This document shows positions 1 through 64,000 of a DNA stretch of 64,000 nt, in pieces (within the stretch, counting starts at the first letter, position 1; every line of letters starts with the position of its first letter). The position numbers and the translations under genes are program-made. The notes under the pieces were generated by a model. The model did not search any database and was not told the DNA's origin. It was given only the letters and a program-made list of their open reading frames with translations. Source of the stretch: Camelus dromedarius (lineage: Eukaryota); the NCBI RefSeq assembly GCF_036321535.1, contig NC_087436.1, forward strand, positions 44,642,001 through 44,706,000, in the 5' to 3' direction.

Positions 1-3000
1 AATCAGAACTGGAAAGCGAAACCTGTACTTCCTGCATCGACTTTCCAGCACCCTGTTTGACAAAGCTTCAGAGCCAGATGACAATGGATAAAAGCATTTT
101 AAGGGCCCAGATTCAGTCTTACAGAGCAGTCAAAAGGGGTGAATTTGGGCCTGAAAGGTATTTAGCTGATAAACTACTGATTAAGCAGTCACACACGTTA
201 CTATCATTATGGGACACACTTTGCCTGCCAATCAAAAGGTAATTGTGCTGGTACTGTGAAGTAAGGCCAAACAGCAAATCAGTTCTTTATGGCATTAAAT
301 AATCGTTCACTGACATCACTTATTTCTGGTTCTCTTAACAAAGTTACAACATTTTCATTAAAAAATAATTTAGAACGTTCATTACTCTCAAGTCCTTCAC
401 ATTTTCTCTCATTGCTTCATAGTCATTAGAGATTATTCCTATATCCTTTCTGGTAGGGGTTCCAGCCAATTAGTGGTTACCGAGCAGACCTTGTCAGGAT
501 TCACACCATGGCACATAACAAAATGTTTTAGAAAGAGAGCTCAGTTCCATCTAGGTCAACATACAGCTGCTTCAGTGCTGCCCAGCAGGATGTGTCTGCC
601 ATCCTAATGCCTGTCTTCAACTCGCGGTTAGTGACAAGTGGTCATTTACTTGCTAAGACAAGCTCCATGCTCTTCTGCACTTCTCCGTCTGGCTTTATCT
701 TCTGGGAGACAGTCTACATATGGTTCATCACAGGTTGGCTCAAGGATGCAGAATTTGGTTTTTGTCTCTCTTCTCTGTGTCTTGTTCCTCTCAAAAAATT
801 AATTTGGCATTTGTTTTAGTTCTCTTCCATTTTATGATTTCTTTTGATTAAGATTTTCTCTAGTCTAGGTAGAAAAATACAGCATACCCATTAGGAAATA
901 TAAAAGCATTTGCCTGTTCTTCTAAATCACTTGTTTAGGAAGGAGACATTAAATGTGAAAGGCTTCAGTTTAGATAGTTTTATACATGTATATATTTTCA
1001 TCTACACACTATTACAAATTCTCAAAATGAAACATGTGGTCTCCCAAAGAACTTTCTCACCAAGGGAAAGCTGATTTTGGCAAAGAGCCTCCTTCATTGA
1101 CTTTCAGGGAATTTAGGTAGGTTTCTTAAGCAGACCCTGCCCTTCAGATTTAGTGCAAAAAGAGATCAATCTTCATAGATGTTCATTTTGAACGCATTTT
1201 TAGATACTTTAAGTGATCTCAAGCCTGTCGCTTTGTATCTTAAAATCTGCCCAATTACCTTGATAATTGGCAAAATGAAACACTAAAACTTACTGCTGAT
1301 GAAAGACAAGCGACCAATTAAGGTATCAAACATGGGGCGAAGCAGGCTTATTTTGCACTGCCAGCTCCTGTACATCTGAGACGCAATCTATGCTGCTCTG
1401 AACACGGGCTTAATTTGCCAAATGTTTTGCACCTTTATGTTAAGACCTGGGAAATATCTATCAATATCTTGGTTTTGCTGCTCACCAGAAATTTCAAGTT
1501 ATGTGTTTGGGGAAGTACAATAATGTTTTTTTATATATTTAATATGTGTGAGAGGTCAAAGTTTATAAATTACACGATTGCATTTTTACAAGTGTGTTGA
1601 ATCTTTAAAATTCTTTTTGAGTACTATTAAATGGACTTTCCATTTCTTGATAGTTGTTCTTTTGCTTCAAATTCTAGCCATTCATTAGCAAAGATAAGAT
1701 CATTTTTTTTTTCAGTATTCAGAGTCCTGTTGTCCTGAAAACAGCTGCTGTGAGACTGTTTAAAAGTCTTCAACTAGTTAAGAATATATACATTTATATA
1801 TAAATAGCTGTGTCATTCAAGTCTTTCCACTTATAATTTATATTCTTTGAGCTTCAACCAATGCCCAACTCTCAGCCAGTCCCTGAGGATAATATTTAGT
1901 TTGACTCAGAGTGGCCTAACATACTTATTGTCAGGTATATGTTTTGCTAATCAAATTTGCACTTCTAATCTAGAGGACTCAAGGGATGAATTCCTTACCC
2001 TCTATTTTACTTAGCTTACAACCCCGTGGGCAAGAACAATTTCCATTATCTGATTTTGTTCGTGATTAAGCTACAGCAGGAATAGTAAAAAGCAGAAAAG
2101 AAAATGCTCTTTTGCTAATGCATTTTAATACAGAGTTATGTTTAAAAGCCCCCCTTAAGAAATCATCATATTATGTGGATATTACCCATGGCATTCACAC
2201 TTTGTAAAAATTATTTACCCTATAGTTTTAATTTAAATATCTTGAATGTAATTGTTTTCTATTTTTAGCCATGGTTAAGTCAAACACATTTCTTCTTAAT
2301 TTGTGCATTCTTCACAATCATATGACTTTATTTCCTGATTTGAAAAAAAATATTAAACCATGTAAGATCCATCTATTTTAACTAATCTCATTTTGAGTTC
2401 TAATGTTCAAATTGATGTGGTCATGATCTAAAATATTTTAAAAACAATTTCAAGGAAATTATTATCTTTTTTGGCAGACACAGATTTCATGTCTACTGAA
2501 TTTCTGAACAAGTGAAAGATAATATCCATGTAAATCTGTTCCCTTTGCCAATGATAAAGTTAAGTGCTTCTAAGAATCTATCCCTACTCAAAATTTATAC
2601 AAGAATAACTGATTTTGCCTTTACATTTACTTATTCAATGTCTTTAAATATACCTACACTTTAGTGTATAGGAATATATTAATACTTATACAATCTGGAT
2701 TTCTACTCTAATTATTTCAGCTCTAGATAATTTATTTTATTTTATTTTTGCCCACATTGCTATGCTTTTATAATAGTTTTTTACAGCTGTTTTTCTTTTC
2801 TAATTTTTCATACTTCTCTAATTTTGACTTTTCTCCATTATTTTTTTTCTTTCTTGGCTCCTTTTTAAGTTCATTGAGTCATGCACTTGTGGGGTCCTCA
2901 GCAAATTCGAATACCTCTGCTGACTTGTAGATGTTCATTTTGGCTGTTAAAAAATGCACGCTCTTGCTCTAGGACAGATCATTTTTCTTTGATGACACTA

Positions 3001-4828
3001 AATAAGATCCAGCCAGACAACTCAGTTTATTTTTTCAGCTGTTCTTTCATAATAATTTTAATAAAAACTGTGAAATGATTCCAGTCCAAGGAGGCGGCTA
3101 ACCCGGGAAGAGAACAATAGTGTACCAAAAATGCTTTTGTGTGATTTCTCAGATGGGTCCTTCACCAAGAAGGGCTTTCATTTCAGCCAGAAGGACGATG
3201 AGAAAGCATGAGCGCTGTGTCTCTGAACTCCCTTTGGATAATACTTCTTGACATATGGAAAATGTTTCCTGAGTTATGAAAACTAGTATCAGGACAGAAT
3301 TTACTAAAAAGGCTCTGGCCACTGGGGTGGAAGAAGCATTAACACAATCCTTAAGTACAGTCTTTAAATCATAAGTATCCTACTAATGAAAGAAGTATAA
3401 TTATTTTAAATTTTCTGAGTTTCAAGAGACTGTAGACAAAAGAAAGCTATAATCATATACCTAATCATGTGCAATTTTAAAATTTCTAAAAAATCAAGTA
3501 CATGCACTGGATAATAAATGTAAATCTCTGTCTTGATATTTTTGTTTCTTTTTAAATGGAAAGAGTTTTAAACTTTGTTTTTATAAATGTAAAGTTTTAA
3601 TGTGATCATCTCATTAGGTAAAAACCTCTTTCCTATGTTTTCAGATGACGTCAAATGAAAAAATGTAATAACCATTTGAGTTGACATGTGCTGTACACTA
3701 GAGTCACTAAAATCAGACTTATTAACAAGATATCAGCTAGTAAATTATTTAAAATTCGTGAGGCTATATGTCAGAAATTCAAGGTAGCTGCCACTAGATA
3801 GTTGTCATGCCTTATTTACTCCCCAAAACTGTTCCTCCAGTCAAGAAATTTGACATGCTGGGAAATAAAACTAAATTCAAATTTATTTTCCAAGTTTTCA
3901 AATGCAGGTCTCATCACTCACTAAACTGTCTATAACAAATTTCATGCAGACTTCTTCCAAAATTATTGACAGTTAAATCCAAAGTGACTTCAGAATGACA
4001 GGCTCAAATATTGGGATATCTCCAAGATTGTCTTACTGAGGACGGCTTCAAGGAAGTGACAGTGTGGCTAAACCTTTAAATCCTTTTCAAGTATCAGAAC
4101 TTTTTTTTTTTTTTTTTGGTTTTTCTTTCTACTTTTATTTTTCTGGTTAATTTTAATTTAGTTTTCTCTATTTCCTAGTCAGCATCAATATTGAAAGCAT
4201 TTGCAAACATTAATTAGCAATGTCCAAGTTACTAGCTCTGGGTTTTCTCAGAATAATTCTGGAAATTTTTAGAATTTGTGGAATTTGGAAAAACTCTGTC
4301 TCCGACTATGGACAAAGTTCCGCAGGTGGTATAGTTGCCAGTAAAGTCTTCAATGAAAGTCATTTAAGTTACCTAAGAGACCAAAGGAGGAATACCAGCT
4401 CAGAAGGAATATTTCACCCTAAAATGTCCCCAAACTTTTCAATTCTTCTCAAATAGAAAGGGCAAGTCTACTCCATGCAATAGCTGGTTATAAACCAGGC
4501 AGGTTTTTTATGCGACTGTGGTAGGATTGAAACCCTGACCCCAAACCAAGGCAGCCCAACTCAGGATTTCATTGCTATGCCAACTTTCCATTCATGGTCC
4601 CTGAAGTAAAGGCTTAACACTCGATCATATCAATTTTATATTTCTTCTTGTTTAATACCTGTTTTCATCACTTATTTTACACACACACACATATATACAT
4701 ATATTTTTTACCTCTTCTTCCTTATACTCACATAAAGTATTTCAGCTTTAGTTCAAAGCCTCTTACTTCCTTCTCTCCTATACTTAGATAAGTTTTAAAT
4801 GTTCCTTTGACATTTGAAGTCTGTCTTC

Positions 4829-4870
4829 AGATAGATGACTGATAGATAGATGGACAGATAGATAGATGAT
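4829..4870 (+). repeat. Degenerate (GATA)n microsatellite
   Basis: AGATAGATGACTGATAGATAGATGGACAGATAGATAGATGAT. Confidence 0.8.
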
Positions 4871-6619
4871 ATTATCTTGTAACTTCTTAATGCTTCTCTC
4901 CACACTGCTAATAACTAAGCAAGGTTAGGCTACCTAGGTAAACAGCTTTTTAGCACGGGGTAGTACTTACTGTGATAGCGTGTGCTCTAAGGGGAAGAGC
5001 TGAGGATATGGAATAATAAAACTTTGTATTTGATTTCGACACTTGCTTGCTCTGTGACCTTAGTGATGTGATATAATCTATTAGAGATAAGCATTTTCTG
5101 TATGTAAGCGAGGATTAGTAGTTTCTGTTCTACATGTCTAACGGGGCCATTAGAACAAGTTAGAGCAGCAGTTTTCACACTAACTAGGGGAAGGATCAGG
5201 TATGTATGTATGTTTTTGTTCTGGTACATCGCAGACTACACTTTTGTAAAATACAGTTAATACTAAATACTAAAAAAAATTTTTTTAAAAGAAAGAAAAC
5301 TTAAAACATACAAAATACAAGTCACTTCTCTTTAATTGATAGATCTAACTGGCATAAAATTGCTCTGTTGATATCCATAAAAGTTTGTAAGCATTTACTC
5401 AGTTTTTGTACTTCTTTTATGAGGGTCTAAAAACAAACAGTTACGATTACTCTTTTGTGTTTTAACTATTCAGTATATAATCCATATGGTTATTTTCTTA
5501 AACAAGTCTGTGCTTGCCTTTTATTACTAAACAGGGCTTGTTTACTCCACAAATTTTTTATAAACATACACTACATAAAATAGTTTCAACTCCAAAGACT
5601 ATTAATAGGCTATTAATTTTATCTCTTATGCCAAATGAGTTCTTAAACTTAGCTATCATGCAAGTTATACATATGTAAAAGATTCAAAAAGAAACTAGGA
5701 AAATGATAAACGCTATCTGTAAATGAAACTCATAAACAATTAAACGTGTCTAAAATGATAAAGGGAAGATGTTGATTACTCTCCCTAAAATGTCAACTTT
5801 GTAAACTACCTTTATCTTCTACTTCTAGTTTCCTACAGAAGACTCCACTACACCTGGGTGTTTTCAACTAATATAATGATACGGGATGAAACTGAATCCA
5901 CTAGTTTTATTTAAGCCTCTGCATCTCAGTGTGAATCTGTAATCTGGATAATCCTTACATGCCAAGAGTTTTGGGGAGCATGTGAGTACCTTGTTACAAC
6001 GATATAAGCTGCTATGGGAGTGAAGTGAGACATTTTCATGGTGCTAACGGGAATCTAGGCAAAAGAACAATGCTGCTTCCTCAGGAAAATAAGCACGATG
6101 TGATAATAATAATATCCTAATGAGAGAATCCACGCCTTCAAGAAATTTTTGAAAAAATAGACATTTGGTAAAATACCACGTGATTTTATGAACCCAAGTG
6201 CTTACAACTAAGGTGGGTTAATATCTAGACCTGAGGGAGTGTGCTTGTCTCTATGAGTCTGTTTCGTGCAACCTTTAACCTACATTTATGCAGCTTATAC
6301 AGTCAACTAAAATAACGCACAAAATAATATATTTAAAACTTGAAATAACTCTTCCAGATTGAGTTTTGGGTTTTTTTTTTTCTTTTAGTATTTTAATAGT
6401 TTTAAACATGAGGGAGTTGAAGTCCTGAGAGGTCAGGTGCATAGCCTCAAGTCTCCAGCTCTCCGGTGACAGAGCACACTCGTGAGTCCATGTCTGTCTG
6501 TTGGAAGTAGCTTCCTTACACACTGTGCCACACTGGGTCCCAGGTACTTATAACACTGTCTTGTATTTATACAGCCAATTTCTTTAAAGTGTTCAGAGAA
6601 AATCTCTATCTGCTACTCT

Positions 6620-6775
6620 CTTTACCCTTTCTGTTAAGATTTCAAGCAGTTTGAGTTTTCTGTGAGGTAAGCAATGGAAACTAAAATTCAGCTTTGGAGA
6701 GATAATGATTTAGGTATGTAAAGTGATTTGTTCAAGGTCACAGAGCAGATCAAGAAGACAGGTAGAATGAAAACA
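6620..6775 (-). mobile_element. MIR SINE
   Basis: AAGTGATTTGTTCAAGGTCACAGAGC core (antisense). Confidence 0.6.
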
Positions 6776-7566
6776 CATTTTACACTTTTCCTGTTTTATA
6801 CTTTTTCATTGGCATATCTCTTACTAGTTCTTTTTCTCTCATAGAGGCTAAAATATTGCAAACAAATGAAGAGATTGTTTTTAAAGGATTTGTTATATAG
6901 CCTGCTGGGAAAGTTAAAACACATAAAAAGGTCAGGGAAATAAACACTCTTTTATACCATTTAAAAATCAAGGATAGAGATAGGTTTAAATTTATAGTGT
7001 TAGAGTATCTCCAGGACCACACACAATCTGCCATGCATTACACATAGCAGATTGTTAATCAACGTGCAGAATAAATTCATACATGAAGGGGTCTAGTAAT
7101 GAAAAAAGATATTTACATAAAATAAAATAAATTGTCATGTTTAAAAGTACCCACTCATTTGTTTGTGTGCAATACATAGCAGGCAATAAATTACTCTGAA
7201 CACAAGGCTCATTTCATGCTCTCAATGAGCTTATAGTCATGCCAGAGAGACACACAAGTAAAAAGCCAATTTATTCATAGAATATAAAGTGCTGGGACCT
7301 AGGTAAGCACAGGCCGCCTAATGGGAGGCTTGTAAGGTCCTGGAGGAAGCAAAGTCTGGTGGATGTTAGGCATCCCAGAAAGAGGTAAGCTTGTGTAGAG
7401 CCCTGAAAGAGAGCATAGGGGTAGTAATTAACGGTGCAGGGGACACAAAGTTTGAGAAATATTTATACCTCACAGAAACAAATGCATTAAGTTTTTTTGC
7501 ATTTTAATTAACTGAAAGTCTTGAAGAAAATTTTGGGAATTTTAGACTAAAGGTCTAAAGCTGTTA

Positions 7567-7979
7567 GAAGCTGTTCCATCTTTGGACATGGATTTGTGTA
7601 TAATGCGGTAACCCAGACTTCTGGCTCTGTGCTGAAGCAGGTCACTTTCACTCCCACTTTTTCTCCCTTTATATGCACACTTATTAATTGGATGTTAATC
7701 TACTTTTCTCTTCATTCAGAGAGAGCCTGGGCCACTAGCATCACTCCATGAATCAAAACCTTCAGCTGACTCACTAGACTTGCCAACTCATATCACCTGG
7801 AAAATGTCATGGAGCCAACTTCTTTTTATTAATGCAGGTCATTCTATAATGTATGAATATCAATAAAGTATATGAAGCGGAGATGTTGCTGAAAAAGAGA
7901 GGATAAACAATAGAATTGCTCTAACCACAAAAGTACAACGTTATCAAATAATTCTCACCAACCAACAAGCAAGACTCAA
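7567..7979 (+). repeat. Left arm of 413-bp inverted duplication (derived copy)
   Basis: Reverse complement of 10249-10661 with no indels and 4 substitutions by manual comparison (7578/10650, 7625/10603, 7684/10544, 7878/10350). Flanked by direct repeat GAATTTTAGA at 7537-7546 and 7980-7989. Confidence 0.97.
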
Positions 7980-8149
7980 GAATTTTAGAATAGGTGCAGT
8001 CTGAGGCGGATGTGGTGTGCTGGCATGCCTCCACAGTCCCCCTCTTCTTCTGGTGGCCATCCCCAAGTTTCTGAGCCCAAGTTTATTTATGTATTTATTT
8101 AGTCTTTCAAAGGTAGAGCTCAGGATACAACTTGATCCCACCAATGTGA

Positions 8150-8535
8150 ACTTGTATAAGATTGGAAAAACAGAACTGAAGGATTATATTCCCCTGGCTC
8201 CAGCTGGTGCTGCTAAAAGGCATGATCTTGGAGACACTGGGTATTTTTGCTTGAACGTTCGAGTGCCTAGTCATCAGCTCAGTGGGTGTCCAGGGACATT
8301 GGTAGCGGGGCAGGTAGAACTTCCTGAGCCCTGGAGAACTGTTATGACAGAGCCCTGGTGAACACGGCAGGTCTCCAGCAGCCTCCCTGTGCCCCGCCCT
8401 CCTGAGGAGTGGGCGTGGCTCCCTGACGTGGGAGTCTTTCCTATGGTCCTTGTGAAAATTCTCTGCCAGCATTGTAGCAACCCATTCCTGCACTAAATCT
8501 CTGTCTACTTTCAGTAGCTAGAATTCTTGTAGCAG
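8150..8535 (+). mobile_element. Ancient ERVL-type LTR (LTR33/LTR16-like)
   Basis: GC-richer block ending CCCATTCCTGCACTAAATCTCTGTCTACTTTCAGTAGCTAGA, similar to LTR33-type 3' ends. Confidence 0.55.
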
Positions 8536-9120
8536 AGCAGTCCAGATGCTTGGTCAAACACAGTTTTAGGAAATAAGAATTCACTGAATCGGTCACCATT
8601 CTATAGGTAATTTTGATTTATAAATTTTGATTGGTCTTGAACATACCACATTCTAAGCTATATATAGAAAACAAACTATGAGCTCCTTGTGGAAGGAATT
8701 TGTATTTTATTACCTCTGGTGTCCCTCATTTTATATGATGTCCAGCATGTAATGTAGCTGCTCAGGAAATGACTGCTGATTGGATAAACTAATCAAATAA
8801 TTTCATCCATCTATCCAACTTTATTTTTTTTATTTTAATTTTTTAAAAATATCATGTTAGGTGTAAGTTAATTATAGCTGAGATTATTTCGGTTTTTTTT
8901 CATATTCAAGTTAATAGTTTTTACCTTTAAAATTTCTTGGTGTTCTATGTGACAAATTGCCTAGTTAATTCTCTCATTTTAATTTTTGATGTATACACTA
9001 AACAACAATTTCTGCTGTATAAAAGGCAGCCATTCCAGCCAAACCATGAATAGATCTAAAGAAAGTTCAACAGAAGACTGAAAATACTGAGACACTTGCA
9101 TGTTAATTTATAAATAGTTG

Positions 9121-9203
9121 AGGGAAGGTACAGCTCAGTGGTAGAGCGCATACATGCACAAGGTCCTGGGTTCAATTCCCAGTACCTCCATTAAAAAAAA
9201 AAA
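9121..9203 (+). mobile_element. tRNA-derived SINE (camelid Vic-type)
   Basis: A box (AGCTCAGTGG), B box (GGTTCAATTCC), CAGTACCTCCA and A-tail. Confidence 0.9.
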
Positions 9204-10248
9204 GTATGACATTAAAATCATGCTTTCATGTGTTTAGATGCTCAGATATACATAGTTGAATTTGAGTTCCAAAAGCATTAGATAATTATTATAAGGTAAT
9301 TTCATCAGAATATTGGACAAAACTGATGACATTTTGTCTTTTCCAGTCCTCTTCATTGACACTATGAAGTAAAACTGTTTAAGAGGTACCAATTTTGTTA
9401 TTTTATAACAAGGAGACTTTACATCACCACTAGTCTGAGTAAAGGATCAACTACTCAGAACAGTGAGCCAAGATTATTTCTATTCATTTGTGATTATGAT
9501 TATATTATAAATAAAATGCAATATAAAGCCAGAATATAAAGCATCCAGGAGAGCACAGATTATGTTAGAATTACTATGGTATCATGGAGAAATGACAGGC
9601 ATGCAATTTTGTGCCAAAAACAAACCTCTGTTCATGACTCAAGGTATAAATATCAAACTAAAATCTGAATTACATCTGTAGATTCACTATCTGGGCTTCA
9701 ATCTCTTTTCTTTACTAACTTACTCCTAACCAAAGTCATATAAATAAAAGAAGACACTAGGCCTTCAGTGAGAGATGGGGCTAAAAAGAGCTCTGCCAAG
9801 AGCTATTTCTCTCTCCATAGCTCTCCCTTTATTTTCTACAAAAATCTCAACTGACACCCTGGCTGGTTTCAACATATTTTCCTGTGGGCATGTAACGAAC
9901 AGCAGCAGCAAAGCCAGCTCCCAGGTCAGCAGACTTCACATTTGCTCTACTGAGCAAGACAGACTCGAGAAACTAATAATCTCAGAGTCACAGCCAGTGA
10001 GCTGCTTTCATCTCATACCTAGGGAATCTAGGCTCATTACATGTTTGATAGGGAAAAATATGTTGATGGAAATACATGGGCACTTTAGGGTAAAGAAGCA
10101 TCAAGGGCAGTGATATGAAAGGACTTTCAAGAAACTTTCTGTCTCTCCATTCATTGACATTTCTGACAGCTTGAGACAATGAGAGCAGATGGTGATGTGG
10201 AGAATTGGGGTGCTCTGGGAGACCTCTTGAGGACTTGGGTACCACCGG

Positions 10249-10661
10249 TTGAGTCTTGCTTGTTGGTTGGTGAGAATTATTTGATAACGTTGTACTTTTG
10301 TGGTTAGAGCAATTCTATTGTTTATCCTCTCTTTTTCAGCAACATCTCCACTTCATATACTTTATTGATATTCATACATTATAGAATGACCTGCATTAAT
10401 AAAAAGAAGTTGGCTCCATGACATTTTCCAGGTGATATGAGTTGGCAAGTCTAGTGAGTCAGCTGAAGGTTTTGATTCATGGAGTGATGCTAGTGGCCCA
10501 GGCTCTCTCTGAATGAAGAGAAAAGTAGATTAACATCCAATTAGTAAGTGTGCATATAAAGGGAGAAAAAGTGGGAGTGAAAGTGACCTGCTTCAGCACA
10601 GAACCAGAAGTCTGGGTTACCGCATTATACACAAATCCATGTCCAAAGACGGAACAGCTTC
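10249..10661 (-). repeat. Right arm of 413-bp inverted duplication (probable donor copy)
   Basis: Reverse-complement match to 7567-7979. Its outer flank (CCTTTAGTC, 10661-10669) is also copied at 7545-7553. Confidence 0.97.
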
Positions 10662-12659
10662 CTTTAGTCAAATAAGGTATGAAGACATAGAGGCATAGCA
10701 GGTAAGGAAACAGATTCCAAAGCATCAACAGCTGTAATCGCTTGTCAAGTGACATCACACTATGGATTGTCAGTATGATAGTTCAGTGTCAGTACAATTA
10801 GTTGAAACGTGAAAAATGCCATTTACTTTGTCCACATGATGTCAAAATGTCTCTTTGTCAGTTTTTCATGAATTACTGCAAATGCCTTGTTAAACGATAG
10901 ACTTTCCAGGCTCTTTCATATAAATAACATTTTATAGGACTAAAAGTCTTGAAATTATTTCATCATTTTAAAAAAAGCAAGTATTTCTTGGTTCATAAAT
11001 ATTCATAGAAACATAATTATTTTGTCTTCCACTTAATGTTCAGTCTAAGATGAAAATGCACATGACTAAACCAAAAATATCTCCTGCCAGTCTTTAATTT
11101 TAGTGTTTGCTATATGTTTCAACCATATACTAATACAAATTTAAGGTTTCTCTAGTAAGGCATCCATCTTATGGCAGATCCACCTGTTTGTCAGATGTTA
11201 TCATTTTATTTTCCTGATTCAGATGAAATGCTGTTCACGAGATTCAATTTCTAAAATAGCCTTTTTTTTCAAAAGGTTGGAACCATTTTTATATCTTGTG
11301 TCCACTGCACTGTGTGTTATTACACTCTATATACAATTTATATATGCATTTGTTAGGTGGAGTCCTGCAAAAGGAGGAAAAAAGAAAAAGCTTTAAATGG
11401 GCATTTTCAGGTCCATACTTTCCTTGGAAAGCAATATGGGGAGGGATACTAGACTCTTGGCGAGATTGCATTATGATGTAGTGACCCTGAAAATAGGGTC
11501 AGAAGGAGGTCTCCCTGCTAACTGGAAAACTAATCAATATAATTCAATATAAGGACTGGCACCCCCAAATCATATAACTTCTCTCCTTTTCTGTTCCTCT
11601 CCGCTATCAACCCTGAGACTCCAGCCCCCTCCGCCTCATGGTTATCCCCTCATTGCTCATACACTCATAGTCCTGCATGTAGGCAAATACTCACAAAAAA
11701 TTGTAAGAATCTTCTATCATTGGTTACGTGTATAAAAGCCAAGAACTTTAAGCTGAATGCATTTTCATATTCAACTTGTTTGAACTGAGATTTATCTGAA
11801 ATGAGATTTAATTTACTTAAAACAATAACTTGAGCATGGAGCTTTAGTTTCAGGTAAAATAAATGTGTAGAATTGTATTTTCTCCTAATAGATCTATTTT
11901 ATTGCTAATGCCAAAACCCAGTTATTTAGATTTGTAGGAGGTTATCAGACAAACTTCTCTGTGGACTGGGCTGCATTTGATTCAGATCAGGTACACTTAC
12001 TGAGAAGGAGAGCAAGACAAAGGGTAGAAGGTCACTGGTGACTAATTTTCTGAAAACTAGCAGCTTGTGTAAGTAATAGAACATTTATTGCCTTTCGATG
12101 TTGTCCCGGCAATGAGCTAGAAAATCCATAAGAATTCCCAGCCCTAGCCTTTATTAAGGCATAGCCCTGGATTAGTTTAATGTGCAATTTAAAGTCACTG
12201 CCTGCCAATACTTTGCTTACTTTTCTTAAGTAGGGCCACGTTCCACCCCGACTCCCCAATCAAGTTGTCAAAAAGATTAAAAAAAGAGAGAGGTGTACTT
12301 TTTAAAAATTGTTTGAGAGAGAGTCTTTTTCCAATCTAAGATGTGCATTTATTTTTTCTTATATAGTACCGATCCTGATAAAATGACCAACCCCCAGTGA
12401 AGCAGTTATTATTCACAGGAAATTCACAAACGCGGAACATGAGGCCTGTTCCCTTTGTACCCTTCTGCCACCGACTCAGGCCGACCAGGCCTTAATAGCC
12501 CAGTGCTTGTGAAACTGTTTTAGTATTTTAATATGTAATTCCAATAACAAAGTAACTTTTAAGACTCAAAGTGTTTTCCAAGTAGAAAAGTGTTAAATGT
12601 TTAGAAAAGAATGAGTCTTAATATTAACACTGTCAGATAAGTGGATAAGAAAGGAAACT

Positions 12660-12870
12660 AACAGTATTTGATGCTAAGCACAGTGTATACTTTATCTCTG
12701 AATCCACTAGACAACATCATAAAGTAGACTGCATTATCATCTTTATAAGGATGAGCAAACTGTAGTTCTGGAAGTTTAGAAAACTAGCCAAAGTCATAGA
12801 ACTAAAAGAATTTGTTAATTTTGCTGTAACCTAAATACCCCTAATTCTTTTTACATGACTCTACACTGTC
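12660..12870 (-). mobile_element. MIR SINE
   Basis: GCTAAGCAC..AATCC..ACAAC..ATTATCATCTTTATAAGGATGAGCAAACTG..CCAAAGTCATAGAACT. Confidence 0.7.
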
Positions 12871-13002
12871 TTCCAGAAATATGTTGTGGGTCAGAAAATC
12901 CTTCAGGCTTCTGATAATGTCTCTTATTAAACTAGATCTTTCAAACCTCTGAAGCATGTTGAAAAAATGCCAACTAGTCTTTTCACGTGTTTAAAACAAT
13001 GT

Positions 13003-13165
13003 GGTGGGTGGAAAGTGAGTATAGCTCAGTGGCAGAGCACGTGCTAGGCATGTAGGAGGTCCTGGGTTCGGTCCTGGTTCAATCCCCAGTACCTCCATTA
13101 GTAATAATAATAAATAAATAAATGAACCTAATAACCCCCCCAAAACAAACAAAGAAAAAGAAAAA
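13003..13165 (+). mobile_element. tRNA-derived SINE (Vic-type, long-tailed form)
   Basis: TATAGCTCAGTGG, partly duplicated B box (GTCCTGGGTTCGGTCCTGGTTCAATCC), AACCTAATAACCCCCC tail. Degenerate TSD AAAACAATGTGG / AAAACAACATTG. Confidence 0.9.
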
Positions 13166-14489
13166 ACAACATTGAGTCCAAGCTCATAGAAAAGTAAAAG
13201 AAAGTTTCATAAATAGAGGGTTTATAAAGGAAGCTTATTTTCTTTGGTCATTAACTCAAGAAAATGAGAATTGGGCCTGAATGCAGATATCAAATGAAAC
13301 AGAAAAAAATACAAACAAAACTATGCTAGTACTTCTTTGCTCTTTTTTCTTGATAGACGTTATTGTTAAATAGTGTTAAAATTTCTAAAGTTAATATTAA
13401 ATATTGTGAAAACAGTATTTCAGAGTTAGCTTATTATTCTAATACTTGCTTTGCCTTAATCATAAAAATAACAATGGGGTAGGACTCTGTTTTTAACCAT
13501 GTTGATATTTTTGTTACTGCCTACAGTTCTTAGCACACAGAAGGTACTTCATGAAGGTCTGGGATTGGATGTAATGGCCAATGAAATACTTCCACCAGAG
13601 TCTTCATACATTTGAAAGCTGTAACACAGAATATTCAAATAGAACAGAACTGTTCCTCTCTTAGTTTGGACTGATGTGCCAATAAAATAGATATCCAGTA
13701 TCAAAGTAAGACTAATTTTCAGTACAGACTTTTCAGAAGAAATGTCTTAGAGCTGAGCAGGGTGTGTGGGGGCTTCCCATCTGAAACAACTTAAGCCTAA
13801 GGATGGGCTCTTCCTTAGGAAGACCCAAAGAACTAGAGAAACTAATTATTGAAGTGAGAGTGTTTGTGACAACCTGAGGGTAATGCCATCGGACATTTAA
13901 AGCTGGACATTGTGAGCAATGACAAGGGAAGATTAAACCCTCTTGACTCAGCATCCTGGTGGATCGGGTTGATATGAGAATACTGTCCCTGCTAGGTTCT
14001 TTGTTCACATGCTCTATCAGAGACCACATTTACCAATGGCACAAGCAAGAAAAAAGACTGTTTCTCTCATTTCAGTCTAGGGGGAAGTAGTTCACCTCTG
14101 CTCTTCAAGGCTGTCCTGTCTACCAGCACTGTATTTTTGTGGTGGAATCCCCATCAGAACGTTTGAGGATGGCTTGCTTCTGCTTTCTTATGTCATCAGC
14201 AGGAAGCATGAGTGGACACATAAAATGGGAATTTGGATAATGAGAAGAGTTTTGCTGCATCAGAAAATATTTAGTGGGATGAATAACATTTTAGTTAGCT
14301 TTAAAGTTTGCGTAGCTGTTCCTCTGGGTGGAGGAACAGTGGGGGATGCAGGAGGTAGGACAGCATGACAAAAACGTCATGGAGATAGAAAAGTAGATAA
14401 ATGCAATGCTGGTTTGAGGAAGACAAGTCTTTCTGGCTTGCCTACAAAAGTTGTCTGTTCATAAACTATGTTCCAGCTAACTTTTTTTT

Positions 14490-15400
14490 TTTTAATCTAT
14501 TCTACTGTTGATGGGAATTTGGATAGTTTCCAGCTTTTCACTGATGCAGAGAGTGCTGCTCTGAACATTTAAGCATATATCCTTAGGTGAACATGCTTAC
14601 ACATTTCTGATGGGTATAAACCTAAGAATAGCTGAGTGACAGGATGCAGATATGTTCCACTTTACTAGATACATTTATTGAGCATGTTGGTATTCTCTTT
14701 TGTAGAGTGTATGTTTAGAAAGAACTTTGCCCATTTTTTTAGTTGCCTTTTTGTTTTTGTTTTGTTTTCCCTATGGACTTTATAGGCATAATCTATTGTC
14801 AGAGGACTTCTAAAAATTATCTTAGAGGGACTGTAAAACCTATGGGACCTACTAGAAATTCCATACAGGTCTGGGAAAGAAAGTGTCAACACAGTGAGTT
14901 CGACAAGGAGTACTAAGAAATAATTTTTTTTGTGATTGAATCTTACTAAGCCCAACTCATTGAATAAAACAGTTATCCTTGAACACATTCTCTATTTATA
15001 CTAAATATTTATGTGTATATGTGTGTGTGTGTGTGTATCCATATTTTGTTTATTTACCAAAATGAGGTTGTGTTACATACACCAATTTCCTTTTCACTTA
15101 ATTTACATTATTTTATGGACGTCTCTCCAGGTAAACACACAGGCATGCTTCATTATTGTAAATACTTCAGGGCTTGGCTCTGTCATAATTCATGCAACCA
15201 TTCTTTTACTGATGTTGCCAAGTTTTTGTCCTTACAATGTTGCTATAAGCATTCTTGTATATAAATCCGTATATATAAATGCATATGTACGTGTATATGT
15301 ATATATGTAGGAAGAATGTTTATAACAACAATGTATTTTGTTGTTGTTGTTGTTAACTGATACAGATTAAATTCCCAAAGTCAAGTTGCTTTATCAAAAT
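14490..15400. mobile_element. Cluster of highly decayed L1M/L1ME fragments
   Basis: CTACTGTTGATGGGAATTTGGATAGTTTCCAG..GCTGCTCTGAACATT (minus-strand L1 3' motif) and similar decayed pieces. Confidence 0.55.
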
Positions 15401-16049
15401 TTGTATCAGTGGTGAGGCCCTAGGTTCAGACACAGTGTTTAAGCACTCTGGTTAAGGAGCTCACTTAACCTCTTCTATATTATTAAAAGAGCAGACTGAG
15501 TAGCTCTCATAATGATCAGTTCTCTCGCACCTTCTGGTTTTCCTCCACATGTTCATTTTTTGTACTTGTCTAGGTTTGAGCAGCCCTTCGTGATGGTGCC
15601 AAGCAGGGACCTCAGCAGGGCTGAGTTGTGTGCTCTCCCCGCACATTAGGAAGGCAGTAAGTGTGGTCTGGCAGCACATTTACTCCTCCTCAATGATTTC
15701 TAGGTGAAACATGTAACATAATGACAACAGGTTGCATTTGCTTGTGACTTGACAGCTGGTCCAGGCTAGTACTGGCTTGAGAATTCACCTTGGAATCAGC
15801 CCACATCCACTCACTAGGATTAAAAAAAAAAAAGAGCATGCAGGCAAAATATTGCCTTTTAAAAATCTGTGTTTCTCAGTCTTTAGACTTTTCCAAATTT
15901 AATATGTGTAAGATTTTTTAATATAAATTACTTAATGGGCAGAGCCCATAGACATTTCTATTTATGCCTTCCTTTCTCTCTATAAAATTTTGATGAGCAA
16001 TGAAGGAAAAATTGTAAAACAAAATGTTTAGAATTTTTAAGTAGCTCTC

Positions 16050-16575
16050 TTTTGAACTTCAGAACGACACATGGGTGATCTGCCCCCCACCTATTCCTCC
16101 AATACCATCTTTCACCAAATCTTCTTTTGCTTTTGGTGGCTGTGTCTCACTGGTCTTCATTCAGCTTCTTGCATATATCAAAGTCTTTGGATTCAAGGCC
16201 TTTGCACATGCTATTTCCACCCCTGGAAAGCTCTCCTTCTTCCTGACTTCCTAAACTCCCTTGCATCTGGTTAATCCCTACTCACCTTTCATATCTTGGC
16301 TCAGATGTTACTTCCAAGGAAGGCTTTCCTAAGCCCCCTAAACTAAGCCAATTTCTTTTCTTACTCTTTCATTGCACGTTGACCCTTTTCTTCGTATTGC
16401 TTATCTCAGTTTATAATATCTATTATTTGTATGATTATTTGATTTCTAGCTGTCTCCCCAGTTGTTCCAGAAGCTCCATGAAGAGTTTCCATTTTTTTTT
16501 TCTTATTAGTATATCCCAGTAGCATAGTACAATGTCTCTCATAGGGTAAGAGCTCAATAAATATTTCTAGAAAAA
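16050..16575 (+). mobile_element. LINE-2 3' fragment
   Basis: GGCCTTTGCACATGCTATT..CCTGGAA..CTCAGATGTTACTTCC..AAGCTCCATGAAG..GCTCAATAAATATTT. Confidence 0.85.
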
Positions 16576-17019
16576 AGAGAATATATTTAGATTTTCTTTG
16601 GCGCTTCTAGATCCAGTTTGAGATAATGTGATCTTCTAAGTGGAATATACAATGCAAGAATTTATGTAGATTCTGTGTGAGGAAATGATCTTTTTTTTTT
16701 AAAAAAAAAACAATTAATAGGATAAGAGTTTGTATCAGGATAAAATAAGAAAAATTGGTATCAGAAAGGTCATTCACATGCATGAAAAACCCTGCCTGCA
16801 GTTTACTCAGTTTCTCAGGAATGTTCTACATGATGGATAAGGTGATAATATATGCAGGGGTTTATCAACATTTCACTGGACTTCTGACCTTGTCATAGGC
16901 TAGGAGAACTTAGTTGAAGGGCTGAGATACCTTATAAATCCTATGGAAGCTAGACAGAGAAATTCTTTCTAAATTTTTTAGTGTACATGTTTATATTTCA
17001 GACATGGGGAGAAATTTGG

Positions 17020-17730
17020 TTTGCTGGAGGAAATAATCGTGGGTGGTGGGCACTGAGCAAGACAATATGTGGTATTAGAGGCAGCAAGGGTAGACCACCC
17101 GGAACCAGCAGCCCGTTGTAAGAATTTTGAATTTTACCGAAGGATCCTAGAAAGCCACTAAAGTTTTTAAAATAGAGAAGTACATGATAAGACTTACAGT
17201 TTTAAAAGGTCTTTGTTCGCTCTATGAGATTAAGCAAAGATTCATTCAAGGAAGAACTTTGAGATTTTTTTTTTTTTAGTGATCAAGATAAAAGATGCTG
17301 GTAGACTGGGCTAGTGTGGCCACAGTAAATATAGAGAGAAACAGACATATTTGAGGGGAAGATATCAAGGATGAATCTCAGATTTATACCTTGAGGAAGT
17401 GAGTGGATTAAGCAACTGATACTGTTTGTTGTAATGAAGCTGACTCCAGGAAAATAAGGTAAAAGGAAAATTAAGAGTAGATCTCTGGACAAGGTACCTG
17501 TTGGACATACAAGTGGTTTATATGGTTGTGAGGCACAGAAGAACAATCTAGATTGGAGATACAAAGGTGAGTAGCACCCACATCTGAATATCATTTAGAA
17601 TGATGGAGCCACATAGGAAACCGGAAAGAGGTCACCAGTGTATTGGGAGGGAAGGTAAGAAAATATGGCACCACAAGGAAGGAATGGTCACATTTGGCAA
17701 ATGCTGCTGAGTAAAAAGGAAGTTGAAAGT
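17020..17730 (-). mobile_element. LINE-2 fragment
   Basis: Purine-rich L2-antisense motifs (AGAAAGCCACTAAAGTTTTTAA..ACATGATAAGACTTACAGTTTTAAAAGG; GGCAAATGCTGCTGAG). Confidence 0.65.
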
Positions 17731-17759
17731 AGAAAAAAAAATGTTATTTTATTTTGACT

Positions 17760-18100
17760 CTTAGCTTGGGCTGACAACAAAATACATAGGCTGAGTGACT
17801 TAAACAACAGAAGTTTATCTCCCACTCTTCTGGAACCTAGAAATCCAAGCTTTTGGCACCACTCCTGGTGAAAACTCTTCTTGGCTTTCAGATGGCCGTA
17901 TTCTCAATGTAGCCTACATTCTCACTGTAGCTGAGGGATCACCTGTCTTGTGTCCCTTTCATAAGGACGCCAATTTCATTCAGGAGGACTCTTCCCTCAT
18001 GAACTAATTACTTCCCCCAGCCCTACCTCCAAAGACCATAGTGTTGGGCATTAGGGCTTCAATAGATGGATTTTGGAAAGAGATGTTCAATCTATAGCAG
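17760..18100 (-). mobile_element. MaLR solo LTR (MLT1A-like)
   Basis: AACAAAATACATAGGCTGAGTGACTTAAACAACAGAAGTTTAT...CCCTCATGAACTAATTAC..TTAGGGCTTCAA..CTATAGCA. Confidence 0.85.
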
Positions 18101-18204
18101 ATCTGGTAACCCAGATCTCATGGATAGTTTTCAGTGGAATGGCAGTGCTTGAAAAAGGATTGATTAATTATTCTCATGGAATGAGCTGACTAGTCCAGGC
18201 ATAC

Positions 18205-18640
18205 ACTTCAAAGTTGTGGTTTTAAAATTTTCAGCCTGTATGTCACACTCAACTTGCAATACTTTTTTTAGTATCTAATTAAAAAGAATTGTTGTCAATG
18301 ACTAAAACTCAAATTTCACATAAAAATGCTCTTGAGAAAAAAAGAACCGCAAGATCTGAGCCTTGTTTCTGTGTGGCAGTAATGAGCTGGAGATGAGCAG
18401 CTGGCTGTTTGCCCCAGTAGATGGTTGCCTCTGCTCTCCAATTTACTACACTCCCAACCAGTCCACCACCACCTGCTTCATGTCACTTGCCTAGCCTTCC
18501 AGACATCTAAAATTGCTGCTCCTGCGTTAAAGGTTTGCATTGGTGCAAGCAACTTAAGGGAGGAAATATGTGTCCCCTTTTTTGTGCTCCAAAATATCTC
18601 ACACCGGCTGCTGTACTAAGTACACAATAAAGTTCTGTTA
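18205..18640. mobile_element. hAT-Charlie DNA transposon fragment (Charlie1-like)
   Basis: AAATTTCACATAAAAAT..TTTCTGTGTGGCAGTAATGAGCTGGAGATGAGCAGCTGGCTG resembles Charlie1 subterminal sequence. Confidence 0.55.
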
Positions 18641-19324
18641 AATTGAGTTGACTTGGGTTTTATAAAATTGAGTAGCTTCAAGGAGATATTGGGAAACTCA
18701 TGAAAAGAATTTTTAAGAGGGTTGGAGGACAAACTAACTTCACAATTTCATCAACATTTGAGCTGACCGTTTTCACTCTTATAGATAGCTCTGCTACACA
18801 ATCCCAACTGTGTATTTTATTGAGATATTGTCTGCATCTGTGATCATCTCTGATATGGTTAATTGTTTGAAAATTATTTTTGCTATTAAATAATTTCTAA
18901 TTTGTAAAGTTTTTCATTGATGTATAACATGGTCGATACAATTTCCAAAGGTAGTGTCAAATTTTTACTCCTTCCTATCCTGATAAACAATAGGAGCAAA
19001 TTTAGTGACTTGAGAGCGTGAGATGGATTCTACCCTTGAAGACCAGGAAGACATGTGGCACCAACATGCATCAGGGCAAGAAAGAGGTCTTTTGTGTAGC
19101 CCATCCTAGTAATGTAATTGATGGGCAGAAGACAGAAGTGGGAACTGCCAATCTCCTACCACATATGTCCTGAATTTGCTTCTACATTGTGGAAAGAGTG
19201 TGTATATTTATATCTCTTTCACAAGAACTCTGAGAGCTAAAAATTAAAACATATGATACTAGCTTAGTGCCTAGCAGTATTATATTTAATACGTATCCCG
19301 TTCTTCTTTTCAACCAGCAGTAAG

Positions 19325-19780
19325 GTCAGGTAAGAATGGTGAGATTGGAGGTATAGGAAACATATCCAATTGTCAATTCACAAATCAATTAGTTTATTGC
19401 ACACAATTAGCATGCAACACAGGTTAGTCGAAGTAGGCAGAGAAGAGACGAGGGTGATGGACCACTCCAAGAAGAATCCGGGAAGGAGGCATCTCAGCAT
19501 GAGCAGTGGTCTCCAGGCTGGCAATTGGTCTTGCGAACGCATGAATAGGAAGCCACGTTCTGTTCTGGCAGAGCCTCGGGCAGTGTCTGAAACAGCTCTC
19601 AGCATCGTGGAGGGGAGCCTTCCAGCAAAGAGCCTTCAAGTTGCTTGGCTCAGTGGTTTCATTTTAAGGGATCTGCCAGTAGGGTGTGATGGTTATGTTC
19701 CAGGGGGTCTTGCCTCTATTGTTACTCCTTCTGTTCCAGTGAAGTATTTTCACAGATATTGCCAAACAAATTCCTTACCT
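19325..19780 (-). mobile_element. Probable ancient LTR
   Basis: GC-richer island with minus-strand AATAAA (GTTTATTG at ~19392) and a TATA-like CCCTTAAAA about 270 bp upstream on the minus strand, the usual LTR layout. Family not recognised. Confidence 0.4.
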
Positions 19781-19984
19781 AAAGTAACACTCTTAATTTA
19801 TCACTTTAAGTCACTCACAGTCTTAAACTGTACATTTCAAAACAACTAATATGGGAGTTCACTTTGGCCACTTTAACTCCATTTTGAGCTACTTAGCATA
19901 GCTTGAATTCTGTGAGTTTCACACAAGATAAGTAGATATCATAGCATAATTACATCATAATAATACGCAACGAAACAGAAATAC

Positions 19985-20830
19985 GTGAACCATAGTCAAG
20001 AAAAAAATGTCGGTCAACAGAAACAGGCCTACAAACATCCTGAATGTTGGAGCTGACAGCTGAAGATTTTAAACTATTTTTGATAAAAATTTTATAAAAC
20101 CCAGAGTAAAAGATAAGTAAAATTGTCAGGATACATTTGGAAGCTATAAAAAAGAAACAAATGAATTACTCATCTGAAAAATACAATACAAAGACAATAT
20201 GAAGTAAAAAATCAGGATACATTTGGAAGCTATAAAAAAGAAACAAATGAATTACTCATCTGAAAAATACAATACAAAGACAATATGAAGTAAAAAATCA
20301 GGACATTGAAAAGAACAGAAGAAAGGATCAATAAACCTGAACACAGATTAACACAAAGCATACAAACTGAAGCACAAAGAGAGAAAAGATTATTAAACCA
20401 GAGTCTCAATTTGTACTCAAATACCCATAAACAAGGAAATGGATTAACCAGCTGTGCTATATCCATGTAATGCAATATACTCAGCAATAAAAAGAATCAG
20501 ACTATTGATACATTCACTAATATAATGAATCTCACATGTTCACAAGCAAAAGAAGCCAGACATCAAAATTATGTGTATAATTCCATCAGATAGAATTCTA
20601 GAAGAGGCAAGACTAAGCTATGATGATGGAAATCAGAGGAGTGAGATCCAGTTGAAGTGTGTGAGAATTAACTGGAAAGCTCCACAGGGTACCACCTAGA
20701 GTGATAAAAATTTTACTTATCTTAATAGGGATAGAGAACTTATGAGTGCTCACATTTATCAGAACTCCATGAAATAAACACAGAACATCAGTATATTCTG
20801 TTGGGATTAAACCATACCTGATTTTAAAAT
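19985..20830 (+). mobile_element. Ancient L1 (L1ME-like) fragments: ORF1-like part plus 3' end
   Basis: A-rich ORF1-like segment to ~20400, then 3'-end motifs (TATACTCAGCAATAAAAAGAA, ATGAATCTCA, AAAGAAGCCAGACA). Confidence 0.7.
20126..20303 (+). repeat. Perfect 86-bp tandem duplication
   Basis: 20126-20211 is identical to 20212-20297, and TCAGGA recurs at 20298-20303. Confidence 0.95.
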
Positions 20831-21339
20831 TGTTTAATTCAAAACAAAATGGCACTGGCTCAAGCACCACACTTGGCCTCTTTGTGGACCCACCCTGGCT
20901 CCTCCTCTCCCAGTTCCTGTCAAGCAGAAGCACGAGAAGACTTGATAGTGCTTAGAAGCTCAAAGTTCTGAAAGGGATAAAATCCAAAAATAAGAAGTTA
21001 CCCCAATGGCCAATGGGGGCTTTCTGATACATGTTTTACAATAACTCTTAATCTATTTTTTTCCTAAAAAGTCCACCTTTAAACATATGATGTTTGTACT
21101 GTAAAAAGAGAGGAATAAAGAGGACATTCACTCTTTCCAGATAAAATTCCAGATGCTGAAACCACTGGAATAGTATTTGAGAGGAGTAAGAATACCACGA
21201 GGTGAAGGCTGGGGATACCACATGCAGTCCTCTGGATCGTCCTCCTTGTGTGCCTAGTAGGACATTACTTGGGGATACTGGGGTAAATGAACTGCATGGT
21301 ACTAATAATAATTTATGGGATTCAGTCTTACTATTTACA

Positions 21340-21480
21340 GTATTTTTCTATACGTTATCTTCAGTCTTAAAATAACCGAATGGAGTCAACTTTAGAGTCT
21401 CTATTTTACAAGTGTAGAAACGAAAGTGGCAGGTATGTGATTTACTTCGTGAGTGAAAGAACCAAGACTGTACCTTAAAA
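21340..21480 (-). mobile_element. MIR SINE fragment
   Basis: CTCTATTTTACAAGTGTAGAAAC, preceded by TTATCTTCAGTCTTAAAATAACC. Confidence 0.5.
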
Positions 21481-21839
21481 TTAACACTATTTTTAACTGT
21501 ACAACCTGTACGGGCCCAGTTTTGTGAGGCATGCGTCTTTGAGAAATCTAGGAAATTTAATTCATCTAGAAATTGTCTATTAGAGAAACTCAACAGATCA
21601 ACGGTGTTTAGAAATTCTTCTCAGGTATCAAAATTCAATAATAAAGCTTTTAAAGATCTACCACCCAGACCTAAAAATACTTTTTCCTTAGTTTAAAAAT
21701 ATATGCTCAACACTTTTTTTAATGACAACACTCTATAAATTAACACAAGTTCTAAATTGATTAGTATTTTTCTCCTTTATAAAGAAATTATTGTCACTTT
21801 CTTATCTGTCATTAATTGTGTCTTTAACTCCACAGATAC

Positions 21840-22125
21840 TCTTATGGGTTGAGTCATGTGCCTCTAAAAAGATGGTTGAAGTCCTAAATCCAGGTATCTC
21901 AGAGTTTGACCTTGTTTGGAAACAAGATTGTTGCAGATGTAATTAGTCAAGATGATGTCATGCTGGAGTAGCATAAACGCCTAACCCAATCTGACTGGTG
22001 TCCCTGTAAGAAGACAGCCATACAAAGACAAAGACACACAGGAGAACATCACGTGATGACGAAGGTAGGGATTGCAGTCATGCAGTTGAGAATCAGAGGA
22101 CGCCAAGGAACACCAAAGTAGCTGG
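21840..22125 (+). mobile_element. MaLR LTR 5' part (MLT1B/C-like)
   Basis: TATGGGTTGA..TTGAAGTCCTAA..GACCTTGTTTGGAAA..TGCAGATGTAATTAGT..TGACTGGTGTCCCTGTAAGAAGA. Confidence 0.85.
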
Positions 22126-23812
22126 ATTCATTTTTCACTTTTCTATTATTGTTTTGTTTTTATGAAGTCATAACTTCCGATGGTATTAAAACTTGAAAAA
22201 TTCTTCCTGCATTGTTTGTTTTCCCTTAGCATCCTAGTAGTTAGATATAATAGAAGATTTCTTTTGCTTTTTAAAAAATTTTTTGCAAGAGCTCACCTGA
22301 AGAAAGCCAGCCCCAAATCCCTCCTTACATTAAGCATTTATTTTCTGAATGAATGACTGGAGTCAAAAAGATTTTGCAAAAATTTAATGTTAAGCATCTA
22401 TCTTTGCATAATTTAATTGCTTCAAAAATTCTTCAGTTAACATTTTCTTAGCCCTGCACAGACTCGTGATGATGTTTTGAACTTCTGACCATTGAATGGA
22501 GTCAGCTATTTGGCAGATCTGCTTAGGATCTGTTTTCACAACGTGGAACTTATTTCACACCACCTTTCTTATTCAGGTTTGCATTGAAGCTGCTCTCCCC
22601 TTGGGCATGAGTAACAGTGTTATGACACTGGCTTCAATAAGCAACTTTTTATGGTGTCTAATCATGTGCAAATGTGTTAAAATTGGTAGTTTTTAGCAAA
22701 CAGTTATGGAACATATTACCGTAAGGCATTTGTTCATGGCGTGACAATGATTGGCCCCTGGCCACTTAGATGTTTTATTTAATAATGTGGGAATTTCAGT
22801 GTGTTTTCCTTTCATTATTTTTAACTTGAAAACAGAAACAGAAAGCCCCTTCTTTAAAGTTAAAACTTTACCGCCTACAGTCTGTCAAAAGCAATATAAG
22901 CATCTGGATTTTGGAGAGGGGCGTTTGCAAGATGTTAATTTAATATACTGGCATATTTCATGCATGCTTTTTATATTTTGTATACGTGAAGCTGTCTCTG
23001 CAGTGACCACCCAGGAATGATAGACTTATTTTCGAGATTGTATACCGAAGCACAAAAAAACCTTGTTCAAATAATAGTGCAAATACTGGATTCAGCTTAA
23101 TTTCCTTCCACTTAACACAGTGCTTAAAATGCCAGATAGCTGTTGTTGTGCATTAAAGAAAAAGACATAACTTTTAAGATCAAGCTTTGCTTTTCCACAA
23201 ACTGCACTCATTTCTACTCCCCTCTCTCCATGCTATCTCCCAGAAATGGGTCTCTGTGAAATATAAGATGTTCTGCAGATACTCTAGAAAGTGAATTTTC
23301 AAATAATTGCTGGAAATAATCTTGGGTTTTCAAAAACTAGAATTTTTAATCAAAATGGAATAGTGTAATAGTCTACTTGATGTCTAGAGGGGCAGAACAC
23401 TATGTATTTTAATGTTTACTGAGATGAGGATGAAAATATTCTTTATTTCCAGCACACTTTAGTACTGTTATTTAGTATCCAAAACACATCTTTCAGCTCT
23501 TTCAGAGATCTTTCATGAGATTTACCTCTTAAGTTTAGAATTAGCTTCAGCGCTGTTAAAATAATGATTAAAGATAAGAAGCCAAACACATTTTAATGTA
23601 CACATTAGATTTTCTTAGTTTCAAATTTTGAGAGATCTGTTAAAAATTGTTTTCAACTTACAGTTTATACATAGCACAAGTTTGGGGACTCTGCAAATTC
23701 ATTTACAGAACTAAGCTATCAATCCAAAAGGAGCAAACAGGAAAGAAAACCTTTACATTGGGGCTACTTGGTTTCAAGACTGGAGTACTTGGAGGTCTTG
23801 ATCCAATTAAGC

Positions 23813-23853
23813 GTGAGTGTGTGTGTGTGTGTGTGTGAGTGTGTGTGTGTGTG
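23813..23853 (+). repeat. (TG)n microsatellite, interrupted
   Basis: GTGAGTGTGTGTGTGTGTGTGTGTGAGTGTGTGTGTGTGTGT. Confidence 0.95.
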
Positions 23854-24624
23854 TCTAGGGGAGGAAGATGACAAGATGAGTTGTGATTTTCAGATGGGAG
23901 AAGCTGAACACATCCAGAAGTCCACATGCAGATCAGCCTTGGTAGACACCACTTAACATTCTTGATGATTGCCCAGAAAGGCTAAATCCACTTGACTAGT
24001 GATACCCTTAGATGGCCGCTGCCAGGAGGATGGAGAGAGGAATGGTCCAGCATCGTCTGTAGGTAACTACCCAGAGCTTCCATCTTCAAATGGGAAACAA
24101 GCGCTACCTCTGCTAAGTGTAAAATGCAAAATGTAAAATATCATGACCAACTCAGCATATATATCCTGAGGAATTACTTAAACATTTAAATCCTTGGACA
24201 TTTTAAATTGTATTTTTAAGTGATTTTGCTATTGCTCCGACTAGAAAGATTTTAAATATTATGGAAAATGCTACTTAAAAGAGACCAAATTCTTAGCCTG
24301 GTGTATAAATGTTTTGCAATAATGCATTTTCTTGTTTGATAAATTATTTCTATTATAAAATAATATGCACTAATTTTAGAAAATTTATATATTTAAAACA
24401 TGAGGAAGAAAATAGAAATAACTTATAATCTTATTGCTCAGATTGAATAATGATAACATTTTGGTATGTTATAAAATATAAATTATGTATAAATATAAAA
24501 GTATAAATATTTTATAATGTTCATTTCATAATATACAACATGCTACTTATGCACATATATATGTCTCTACTCCTATGTATAAATGTGCATGTAAATATGC
24601 CTCTTTATAACAAGGCTGATGAAT

Positions 24625-25550
24625 TTTTTTTAATTGAGTTATAGTTAGTTTATAATATTTTGTTAATTTCTGGTGTACAGCACAATTCTTCAGTCATACA
24701 TGAATATACATATATTCATTTTCATATTCTTTCTCACCGTGAGCTACTACAATATATTAAATATATTTTCCTGTGCCATACAGTAAAAACTTGTTTATCT
24801 ATTTTATATATACCACTCAGTATCTGCAAATCTTGAACTCCCAGTTTATTCTTTCCCACCCCCTCCACCCTGGCAATGAAAAGTCTGTATTCTATGTCTG
24901 TGAGTCTGTTTCTGTTTTATATATAAGTTCATTTGTCATTTTTTTTTAGATTCCACGTATGAGTGATATCATAGGGTATTTTTCTTTCTCTTTCTGTCTT
25001 ACTTCACTTAGAATGGCATTCTCCAGGGACATCCATGTTGCTGCAAATGGTGTTATGTTGTCATTTTTATGGCTGAGTAGTATTCCATTGTGTAAATATA
25101 CCACATCTTCTTTATCTAGTCATCTGTTGATGGACATTTAGTCTGTTTCCATGTCTTGGCTGTTGTAAATAGTGCTGCTGTGAACATTGGGGTGCAGGTA
25201 TCTTTTTGAATTAGGGTTCCCTGTGGATATATGCCCAGGAGTGGGATTGCTGGGTCATATGGTAAGTCTGTGTTTTGTCTTTTGAGGAATCTACATACTG
25301 TTTTCCACAGTGGCTGCACCAAACTACATTCCCACCAGCAGTGTAGGAGGGTTCCCTTTTCTTCACAGCCTCTCCAGCATTTATCATTTGTGGACTTTTG
25401 AATGATGGCCATTCAGACTGGTGTGTGGTGATACCTCATGGTAGTTTTGATTTGCATTTCTCTGATAATTAGCGATATTGAGCATTTTTTCATGTGCCTG
25501 TTGGTCATTCGTATGTCTTCATTGGAGAATTGCTTATTTAAGTCTTCTAG
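24625..25550 (-). mobile_element. 5'-truncated LINE-1 (ORF2 end + 3'UTR)
   Basis: Minus-strand ORF contains [18 protein letters not shown]. The 3'UTR is related to that of the 43.7-kb copy, with a T-tract at the left end. Degenerate TSD GGCTGATGAAT (24614-24624) / GGCTAATGAAT (25551-25561). Confidence 0.93.
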
Positions 25551-25689
25551 GGCTAATGAATGTTTAATGTAAATGATGTGTTTCTGTTTTTAGGAATCCC
25601 TAGTTCCTAGTTGTCTTACTACATTGATAGTAAAAGCAGCACTTACCTGTATAGGAGTATGGTTTTCCCATCATTAAGAGCAAACTGTG

Positions 25690-26350
25690 AGCTCTAATGC
25701 CCCCAGGGAGGAAGAGATGCCCCTTTTAGAGAGGAGGAGGAACTGAAAGCCCACCCCTTCCGGCCTAGAGTGGTCCCGAAAGAAGAAATGAAGAGGCAGG
25801 AGGAATTAATCAGGTGCTAGCATTCCATTCCCATTGCACCTTGGACTAATTTTGAAGGTGGATGCTGTTGAGCCATGTGAATAGGTGTGGGGCGATCTTG
25901 AGAACACTGAAGCTAGTGTCGATTCCCTAGGCGAATATGGGAAATGATTCAAGCTGCTGGAAGAAGCCCAACTCCAGTTTGGTACCACAACCAGCAGGGT
26001 GAATGATGAGGAGCAGAACATGGACAGTGGGAAGTGAGCCTGACAGAGGACTTCTGGCTCCCCGTGGCCTTTGGAAGGCTAACTGTGGTCCAGAAATCCC
26101 AGTGAGATTCCTTGAAGGGACATATCATTGTAAGGTTTGCTGGGGGACCAGCAGAAGCACGGTACATGGACAAAGAGGCCATGTGATTGGGGACTTTGAA
26201 ACGAGACTTGAGTAGTCAAGGCCACGAGCAGGAGGGGTTGGTAATAGCATGGAACACTAAGAGAGCAGATGGGACCAGTGTCTCCTTAATGTGCACCAGA
26301 GCAAGGGCAGGGAGAAATGAGCTGCAGAAGTTAGTACAGATAAAAGGCCA
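25690..26350. mobile_element. Probable ancient LTR-like repeat (unclassified)
   Basis: Sharp purine/GC-rich block within AT-rich DNA, with no recognisable protein in any frame. Confidence 0.3.
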
Positions 26351-28430
26351 TTGTGGGAAAAGGAAGTCTTTCTCCTCAACAACCAGAAAGTCATATAATT
26401 TTCCATCCACCCATATGTCATCTAGAGAGAATCTGAGGGAGAATAGAGAAATTCCAAAAACTAACTAAGAATTTTCCCCAAATGTACTGGATCTTTTGAA
26501 CTGACTTTTAAACTGGAAAAACCTGATTGTTATTAGCAATTTATCCCCATCTATCTATCTCTTTCAGCCCAGAAGCATGGGAAATAGTGAGGAAATTAGA
26601 TCACTTGAAGAAAATAAAGAAGTTATATTTATTTCCCATCTGTGGAGCAGAGTTTAAATATGCAGCCCTGATACATGCACGTGAATCTTTCAATCATCTG
26701 TGTGTGTGTGTGTAAAATAGAAACTAATAGAACCTTCCATCTTCACCTTGTCAAATATCACAGTCCTTCCTTGTCTCTAGTTTTGCCTATATGATCATAT
26801 ATTAAATGTGCCATAATGTGTTTAATCAGTCCTCTCTTATTACATATTTATATTACTTACATTTTTTGTTTTATAAATGTGAACATTCTAAAATCAGCAT
26901 TTTTCAAAAGCTAAATTAAGTGGTGATGTTTCATAATGTAAAAGAATTAGACGCATAAAAGCTTCTTACTGAAAATAATGATTGATCTCTTAGCATTGTG
27001 GTATAAATTCAAATTTCTATAGGATCCCACTATTACAGTGTCCTCCAAATCCTTGTCCAAGAATGCCTTAAAGGAAAACATCCTCTCAGAACTTTAGAAA
27101 GTATTCTTATTGAACAGGGTGCATAATAGACATGGATTATGGTGTCCTTCACCATGAGAGCAGAAATACTGTTCTACTAAAGACCCATTGTAGCAAAAAA
27201 AAAAGGGATGGGAAGTTGAAATTAAGGTGTAGGTTATTATCAGAAGAATGAAAGGGTAGTTGCTGTCAGTTCCAGTGAGAACAGTTAGGGCAATTCTTAG
27301 ATGAGATTTCTAATAGCTAAAAAAAAGGGGGGAGGAATGGATAATTCAGGGAAAACTTGTTTATACATACATCCTTTCTGCGCTTCAGTTTGAAAGAGGA
27401 GATGTCTCCTGCACACTTTTTTTTCTGCCTTTTCTTTCACTACATTGCGTATCAACTGTCTTAATTTGCCCCAGAGAGAGTCGGTGGCTGCCTGAGAAGC
27501 ACTGCTTTGATTCATGCACTTTAAATTCTCATTAAAGCGGGTATAAGTTTGGTTACGGCACGTTGCTCTGAAAGCAGTTGGGTTGGTGGGGGACAAGGAG
27601 AGAGTGTGTAGAAGAAACAACTGGTTCATATTCTGGGAACACTGCCAGCGTTTGATTCAAAACCAGAACAAGTGCTGGCTGTCAGCTGAATCTGTGCTTA
27701 AAATAAAAGAAGGCCCATAAGAGCCTAGATTAACAGGAAGGAGGAACAATCTAATGCAGAAATCTTAGTACAAGTAGCTGAAAATGGTGGGTGCTATCCC
27801 TGCATATTTTGTGGCTTTTAGTATGACTGCAGATGACTTAGCTGGTCAAATAGGATGCAGGAGCCCCCTACCCCAAATGCCCTATGAAATATTTCGTTAA
27901 TGGTCTTTATGAAAACTGTAAATTTATGAAAACCAAGAAGGATCACAAATAAAATTATTATGAAACACGTAAAGCAAATTCAGAATGAGTGCCAAGCCAC
28001 ATCTCATAGGCCTTCACTGCATACAAAATTGATGAATTTTGTTATTGATGGATTGTAATTGGTGAATTTTGGCGGCCAGTAACTACATTTTAAAATTTGG
28101 CTATAACCTGATTAATTCTGATATTTGAGGATTAAGTCATGAGCTGGGCTCAGGTTTGCTTCAGTAAGAAATTGGTTTGCTCCACCAACTAATTTTATTG
28201 TAAGTAAGTCTGTAAAGAGAATGATTAATTCATTCACACAAGAGGACAATAAATTATTTTTAACATTTTATATAGCAGGTATATAAAATTGAGATGATAA
28301 TTACAAATCATTATATGGATGCATGAAAATGGGCACACAGGAACATGTGGCTGACCATATCTTGCTAGATTATTTTGGGTTGTTGAGTATATATAACTGG
28401 AAATAATAGATAAGCATTTCTTTCACAATA

Positions 28431-28730
28431 TTTTTATTGAGATAGAACTAACATATCACATTATATTAGTTTCAGGTGTGTAACATAAAGATTCATTATG
28501 TGCATCCATTGTGAAATGTTCAGCACAGTAAGTACAGTTAACATCCATCACCACACATAGTTACAAAGTTTTTTCTCGTGGTTAGACTTTTTAGGATTTA
28601 TTCTTCTAATACCTTTCAAATACATACTACAGCATTATTAACTAAAGTCTCCATTCTGTGTATTACATCCCTAGGACTTTCTGTTTTGTTACCAGAAGTT
28701 TGTACTTTTGGACCACCTTCACCCATTTCT
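28431..28730 (-). mobile_element. LINE-1 3'UTR fragment (L1MA9-like)
   Basis: TTTTTATTGAGATA..ATTATATTAGTTTCAGGTGT..GTTAACATCCATCACCACACATAGTTAC..GAAGTTTGTAC..GACCACCTTCACCCATTTC. Confidence 0.8.
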
Positions 28731-28969
28731 TTAAAATATTATGTAAATCAAGTTCTCTGATTCAGATTGTCTCCCCAACTAAGTCCCAGCTACTAAAGAT
28801 TTACAATGTCAGTTAAAAGATACCGGCATTATTTGATTTCACAGATCTTCAGTGGGACAGCGAAGAGAAACTACTGTGAGCCCTTGATTGTTACAGAAAG
28901 CAAGGAGTAGAGTCCACCCTTCCTGCTTTTCAGGGTCATATTCAGTGATTCACATATTCAGTGATTCAA

Positions 28970-29330
28970 ACGAGCTTGTGGATGGGTGCGAAATCCCACA
29001 CAAATCAGCCATCACAAAGTTGACCAAGAAGCAGAATTGCTTTGTACTGTTCTGCTTTAAATAAATACAGATAATTAAATAAACCTTTGCAGCAGTAGAA
29101 TAAAGCATAAAGCCAAACTTTGCCCAGCCGAAGGCTGCCTTGGCCACTAGCCAGAAGCCAGAGGGCCAGGGCTAATTTGCATAAAATTGAACAGATTGCT
29201 GCAGCTGCCGTCCTTATTAATACCAAAGCGTAATCATAATCAGGGGACATTCCATCCACAGCAGAGCCACCTCCTGTGCAGTGCCACCCATTGCTTTGTG
29301 GGACCTACAGGCGCTGATACGTGATCCCAC
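28970..29330. promoter_or_regulatory. Candidate conserved enhancer
   Basis: Repeat-free block with octamer ATTTGCAT (29175-29182, in TAATTTGCATAA), multiple TAAT/ATTA cores, forkhead-like TAAATAAAC and several retained CpGs. Conservation not verified. Confidence 0.4.
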
Positions 29331-31699
29331 TTTGAAGAGAGAAGCTATTTCTAAAAAAACAAAACCAAACAAAACTTTTTTTCACTTTGTTAAAAAAAAA
29401 ATCCCCAGCTCTTTCACTGAGTAGACTTACCAAGTACCTTGGTCCTTTGACTTCTCAATGTAAAACACCACAGATATTTCTGTGTATTGTCATGACTTGG
29501 CTAAAATTGGTGTGTGGAAATGAGTGAAACCGTTGATTGCAAATTTGCTTCAAAGAGATTGTGGTGAACTTTTCACAACTTCATTTTATTTGCACGTCTG
29601 CAAAATATTATTTATGATACAGTGACTGCCACCAGTTGCTGATGATGTCACACTTGGCTTTTTACTTTCTGTCACCCTGATTTCAACTGCGGGAAACTCC
29701 ACACAGCAGTGAAAGGCAGTGAGATGTCAGAAAGCATGTGCTATGACTTATCACGCCCCCAACATGCTGAGAACACAGACACTATGTAATGCCTGATAGA
29801 AAGCCTTTGCATCAGGGTATCAACAGCTCTCTTTGTCAGTACCACCAAATGAACTGGAAGATCGCTGTTCTACAGTTTCTCAGTCAGGAGGGCTGTCAGC
29901 AGCTTCGTGAAAGCTATGTGGGGAAAACAAACCCTTGGCCCACAGAAAGGTGACGTAACAGACAAGCAGCACTGGCAAGGATGGGGTGGATTAAATTAAA
30001 AACCTATCATATTTGCTAGCTAACTGTGGATGACAGTGTTGGAGTGTACGATAAAAAGCTTTTATGGTGCTCTGAAAATCCCATGAGTTTACCACACGCG
30101 AATACATCTTGAGCTCATCTATCGGTTTGGAACACAGTAGAAATAGTGTTGGGTTTTTCTGATCATACAATGTGCATCGAAATAGGAAAAGAAACTCAAA
30201 ATACCTGTTTAGCACCAAATTTTGTTGGTAAATTTTAAAATTTAGTATACATCCTTTCCCTACCCCTATTATTCAAGCATGTTTGATTTTCTGTTTAGGA
30301 TTATATATTCATCACCACAGAATTCCCAGTGTGCAGAGGGTGATATCTCTATGCTAATTCCTAAACCAAGGATTAGGGATTTTTTTTTCAGTCATTCTCA
30401 GATAAATGATTAAAATATAAATATATAATCCATATCTTATTAGAGAGATAAAGTATGTAGTTTTTTTCTCTTCCCACTCAACATCATTCTTTGTCTTCTA
30501 TTATCTGTATGAGACTAATTCTTAAATTTCCATCTCTAGTTCTAAATTCTATTTTTTATTCTTCATGCATGTTTCTATTTTAGAAATGCAGGATGATCTC
30601 CCTTGAGTTCCGATACCATCTCTATTTTCTAAGTTTTTGCCTTAATCTATTTAAGCTTGTCTGTATGTTCATGGTCCTTGTTCTGGGCATCAGCGAAAAT
30701 GAGCTCAAATACTGTATCTGCACTTACAGTCACGTGCTTCTCTTTGATGTGCTTCTGACTTGATAACACCTCTCTTGTGCCCACTTCTCTTTGGGTTCAT
30801 CAGCTTGAACTTCGAAGCTTAAACTCCAATCTAAAGACTATAGGATATGCTTACACATTTGGCTTTTCCCTTCCCAGGTGCCTGTGGGGTAGAGAACGCA
30901 TAGTTTTAGCTCAGATCAGGACTTCTAACTCAATCAAATTCCCTTGGATTTTAAGGGAAGGCTCTTATGATACCTAAAGAGAAGGAACACTGATCTACAG
31001 AAGGTCTAGCAACTGTTAAGCCACAGTATTGGGATTGGAATTTCGTTCTGATGTTTTTTTTTAGAAGGTATTAAAAGGCTCTTATAGCCATTTATCAGTG
31101 TGACTTTATTCACTTCTTTGGGTCTGCTCTTGATCTTGCTTGGTTGCACTTTCTATTCTAATTCTCCCTTTGGAACTATGTGCAGTTAAAACGAGACAAA
31201 CTTGGGATAATTTCCACTTGGGACAAGTTCCCACTCTGAGACCTTTGAAGGATGACTCCGAACAAAAGTATATCATGTGAGCAATTTAAGCTTGTGGTTA
31301 ATGTAGGCAAACATAGAGAATCCCATTGGTTCCCACAAGTCCTACAGCAATTTTTCATATAAATGTTAATCTGATCCAGTAACCAGTAACACCTTTAGTT
31401 GGCTTTTTGTTGTTGTTGTTTCCTTACCTCTATCAGACAACTTGAGAGTGTGATGGAAATCATGCCTAGTGGTCTCTACAGATTCAAAGAACTGGTAATT
31501 CTCATACTAGCCATGGTCATCAGCGCTAGATGATCTCTTGATCATCACCAGGTCAGGGTGGTGTTCTGCTTAAGCCTCCCCTTAAATACCGTCTACTTTT
31601 CTCCACACCAATCACACTAACGAACTTATGAGAATGGATTCCAGTCTTCCAGATGACCATGTAAGTCATCTTTCTCTTCTGCCCTTTCTTCAACTTCTG

Positions 31700-32135
31700 T
31701 ACCCATGGAAGCACTGTCGATTCTGTTTATGCAGTTTGATCATTACCTAATTTTTCATCTGGATTATTGGAATAGACTCGTAATTATTCCTCTCGCCTCC
31801 AATCCATCTTCTGAAAAATGTAACCTTTCACTAAGAATAGGATATTCTCCCTAAAATGCAAATTTTCACACTTGCCAAGTCAGAGACCCTTGAACTGCTA
31901 CTAACAGTATTAATTTTGAAGTCCTTGGGATGGTAGTCAGGCAAATATGTGACCTGGTTTTAGCCTACTTTTTCAGCACAAACTTACCTTTTTTGTGACC
32001 TGTGTTCCAGACTTCAGAAAGTGAGGCTGTTTGCTATTATCTGACATAACTGTGTCTCTTCCCCTCAGCTTAGTAACTTCCTTCTTCCTAGTTGTCAACA
32101 TTTTTGAATGTTTGTTTTCCTAGCATTAATCACTG
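31700..32135 (+). mobile_element. LINE-2 fragment
   Basis: TCATCTGGATTATTGGAATAGACTCGTAAT..CCTCCAATCCATCTT. Confidence 0.55.
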
Positions 32136-32141
32136 CCTTAA

Positions 32142-32225
32142 TTTTTTTTTAATTGAAATATAGTCAGTTTACAATGTTGTGTCAATTTCTGGTGTACAAC
32201 ATAGTAGTTTAGTCATACATATACA
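32142..32225 (-). mobile_element. L1 extreme 3' tip
   Basis: Poly(T)-AATTGAAATATAGTCAGTTTACAATGTTGTGTCAATTTCTGGTGTACA. Confidence 0.85.
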
Positions 32226-32513
32226 AGCTATAGCTCAGAGGTCCTGGGTTCAATCCCCAGTACCTCCATTAAAAAAAAAAAAAGGAAGCGGGGAGGGTAT
32301 AGCTCAGTGATAAAGCATGCGCTTAGCATGCATGAAGTCCTGGATTAGCATACATAAGGTCCTGGGTTCAATCCCCCATTACCTCCATAAAAAAAATAAA
32401 ATAAAATAAAAATATTAAACCTAATTACCTCCCCCCTCAAAAAAAAAAAAGAAGAAAAGAAAAAAAGAAAAGAATTAAAAATATATAAAATAAAAATAAA
32501 ATTTATTTAAAAA
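32226..32513 (+). mobile_element. Two tandem Vic-type SINE units
   Basis: Internally deleted unit 32226-32283 with A-tail, then a full unit from ~32289 with an internal duplication and AACCTAATTACCTCCCCCC-A-rich tail. Confidence 0.88.
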
Positions 32514-35500
32514 GTGAGTTGTCAAAATTTATTAAATATAAATGTCACCCAGTGTAGGCATTCCAGATCCCTCCCTGATTTTATAATTAATCATTCTCTT
32601 ATGTGCTAAACTTAGAGCTGTACGTTCAGGGCAGGTTTTGTACTCAAAGTTACACGGTCTAAACTCTCAGTCTGCAAGTGAGAGGACGTTTTGGAAATAC
32701 TTGGTTGTTGAGATCAGACAACTCACAGTTCACAGCACTAATCTGCACTTATCATGTCATCATTTATGGAAAAGTTAAATAACCGTAAAGTTGAAATTCA
32801 CTTTAATGCCCCTGCGTGTATTTCATTCACTCACTAGTTCCCACTGCATGACTTTGGGCTTTAAGTCACTCCCATTCCACAGAGTCTCTCCATTTATGTC
32901 TGAGAGTTCATGGCGGTGCAGGAGTGGGGGGGAGCTCTGTGTGCTCCTTTGCACACTTAGACCTTTAAGCTCTTCTGTCTTTCCACCAAGTTTCTGCAGC
33001 AGATGTACCATGTTGGCTTATTAACAGGTCTATTGTACTTAATCTCTGAGAAAACCAAGTGTAGGGCTTCCCCACTATCTGTAGCATATCCCATTTGGAC
33101 CCACTGACTGGACAGAATCACAATATTCTGAGGTAAAAGGAAATTATCAGAAAACACTGAATTTCCCTAAGTTTGGATTACATCTTTATATCTCTGCTTT
33201 GAAGCAACATTACTTTCATCCGAACTTTCTACAGCTCTCTTGAAAATATTTCCTTTAGCTTCTTCCTATATTCTTCACCTCCACAAGGACTCAAAATCAG
33301 CCCATGGTATCAACATGTAATCAACAAGGAAGCTACTTTCTATTGCTTTCATTTTTTTTCTGTCTCCTAGGCATTTGTGTATCAATGTTTCTGTCACTCC
33401 CCTCCAGTCAGAAAATAAGCCCTCAAGCATATCAACTCATGCAGGTAGAGTGTCATAGCTGGGCATGTTTCTTTGGAGAATGAGTGTTTCAGACATGGTC
33501 TCCTCCACAAAACTGCTGGCTGAGTGTAGGTCATGACCATGTCATAGTCACCTTTGTACTCCCCAAGGCATCCTGGGAATGAGTGGCAGATAGTTGGAGC
33601 TGAACAAATATTTGTAGTTTGAATGAGGAACAAATGAAACAATATTCTAGATTCTAAAGGTAGGTGATCTAATACAGAGCATTGGATTATCTCCTAGGAA
33701 TAATGCAATGTTTTAAATTAAATAGGTTTTGTTAAGTAACCACATATAAAACTAGAGTACTCCTACAAAAAAAAGGCAGACGTTAACTAAGTGGTAAGTG
33801 CCCTAGAATAACATTTTTCATCAATCTGGTTTGTTCTTTGATTTAACTATGACTTAATAAATTCCAATCCTTCTATCTGTGTAAAATGAATCCGAAATAT
33901 TAAATATAACATTAGTCCTTTGGGGATAGATTCCCAGTCTAAAATAGCCTCACAATCCATTTCTTCTATATATTATTTTGCCTTGATTTCTTTTTCTCTT
34001 TTAAAGTCTTTTTCCCCCTTTTCTTTTAATGTCATTTCTCTCTTTTAATGTCACTTGTGGTCCTTTCTGCATCAAGAACAGTGTTGGGAATGAACTTGCC
34101 AAATGTTTCCCACTCTATGATTTAAAATACATATTTTTTTAAACAAGAAAGGTGGTGCCTGTGTTATATAGTTATAAATTTGCACCTGCTAGCCCCTCAA
34201 CTGTCTCGAAAAAAGTAAGTAAATCCGCATAAGGCCCTTTCTTCCATCTCTTCATTCACTTTAAATGAGGACAAGAACTTGGTAAGCATTCTGTGGCTCA
34301 CCATACCTCGCTGAATGCCAAATGGGGCCTCTGGCTCAAGTCAACATTTCCTTCTATTAAAAAGGTGAACTGCAAAGTCGATTCTGAAAAGTTAATCCTT
34401 ATAATTTAAGCCCTTATTTGTTCCACATGAGCTCACTTCCAGATTGTTACTGAAACAAATTTTCTTTTATTTGTGTATTCAAATAAGTATGATTCACTTA
34501 AAAAGCAGACCCACTGAACCACATTTGCATATCCTAATTAGTTTAGCCTGTTCATTTTCCATTCCCATGTTTTTCAAATAAATGCTTTTGAAGAAGAGTA
34601 AAACTTAACTAACATCTGAGGCTGCAAGTTCACAAAAAGAAAAAAAACTGAAGCACTGACATACATATTAGCTAAAAAAAGGCAAGAATTTCAATGTGTG
34701 GCACAGAGGATGTGGATTTGATTCTTGTTTCATAATGGGGGCTTGATTTGTGTTTAGTATGTCCCAGGATGTGGGTGGCTTCAAGGCCTGCTCATTTGTG
34801 TATTTGTATAACCAACACAGAGTAGAACTTGCAGTAATATTCAGAGACTCTAATGCATATTAAGAATTTATTGATTTTTGAAGACTATTATTTTATAGTC
34901 TAAAATATGCTAAAGATAAAAAGTGAAGACAGATTAGCAAGAAACTGCTACGGGAGAAAGCTGTCCACCAAAAGGAAATACCAACTTTTGAAACCTTTTT
35001 TCACAAACATAGGTACACATTTTATATCGTATGGAAATACAAGCCATTGATTTGGAAGAAATTTCTCTACATGGAACATGATCCGTGATTGGCTTTCAAT
35101 GAAGGGAAGAGGAGGGAAAATAGGATTCCATGTCACAAGCATGGTTTCAAATACACAATTATCTGCCTAAATTGATTTCTAAATCCCAGTTATTCCTACA
35201 AATTAGAAAAACACGAAGTAGAATGATGTCACTTTCATGTCTCAATCCTGTTACACAGTATCGTGTTGCTGAACTCTGCTGAGATGCATATGTGGGTGTT
35301 CGCTGGTAATTTTGGAAGTTGTTGTGATTTAAACCCACCCACTTAGCACTCTTATACCACCTTCCCCGTACTTATAAGAAGTAAGGGAAACATACTCCTT
35401 ATCTTTTCATTCTAGTCCAAGTCATAGATCAAATCTGGGGACCTACTGTTCACATATTTCTTTCCACTCACTAATACTGCATCTTTGGATTTGAGTAATT

Positions 35501-37102
35501 ATTTAATTGAATGCATCTATTTAATCTGAAATAGTTAATAATACTTTCATAATACTTGATTCCAGAAAGCAGTTGTTCCTAGAAAGTTATACTACGTTCG
35601 CCCTCATTTAAAAGACAAAAGCAGGAAAATCATTGTAAAAATGCCACAAGAGCTACTCTGTATTGAATATTTTATTGTTCTATTGACTATTTTAAATTGT
35701 AAAGGTAGTCAACAAATGAAATCAGTAACACAGATTGAATATCATACAGTGTCTGAGGTATTAAGGATGAAAACCTCTGAGTTACATAACCCCGGGGTGT
35801 CCTTGCCCACAGGAACACTTTGCTATTCTACTTCCGAGACTGCACAGGCTACTTACTACATTCAGAAGAGCAATTCTACTAAATAGAAAGAGTAATCTTG
35901 GCTTTGGGAGACAAAAAGGAAGGTTTGAGCCTAGAGAAGTCTCACTCTCCCTTTGGATCAGGGTAAATCGAATAGACTCAGCATTCATAGGAAACCGTCT
36001 AGAGTTAGATTCATAAACAAGTCACATAATACTTATGCAGTGAAACATTTTTTTCACAGTCAAAATCAAAACTACCTGAAAAATACACAAAGCGATATTT
36101 TGTCTTGTTCGTACAAGTCTACTCTCATATTTTATTTTCTGTACTAAAATGTCAAAAAAAAAAAAAAAAGAGAGAGAGACCCCCAACTCCAACAAACGTA
36201 TGAGGTTTAGTATAAAATGGATGACATGTTTAAAGTGGTGTCATAGCCACACATTTCTTATTTTATTTGCGTTTCCTAGAACTAGAGGAATGTTGAAAAA
36301 ATCTGTGAGTTAGCTAAGAGGGTACAAATGGAAGAGTATCTGTGCTCCAGCTGAAAAAGTATCAGCGGTGTCATGTCGGAGACGGTTTCCAACTCTCTGT
36401 TGCTTTCTTGTGTGAAAAATGACGTTGAGGTGCTTGGCAGTTCTTGTCAACAATGTGTCCGGGCGGTGACTGTACGATGCTGTGGCAGCAACGCTTTCAA
36501 ACAAAAACACCAGAACCTGTGAAGTATGTGTCTGTGATTAGTACCTGATGCTGAGCACCATGGGTGCCCCAGCTCATGTTTTTAATGGATGATCTTCTTT
36601 ATAAAGCTAATGAGGCATCCTTCTCTGTTCATCACATTGATGTTGAAAAGATCATATGGCTGCAATCAGTTCTTAAGCATGAAAAAGTTTGTTTCTTCCC
36701 TTTCCAGATCCATCCACAAAGAAACACATGAAATGCCATTTTTGCCTGGCTGTAGACATCAACTTTCACAACAAACATACATAATATACACAGATTGGTG
36801 AGCATAGCAGAAATGCTTAGAGTTCCCTGATTCAAAATAGCAAGAAATCCAACACTTCACTGCTACAACTTAGAATCCTTCCAGAAACATTATAAATTTT
36901 TAAAAGACAAACTGTAATCTGTCATAATAGCTTCTCTTAAATTTATTTTCCAAAGGAATAGCAGATGCATCCTTCCCATTGTACTCCCAAACCTATATGC
37001 CCTAATTGTAAAATTCTAGTTACAAGAACATGTACTTTGGTTCCATGAAAAGCATATTGAGTTATGGCACATTCACATGGTACTTACCTGATTGGCAGTC
37101 TT

Positions 37103-37207
37103 TTTTTTTAGGTTTATTTGTTTTTTAAATGGAAATACTGGGGATTGAACATAAGACCTCATGCATGCTAAGCAGGTGCTCTACCACGGAGCTATACCCT
37201 ACCCCCG
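37103..37207 (-). mobile_element. tRNA-derived SINE (Vic-type) with perfect 14-bp TSD
   Basis: Reverse complement GGGTATAGCTCCGTGGTAGAGC...GTTCAATCCCCAGTA. TSD TGATTGGCAGTCTT at 37089-37102 and 37208-37221. Confidence 0.93.
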
Positions 37208-37914
37208 TGATTGGCAGTCTTGATTGCGTTTCTCAATAAATAATGTGGCTCTTAAGAAAGACTGTGTTACCTGGTAAAACCATTTATAAAAAGAACAGCT
37301 GATGTATAAAGCATGAAGAGGAAACTCAAGTGAAAAACTTTTATCAGTGTTTGAACTGTAGTTGTATGTATGAGTACATGTGTGTCTGCGTGTGTATGTA
37401 TGATTGGAGCTAAGTAGATGATATATTAAGTTTGTAGGCTCTGTATTTTTTTACACACCATATTTAGTAGCGCTTGTATGAACACTGACAAGAAATAGAG
37501 AATGATACGAATTTCAAGATATTAAAAAGGCAGTACTTTTTATTTCAATGAGAGGCAGCATTTCTTGACAGAAAGTGCTAACTCTAATTTCTGGGGAATA
37601 CAAAAATTAAACAAACAAAAATATACATATCTTTCCCCAAAGAACTTAACAATCCATCAGAAGAAGCAAATGTGTATAGAAACAGTTATTAAAAGTCATG
37701 TTCTCATCTTTGCTCAGCCTGTTCTAAAACTCAAAGTCAAATTTGTGTCTGTCAATGGGAAACAGACAGGATTTGAGGGCTTGATCTCCACCTCTTGCTT
37801 CTTTTTATTTTTCTTCCACTTCAGATTCTTTATTTTATAATGTTTTGTTTTGACATGTTTCTGTGAGCTATCTTTACTCCTCTTTGAATCAAGAAACAAA
37901 ATCAAGACTTAAAA

Positions 37915-38498
37915 AACTAAAAATAGTTTTACCATATGATCCAGCAGTCCCACTCCTGGGCATTTATCTGGAGGAAACTCTAATTTGAAAAGATACATGC
38001 ACCTCAGTGTTCATAGCAGCACTACTTACAATAGCCAAGAAGTGGAAACAACCTAAGTGTCCATTGAAAATGACTGGTTAAAGAAGTTGTAGTATAAATA
38101 TAGAATGGAATACTACTCAGCCATAAAAAAGAATAAAATAATGCCATTTTCAGCAACATGGATAGACCTGGAGATTGTCATTATAAGTGAAGTAAGTCAG
38201 AAAGAGAAGTAAAAATACCACATGATATCACTTATGTATGGAATCTTAAAAAAAAGATACAAATGAACTTATTTACAAAACAGAAACAGATTCACAGACA
38301 TAGAAAACAAATTTATGGTTACCAGTGAGAAAGGAGGGAGGAGATGGAGGGATAAATTAGGAGTTTTGGATTTGCAGATACTAACTACTATATAGAAAAT
38401 AAATAAACAACAATTTCATACTGTATAGTACAGGGAACTGTATTCAATATATTATAGTAACCTATAATGAAAATGAAAAAGAATACAAAAAGGAAAAA
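37915..38498 (+). mobile_element. 5'-truncated LINE-1 3' fragment ending early in the 3'UTR
   Basis: CCATATGATCCAGCAGTCCCACTCCTGGG...GGAATACTACTCAGCCATAAAAAAGAA. Direct repeat AAGACTTAAAA at 37904-37914 and 38499-38509. Confidence 0.9.
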
Positions 38499-38519
38499 AA
38501 GACTTAAAATATGTAGGGG

Positions 38520-39180
38520 ATTATTAAATATAAAACTCACATAATTAAATCCATGTTTTAGGAGGATGATTCCAGCAGCACTGGGGAATATGGACTGGGA
38601 GGGGGAGACAGGATACATCTAGGATGCTATTGTTATGGTCCCAGATGAAAGACAATGAGGACCTAATCCAGGGCAAGGGCAATGAAACAAGGGTGGAGGG
38701 GGCACACTTGAGGGACATTTGGAAAGTAGTGTCTGCAAAGCTTGCTGACCATTTGCACATATAACATACAAGAGAAGGAAAAGCGAGACATCAAAGATAT
38801 CCACTGAGTTTTTCTAAGTATCTTGGCAAATATTATCATCTAAGAATAGACAAGGAACTCTAGAGGAGGAGGCAAGGGTGGAGAGCCCAGCAAGATAAAG
38901 AGCTCATTTTCAGACAGTGGAATGTGAGTGCTCACACGATCTTGAGGTAGGGGTATCTAAAAACAGTTGGAAATCCAGATTAATAGGTTCGGAATATAGT
39001 TAAGGACCCACAGAGAGGTTTCCATCAACAGAGAAGAAAAAGAAACTGAAACAGAATCCTGAAGACAAGAGCAACATTTAAGAGCGTGCCAGAAGAAGAG
39101 GTGATAGTGAAAAAGTCCTAGAAACAGGTGTAAATACAGTGAACAAAGGAAAGATGCATCAACAGGAGAAAGACTTGGAC
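38520..39180 (-). mobile_element. LINE-2 fragment
   Basis: CCATGTTTTAGGAGGATGATTCCAGCAGCA..GGATGCTATTGTTATGGTCCCAGATGAAAGA. Confidence 0.7.
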
Positions 39181-39659
39181 CTCTAACGATGGCAAGCGTG
39201 TCTTCTTTTGTCTCTCCAGTGTCTACTGCAGGGTTGGGACAATAACAGGAGCTCAAACTATTTGATGAATGATTTTTAAAAGGGATAAGAACTTCAAACA
39301 CAAAGCCAAGTTCAATTAAATGATTATGAAGGAAATGTTGTCTTGGCAATTCATGTGTTATTAATAACTTTTGTCAGAAAAATGTGGAAGTGTGGGATAG
39401 GGTGATGATGTAAAAGGGAAATTTATGGAGACAGGAAAAGGTGAGGAGAGCTTCAGCTGAGTGACAAAGGCAGAGATACCCAATGAATAATGAAATAGCT
39501 TTGCAGTGCTTTTTGAGGATAATGATGTTGACGTACAAAATGAAAGAAAGGCCAGATGGGAACAACATTAAGGTGGAAGTGCAGATGGAGAACTAGGGGG
39601 AAGAGGAGTTGATGGAGAGGCATTCACCATCATGGAAAAAGTGCTGGGCAGGGAACCAG

Positions 39660-39775
39660 TATGCCCAAATTCTGATTCGAGACCTGTGAGAAACTAACTG
39701 TAGAATCTTCAGGAAAACAATCTTCCTGCGCTCCTCTGTAACATGAAGAGTTTGGATTAGAAGGGAAGTTCTTGC
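39660..39775 (+). mobile_element. MIR SINE fragment
   Basis: AAATTCTGATTC..ACTAACTGTAGAATCTTCAGGAAA..CTCCTCTGTAACATGAAGAGTTTGGATTAGA. Confidence 0.5.
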
Positions 39776-41140
39776 TCTGGGGAACCAGACATGCACTTTC
39801 AGCCCTAAATCTCTCTAATTCTTAGATTCCCCAGTTAGGGGAAGAAAAAGGAAGTGTTATATAAGACAGACTCTGGATGAACAGGAAGAATTAGGAACAT
39901 TTCTATTCAACCTACACAAAAAAGATTTTATGTGCCTTTCAGAAAAGAATAGAAGTAAAGGAAAAGTAATACATCTATCAGATGCAGTGGACAAAAAAGT
40001 ACGAGTAATGGGCAGAAGCCCTTTCAGCTCAATCTCCCGTCCCTTTTGCTAAGGAAGGATAGAATCATAATCTGGGGATATGCCCTCCAGAGCCACACGG
40101 TGAGGACAGTGGATGCAAAATCACATGATCCTGACTGGCCAATGAATTTCTTGCTCTGCCAAGGCTTTTGCCAGGAGAAAATCAGAAGAATCTGAATCTC
40201 AGAGCTGAATCTCAGAGCATCCTTTCTACAGGTCGCAACTTGACCAGGGACTAGTAGGTTCCCTGTGATGCCCTTTCCACCCTCTGCTTATTCCTTGGCA
40301 CGAGCAGTTTGAAGGCAGGTCCTGGTCCTCAAATTTCCTTCTTCCCCCAGGTTGTTACCTCAGATGCAGAAACTTCATGCTGGTGTCTTATTTATACATC
40401 AGACACATTAATTAAAAGTGGAGACCTTATTGTGATTGGCTCGTCTATTCTACCTTGCCTAGGGAGACAAAGTTCAGAAATACCAGAAATTAAAACGTTT
40501 TGCAGCAGTCTTGTTGATTAATACAACATGTTAAACTTTTGCTTGTTTTTTTTTTTAAGTGAGGTAGTTTCAGTTCATCTAAAACAGACACTTCCATCTT
40601 TTGCTTATCTTCCAATGTGAGATAACCACAAATAATTTTAGAAATCTCCCTTGAAAGAGAACGCAGGCCAGACAATGGTGTGATGTGGCCCAAGACATTA
40701 GAAACACTGGCTGGAAGCCAAGGAGCTTACACCTTGAAGTTCAACAGGGGAAAAAAGCGATTTTTCCAAAGATAAAAAGATGAGTAAAGTGGGGAGGCCC
40801 CAGGACTGATGGGTGGAAGTTGCCTGCATGTAACTGCAACATAAGAATAGAGTCTTTAAAAAAAATTATTTTAAATGTATTTATCTTTCAAAATTTTCCT
40901 TTTTGAAATAAAGACACATTGTATCAAGGTATACAATGTGGATATGTGGAAGGGATTATTTCACACTTCAAATGTGTGCTTGGAACTTTGATCAGAGCTG
41001 TGAATCACCTCAATTGTACACAGTTTGTATCTGAGAATTTTCCTACCTTATATTACAAAATGTCTCCTTGGATAATGGATAAACCACCCCAACCCCACAT
41101 AAGATGGAGAAAATGAAGTCACCAAAAATTTAGAGGAAAA

Positions 41141-41338
41141 CAGTGTTTCTCAAACTTGTTTACATTATTGCCCCAGAAGGAGTCTTTTTCAGACAATTTT
41201 TTTTTAAATCTCCCTCTGCTTGGCATTTAGTAACACAAATACACCATATATATCTATTTATGTATTAAAGATGTTTCTGCCCCTCAAAAGCAGTTTTCAC
41301 AACTTTGAGGATGATCCTGCCCCCATTAAAATGCTTGA
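41141..41338. mobile_element. hAT-Charlie family MER fragment
   Basis: Begins with the Charlie-type TIR CAGTGTTTCTCAAAC. Confidence 0.5.
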
Positions 41339-41359
41339 AGTAGAGAGAAAGCTCTATGT

Positions 41360-42600
41360 ATTTATATGCAATGTCTTTCTTTTGTCTTTTGCTTTTTTTG
41401 TTCAATATGCCTTGTAGCTTTTTTTGTCCCTCATTTCCTGCATTACTATTTCCCTTTGGGTTTAGTTGATTTTTTTGTAGGGTAATGGTTTGATTTCATT
41501 CTCATTTCCTTTTGTGTATATCCTATAGCTGTGTTCTTTGTGGTAGTGATTTTACATCCTAGTTATAACGTTCTGATTGAACTAATACATCTTAACTGAA
41601 ATATCATAGAAAATTATATGAAAGAGAAAATATGGAGTTACCAACCAGCTCTACTATAACAAGCTTTCATAGCTGTCCATGTATTTGCCTTTACTGTGAT
41701 TTGTATTTCTTCACCCAGCTTTGAGTTACTGTCTAGTGTCCTTTCACTTCAACCTATAGAGATACCTTCAGCATTTCTTGATATGTCTAATGATAGTGAA
41801 CTCTCTCTGCTCTTGTTTATCTGGAAATCTCTTCATTTCTTTCTCATTTTTGAAGGACAGTTTTGCCAAAAATAGGCTTTTGGGTTGACAGGTTTGATTT
41901 GTTTGCATGTATTTTAAACATATCAGCTCACTGCCTTCTGGTTTTCCAAATTTCTAATGAGAAATCTGCTGAAAATCTTAAGGATCACTTTGATGTGGTG
42001 AGTTGCTCTTCTCTTAATGTTTTCAAGATTTTCCCTAAATCAACAATACTTCAATAAAATTTTTTTTTTTAATTTTCTCTTTGTCTTTTACTTCCAATAG
42101 TTAGATTATAATATCTCAGTTTGAGCCTCTGAGTTCATTCTACTTGGAGATTCATGAATATATTTGGATCTTTATACTCATTTTTTACTAAATATGTAGA
42201 ATTTTCTGCTTTTACTTCTTCACGTATTTTCTCCGCCATGTTCTTACTCTTCTCCTTCTGAACTTCCATGATGCATGTAGTGTGTTTGATGGTGTCCCAC
42301 AGGTCACTTAGGGTTTGTTCACTTTTCTTCAAACTTCTGTCTTTGCATTCCTCAGACCCAATAATTTCCATTTCTCTTTCTGTCTTCAAGTCATCATGAT
42401 TTCTTCTGCCTATTGAAATCTGCTTTTGAATTTTGCTAATAAAGTTTTTATTTCAGTTATTGTAATTTTCAGCTCCAGAATTTCCTTTTGGTTTTTTTTA
42501 AAAATTTTCTATCTATGGATGTTTGCCTTTTGTCCATATATTGCTTTCTTGACTTTGTCCATGTCTTCCCTTAGTTCTTCAAGCATCTTTAAGTCTGTGG
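41360..42600 (-). mobile_element. Old LINE-1 ORF1/inter-ORF remnant
   Basis: Minus-strand translation KKSEQTLSDLWDTIKHT..IMEV...AEKIREEVKAEN resembles L1 ORF1p (NEQSLQEIWDYVKRPN...ENF). Confidence 0.8.
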
Positions 42601-44077
42601 TTTTTCAGATGTGGGGTTTGGGGCTACTAACTTAATGCTTATTAAAGTCAATTTTCTTTATCTTTAAAATGGGAATGATAAAATAATCCTCACTGGGCTG
42701 TTTTTGAATATTTAGGAGTTCCAGGAGAAGATTAATACAGATTATTGATGAATAATGTATATCTGTGCGTGAACTTCCATATCTTGATGTTTTTTAAGAT
42801 GATGTTATTGACACTGATCATAATCCAGTATAGGATGTGCTGGACTACAGAGGTGATTGTCAATAATGTTGTGACTACCACCGCATTCAGATACCCTCTT
42901 GCTGTGCATAAAGAAGTCTAGATGTTCAGACCTTTCTATGAGACATATGATTTCCTGAGAATTCATCTTCAAATAAGACTTTCTTTTCAAGTTACTGCTT
43001 GGTAAGCAGACTTCTAAATGTGTGCTTTGCATCAAAGTGTGGCCAGTGTTAGCCACCACAGCAAGAGGCAAGCTCTATTCTCCTTTTGTTCCGCTAAGCA
43101 GTGACCCAAGCACGTTACATTAACACCTTTGGAAAGATCAGGAGTATCAGATCCCTTATTGGCAAATGCACTATTCCCGTGCTTATTTGTGATTGTAAAC
43201 CACTCTGTCAGAATGAATTGTGTGGGCACTGGCCATTGTGGCCGTCATCATGAGTTGCTTACTTTAGAATTACTGAGAGTTCAATTTCATGTTTATTAAA
43301 TTTTGACCTCTCTGAAGAGTCTCATATCGAGGGTCCAGTTGAGATGAGGAGATAACAAGGAAGGCATTTTAAACGGGGCAGCAGAAGCCACGATGACAGG
43401 AATGACTCCAAAGTAAGTTATGCTGATAGTCGTCATTCTAGTGTTTGAAATAGTAGCAGTGCCTTCTCTTGAAAACCCCAAAGATGAAAGATATGTAAAC
43501 ATGAAATATGTGTTTATTCTTATACGTATTTTTTCCCCTTGTTACCTTCCAGCTGGCAGAGATTATAATGCATAGGCTTTCCTAGCATGAGACAGCTGTT
43601 GAATATGTCTCAGTGTGGAATGCTACTTACGGTCTACAGCAAAAATAGTAAAACCCACCTTTTTGCTACAAGTGTTTCCTGGTAAAGGTATAATAATTTA
43701 TACAGTGACTAAATTAGTTCTATAAAACTTCAGTATTACTTCTTTTTTTTTAACATTTTTTATTGATTTATAATCATTTTACAATGTTGTGTCAAATTCC
43801 AGTGTTCAGCACAATTTTTCAGTCATTCATGGACATATACACACTCATTGTCACATTTTTTTCTCTGTGAGTTATCATAACATTTTGTGTATATTTCCCT
43901 GTGCTATACAGTGTAATCTTGTTTATCTATTCTACAATTTTGAAATCCCAGGCTATCCCTTCCCACCCTCCACCCCCCTGGCAACCACAAGTCTGTATTC
44001 TGTCTGTGAGTCTATTTCTGTCCTGTATTTACACTTTGTTTTTATTTGTTTTGTTTGTTTGTTTTTGTTTTTGTTTT

Positions 44078-45142
44078 TTAGATTCCACATATGAGCGATC
44101 TCATATGGTATTTTTCTTTCTCTTTCTGGCTTACTTCACTTAGAATGACATTCTCCAGGAGCATCCATGTTGCTGCAAATGGCATTATGTTGTCGGTTTT
44201 TATGGCTGAGTAGTATTCCATTGTATAAATATACCACTTCTTCTTTATCCCGTCACCTGTTGGTGGACATTTAGGCTGTTTCCATGTTTTGGCTATTGTA
44301 AATAGTGCTGCTATGAACATTGGGGTGCAGGTGTCATCCTGAAGTAGATTTCCTTCTGGATACAAGCCCAGGAGTGGGATTCCTGGGTCATATGGTAAGT
44401 CTATTCCTAGTCTTTTGAGGAATCTCCACACTGTTTTCCATAGTGGCTGCACCAAACTGCATTCCCACCAGCAGTATAGGAGGGTTCCCCTTTCTCCACA
44501 GCCTCTCCAGCATTTGTCATTTGTGGATTTTTGAATGACGGCCATTCTGACTGGTGTGAGATGATACCTCATTGTAGTTTTGATTTGCATTTCTCTGATA
44601 ATTAGTGATATTGAGCATTTTTTCATGTGCTTTTTGATCATTTGTATGTCTTCCTTGGAGAATTGCTTGTTTAGGTCTTCTGCCCACTTTTGGATTGGGT
44701 TGTTTATTTTTTTCTTATTGAGTCGTATGAGCTGCTTATATATTCTGGAGATCAAGCCTTTGTCGGTTTCACTTGCAAAAATTTTCTCCCATTCCGTAGG
44801 TTTTCTTCTTGTTTTACTTCTGGTTTCCTTTGCTGTGCAGAAGCTTGTAAGTTTCATTAGGTCCCATTTGTTTATTCTTGCTTTTATTTCTTCTAGGAGA
44901 AAATTTTTTAAATGTATGTCAGATAATGTTTTGCCTATGTTTCCCTCTAGGAGGTTTATTGTATCTTGTCTCATGTTTAAGTCTTTAATCCATTTTGAGT
45001 TGATTTTTGTATATGGTGTAAGGGAGTGTTCTAGCTTCATTGTTTTACATGCTGCTGTCCAGTTTTCCCAACACCATTTGCTGAAGAGACTGTCTTTATT
45101 CCATTGTATATTCTTGCCTCCTTTGTCGAAGATGAGTTGACC
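44078..45142 (-). pseudogene. L1 ORF2p C-terminal fragment including Cys-rich knuckle
   Basis: 320-aa ORF with typical ORF2 C-terminal motifs: [59 protein letters not shown]. Confidence 0.93.
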
Positions 45143-46749
45143 AACAATTTTAAGAAGATAGAAATTATCTCAAGCATCTTTACTGACCACAATGCCATGA
45201 AACTGGAAATCAACAACAGAGAAACAAAGGAGAAAAAAAGGAAAGCATGGAGATTAAAAAATATGTTATTGAAAAAACAATGGGTCAATGAGGAAATCAA
45301 AGCTGAAATTAAAAAGTACCTTGAGACAAATGATAATAAAGCACAACCACCCAAAACCTATGGGACACAGCAAAGGCAGTGCTAAGAGGGAAGTTTATAG
45401 CAATACAGGCCTTCCTCAAAAAAGAAGAACAATCTCAAATAAACAATTTAACCCACCACCTGAATGAATTAGAAAAAGAAGAACAAAAAGCCCCAAAAAG
45501 CAGCAGAAGGAAGGAAATAATAAAGATCAGAGAGGAATTAAATACAATAGAGATTAACACGACCATAGAGATAATCAACCAAACCAAAAGCTGGTTTTTT
45601 GAAAAAGTAAATAAAATTGACAAACCTCTGGCCAAACTCACAAAGAAGAAAAAAGAAAGAGCACAAATTAGCAAAGTAAGAAAGGAAAATGGAGAAATTA
45701 CAACAAAATAGAAATACAGAATATCATACGAGAATATTATGAAAAACTATATGGAACCAAACTGGATAACCTAGAGGAGATGGACAAGTTTCTGGAAACA
45801 TACTGTCCACCAAGACTGAATCAAGAAGAATGTGAACACTTGAACAATCCGATCACTAGAAAGGAAATAGAAATAGCAATTAAAAACCTCCCTACAAATA
45901 AAAGTCCAGGACCGGACGGCTTCACTGGGGAATTCTACCAAACATACAAAGAAGAACTCATACCAGTCCTTCTCAAACTCTTCCAGACGATTGAAAAGGA
46001 GGGCATACTCCCAAACTCATTTTATGAAGCCACCATCACCCTGATACCAAAACCAGGCAAAGACACTACAAAAAAAGAGATTCATAGGCCAATATCACTG
46101 ATGAACATAGACGCCAAAATCCTCACCAAAATTATAGCAAATAGAATCCAACAACACATAAAAAAGATTATACATCATGACCAAGTGGGGTTCATCCCAG
46201 GGACACAAGGCTGGTTCAACATACGCAAATCAATCAGTGTAATACATCACATCAACAAGAGAAAGGACAAAAACCACATGATCATCTCAATCGATGCAGA
46301 AAAAGCATTTGATAAAATTCAACACCCATTTATGATAAAAACTCTCGTCAAAGTGGGTATAGAGGGAACATATCTCAACATAATAAAAGCTATATATGAC
46401 AAACCTACAGCCAGCATAGTACTCGACAGTGAAAAACTCAAAAGCTTCCCACTAAAATCTGGGACAAGACAAGGATGCCCACTATCACCACTCCTATTCA
46501 ACATAGTCCTGGAAGTCCTAGCCACAGCAGTCAGGCAAGAGAAAGAAATAAAAGGGATCCAAATTGGAAAAGAAGAGGTAAAAGTGTCATTATATGCTGA
46601 TGACATGCTACTATATATAGAAAACCCTAAAAGGGCCACACAAAAGCTACTAGAGCTGATTGAAGAATTCAGCAAGGTAGCAGGTTACAAAATTAACGTT
46701 CAAAAATCAGTTGCATTTCTTACACTAACGATAAATCAACAGAAGAAGA
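45143..46749 (+). pseudogene. L1 ORF2p fragment (end of endonuclease, Z region, reverse transcriptase), frameshifted
   Basis: IFTDHNAMKLEI (EN end), [46 protein letters not shown] and LYADDM are split over three ORFs (45104-45385, 45379-45711, 45780-46814), so there are at least two frameshifts. Confidence 0.95.
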
Positions 46750-47454
46750 CAGTATTACTTCTTTACTTTAAAAAATTAGATATTTTAAAAGATAAATGTA
46801 TGCAATGTATATGATGAATATAAATAATACAATATATAGTCTCATACAAATAAGTAGTATACATAATGTAAATAATGGCCAAAAATCTGAAAAAAGAAAT
46901 ACGAAATGAAATGAAGTTGAGCAAATATCACAATCAACATACTCTTTCCCTCTTTTTCTGAAATATTTAATTTTATCTTTTAAAAGTGCATTATCATTTA
47001 AAAGTTCTTATTTTAAAGAATTAATAGGAAACATTATTTTCCATAATTTAAATATGTATTTTTAAAGTGCAAGATATCACAATACTTAAAACTTGCTTCA
47101 TTTTAAAAATGAATTTTTTTGTGGCAACTTACAGAAGAATGTATACATAGCAGGATAAAGAAAAATAAGAACGTTAGGAAACAGGAAAAATAATGGTAGG
47201 AAAAGTTAAGTGAAATAAAGGGCAAGGTTACTACATGTATACAGGTATACATTTCTGTATATCTGCCTATGAACATCCTACAGACCAAAACAGAATAAAA
47301 CATGAATTAAAATACGACACCAGATCTATAGAGTGACTTTTCTTAGTGCTGAGATCACAAATATGTCACGGAGTGAAGTAAAGGTTTCATGATGAATAGC
47401 TTTGTGTGCGTGTGTGTGATGCTACTTTAAATTTGTTTCTAATTCATTTTTCGT

Positions 47455-47535
47455 ATTATTATTGAAGTATAGTTAGATACAGTGTGTCGATTTCTGGTGT
47501 ACAGAGTAATGTTTCAGTCATACATAAATAGAAAT
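47455..47535 (-). mobile_element. L1 extreme 3' tip
   Basis: TATTGAAGTATAGTTAGATACAGTGTGTCGATTTCTGGTGTACAG matches the 3' termini of the L1 copies at 24625 and 32142. Confidence 0.8.
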
Positions 47536-48700
47536 ATGAAAAATATCTATGAATATCATTTTTATAAAAGTACTACAGAACATTATGAGGTTTCATAGAT
47601 CTATCTCTCATAATAGAATTCAAACTACCAAAGTATAATGAATTAAAACTAGTTCCATGAGGAGATCCAAATAAGAGTAATTAGACAGCTGCGTGATGGT
47701 CTATCTTAGTCGAAAGATGAAATATCTAAAACAGAGGATGGAAGATAAGGAGTGGGAATTAATAGCAAAATTTTTTTTTAATAAAACCTTGCAAGGATTT
47801 TTTGTTTCTTGTAGCCAAAAGATCTTGACTAGCACATTCATGAAGGCAAACATTATGCTTTATCTGTGACCTCATAATAATAAATTGAATATTTATTATA
47901 ACTACATTTTGTGACGAGGCATCATAGCAATGCCTTTTTCAATGAAAACAAAAATCTCATTACCAAAAAACTATTCTTTTCAGGTATTTTATGGCTAGAG
48001 TGTTTTTTTCTTTAAATACAGTTTATTTTGTGCTTTCTTTTTTTCAACGTCTGTCCCTAAATATTTGTTATGCCTAGTGATAAAGTATTTACAAGAAAAA
48101 AATGTGGGGTAGAACAGTAATTTTTAAAATATTGGGTATTTTTTCATTCAGTATGTTCTCCTTATCCTCTCTCTTTTCTGACTTCATTTAATTTTATTGT
48201 CCACCTGGGATTTATTCCCTCAGAGAGAAATGGCAGAGAAGAAAGCAGAAATAACCTCAAAGTCACTCTTTTAAATTTCCCAACCCTAATATCATTAAAG
48301 TCACCATATTAGTTGTCTCTGAGTCAATATAAAACAAATCAGAACAGGCAAAGAAACAAACCCACCAAAAAACACAGCAAGTAGGGGAGTACTTCTAAGG
48401 GAAATGTAGGAGATTAGAGCAGGAACAAATTTCTCCTGAGATATTATGTATGTTATAAATAGTACATTTAACAGAGTAGGCAAAATCTGGAATTCTTTCA
48501 CCAGTTTCTGCTTCTTTATTTTTAGAATGAATTTACTTGACTGAACTAGTAAACTCATAAGTTAAGACAGTAATTTAGATAATAAATAATCACAAATTCT
48601 ATCAGCCGGCTCATACGCTCATCTGATCAGATTATAAAGTCTCCAGAACTTTTTTGCACATCCAGTGGTTAAGTGGTGAGAACAGTGGCTCTACTGAACT

Positions 48701-48830
48701 CAGGTGACCACATAATTTATCATCCAAGCTGGGACACTTATGAAAGTGAAAAAGGATGCTATTAGTAATCATACCAGAAAAATTGATATAATGGGACTTT
48801 TCAAACAAACTGAGATGTCTGTTCACATTT
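48701..48830 (+). mobile_element. MER94-like hAT-Blackjack MITE
   Basis: GGTGACCACATAATTTATCATCCAAGCTGGGACACTT..GAAAGTGAAA..GCTATT; ~130 bp with a decayed terminal inverted repeat (GGTGACCA / TGTTCACA). Confidence 0.75.
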
Positions 48831-49629
48831 TCCTTTAACAAAAAAATTTTTTAAAGGAAAGTTAAATTTGGCAAGTGTAGTGCTGATATTCAGTGATAAG
48901 AACTCTTTTTTTAACATGAGTTTTTCATTTTTTTAACTCAGAATTCAGACCTAGATTAGTAGCTTCCTTCTGATACGTGGTTTAAAATTATTTCCAGATT
49001 TAATTTTCCTTGTGGGAACAAATCAAATGTAATATAATAAACATGTAGTATTAAAATCTGTCCACAATAATTTAAGACAATATCATTCTAAAAACTGGAG
49101 AGAATTTGCTTTAGGGAATTTGATTTTTGTCTCTCAAAGACAAAATGGATTTAAAAAAACCCTAATTTCAAATATGTTGTGGCAAATGAGTGAAAACTTA
49201 AGTGCAGTAAAGTCCAAGGAACAGTTTTACGGAAAGAACATGGCTGTCACTTTATCCTACGCTTACTGTTGGAACCTTGAATCTAGTACAAACTTGATGA
49301 AGGTTTTTAAGCTCAGGATATGTAATGTAAATTATTTTAAATTTAGAGGCTAGGACATAACTGTAATGCATTTTTAAGAAGTGAATTAGTGTAATTCTAT
49401 GAAGATCAAATTGATCTTTGTAATACACATAGATAATGTAAGCATATACTATATGATAAATACATATGGATAAATAAATATCACTGTATATTGTAATCTA
49501 CTTAACTCATGAACTAAATTTTCCTTTAAATATTTTGTGTCATTCTTAATGACTGTCTAATGTTTTCTTGTTTCCATGTGCTATAGGTTATTTTTTTTTT
49601 CAAATGCTATAGGTTATTAAATTCGATTT

Positions 49630-49920
49630 TATCCAGATACGTTCTGCAAACACATTAGCTCATAAGGTGTTCTGGGAAAAAAAGAGGAGAGGGTAGATTC
49701 TGATTAAATACATTTGGAAAAATGGCATAGTATATCCCTTTCTTAAGAATTCATGGGATACAAATTAACTCATCCATGTAGTTCTGCATGAAGAAATCTT
49801 CTAAATTTTGATAACCCAGTCTTTCTCAAACTTATTTTGTCAAAGACTCTTTGACTCATGTAAGCCCTTTTCATGTCCTGTAGAATTAATAATTTGATTT
49901 GCTCACATGTTGGGTAATAT
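49630..49920. mobile_element. Old hAT-Charlie MER (MER112/113-like)
   Basis: ATACATTTGGAAAAATG and TAACCCAGTCTTTCTCAAACTTATTT motifs. Confidence 0.4.
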
Positions 49921-51944
49921 TGATTTTTTAAACTCCCTCTAGTTGAACTTTGAGGCTATTATCTTTAATTAACCAGTGTTCAAATTTAATGGTATTTAAA
50001 ATGGTTAGGATAGATAGCTAATAATGTTATAGTCTTTGATAATGATTTACTAAGAATACATTAAATCCAGAGATGTAAGAGTGGGCAAACTGATTTTTAA
50101 ATTTTCTTCTAGCTGTAATATTCTATAGTTTGTTCTATTATTATTAGCTGCAATGAAAGAGATAACTTTAAAGGATCATATGTCATTAAGGATATATATA
50201 TATTGAGATATATAAAGATTTTTCTTACTGGTTATTTCACTGTTTTAATTGGTCAGTGAGGAGAGAATCAAACTTTACAATTTATATGTAGTTATGATTA
50301 AATTAATTAAGATTAAAATTCCAGGTTCTGTCCAGATACTAAGTTGGCCTAAAATACACATACGTGGAGCAATTTAGACTTAGATCTTGGTGTAGAAATA
50401 TATTTATCTTTACTCCAAAACCAGTTAAGGTATTTTGGAAACCACAAATAGCTCTAAAATGAATCTGAGATTTTTTTCAGGGGTCTTATCTGTAAAATAG
50501 AAGAAATCCCTGAATGATAAAAACAAACAATTTTTTTTAAGCCTTAACAATTGAAAAATTACTTCTCAGTGCACTCAGGAAATTTGATGTCTCAGCTTTA
50601 GAATTATGTAAGTATTTCTTAATCGTAAATTATTGTAAGTACTTTTTTAGTTGACTGTGTGGGTGAAATGGTTTGCTTTTGTGGTTCGAGAGTAATGGAA
50701 AAGAATGTCGCTGTTTGGGTCTTTCTCTCCTATATTTTATTTTTTAAAGTAAAAGGAATAAAGGTGACAAGTTAAACAAAAAAAGACTGTAAGTGCTGTA
50801 GAAGCCAATATAATTTTTCATGTTTTTGAGGCTCTGGTGACATTTCATGAATTTCTAATTCTTCAATGTTATTTAGATTTTCAAAGGAGTCATTTAACTA
50901 ATTACATTTCCTGTTATGACAGTTTTGGTCTTGCATTCTTTAGTTTGGCTTGTTTAAATTTGTAACTTCTATACTGTACTGTTTAGTTTATGTGGTCTAA
51001 AACCTGTCAGGGTTTTCTGATATTGATGCCCTGATTGTATAAATAAGGTTTACTTTTTAAAAATTATTTTGTACAACAAAAGTTTTCTCCAGATTCAAGC
51101 TAATAAATATTATTCTGCTTGGTTATGCTATGGATTATTTTGTAAGAAAATTCTCATCCAGAGTGACTCATGCATTGTACATTCTTTTCATAAAAATGTC
51201 TCCTTCTCTCATTAATATGTAGCTACTTCTATGGTGAAAGGAAATCACTATTCAAAAGTGCCAAGCTGCAGGTCTACAAAGCCAGTCTCCGTTTCTTTCC
51301 AGGTTAGATGACTTTTGTATGGAAGTCACATTTTCATTATTTTTTTCTATTAATCTCATGTAGAATTCCATTTCAGCCTCATGTTTCTTAAATAGAATGA
51401 GCAGGCTGGGTTATATTAGCAATCTGAAGACTTGCACATATACATTAGAGATAATATTTCAGAAAGATGAAAAAAATTCTGCTCTCTTAGAAAGCTTCAC
51501 GTGTTCATTAGTGGTCACATCATGGCTATTTCCCCCTCCCTCACAGATGTTATGTTTGTATAACTTTTTACATATCTTCAGGAATCTTGTTTTTGGTCTG
51601 AGTACTATGCACACATTCATCAAATGTGTAATATTTAAAATATTATTCAGGACATTTTTGCTGCTTAAAAGTGAGGTATTTCAACAGGATACGCTGATAT
51701 CGAATTTTTTTCCCCCTTGTGCCCCTCTTGGTAAACCTCCCTTCATCACCTTTGTTATTTTCCTCTGACCAAATGACATCAGTCAGTCAAATTGTATAGA
51801 GTTAATTTCCTAGCTCAGGTGTTCAGAAGGATATTTTATAAATCATGCTTTAGGTGTTTCCTCTGCTTGAATAACAGGTCATAGAGAAAAATAATTCTAT
51901 GTTGTTGGAACATGTTTCATGTTATTTTATGTACTTATAGAATT

Positions 51945-52210
51945 GGGAGCAAAATTCTTATTCTCAAAGCCTGGCTCTGTTACTTATTTATTATAATTAC
52001 ATGTGATCTTAAGCAAGTGCTGAACCTCTTTCCTGTACGTTTTCTCGTCTAAGATAAAGTTAAAATGTGGAATTGGGAATTTGCAGCCTATAGAGGGCAA
52101 CTAGATAGCTATTTCATAGACTTTTTAAAATTAATATTAAAGGATACAATCATATGGAATACAAATTAGAACGTTTGCTACGTAACAGGCATTGTAATAT
52201 GGTAGCTATT
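51945..52210 (+). mobile_element. MIR SINE
   Basis: CCTGGCTCTGTTACTTA..TGTGATCTTAAGCAAGTGCTGAACCTCT. Confidence 0.7.
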
Positions 52211-53289
52211 AATTAACATCATTTCTCTGTTACCAGAAACCTTCAAAATATATCCAAAGTATGAATAAAAACTCCTCATTTAGACTTGATTTCTCCTTGG
52301 TTAGTAATTATGAAATTATGCTGTAACAGAACACTGATAGTCCTTGACTTGAATTGAATATAAATTGAATAATAGAAGTCTTATTTCAACTTGCAAGAAA
52401 AAAAGCATTAAAATTTCTCAATTATTTTTGTGCATATCTTACTGTTAAACACTATTCCATTTCTTAGGGCTTGATCGTTAGTAATATCTAACAGATGAGT
52501 CAGTGAACGAACGGGTGGCAAATACTAATAGAAAAATTGCAGAACATCTGAAAACATCTGAACATTCTTAGTTAAAGCTTTTTCCTCTGTTTACAAGTAT
52601 TTGCTTGAATTTTATATTCCACATGAATAATAACCACACTTTTGCTAGAAAATTATTCCTAGTTCATTCAGTAGAGATACATACATTTTATATGTTCTTC
52701 TGCCCAGGGCTTGGAACAGAACAGTATCTGGACAATAGTAAGTACTCAATATATTCCTCTTGAATAAATGAGTAAATAACTGAATGCTTAAAGAAAAATA
52801 CTTGATACTTGCAGACCTTCCTAAGATGCAATGTAGGGTGGTAAGACAACTTAGCAGATGTATTGTGGTAGCAGATGGAGACAGCTAGTTTTATCCAATA
52901 GTCTACTGATGAGAAACAAGCTGAATTTCATTCCCAGGGGAAGTAGAACCGAGTTTTAAGGACTTGGGCTTTAATTAATTAATTTAAATACGAAGTCTTG
53001 CTTGCCCTTGCTAAATGAAATTAATAACATCTGTTTTACTGATTTTGAAGATTAAATGAGTTAATTTCTTAAAAGATATAAATCAGTTATTTAGCACATA
53101 TTAAGCACTCTTTTCACAGCAACCATTAGTAATATTATTACTATATATTAAACATTTTAGACTTACTTGGTTAACATCAAGAAATTATTTTGCCTACCCG
53201 TGATTTTGCTCCATTAAAACATGGCATAGTAAAAGCATTTTAAAATCTGACAGAAAAGTGAAATTATTAGCATATGTAATGATACCCAT

Positions 53290-53642
53290 TTGTTTTAGTC
53301 CATTCAGGCTACTGTAACAAGATAGCACAGCCTAGGGGGCTTGTGAATGAACGGAATTTATTTCCTACAGTTGTGGAGGCTGGAAGACTGAGATCCACGG
53401 GCCAGCATGGTGGGGTAAAGGCCCTCATCCTGGTTGCAAATTTCCTGTTGTATTTTCATGTGGTGGAAAGACCTTGGGATCTCTGTGGAATTTCTTATAA
53501 GAACACTAATCACATTCTTGAGGGCTCCATCCTCATGATCTAATCACCTAGGAAAGGCCCCCACCTCCTAATATCATCATCTTTAGGGGTTAGGATTTCA
53601 CACGTGAATTTTGAGAAGACACAAACACTCAGAACCTGGCAC
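53290..53642 (-). mobile_element. MaLR solo LTR (MLT1A-like)
   Basis: TGTTTTAGTCCATTCAGGCTACTGTAACA...GAGGGCTCCATCCTCATGATCTAATCACCT..AAAGGCCCCCACCTCCTAATA. Confidence 0.88.
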
Positions 53643-54504
53643 CACTGGATGGTGGGCTTGGAAAATCATGACTTCTGCAATGCGTGTGATGCCTGTACAA
53701 GTGAACTTGCATCTCATGTTGTACAGTCATTAAGTCTTTTGGAACTCAGTTGTACCCATAGTGGCCAGCCATCTGGATAATTTTATTGCTGTATTCTCAT
53801 CATCTTCATTTGCTTCTTGATGCCATATTCTATTTTATTTCATTTTTGCACACTTTTAAATGCTAAGAAAATTGGAATAGAACATCTAATTTTCTCACAT
53901 ATCCAAAGTTTCAGATTTTACCTAGATTTTAAAGTGAATGTGTGGACACATGACACTTAATAGCTGCTATTCCGCCTGCTGCCTCACACAGCATTGCATG
54001 TGCATTAGATGTAGTATTTCCTATTACCTAAAGGGTAGATATTACAGGTCCTGCTACTAAGAGTATTCAGTTTGCAGACATGATGAGTGCTGCATTCATG
54101 AAATAAATGAAAAGAGGAGTTGAGCAACTTTGCAAGTTAGGGTACTAGCAAACAGGTGTGTTGTTCAAAATGATTTAAATGAGTCTGGAGAGGGTACTAG
54201 TCGATGATGATAGGATAGTTTTGGAAGGAAAAGTAGACAAAAAGTGACAGAAAGATGAAATGCATCTGGTATTTTTTAAAGTCAAATCAAATAAAGAAGA
54301 ATCAAATTTATCACCCAAATTTCTATGTTAAAGCTCCAAATTTCAGCCTGTTCTTCTTTCTTCAGAATAAAGAATAGCTTTTAAATATGCATAAACCATC
54401 TCTGTGATTTCTGCCCAGCCCAGCAAGAGATAATTCAATTCCCTGCTATTCAGTTCCACTATGCCTACACTTGAGTTAGACACTGAGCATAGAAGATGAG
54501 TAAG

Positions 54505-55660
54505 TCATCAAAAGACAATGTTAACAGAACAAGAAGACAAGCCACGGGCTAGGAGGAAATATTTGCAAAAGACATCTGATAAAATGCTGTTTTATCTAAG
54601 ATGTGCACAAGATTTTTAAATTCAACAATTGGTAAAAAAAAAAAAAATCCAATCAAAAAATGAGACAAAGACCTTAAACAGACACCTCACCAAAGAAGAT
54701 ATAAAGATGGCAAATAAGCATATAAAAAGATACTCCATACTATATATTTCATGAGGGAAATGAAGGTTAAACCAAGAAGATACCACTATATACCTATTAG
54801 AACAGCCATTATCCAGAACACTGGCAACACCAAATGCTGGTGAAGATGTGGAGCAACAGGAACTCTCATTCATCGTTGGTGGGAATGCACAGCCACTTTG
54901 GAAAACTGTTTAGAAATTTCTAACAAACCTAAACATATTCTTACCATATGATCCAGAAATTGAACTCAGTATTTATGCAAAGGAGCTGGAAACTTATGTC
55001 CACACAAAAACTTGCATTCAAATGTTAATAGCAGCTTCATTCATAATTGCCCAAACTTGGAAGCAACCAAGATGTCCTTCAGTAGATGAAGGGATAAATG
55101 AACTATGGTACATCCAGACAACAGAATATTATTCAGCACTAAAAAGAAACAAGTTATCAAGCCATGGAAAGACATGGAGGAAACGTAAATACACATTGCC
55201 AAGTGAAAGGAGCCAATCTGAAAATGTTAAATACTGTATGATTCCAGCTATATGACATTCTGTAAAAGACAAAACTTTGGGAGTAATAAAAATGTCAGTG
55301 ATTGCTAAGGTCAGGAGAAGGAAAGGATAAATTGGTTGAGCACAGAGGATTTTTAGGGCAGTGCAATGACTGTGTATGATAATTGTAATTGTGAATATAT
55401 TTGTGCAAACCCATAGAACATACAACACCAAGAGTGAATCTAGTGTAAACTCAGGACTTTGGGTAATAGTGATGTGTCAGTTTAGGTTCATCAGTTGTAA
55501 CAAATGTACAACTGGTGTTGTACTGGAATATTGATCATAAGGGAGGCTATGCAGGAGTAGGAGCAGAGAGTATATAGGAAATCTCTGGACCTTCTGCTCA
55601 ATTTTTGCCATAAACTTTAAACTGCTCTAAAATAATTAATAAAAATTAATTAAAAATTAT
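54505..55660 (+). mobile_element. Old LINE-1 3' end (L1MC1/L1MC2-like)
   Basis: Degenerate ORF2 end (MLIAASFIIAQTWKQPRCPS) followed by an L1MC-type 3'UTR (ACAACACCAAGAGTGAA..TGTAAAC..GGAAATCTCTG..CTGCTCTAAAAATAA). Confidence 0.85.
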
Positions 55661-55829
55661 GAGCAATATATAGTATTCAACTTCGAGGAACTTCTCATTA
55701 GTATAGTGGGAAGAGCACTGGCCTTGGAGCCAGGTTTGGGTATTAGTTTTACTACCACCACTGTCTTGTGGGATCTTATGTAAATCATTTAATCTCTCTG
55801 AGAATTTTTCAGTCTAATCCACTGCATCA

Positions 55830-56340
55830 TCATCATCGTATCTGTCACCATCACCTAAATTCAATCCCTCCCTCATTTTTTCCTAATTGGACAATGGCAG
55901 CTATGCAATTTACATGCTTCCTCCACTCAAATTCATTTTACACCCTACTGCCAGAGCAATGCTAAGTATCACTCTTCTGTTTAAATCCTTTAATAGCACC
56001 CCATATTTTCAGTATCAATATAATCTCCATAACACATTCTTCAAAGTCCTTTAGGATCTGGCCACCACACCCTTCTCTTTCTACCACTTTATGCTGGTGT
56101 TCCAGGCGTCCTGAATTTCTTCCTTACATATCCTTGGAAACACCATGCTCTTTCACTTGCCTGGATCTGGGCACATGTTCTTTCCTTTACCTGAAATGCC
56201 CCATTGTACTTTTTCTTCAAATTCTCCTTTACCGAAAAACTCCCCAAAGGAGTTTTGAAAGACTGCTTTGATCCCTGCAATCTGAATTACTTGGCCTTAT
56301 TTTGCCTCTAGGCAAAGGATTTATCACTCTGTGTTTTCAA
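55830..56340 (+). mobile_element. LINE-2 fragment
   Basis: CTGCCAGAGCAAT..CACTCTTCTGTTTAAATCCTT..GATCTGGCC..GCACATGTTCTTTCCTTTACCTGAAATGCC. Confidence 0.7.
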
Positions 56341-56929
56341 AATGTATTCTGGACTAATTCAGCCATCCACCTTTTCATCACCTGCACCCAAGGAGCTAAT
56401 CGCAGCTGGAGAAAAATCACACAACCATGTCTAAAGGTCTCACTTTGAGTTTACAATCAGTAGTCTCACATGGGCTCTCAACATGGCCTAGAAGTCCAAA
56501 AGCTCACTTATGTTTCTCTAGAAAGTTCATTTTTCCTCTTACAGTGATAACTACTAATGCCATTTTTTTCTTCTATCCCAATTTCTTAAACCTTCTGTAT
56601 TCCTCTCACTAGCCTTACCCTTCATAGAGACTAGAGAGGCTCTGAGGCTCTTGTATTAAAATCTGGTCCTCCTCTTAGGCCTGAAATACACTCTCTGGTC
56701 TTGTTCTCAAGAACTTCATTCCGTCTTTATGCTCTTTTTAATAGTTGACTTTCTTATCTGTCTCTGCTACCGGTCTGAACCGCCAGTGTGTAGAGGCAAT
56801 TTCTTTTGTCTCTGTGTCCCTGGCAAATATTGAGAATTTATGGTAGGTTCTGATAATACAATTTTTGATTTCAAGGACTACAGATGGAAGAAAAATAGAT
56901 GTTTAAATAATAAATAAAATAAAGTATAA

Positions 56930-57680
56930 TATGGCTTATGTAAAGGGTTGAGTCAAGAAAATCTTGCTCTTCAATTAACATATAAGCTGAAATCTAAGAG
57001 ATGCCTTGGACTTACCCAGAAGAAGAAGTAAAATTGTGTGCTTCCAGAGATGGAGCTACATGTACAAATGTCCAGAGGCCCTGGGTGTACTTATTATTCA
57101 AGGAACTGAAAGAATCAATGTAATCTATACCATATACTTCAGGAGGGATTGAATTAGGGGAGTAAAGTGGTGAGGTTTCCAAGGTCTAGACAGAGAGTTT
57201 AGATTTTTATCTAAGATCAATGAGAGCTCATTTAAGGATTTTAAGCATAGACTAACATGCTCAGAATTCATTTTGGAAAAATCCCTTTTATCACAGGAAC
57301 TGAATTGTTTGAAACAAATCAAGTCATTTGGGTCCATTAGACAGCAGTTTATTACAATAATGCAGGCTAAAGATTATGACCCATCAGTATGGAATTGAGA
57401 ATCTTTGGCCTCTAGAGGCCAAATGGAGCCATGTTAGTAGAGAAGATATTCTAAGGAGACGATAACGACAGGAGAGTTAGGACGTTTCCTTATGGGAGAG
57501 TCAAAGAAGAGAAATTTGTAAAGTAGACTGAGGAGGGACAAACCAAGATAGGAGAGTATCTTACCAGGAGAGTAGATGTTACTGAATCCTAGAGAAGATG
57601 TTTCAAGCACAAGAGATTAATAGACTTATATGACTTTCAGAGAATTCATAAGACAGCAAAAGTTTTACGCAGAAAGGTGG
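56930..57680 (-). mobile_element. LINE-2 fragment
   Basis: GAGTTTAGATTTTTATCTAAGATCAATGAGAGCTCATTTAAGGATTTTAAGCA..ACATGCTCAGA. Confidence 0.65.
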
Positions 57681-59401
57681 TCAAAAGACTAAATTCTCGA
57701 ACACACCGATATATAAAGTTCAAAAAAATGAGAAGTACCTGCATCTTTCAGGGATGTCAACTTATTGAAGACAAACTCTATGTTGAGCTATAGGTATAGA
57801 CGTTTATTAAAGGAAGATAGGATAGTCAACACCGTCAGGGTTTTCTGAGGATAAATGGGATATGGATGTGGAAATTACTTGTCACCATTTGTACAGGCCT
57901 TTTGCACACTTGGTGTTGCAGGTTGACTGGGATTATTTCATTTGTGAGAACACTTAATTTCCAAAGAAATAATTTTTAAAAAATACAGTGTGTTTAAAAA
58001 GCTTTCTTTTTATTTTACAATGAGCTAAATTACCCTTATGGTAAGTGCATTTTTTTCAATTATGGAGAGCCTGTGAATTCAGAAAACAAATGGGCCAGTT
58101 TGGAACTGACATAATATTTAAGTAATGGTGTTTGGTTTGTTGTAAAGAACATGAGAATTCATTTTGGACCTACTCAAAAACAGAATAAAAATGATTAAAT
58201 AAGAAAGCTTTAACCATAAGGTCATGGTGTGAATGCCTGTGAATAAATATACCTAAGAACACTTTAGTTATAAATAACTTATTCTAAGATTTCCTCTATC
58301 TGTAGTAGAAATAGATAAATAAATTCAATGTCTATGATGCCAATGATCACTTAATGGGCAGAGCCTTTTCCAACTAAGAGTTTCATATATATTTGGTGAC
58401 TGCAGTGCAGGATTAGGGTATCTTTTAGCATGCTGACTTAATGATGTGCCTGAATGGTCAGGTTTAGTAGAAAATGTTACTAACGCATGCATCTATGGTT
58501 TGTGTGTAATTAGAGCAATGCCAACCAGATGCCCCAGAGATTCTTGAGCCAAGCAAGTTACAGGACAGAAAACTGAGGCAAAAAAAGGAGAAAGACATCA
58601 GAGGGGCCCTTGAGGAAGACACTCCAGTTTCATAAGCACTGACATTTAAGCATGAACATTTCTAAAATATATATTGCCCAGGCCATTTGGAGCCAATACA
58701 AATTCTCTGAAGATGTGGTAGGTTTCAAAACCTCATTCAAAGGGGGAGAAAAGACATTTTGCCAATTACATTAAATTTTTACTAGTTTTGCACAGCTTTA
58801 ATTTAGGCCAGCTGAACGTAACACCATGCTAATCCCATACACCCACTATATTAAAATCACTTAATAAAATAATTGCTTCTAAAATACATTAATATAAATG
58901 ACCAATTTAGCAAACAGCTGAATACCATATTTCTTTTTCTTCTTCAATAAGTGTTGCTTTACCACAAATATCTTGGAAAAACATGAATTCTTCCATCTGC
59001 TACAAATTAATGTGAATAAAATCCTAGTAGTCATATTGCCTTTTGTCTATTCTGGGTGCATAAAACATACAATCCGAAGTGAAGGTAAATAAGATGCCTT
59101 GCCACTCTCTGTATGCTAAGAAGCTCACTCTGTTAGCTAGACTGCAGTGCACCCTGGGAAATGTTGGATCTGTGCCTGCAGTTCTATTTGTTCAAGTAGC
59201 TCGTCTTGAAAGCCTGCCCAACCTCAGCTGTAGAGTTGGAAGATACAAAGCAAGCAATTTGGATTTTCCAAATCATCCGTCCCTGCAAAGGCAGGAAGGA
59301 GTCCAGTAATGACAAAAACTCCTCTAAATCTTAAGTAACCAATCCCCCAGGAGACCAGGATCGTCAGAAGAAATTCAGCTTCTTCTGCAAGCTCATTTGA
59401 C

Positions 59402-59441
59402 TGTGTGCATGTGTGTGTGTGTGTGCACGCGCGCACATGTG
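59402..59441 (+). repeat. Alternating purine-pyrimidine tract (TG/CG/CA)
   Basis: TGTGTGCATGTGTGTGTGTGTGTGCACGCGCGCACATGTG. Confidence 0.9.
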
Positions 59442-62292
59442 CTGTCGTCTCCATAAGGGTGACCGAGAAATGCCTGCTATCACTGCCCAACATCTGTGCC
59501 TATTGCTGCCTCTCCAATACAAACTTCCAGATTTTGTGTCACAGCTGCAGTGAAACAGACAGTTGGCATGGCAGATCTCCTTCTCACGTGTACTGCATAA
59601 AGCTTGCAGTACTAGTGTTAAAAGTTCAAAGCCTGTCACAAAAGTAAACCTTCAGAGGCAGTGCCATGATGTCTTCAAAAGGGTTTAACGATAACTGAAA
59701 ATCTAGTCAAATTCTATATGGATGTACGGTGACATCTGAAATAAAATCAAGCACACACATACAAAAAAGATATCATTGTTTTGGAGACAATGCAAACTGA
59801 GGTAACATGCCAAGCAATATTTATTGGGTGGGATTTATATCTATGTTTGGAAACTGTAACAGAGATTTGTGAGGTACAACTATTCTATATCAAAGTTTCT
59901 TAATCGGAAAATTTCCACCACTGTTTAACAGGATAACTCAGGATGTCCTTTATGTCTAAGATTTCATACATGTGACTCAAGTCTGGATTAGTAAGAAAAA
60001 AATAAATTTTTCCTACTGTGTGTTAAAGCATATATCAAAGATATGCTAAATTATTTCAAAATTGATACTTGAATAAAGATGTTCATGATTTTTAGGTGTG
60101 TTTATGAGAAAATATTTTTAAAAGTCAGCAAATTTTTATTCTGTATGTGGATTGCATAAAATTATTACTGAATATGAACTCAGAGTTTATGAAACAAACA
60201 AGTTTTCTCTATGCTATTATTTTTACTCTTCTCTTACTTAAGAAATGTGTTTGGATTTGCATATAACCAGTAAGAAAATTACCAAGTGCATTGAAGGAAA
60301 ATTTTTACAATTGAATGATTGGTCAGTTCCGAGTACGTACACTGACTCTCACTGCAAAATATTTTGTTATATGTCAGGTGAGATTTTAAGAGAAATCAAG
60401 TATATATTTCACACTTAGGCAGTTTAAAATCTAGATGTAGGAGAAAATAAGCACATAAATTATTATGCAGCAAAGTGCATATGAAAGGTTCAGAATTTCA
60501 GAGGTGAGCAATTTGCTTGTTTGAAGACTTTAGACATTATAGCCGTAATGACCATGTACAAATCACATTCTATGACTATGAGCTCTGTAATTGTAGGGAA
60601 GCAGGTGAGCATTTATCTTCAAGAGGAGGAACAACCCTTCTCTGGTTTTGTATAAATGTCCTTCTTGTGATTTATGATGCAGCCTTGCCATTATAGGAAA
60701 CTTGTGTCCCTAGTCACTGGGATGGATCCGTGACCTAGTTTGGGCCAATCATGATTTAATCATTTGTCATAATCATTTCAGCATCAATTTTCTGGCAAAA
60801 GGAAAAAGAGAGAAGAGAAAAATGGAGAAGCTAGAAGAGGAGAAAAAAGGAGAGATGAAAGAAGTAGCAGAAAATATGTAAGAAAAAAACCCCATGGAAT
60901 GACTTAAATAGAATCTTATACTGTTAGTAGGTATAACCATGACATAGACAATATATGCAGGTACTTTTGAGCACTTTTTAAAAACATGATTTATTTGTTT
61001 CTTTTTTATGTAACTTTTGTTACAGGAAGCTTTGCGATTAACTCTAATGGTTTTAATAGTTTGTGCCCAAATGAAATATCTATTCCACTGGTAATATATT
61101 TGTCTTTCAAAAGCTGCCTTCCAGTACCAGAAAACTCAAATAAATTTATATTAGAATCACTGAGACTTTCAAAAATTTATCCAAAAAAGTTCATGTGAAT
61201 AATTTTTGTAGAACTGTATTGTGTATCATTGTAATTTGGGGGAATTTTCCAAGATTCCTCTCATAAAAGACACCTGCTCATTTAGATCATCAGACATAGT
61301 GGTTTTAATTTCATTATTTACCTCAACCTGCCTCTAATAACTTTCAAGCCATTTGTAGCCGTTTGTGAAACCATTTTGACAAGAAGAATATTTACAAAAT
61401 CAAGCACACACAGATGTACCCCAAATAGTGACTTATAACTATAGAAATCTTCAAGGCAAGTAGCTAAGTATTTTGTAACTGAAAACATTTCATTCACACT
61501 TTGACTTATATCACTACAGATGACCACAGTCACTTTCTTGTTGGGTAGAACCCAGTAAGTTCTCTAAGTATGATAAACATTTTTTTCTTTCTCAAAATTT
61601 AAACAGGCTGAGCAGGTGTGAGCCTTCTGCTAGGATGGGGCTGGGGCTGATCATTTATTCTTAATTTTCTGTGGTATGTAGTGAAGGAGAAGGATGTCTA
61701 GAATGCTGCTATATTTTTGGCACCAGGCTGTTCTCTAAGTTAAGGAATATTGAAGAAAGAGAGGTTGAAGGAGAGAAGATGTGTGAATATGTAGGGTTAG
61801 TTATTTGGTATATTTCCAAGTCACATTCGCTAGTTTACTGAGTCCCTAACTGAGTGTATGATCATCTATAAAATAATGTATTTTACTGTCTGGAAAAAGC
61901 CATGAACTTGTCTATCTGAGTTCTACAGTTGGTTCCTTGGATGACATTATGTCAAATCTTAACTCTTTTTTCTAGACACATTTTTATATGCATCGTGTAA
62001 CCTATTATATTTGAGATCAATTCAGGGCCATGTTTCTCTATTTGCATAAATATCTTATATGCACCAAATAGGGATAAAAGAAGACATGGAAGTGGAAACA
62101 ATTCACAAATCTTAAATAAATAGGGGAGAGCAGAACCAATTATTTGGGGTCTTTTTGGTGGTTTTAGTGAGGAAGACATGGAGAATAATTATTCCCAAGG
62201 TAATTAATCTGATTTGCCAAATTCTAGCTATAAAACCATGAAATGCAATTATAGCCAACTGAAGAGTTAAAATTTTGTACAATGACTATATA

Positions 62293-62515
62293 GGATTAGA
62301 GTAAGAGCTGGTGTGGCTAGATTCAGATCCTGGGTCTATGACTGATTATAGCTGTGTGACCTTCAAGAGGGTACCTGGCATCTCTGTGTCTCTTTTATTC
62401 TCATCTGTGAAATGAAGATAAAAATTGTGCCTTTTTCATAGGGCTGTTTTGAAGATAAAAGAAAATAACAGATGTAAAGTGCTTAAAATAGTATGTGGGA
62501 AGTACTCAAAAAAGC
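62293..62515 (+). mobile_element. MIR SINE
   Basis: Core TAGCTGTGTGACCTT..CTCTGTGTCTC..CTCATCTGTGAAATG..CATAGGGCTGTTTTGAAGAT..TGTAAAGTGCTTA. Confidence 0.85.
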
Positions 62516-63514
62516 TAAGAATGCATTTATCATTCAGATATTTGAGATGATAACCATAAAGTTGTCTTGGCCGAGCAATAATTGTGTTGTGCTCAGCCAA
62601 TGAAACCCACATTGCTTTAATTAACAAGTGTTAATAAGTTTACATAAGATTCAAGCATAATTATACAGAAATAAATGTGATTTACCCAAAGGTCTCTATC
62701 ATCAGTCAGGCTATTCTAAATATTTAACTGACCAAGCAGAGTGCACGCCAAGCACTTCACCATGGTGTGGCAAATAGCTGATAGCCTCTTGTCCATAATA
62801 AATGAAAGAGATTCAACTGTAAGTGAAGAGATCTTTGCAGAAAAACAAAAAGGAACAAAAGAATAATCAAGGTGAATGGTGTATGTACATATTTTACACA
62901 CACATATATATACATATATTTATGATTGATTTTAAGTGTTATGCAAGTTCCTTGGTATCCCGCACCCAAAGTGCCTGAAATACACCAGAAATCAAATAAA
63001 CAGCTCAGTGCTCCAAATCCCCTTCAGTACCTTCCACACTCCAGGCTCTTTCGCACTTCATGGCCTTCACACATACTGTTTTTCAAACCAAAGTAATTTC
63101 TACTCATGTATTGGAGCTTACTTCCAATGCCAGTTCCTAAAGGAAGTCATCTATGATCTCTAATCTTCCAAAGGCCAAAACTCCCTCCAAAATCCCTCTG
63201 CTGAGACCACCACGATTATCAAACATCTTCTCATAATGATACTTTTGACACCATGGACGCTTTCCTTGTAAGAGTGTCCCCCACCTGGTGGTGGTGGTGG
63301 TCTTTGGACTATGTTGGAGCAAGCATGACAATGGAATTTCACATGGCCACGAGTTAGAGAGTTCTGAAGAGGCCAACATGCTGAGACCATAAGGCACAAG
63401 TTCAAACTTTGCATCTGATCTTAAACTTTAGCGTATGATACAATATATAATCTCTCCTCCCACCTGTTTTTGTTTGTTAAACCTAACCTTCCATACTATA
63501 AAGTTTCCCCAGAT

Positions 63515-63650
63515 GTTTCATGCAGCAACTTGTGCTCGTATCTCTTTGGCCAGGACTGTGTATAATGACTGCCTCTTAGTGCCAGGAAGACTAGGCAAAT
63601 GGCTACCTTAGACAAAATCAAAGTTCTTACAGTAAGAAGGAAGGGAACAT
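63515..63650 (-). mobile_element. Old MaLR LTR fragment (MLT1J/K-like)
   Basis: TGCTCGTATCTCTTTGGCCAGGACTGTGT..CTTAGTGCCAGGAAGACTAGG..TAAGAAGGAAGGGA. Confidence 0.55.
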
Positions 63651-63654
63651 CTCA

Positions 63655-64000
63655 CATCCTAACTGTACTGTTTCCTCTCTTGTTCACCCCAATTCATTCT
63701 CCACCCAGCAGTCATGCAGTGTGCTTTCCAAAAGAATCTTATCATATCAGTTCTCTGATAAAGCTCTTCAATACAATCCAGTTGAAATTAGTATATAAAA
63801 AAGTTCAAAATCCTTACCGTAGCTGTCAGACGTTGCATACTCCGTCCCCTGCTTCACTCCCAAGACTCGTTTCTCATCCTATTTCCCTTACCCTCCATGC
63901 TGCAGTCACACAAGCTTGGCATACTTTTTCTCACCCATTCATTTTTGCACATGCTGTTCCCTCTGCCTGGCATGGTCTTGCCCTCACTGTTCACTTGAAT
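63655..64000 (+). mobile_element. LINE-2 fragment (runs off window)
   Basis: CAATTCATTCTCCACCCAGCAG..TTTGCACATGCTGTTCCCTCTGCCTGG. Confidence 0.8.

Follow-up and report, generated by a model that had tools for sequence, protein, structure and literature searches.

The insertion described here is best viewed against several kinds of event already on record. In the accessible part of a human long-read study (PMC12350158), 277 inverted duplications with a median length of 284 bp make up the commonest class of inversion outside mobile elements, and most of them carry 1–15 bp of microhomology. Polymerase theta is the source of another group. According to the available portion of PMC7165422, typical polymerase-theta inserts measure 3–30 bp and distal templates account for less than 0.1% of repair; first-round tracts, either direct or hairpin-primed inverse copies, are seldom longer than 10 bp, and longer inserts take more than one round. 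Complex insertions built of overlapping copies of neighbouring sequence, with snap-back synthesis, are described in the available portion of PMC2943611. Staggered breaks in ES cells were found to yield small duplications, sometimes with inserts templated in cis, and fill-in to produce near-blunt ends (PMC5730883 and PMC8355091, in the parts at hand). Complex MMB-TI events were counted in two people, 33 in one and 26 in the other (PMC8421209). TSIPs derive from distant loci; those of class 1 combine a target duplication, a poly(A) tail, a poly(A) signal and a TTTT/A site, and those of class 2 have none of these (PMC5110952). Finally, a preprint on cell models (PMC11702581) reports that staggered 3′-overhang breaks made by L1 ORF2p can result in local inversion or inverted duplication, or in inserts copied from nearby genomic DNA.

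The locus studied lies in a 64,000-nt stretch of Camelus dromedarius DNA (hereafter the window). An inverted-repeat search of the window found that positions 7567–7979 (+ strand), the left arm, are the reverse complement of 10249–10661 (+ strand), the right arm, each being 413 nt long and the two separated by 2269 nt. The ungapped alignment contains 409/413 identities (99%), and the four mismatches (7578/10650, 7625/10603, 7684/10544 and 7878/10350) are all transitions, as the preliminary description had stated. Two of the four fall at CpG and imply decay in opposite copies, at 7578 in the left arm and at 10350 in the right. The arm had been predicted to occur exactly twice in the genome, and two matches were indeed found in 2.3 Gb (2/2 candidates scored), by a search that omits very common words and would let old diverged repeats escape; comparison with repeat families drew on the animal's own genome and on 264 kb of DNA around the locus. 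No further inverted pair of at least 60 bp and at least 93% identity was detected in the window and twenty 10-kb flanking stretches, a sample too small for a rate.

Within the window, counting both strands, the decamer GAATTTTAGA occurs only twice, at 7537 and 7980. When about 200,000 position pairs were drawn at random, 18 had a direct repeat of at least 10 bp in such geometry. Its left copy (7537–7546, + strand) and right copy (7980–7989, + strand) bracket the left arm, as described previously, but the arm does not adjoin the left repeat. The two are separated by a 20-bp filler (7547–7566) that was overlooked before, and the new DNA therefore amounts to 433 bp plus the 10-bp duplication. On sequence comparison, the left arm is shown to be the inserted copy of 10249–10661, with the donor intact and 10 bp of target duplicated, and the pre-insertion allele is deduced to have been a single 10-mer joining both flanks. 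The spacer (7990–10248), which carries a tRNA-derived SINE at about 9124–9200, has kept its original orientation, since no reverse-complement target repeat is seen beside the right arm. The 413-bp arms could seed an inversion of this 2.3-kb spacer; in the assembly examined it has not occurred.

Inverted arms of near identity can undergo mutual conversion. It is nevertheless extremely improbable that the arms are an old duplication homogenised in this way, or that a DNA transposon occupies 7567–10661 with the arms as its terminal inverted repeats. The direct repeat flanks one arm only and not the whole unit, the arm has two matches in the genome, and parts not subject to conversion (the 10-bp repeats and the filler tracts) are still perfect matches. 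The longest identical run, 193 bp, is the expectation for four randomly placed differences (P = 0.40), leaving no signal of the gene conversion that had been put forward as an alternative.

Very improbable, too, is an assembly or library artefact in the form of a fold-back chimera. The copies differ at the four transitions, with CpG decay in opposite copies; the arms are 2.3 kb apart rather than adjacent, in a window without N on a 123-Mb contig; and an exact target duplication and a templated filler accompany them. What public reads offer on the other side is that 14 of 24 listed runs, these 14 being of DNA or unlabelled kind, contain 0.96–0.97 of 490 words sampled from 6500–11500, a value that does not separate presence of the insert from absence. 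Both predict about 0.96–0.97, because insert-unique words number 185/4,971 (3.7%) and collapse of the arms costs 2.5%. Thirteen of the 14 runs come from one organism and one from another; they represent seven studies, one of which may be the source.

The filler proved to be fully accountable. All 20 bases tile into four short tracts, each with 1–2 nt of microhomology. Three templates account for them, namely the end of the source, the target site and a hairpin formed by snap-back, and none is more than about 20 bp from the switch points. Tract 1 (7545–7553, + strand) opens with GA, the last two nucleotides of the duplication, which form microhomology to source 10669–10668; the 7 nt that follow are the reverse complement of source 10667–10661. 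Source bases beyond the arm (10662–10669, + strand) are represented in this tract only and mark the first priming site. Tract 2 (7553–7559, + strand) is a snap-back, the reverse complement of 7541–7547, with a 7-bp stem and a 5-nt loop; slippage on the source is another possible reading of positions 7555–7560. The predicted junction hairpin (−4.5 kcal/mol, z = −3.2) was equalled by 4/200 shuffles. A small hairpin at the source end was considered as a stalling site and discarded (z = −0.84). Tract 3 (7558–7565, + strand) consists of 8 nt that are the reverse complement of source 10660–10653, and we propose that it is an aborted start of the long copy. Tract 4 (7564–7569, + strand), 6 nt matching the target site at 7985–7990, is proposed to be an aborted rejoining to the other break end; its last three nucleotides, GAA, serve as microhomology for the long copy.

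No tiling in four tracts with at least 1 nt of microhomology per switch was found for 4,000 random 20-mers or for 4,000 shuffles (0/4,000 each); one random 20-mer could be tiled, but in five tracts. In addition, a 31-bp segment of the source end supplies words of 6 nt or more that cover 18/20 filler bases. Among about 100,000 random templates this coverage was attained five times, and among about 100,000 random fillers six times. These counts overstate significance somewhat, because the three templates were picked after the filler had been seen. The left junction is wholly tiled, and the right junction is blunt. Differences between the arms are not significantly clustered near the complex junction (P = 0.07).

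The pattern of the tiled filler matches the serial re-priming of polymerase-theta/MMBIR-type repair, and it supports the view that a staggered break was patched from a DNA template. We consider the most probable origin of the insertion, with a probability of roughly 0.7, to be a germline double-strand break whose ends were staggered by 10 nt and which was repaired by synthesis on local DNA templates. We infer the order of events, the enzymes and the direction of synthesis from the arrangement of the tracts. Pairing through GA with the source, at a pre-insertion distance of 2.7 kb, would have let the left 3′ end gain 7 nt. The nascent strand would then have snapped back on itself for 5–6 nt, re-primed on the source to add 6 nt and contacted the right break end for 3–4 nt. 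A second re-priming on the source via GAA would have started a run of about 410 nt, and a last join, made without microhomology to the filled-in right end, would have left 10 bp duplicated. Synthesis may instead have followed the mirror order, with priming from the right end. In the left-primed order, resection of the right end removes the source top strand, and a sister chromatid or a displaced strand must therefore be assumed as template. The lack of microhomology at the far (right) junction speaks against repair of a staggered break.

The short aborted tracts look like the work of polymerase theta (SD-MMEJ/TMEJ). A copy of 410 nt from 2.3–2.7 kb away counts against this enzyme, being far beyond the typical inserts given in the available portion of PMC7165422, and probably needed a more processive, MMBIR-like step. 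As in TINS and SD-MMEJ (PMC7165422 and PMC2943611, in the portions available), there are several flank-derived tracts of at least 5 nt but shorter than 10 nt, direct and snap-back, with 1–3 nt of microhomology, in an AT-rich context (72% AT to the left of the insertion site). Unlike in TINS, as far as those portions go, the tracts here precede a 410-nt copy from 2.3–2.7 kb and all target bases are kept; the 413-bp main tract falls outside the short (3–30 bp), break-adjacent inserts that define these events. For human deletions, template sites at 2–6 kb from the breakpoints have reportedly been described; no conclusion here rests on them.

A replication fork could have produced the same arms by FoSTeS/MMBIR, with no staggered break at all. 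The polymerase would exit after 7546, stutter, copy from the opposite strand in front of the fork, then return 10 bp upstream, creating the direct repeat. The required top-strand template is exposed at a fork, germline multi-template events are on record (PMC8421209), and a replicative origin is suggested in the accessible text of PMC12350158 for human inverted duplications with their mostly 1–15 bp of microhomology. The weak step is the return. Going back upstream of the point of departure requires opening newly made duplex, the return junction has no microhomology, and upstream return is absent among 794 short-range human–chimpanzee switches in the accessible part of PMC5453318, whose model leaves out long-range and multi-round switches. 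This absence favours the staggered break, and we regard the fork scheme as unlikely. The locus shares features with complex MMB-TI (PMC8421209): those events are germline, use several nearby templates in both orientations and have microhomology at most junctions. This locus differs from them by its exact 10-bp target duplication, which points to a staggered break and not to a simple switch and return. Likewise, the locus resembles the inverted duplications of PMC12350158 in that a short unique segment was copied inverted; target duplications and multi-tract fillers go unreported in the accessible part of that study, which deals with human polymorphisms.

Retrotransposition was considered next to these DNA-templated routes. 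Within about 30–50 bp of either insert end the longest A or T run is 4, which bears out the earlier claim that poly(A) and poly(T) are missing there. AATAAA or ATTAAA was not found near either source end; the motifs occur only at 10398 (+) and 10366 (−), mid-arm. A genuine L1 insertion in the same window looks different: it carries a poly(T) tail, and its 15-bp duplication ends in the T run. Together with the locally templated filler, this agrees with the preliminary description in favouring DNA-templated repair over ordinary retrotransposition. A 5-nt repeat spans the right junction and could be a loop-out tract, but was judged too probable by chance. With TSIPs (PMC5110952) the insertion shares unique sequence at a new site, an intact donor and a size close to that of experimental inserts (73–414 bp). 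Its 10-bp duplication is in the range of class 1 (5 bp or more), but a poly(A) tail of 10–40 nt and a poly(A) signal 10–30 nt before the 3′ end are lacking; class 2 calls for a distant donor and no target duplication. Since the insert pairs a target duplication with a local donor and lacks poly(A), it fits neither class. What the locus does display is inverted nearby unique DNA, an intact donor and junction tracts with microhomology and identifiable templates, that is, a locally templated inverted insertion. This class of mutation is common and already described, and no new element is involved.

The edges of the repeat do not have L1-endonuclease geometry, as stated earlier, but an L1-type TTTT/AG lies inside the left repeat (7540–7545), 3 nt from its edge. 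TTTTAR is found in 1,521 of the 63,990 10-mers of the window (2.4%); such an internal site is thus uncommon by chance and a role of L1 is possible. One such role would be a tailless retrocopy, in which L1 ORF2p nicks at TTTT/AG, the true duplication is 7 bp, and internal priming from the A-rich source bases just beyond 10669, in a + strand RNA, places the copy near its own locus. The TTTT/AG is on the strand able to prime the insert's orientation, young L1 copies 97–98% alike are present and indicate L1 activity in the lineage, and internally primed, tailless retrocopies with target duplications are known (PMC5322556). Even so, we hold this course of events to be decidedly unlikely. The duplication extends 3 nt beyond the presumed nick, these 3 nt are copied in tract 2, the insert is without a tail, 3/5 switches involve DNA templates (nascent strand or target) or re-priming within 17 bp, and 2.3 kb from the donor is an unexpected landing place for a diffusible RNA. 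Furthermore, no coding host gene was found by scanning 130 of the 139 ORFs of at least 70 aa at the Pfam cut-off, or among 55 candidate exons over 264 kb ranked by a crude ad hoc splice scorer of uncalibrated sensitivity; an lncRNA is a possible RNA template. Six RNA or RNA-like public runs hold 0.10–0.52 of the sampled words, which is no measure of transcription.

Alternatively, L1 ORF2p may have cut the break at the internal TTTT/AG, captured no RNA, and left neighbouring DNA to be copied instead, the nicked end re-making 3 nt of target before copying local DNA via several switches. We rate this as rather unlikely. It would parallel the break outcomes of PMC11702581, although the complex insertions there retain poly(A) and reverse-transcribed sequence and none is present here. 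If true, abortive retrotransposition would have left a germline fossil here, a local inverted duplication without L1 sequence, and some of the common "replicative" inverted duplications would begin with L1. A narrow literature search of open-licence papers found no germline survey of L1-initiated inverted duplications.

Under assumed rates, the age of the event is estimated at about 2–5 Myr (range 0.5–12). The event most likely left a neutral scar, and by itself the locus, as one probably neutral structural variant, matters little. Its value lies in unusual legibility, each junction base being assignable to a template, and in the combination of three features usually described separately: a target duplication, polymerase-theta-like aborted tracts and a long copy from a kilobase-scale distance. 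The insert could act as a presence/absence marker in camelids, and a genome-wide set of similar events could test staggered breaks and the L1 endonuclease as starters of inverted duplications.

A 29-nt flank pattern gave 0 matches in metagenome contigs. The site lies between an alpha-kinase gene and an ERAP1_C gene, 1.4 Mb apart, and the locus looks like a gene desert. The sole Pfam match above cut-off among the 130 ORFs is an L1 reverse transcriptase, and the nearest CpG island is the 5′ end of an L1.

The window comes from a 123-Mb contig in a 2.3-Gb mammalian assembly, probably of a camelid judging by its SINE type. Segments 7567–7979 and 10249–10661 form an ungapped inverted pair of 413 nt with four differences, all transitions, separated by a spacer of 2269 nt, just as the preliminary description had it. 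The spacer keeps its original orientation. The second-ranking inverted pairs of the window are 79–86% identical and lie within L1 pieces. A genome search with the arm returned two matches, the number that had been predicted, and a 6-kb query around the arm revealed only the arms and SINE copies (40 scored of 1,148 candidates).

The left arm lies between two copies of a 10-mer (7537–7546 and 7980–7989). Because this 10-mer has no other occurrence in the window and a comparable flanking repeat is rare by chance (18 of ~200,000 random pairs), the left copy is the inserted one, in agreement with the original proposal. The 20 bases that separate the left repeat from the arm (7547–7566, hereafter referred to as the filler) had been overlooked.

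The filler bases are not random. They are tiled by four tracts with microhomology at every switch. The first, 7545–7553, matches source positions 10669–10661, reaching eight bases past the arm end and overlapping the repeat by GA. The second, 7553–7559, is the reverse complement of 7541–7547; the corresponding 7-bp hairpin (−4.5 kcal/mol) was equalled by 4 of 200 shuffles. The third, 7558–7565, matches source positions 10660–10653, and the fourth, 7564–7569, matches target positions 7985–7990; its last three bases are already those that begin the arm. The tiling test allowed three templates, the source end, the target and the filler's own nascent strand, which were picked after the data were seen; under these rules none of 4,000 random 20-mers tiled in four tracts and one did in five, while none of 4,000 shuffles tiled at all. 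Matches of at least six bases from 31 bp of the source cover 18 of the 20 filler bases, a level reached under two nulls in 5 and 6 of ~100,000 trials. A direct 5-mer is common to target 7541–7545 and source 10663–10667 at the switch point, so part of the filler may be read as either a snap-back or a slip on the source. No microhomology was detected at the other junction, 7979/7980.

The event is best read as a staggered break that was repaired by repeatedly re-primed, DNA-templated synthesis; the filler tracts support the repair by local copying suggested earlier. Synthesis from the staggered break would have been re-primed repeatedly before a single long run (the 410-nt tract), which would have ended in a blunt join at the far end. 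Which enzyme acted, which way synthesis ran and what caused the break are all inferences. Staggered breaks in ES cells are described as giving small duplications, at times with in-cis inserts, and their fill-in as giving near-blunt ends (PMC5730883, PMC8355091). Snap-back together with overlapping copies of neighbouring sequence is the pattern described for SD-MMEJ (PMC2943611). First-round pol-theta tracts are reported to seldom exceed 10 bp and may be hairpin-primed, with longer inserts taking several rounds (PMC7165422). A pure pol-theta account of the whole insert, however, would have to include a 410-nt tract copied from 2.3–2.7 kb off, far beyond the usual range, and its left-primed order requires the top strand of the source as template. 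A plain fork switch would have to return upstream of its departure point, which is absent from the 794 short-range events reported in a study whose scope excludes long-range and multi-round cases (PMC5453318).

As had been noted, the insert carries no poly(A) or poly(T) tail; it has no terminal poly(A) signal either. This argues against an RNA template, and we consider a retrocopy quite improbable, although tailless retrocopies are on record (PMC5322556) and TTTT/AG lies inside the 10-bp duplication, on the strand that would prime the insert's orientation. Of the 63,990 10-mers in the window, 1,521 contain TTTTAR and 5,595 the looser TTTTR; the local chance of such a motif is higher since the left flank is 72% AT. 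ORF2p breaks are reported as able to give local templated inserts (PMC11702581); that L1 nicked the site and DNA copying followed appears rather unlikely. A young L1 (43741–46754) served as an in-window control. It carries a poly(T) tail, and its 15-bp target duplication (43731 and 46750) ends in the T run, whereas the duplication of the inverted-copy event ends in AGA. Its 3′ end with the poly(T) (43741–45150) is on the minus strand and its upstream part (45142–46754) on the plus strand; this inversion of the 5′ part would fit twin priming. About 470 bp are absent at the inversion point, an RVT_1 frame is open at 45672–46811, and the element is 97–98% identical to the L1 in L015, a stretch right of the window. 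That L1, apparently full-length and on the plus strand, spans L014:9180–10000, in another such stretch, and L015:1–6300, ~75 kb right of the insert; its CpG-rich 5′ end is the sole strong CpG island within 264 kb. The inverted-copy event matches neither of the two classes described for TSIP (PMC5110952).

At assumed rates of 1–2.5e-9 per year, 4 differences in 413 nt correspond to about 2–5 Myr (0.5–12 with the Poisson interval). Two of the four are at CpG, with decay implied in opposite copies. Gene conversion between the arms, offered earlier as an alternative source of their likeness, left no sign. The internal evidence makes an assembly or library artefact highly improbable. The event is a real, well-preserved representative of a known class: among 1,019 human genomes inverted duplications are reported as the most frequent class of inversion outside mobile elements, with 277 events of median length 284 bp, most of them showing 1–15 bp microhomology (PMC12350158). 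One study reports ~30 multi-template germline inserts per person (PMC8421209).

No host gene was found among long ORFs (130 of 139 scanned), the sole match above the Pfam cut-off being L1 reverse transcriptase, and none of 55 candidate exons over 264 kb scored above cut-off. Family searches of C1, the contig carrying the window, showed an alpha-kinase gene (43.87 Mb) on one side of the insert site (44.65 Mb) and an ERAP1_C gene (45.28 Mb) on the other. They also located two members of the NDST family (39.6 and 41.9 Mb), TIR genes (13.6 and 95.2 Mb) and a protocadherin (101.2 Mb). By human gene order we take the C1 genes to be ALPK1, ENPEP, NDST3/4, TLR2, TLR1/6/10 and PCDH7. On that basis the site likely corresponds to the desert that lies upstream of PITX2 at 4q25; PITX2 itself is not among the genes placed. 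An Eph-receptor exon at C1:66.97 Mb lies on the strand opposite to the one that a simply reversed human chromosome 4 would give, hinting at an internal inversion.

The insert lies at a sharp AT/GC boundary: directly to its right, 7990–8500 is GC-richer (first 100 bp 46% AT vs 72% on the left), with GC-box-like and TGACGT motifs near 8410–8430. Elsewhere in the window, an 86-bp unit of otherwise non-repeated-looking sequence is perfectly duplicated in tandem at 20126–20303 (2.1 copies), very recently judging by the 100% match. Smaller perfect tandem duplications occur at 28937–28968 (16-bp unit) and 40192–40218 (13-bp unit), and tRNA-derived SINE pieces with internal repeats cluster at 32200–32470, adjoining an L1 3′ end.
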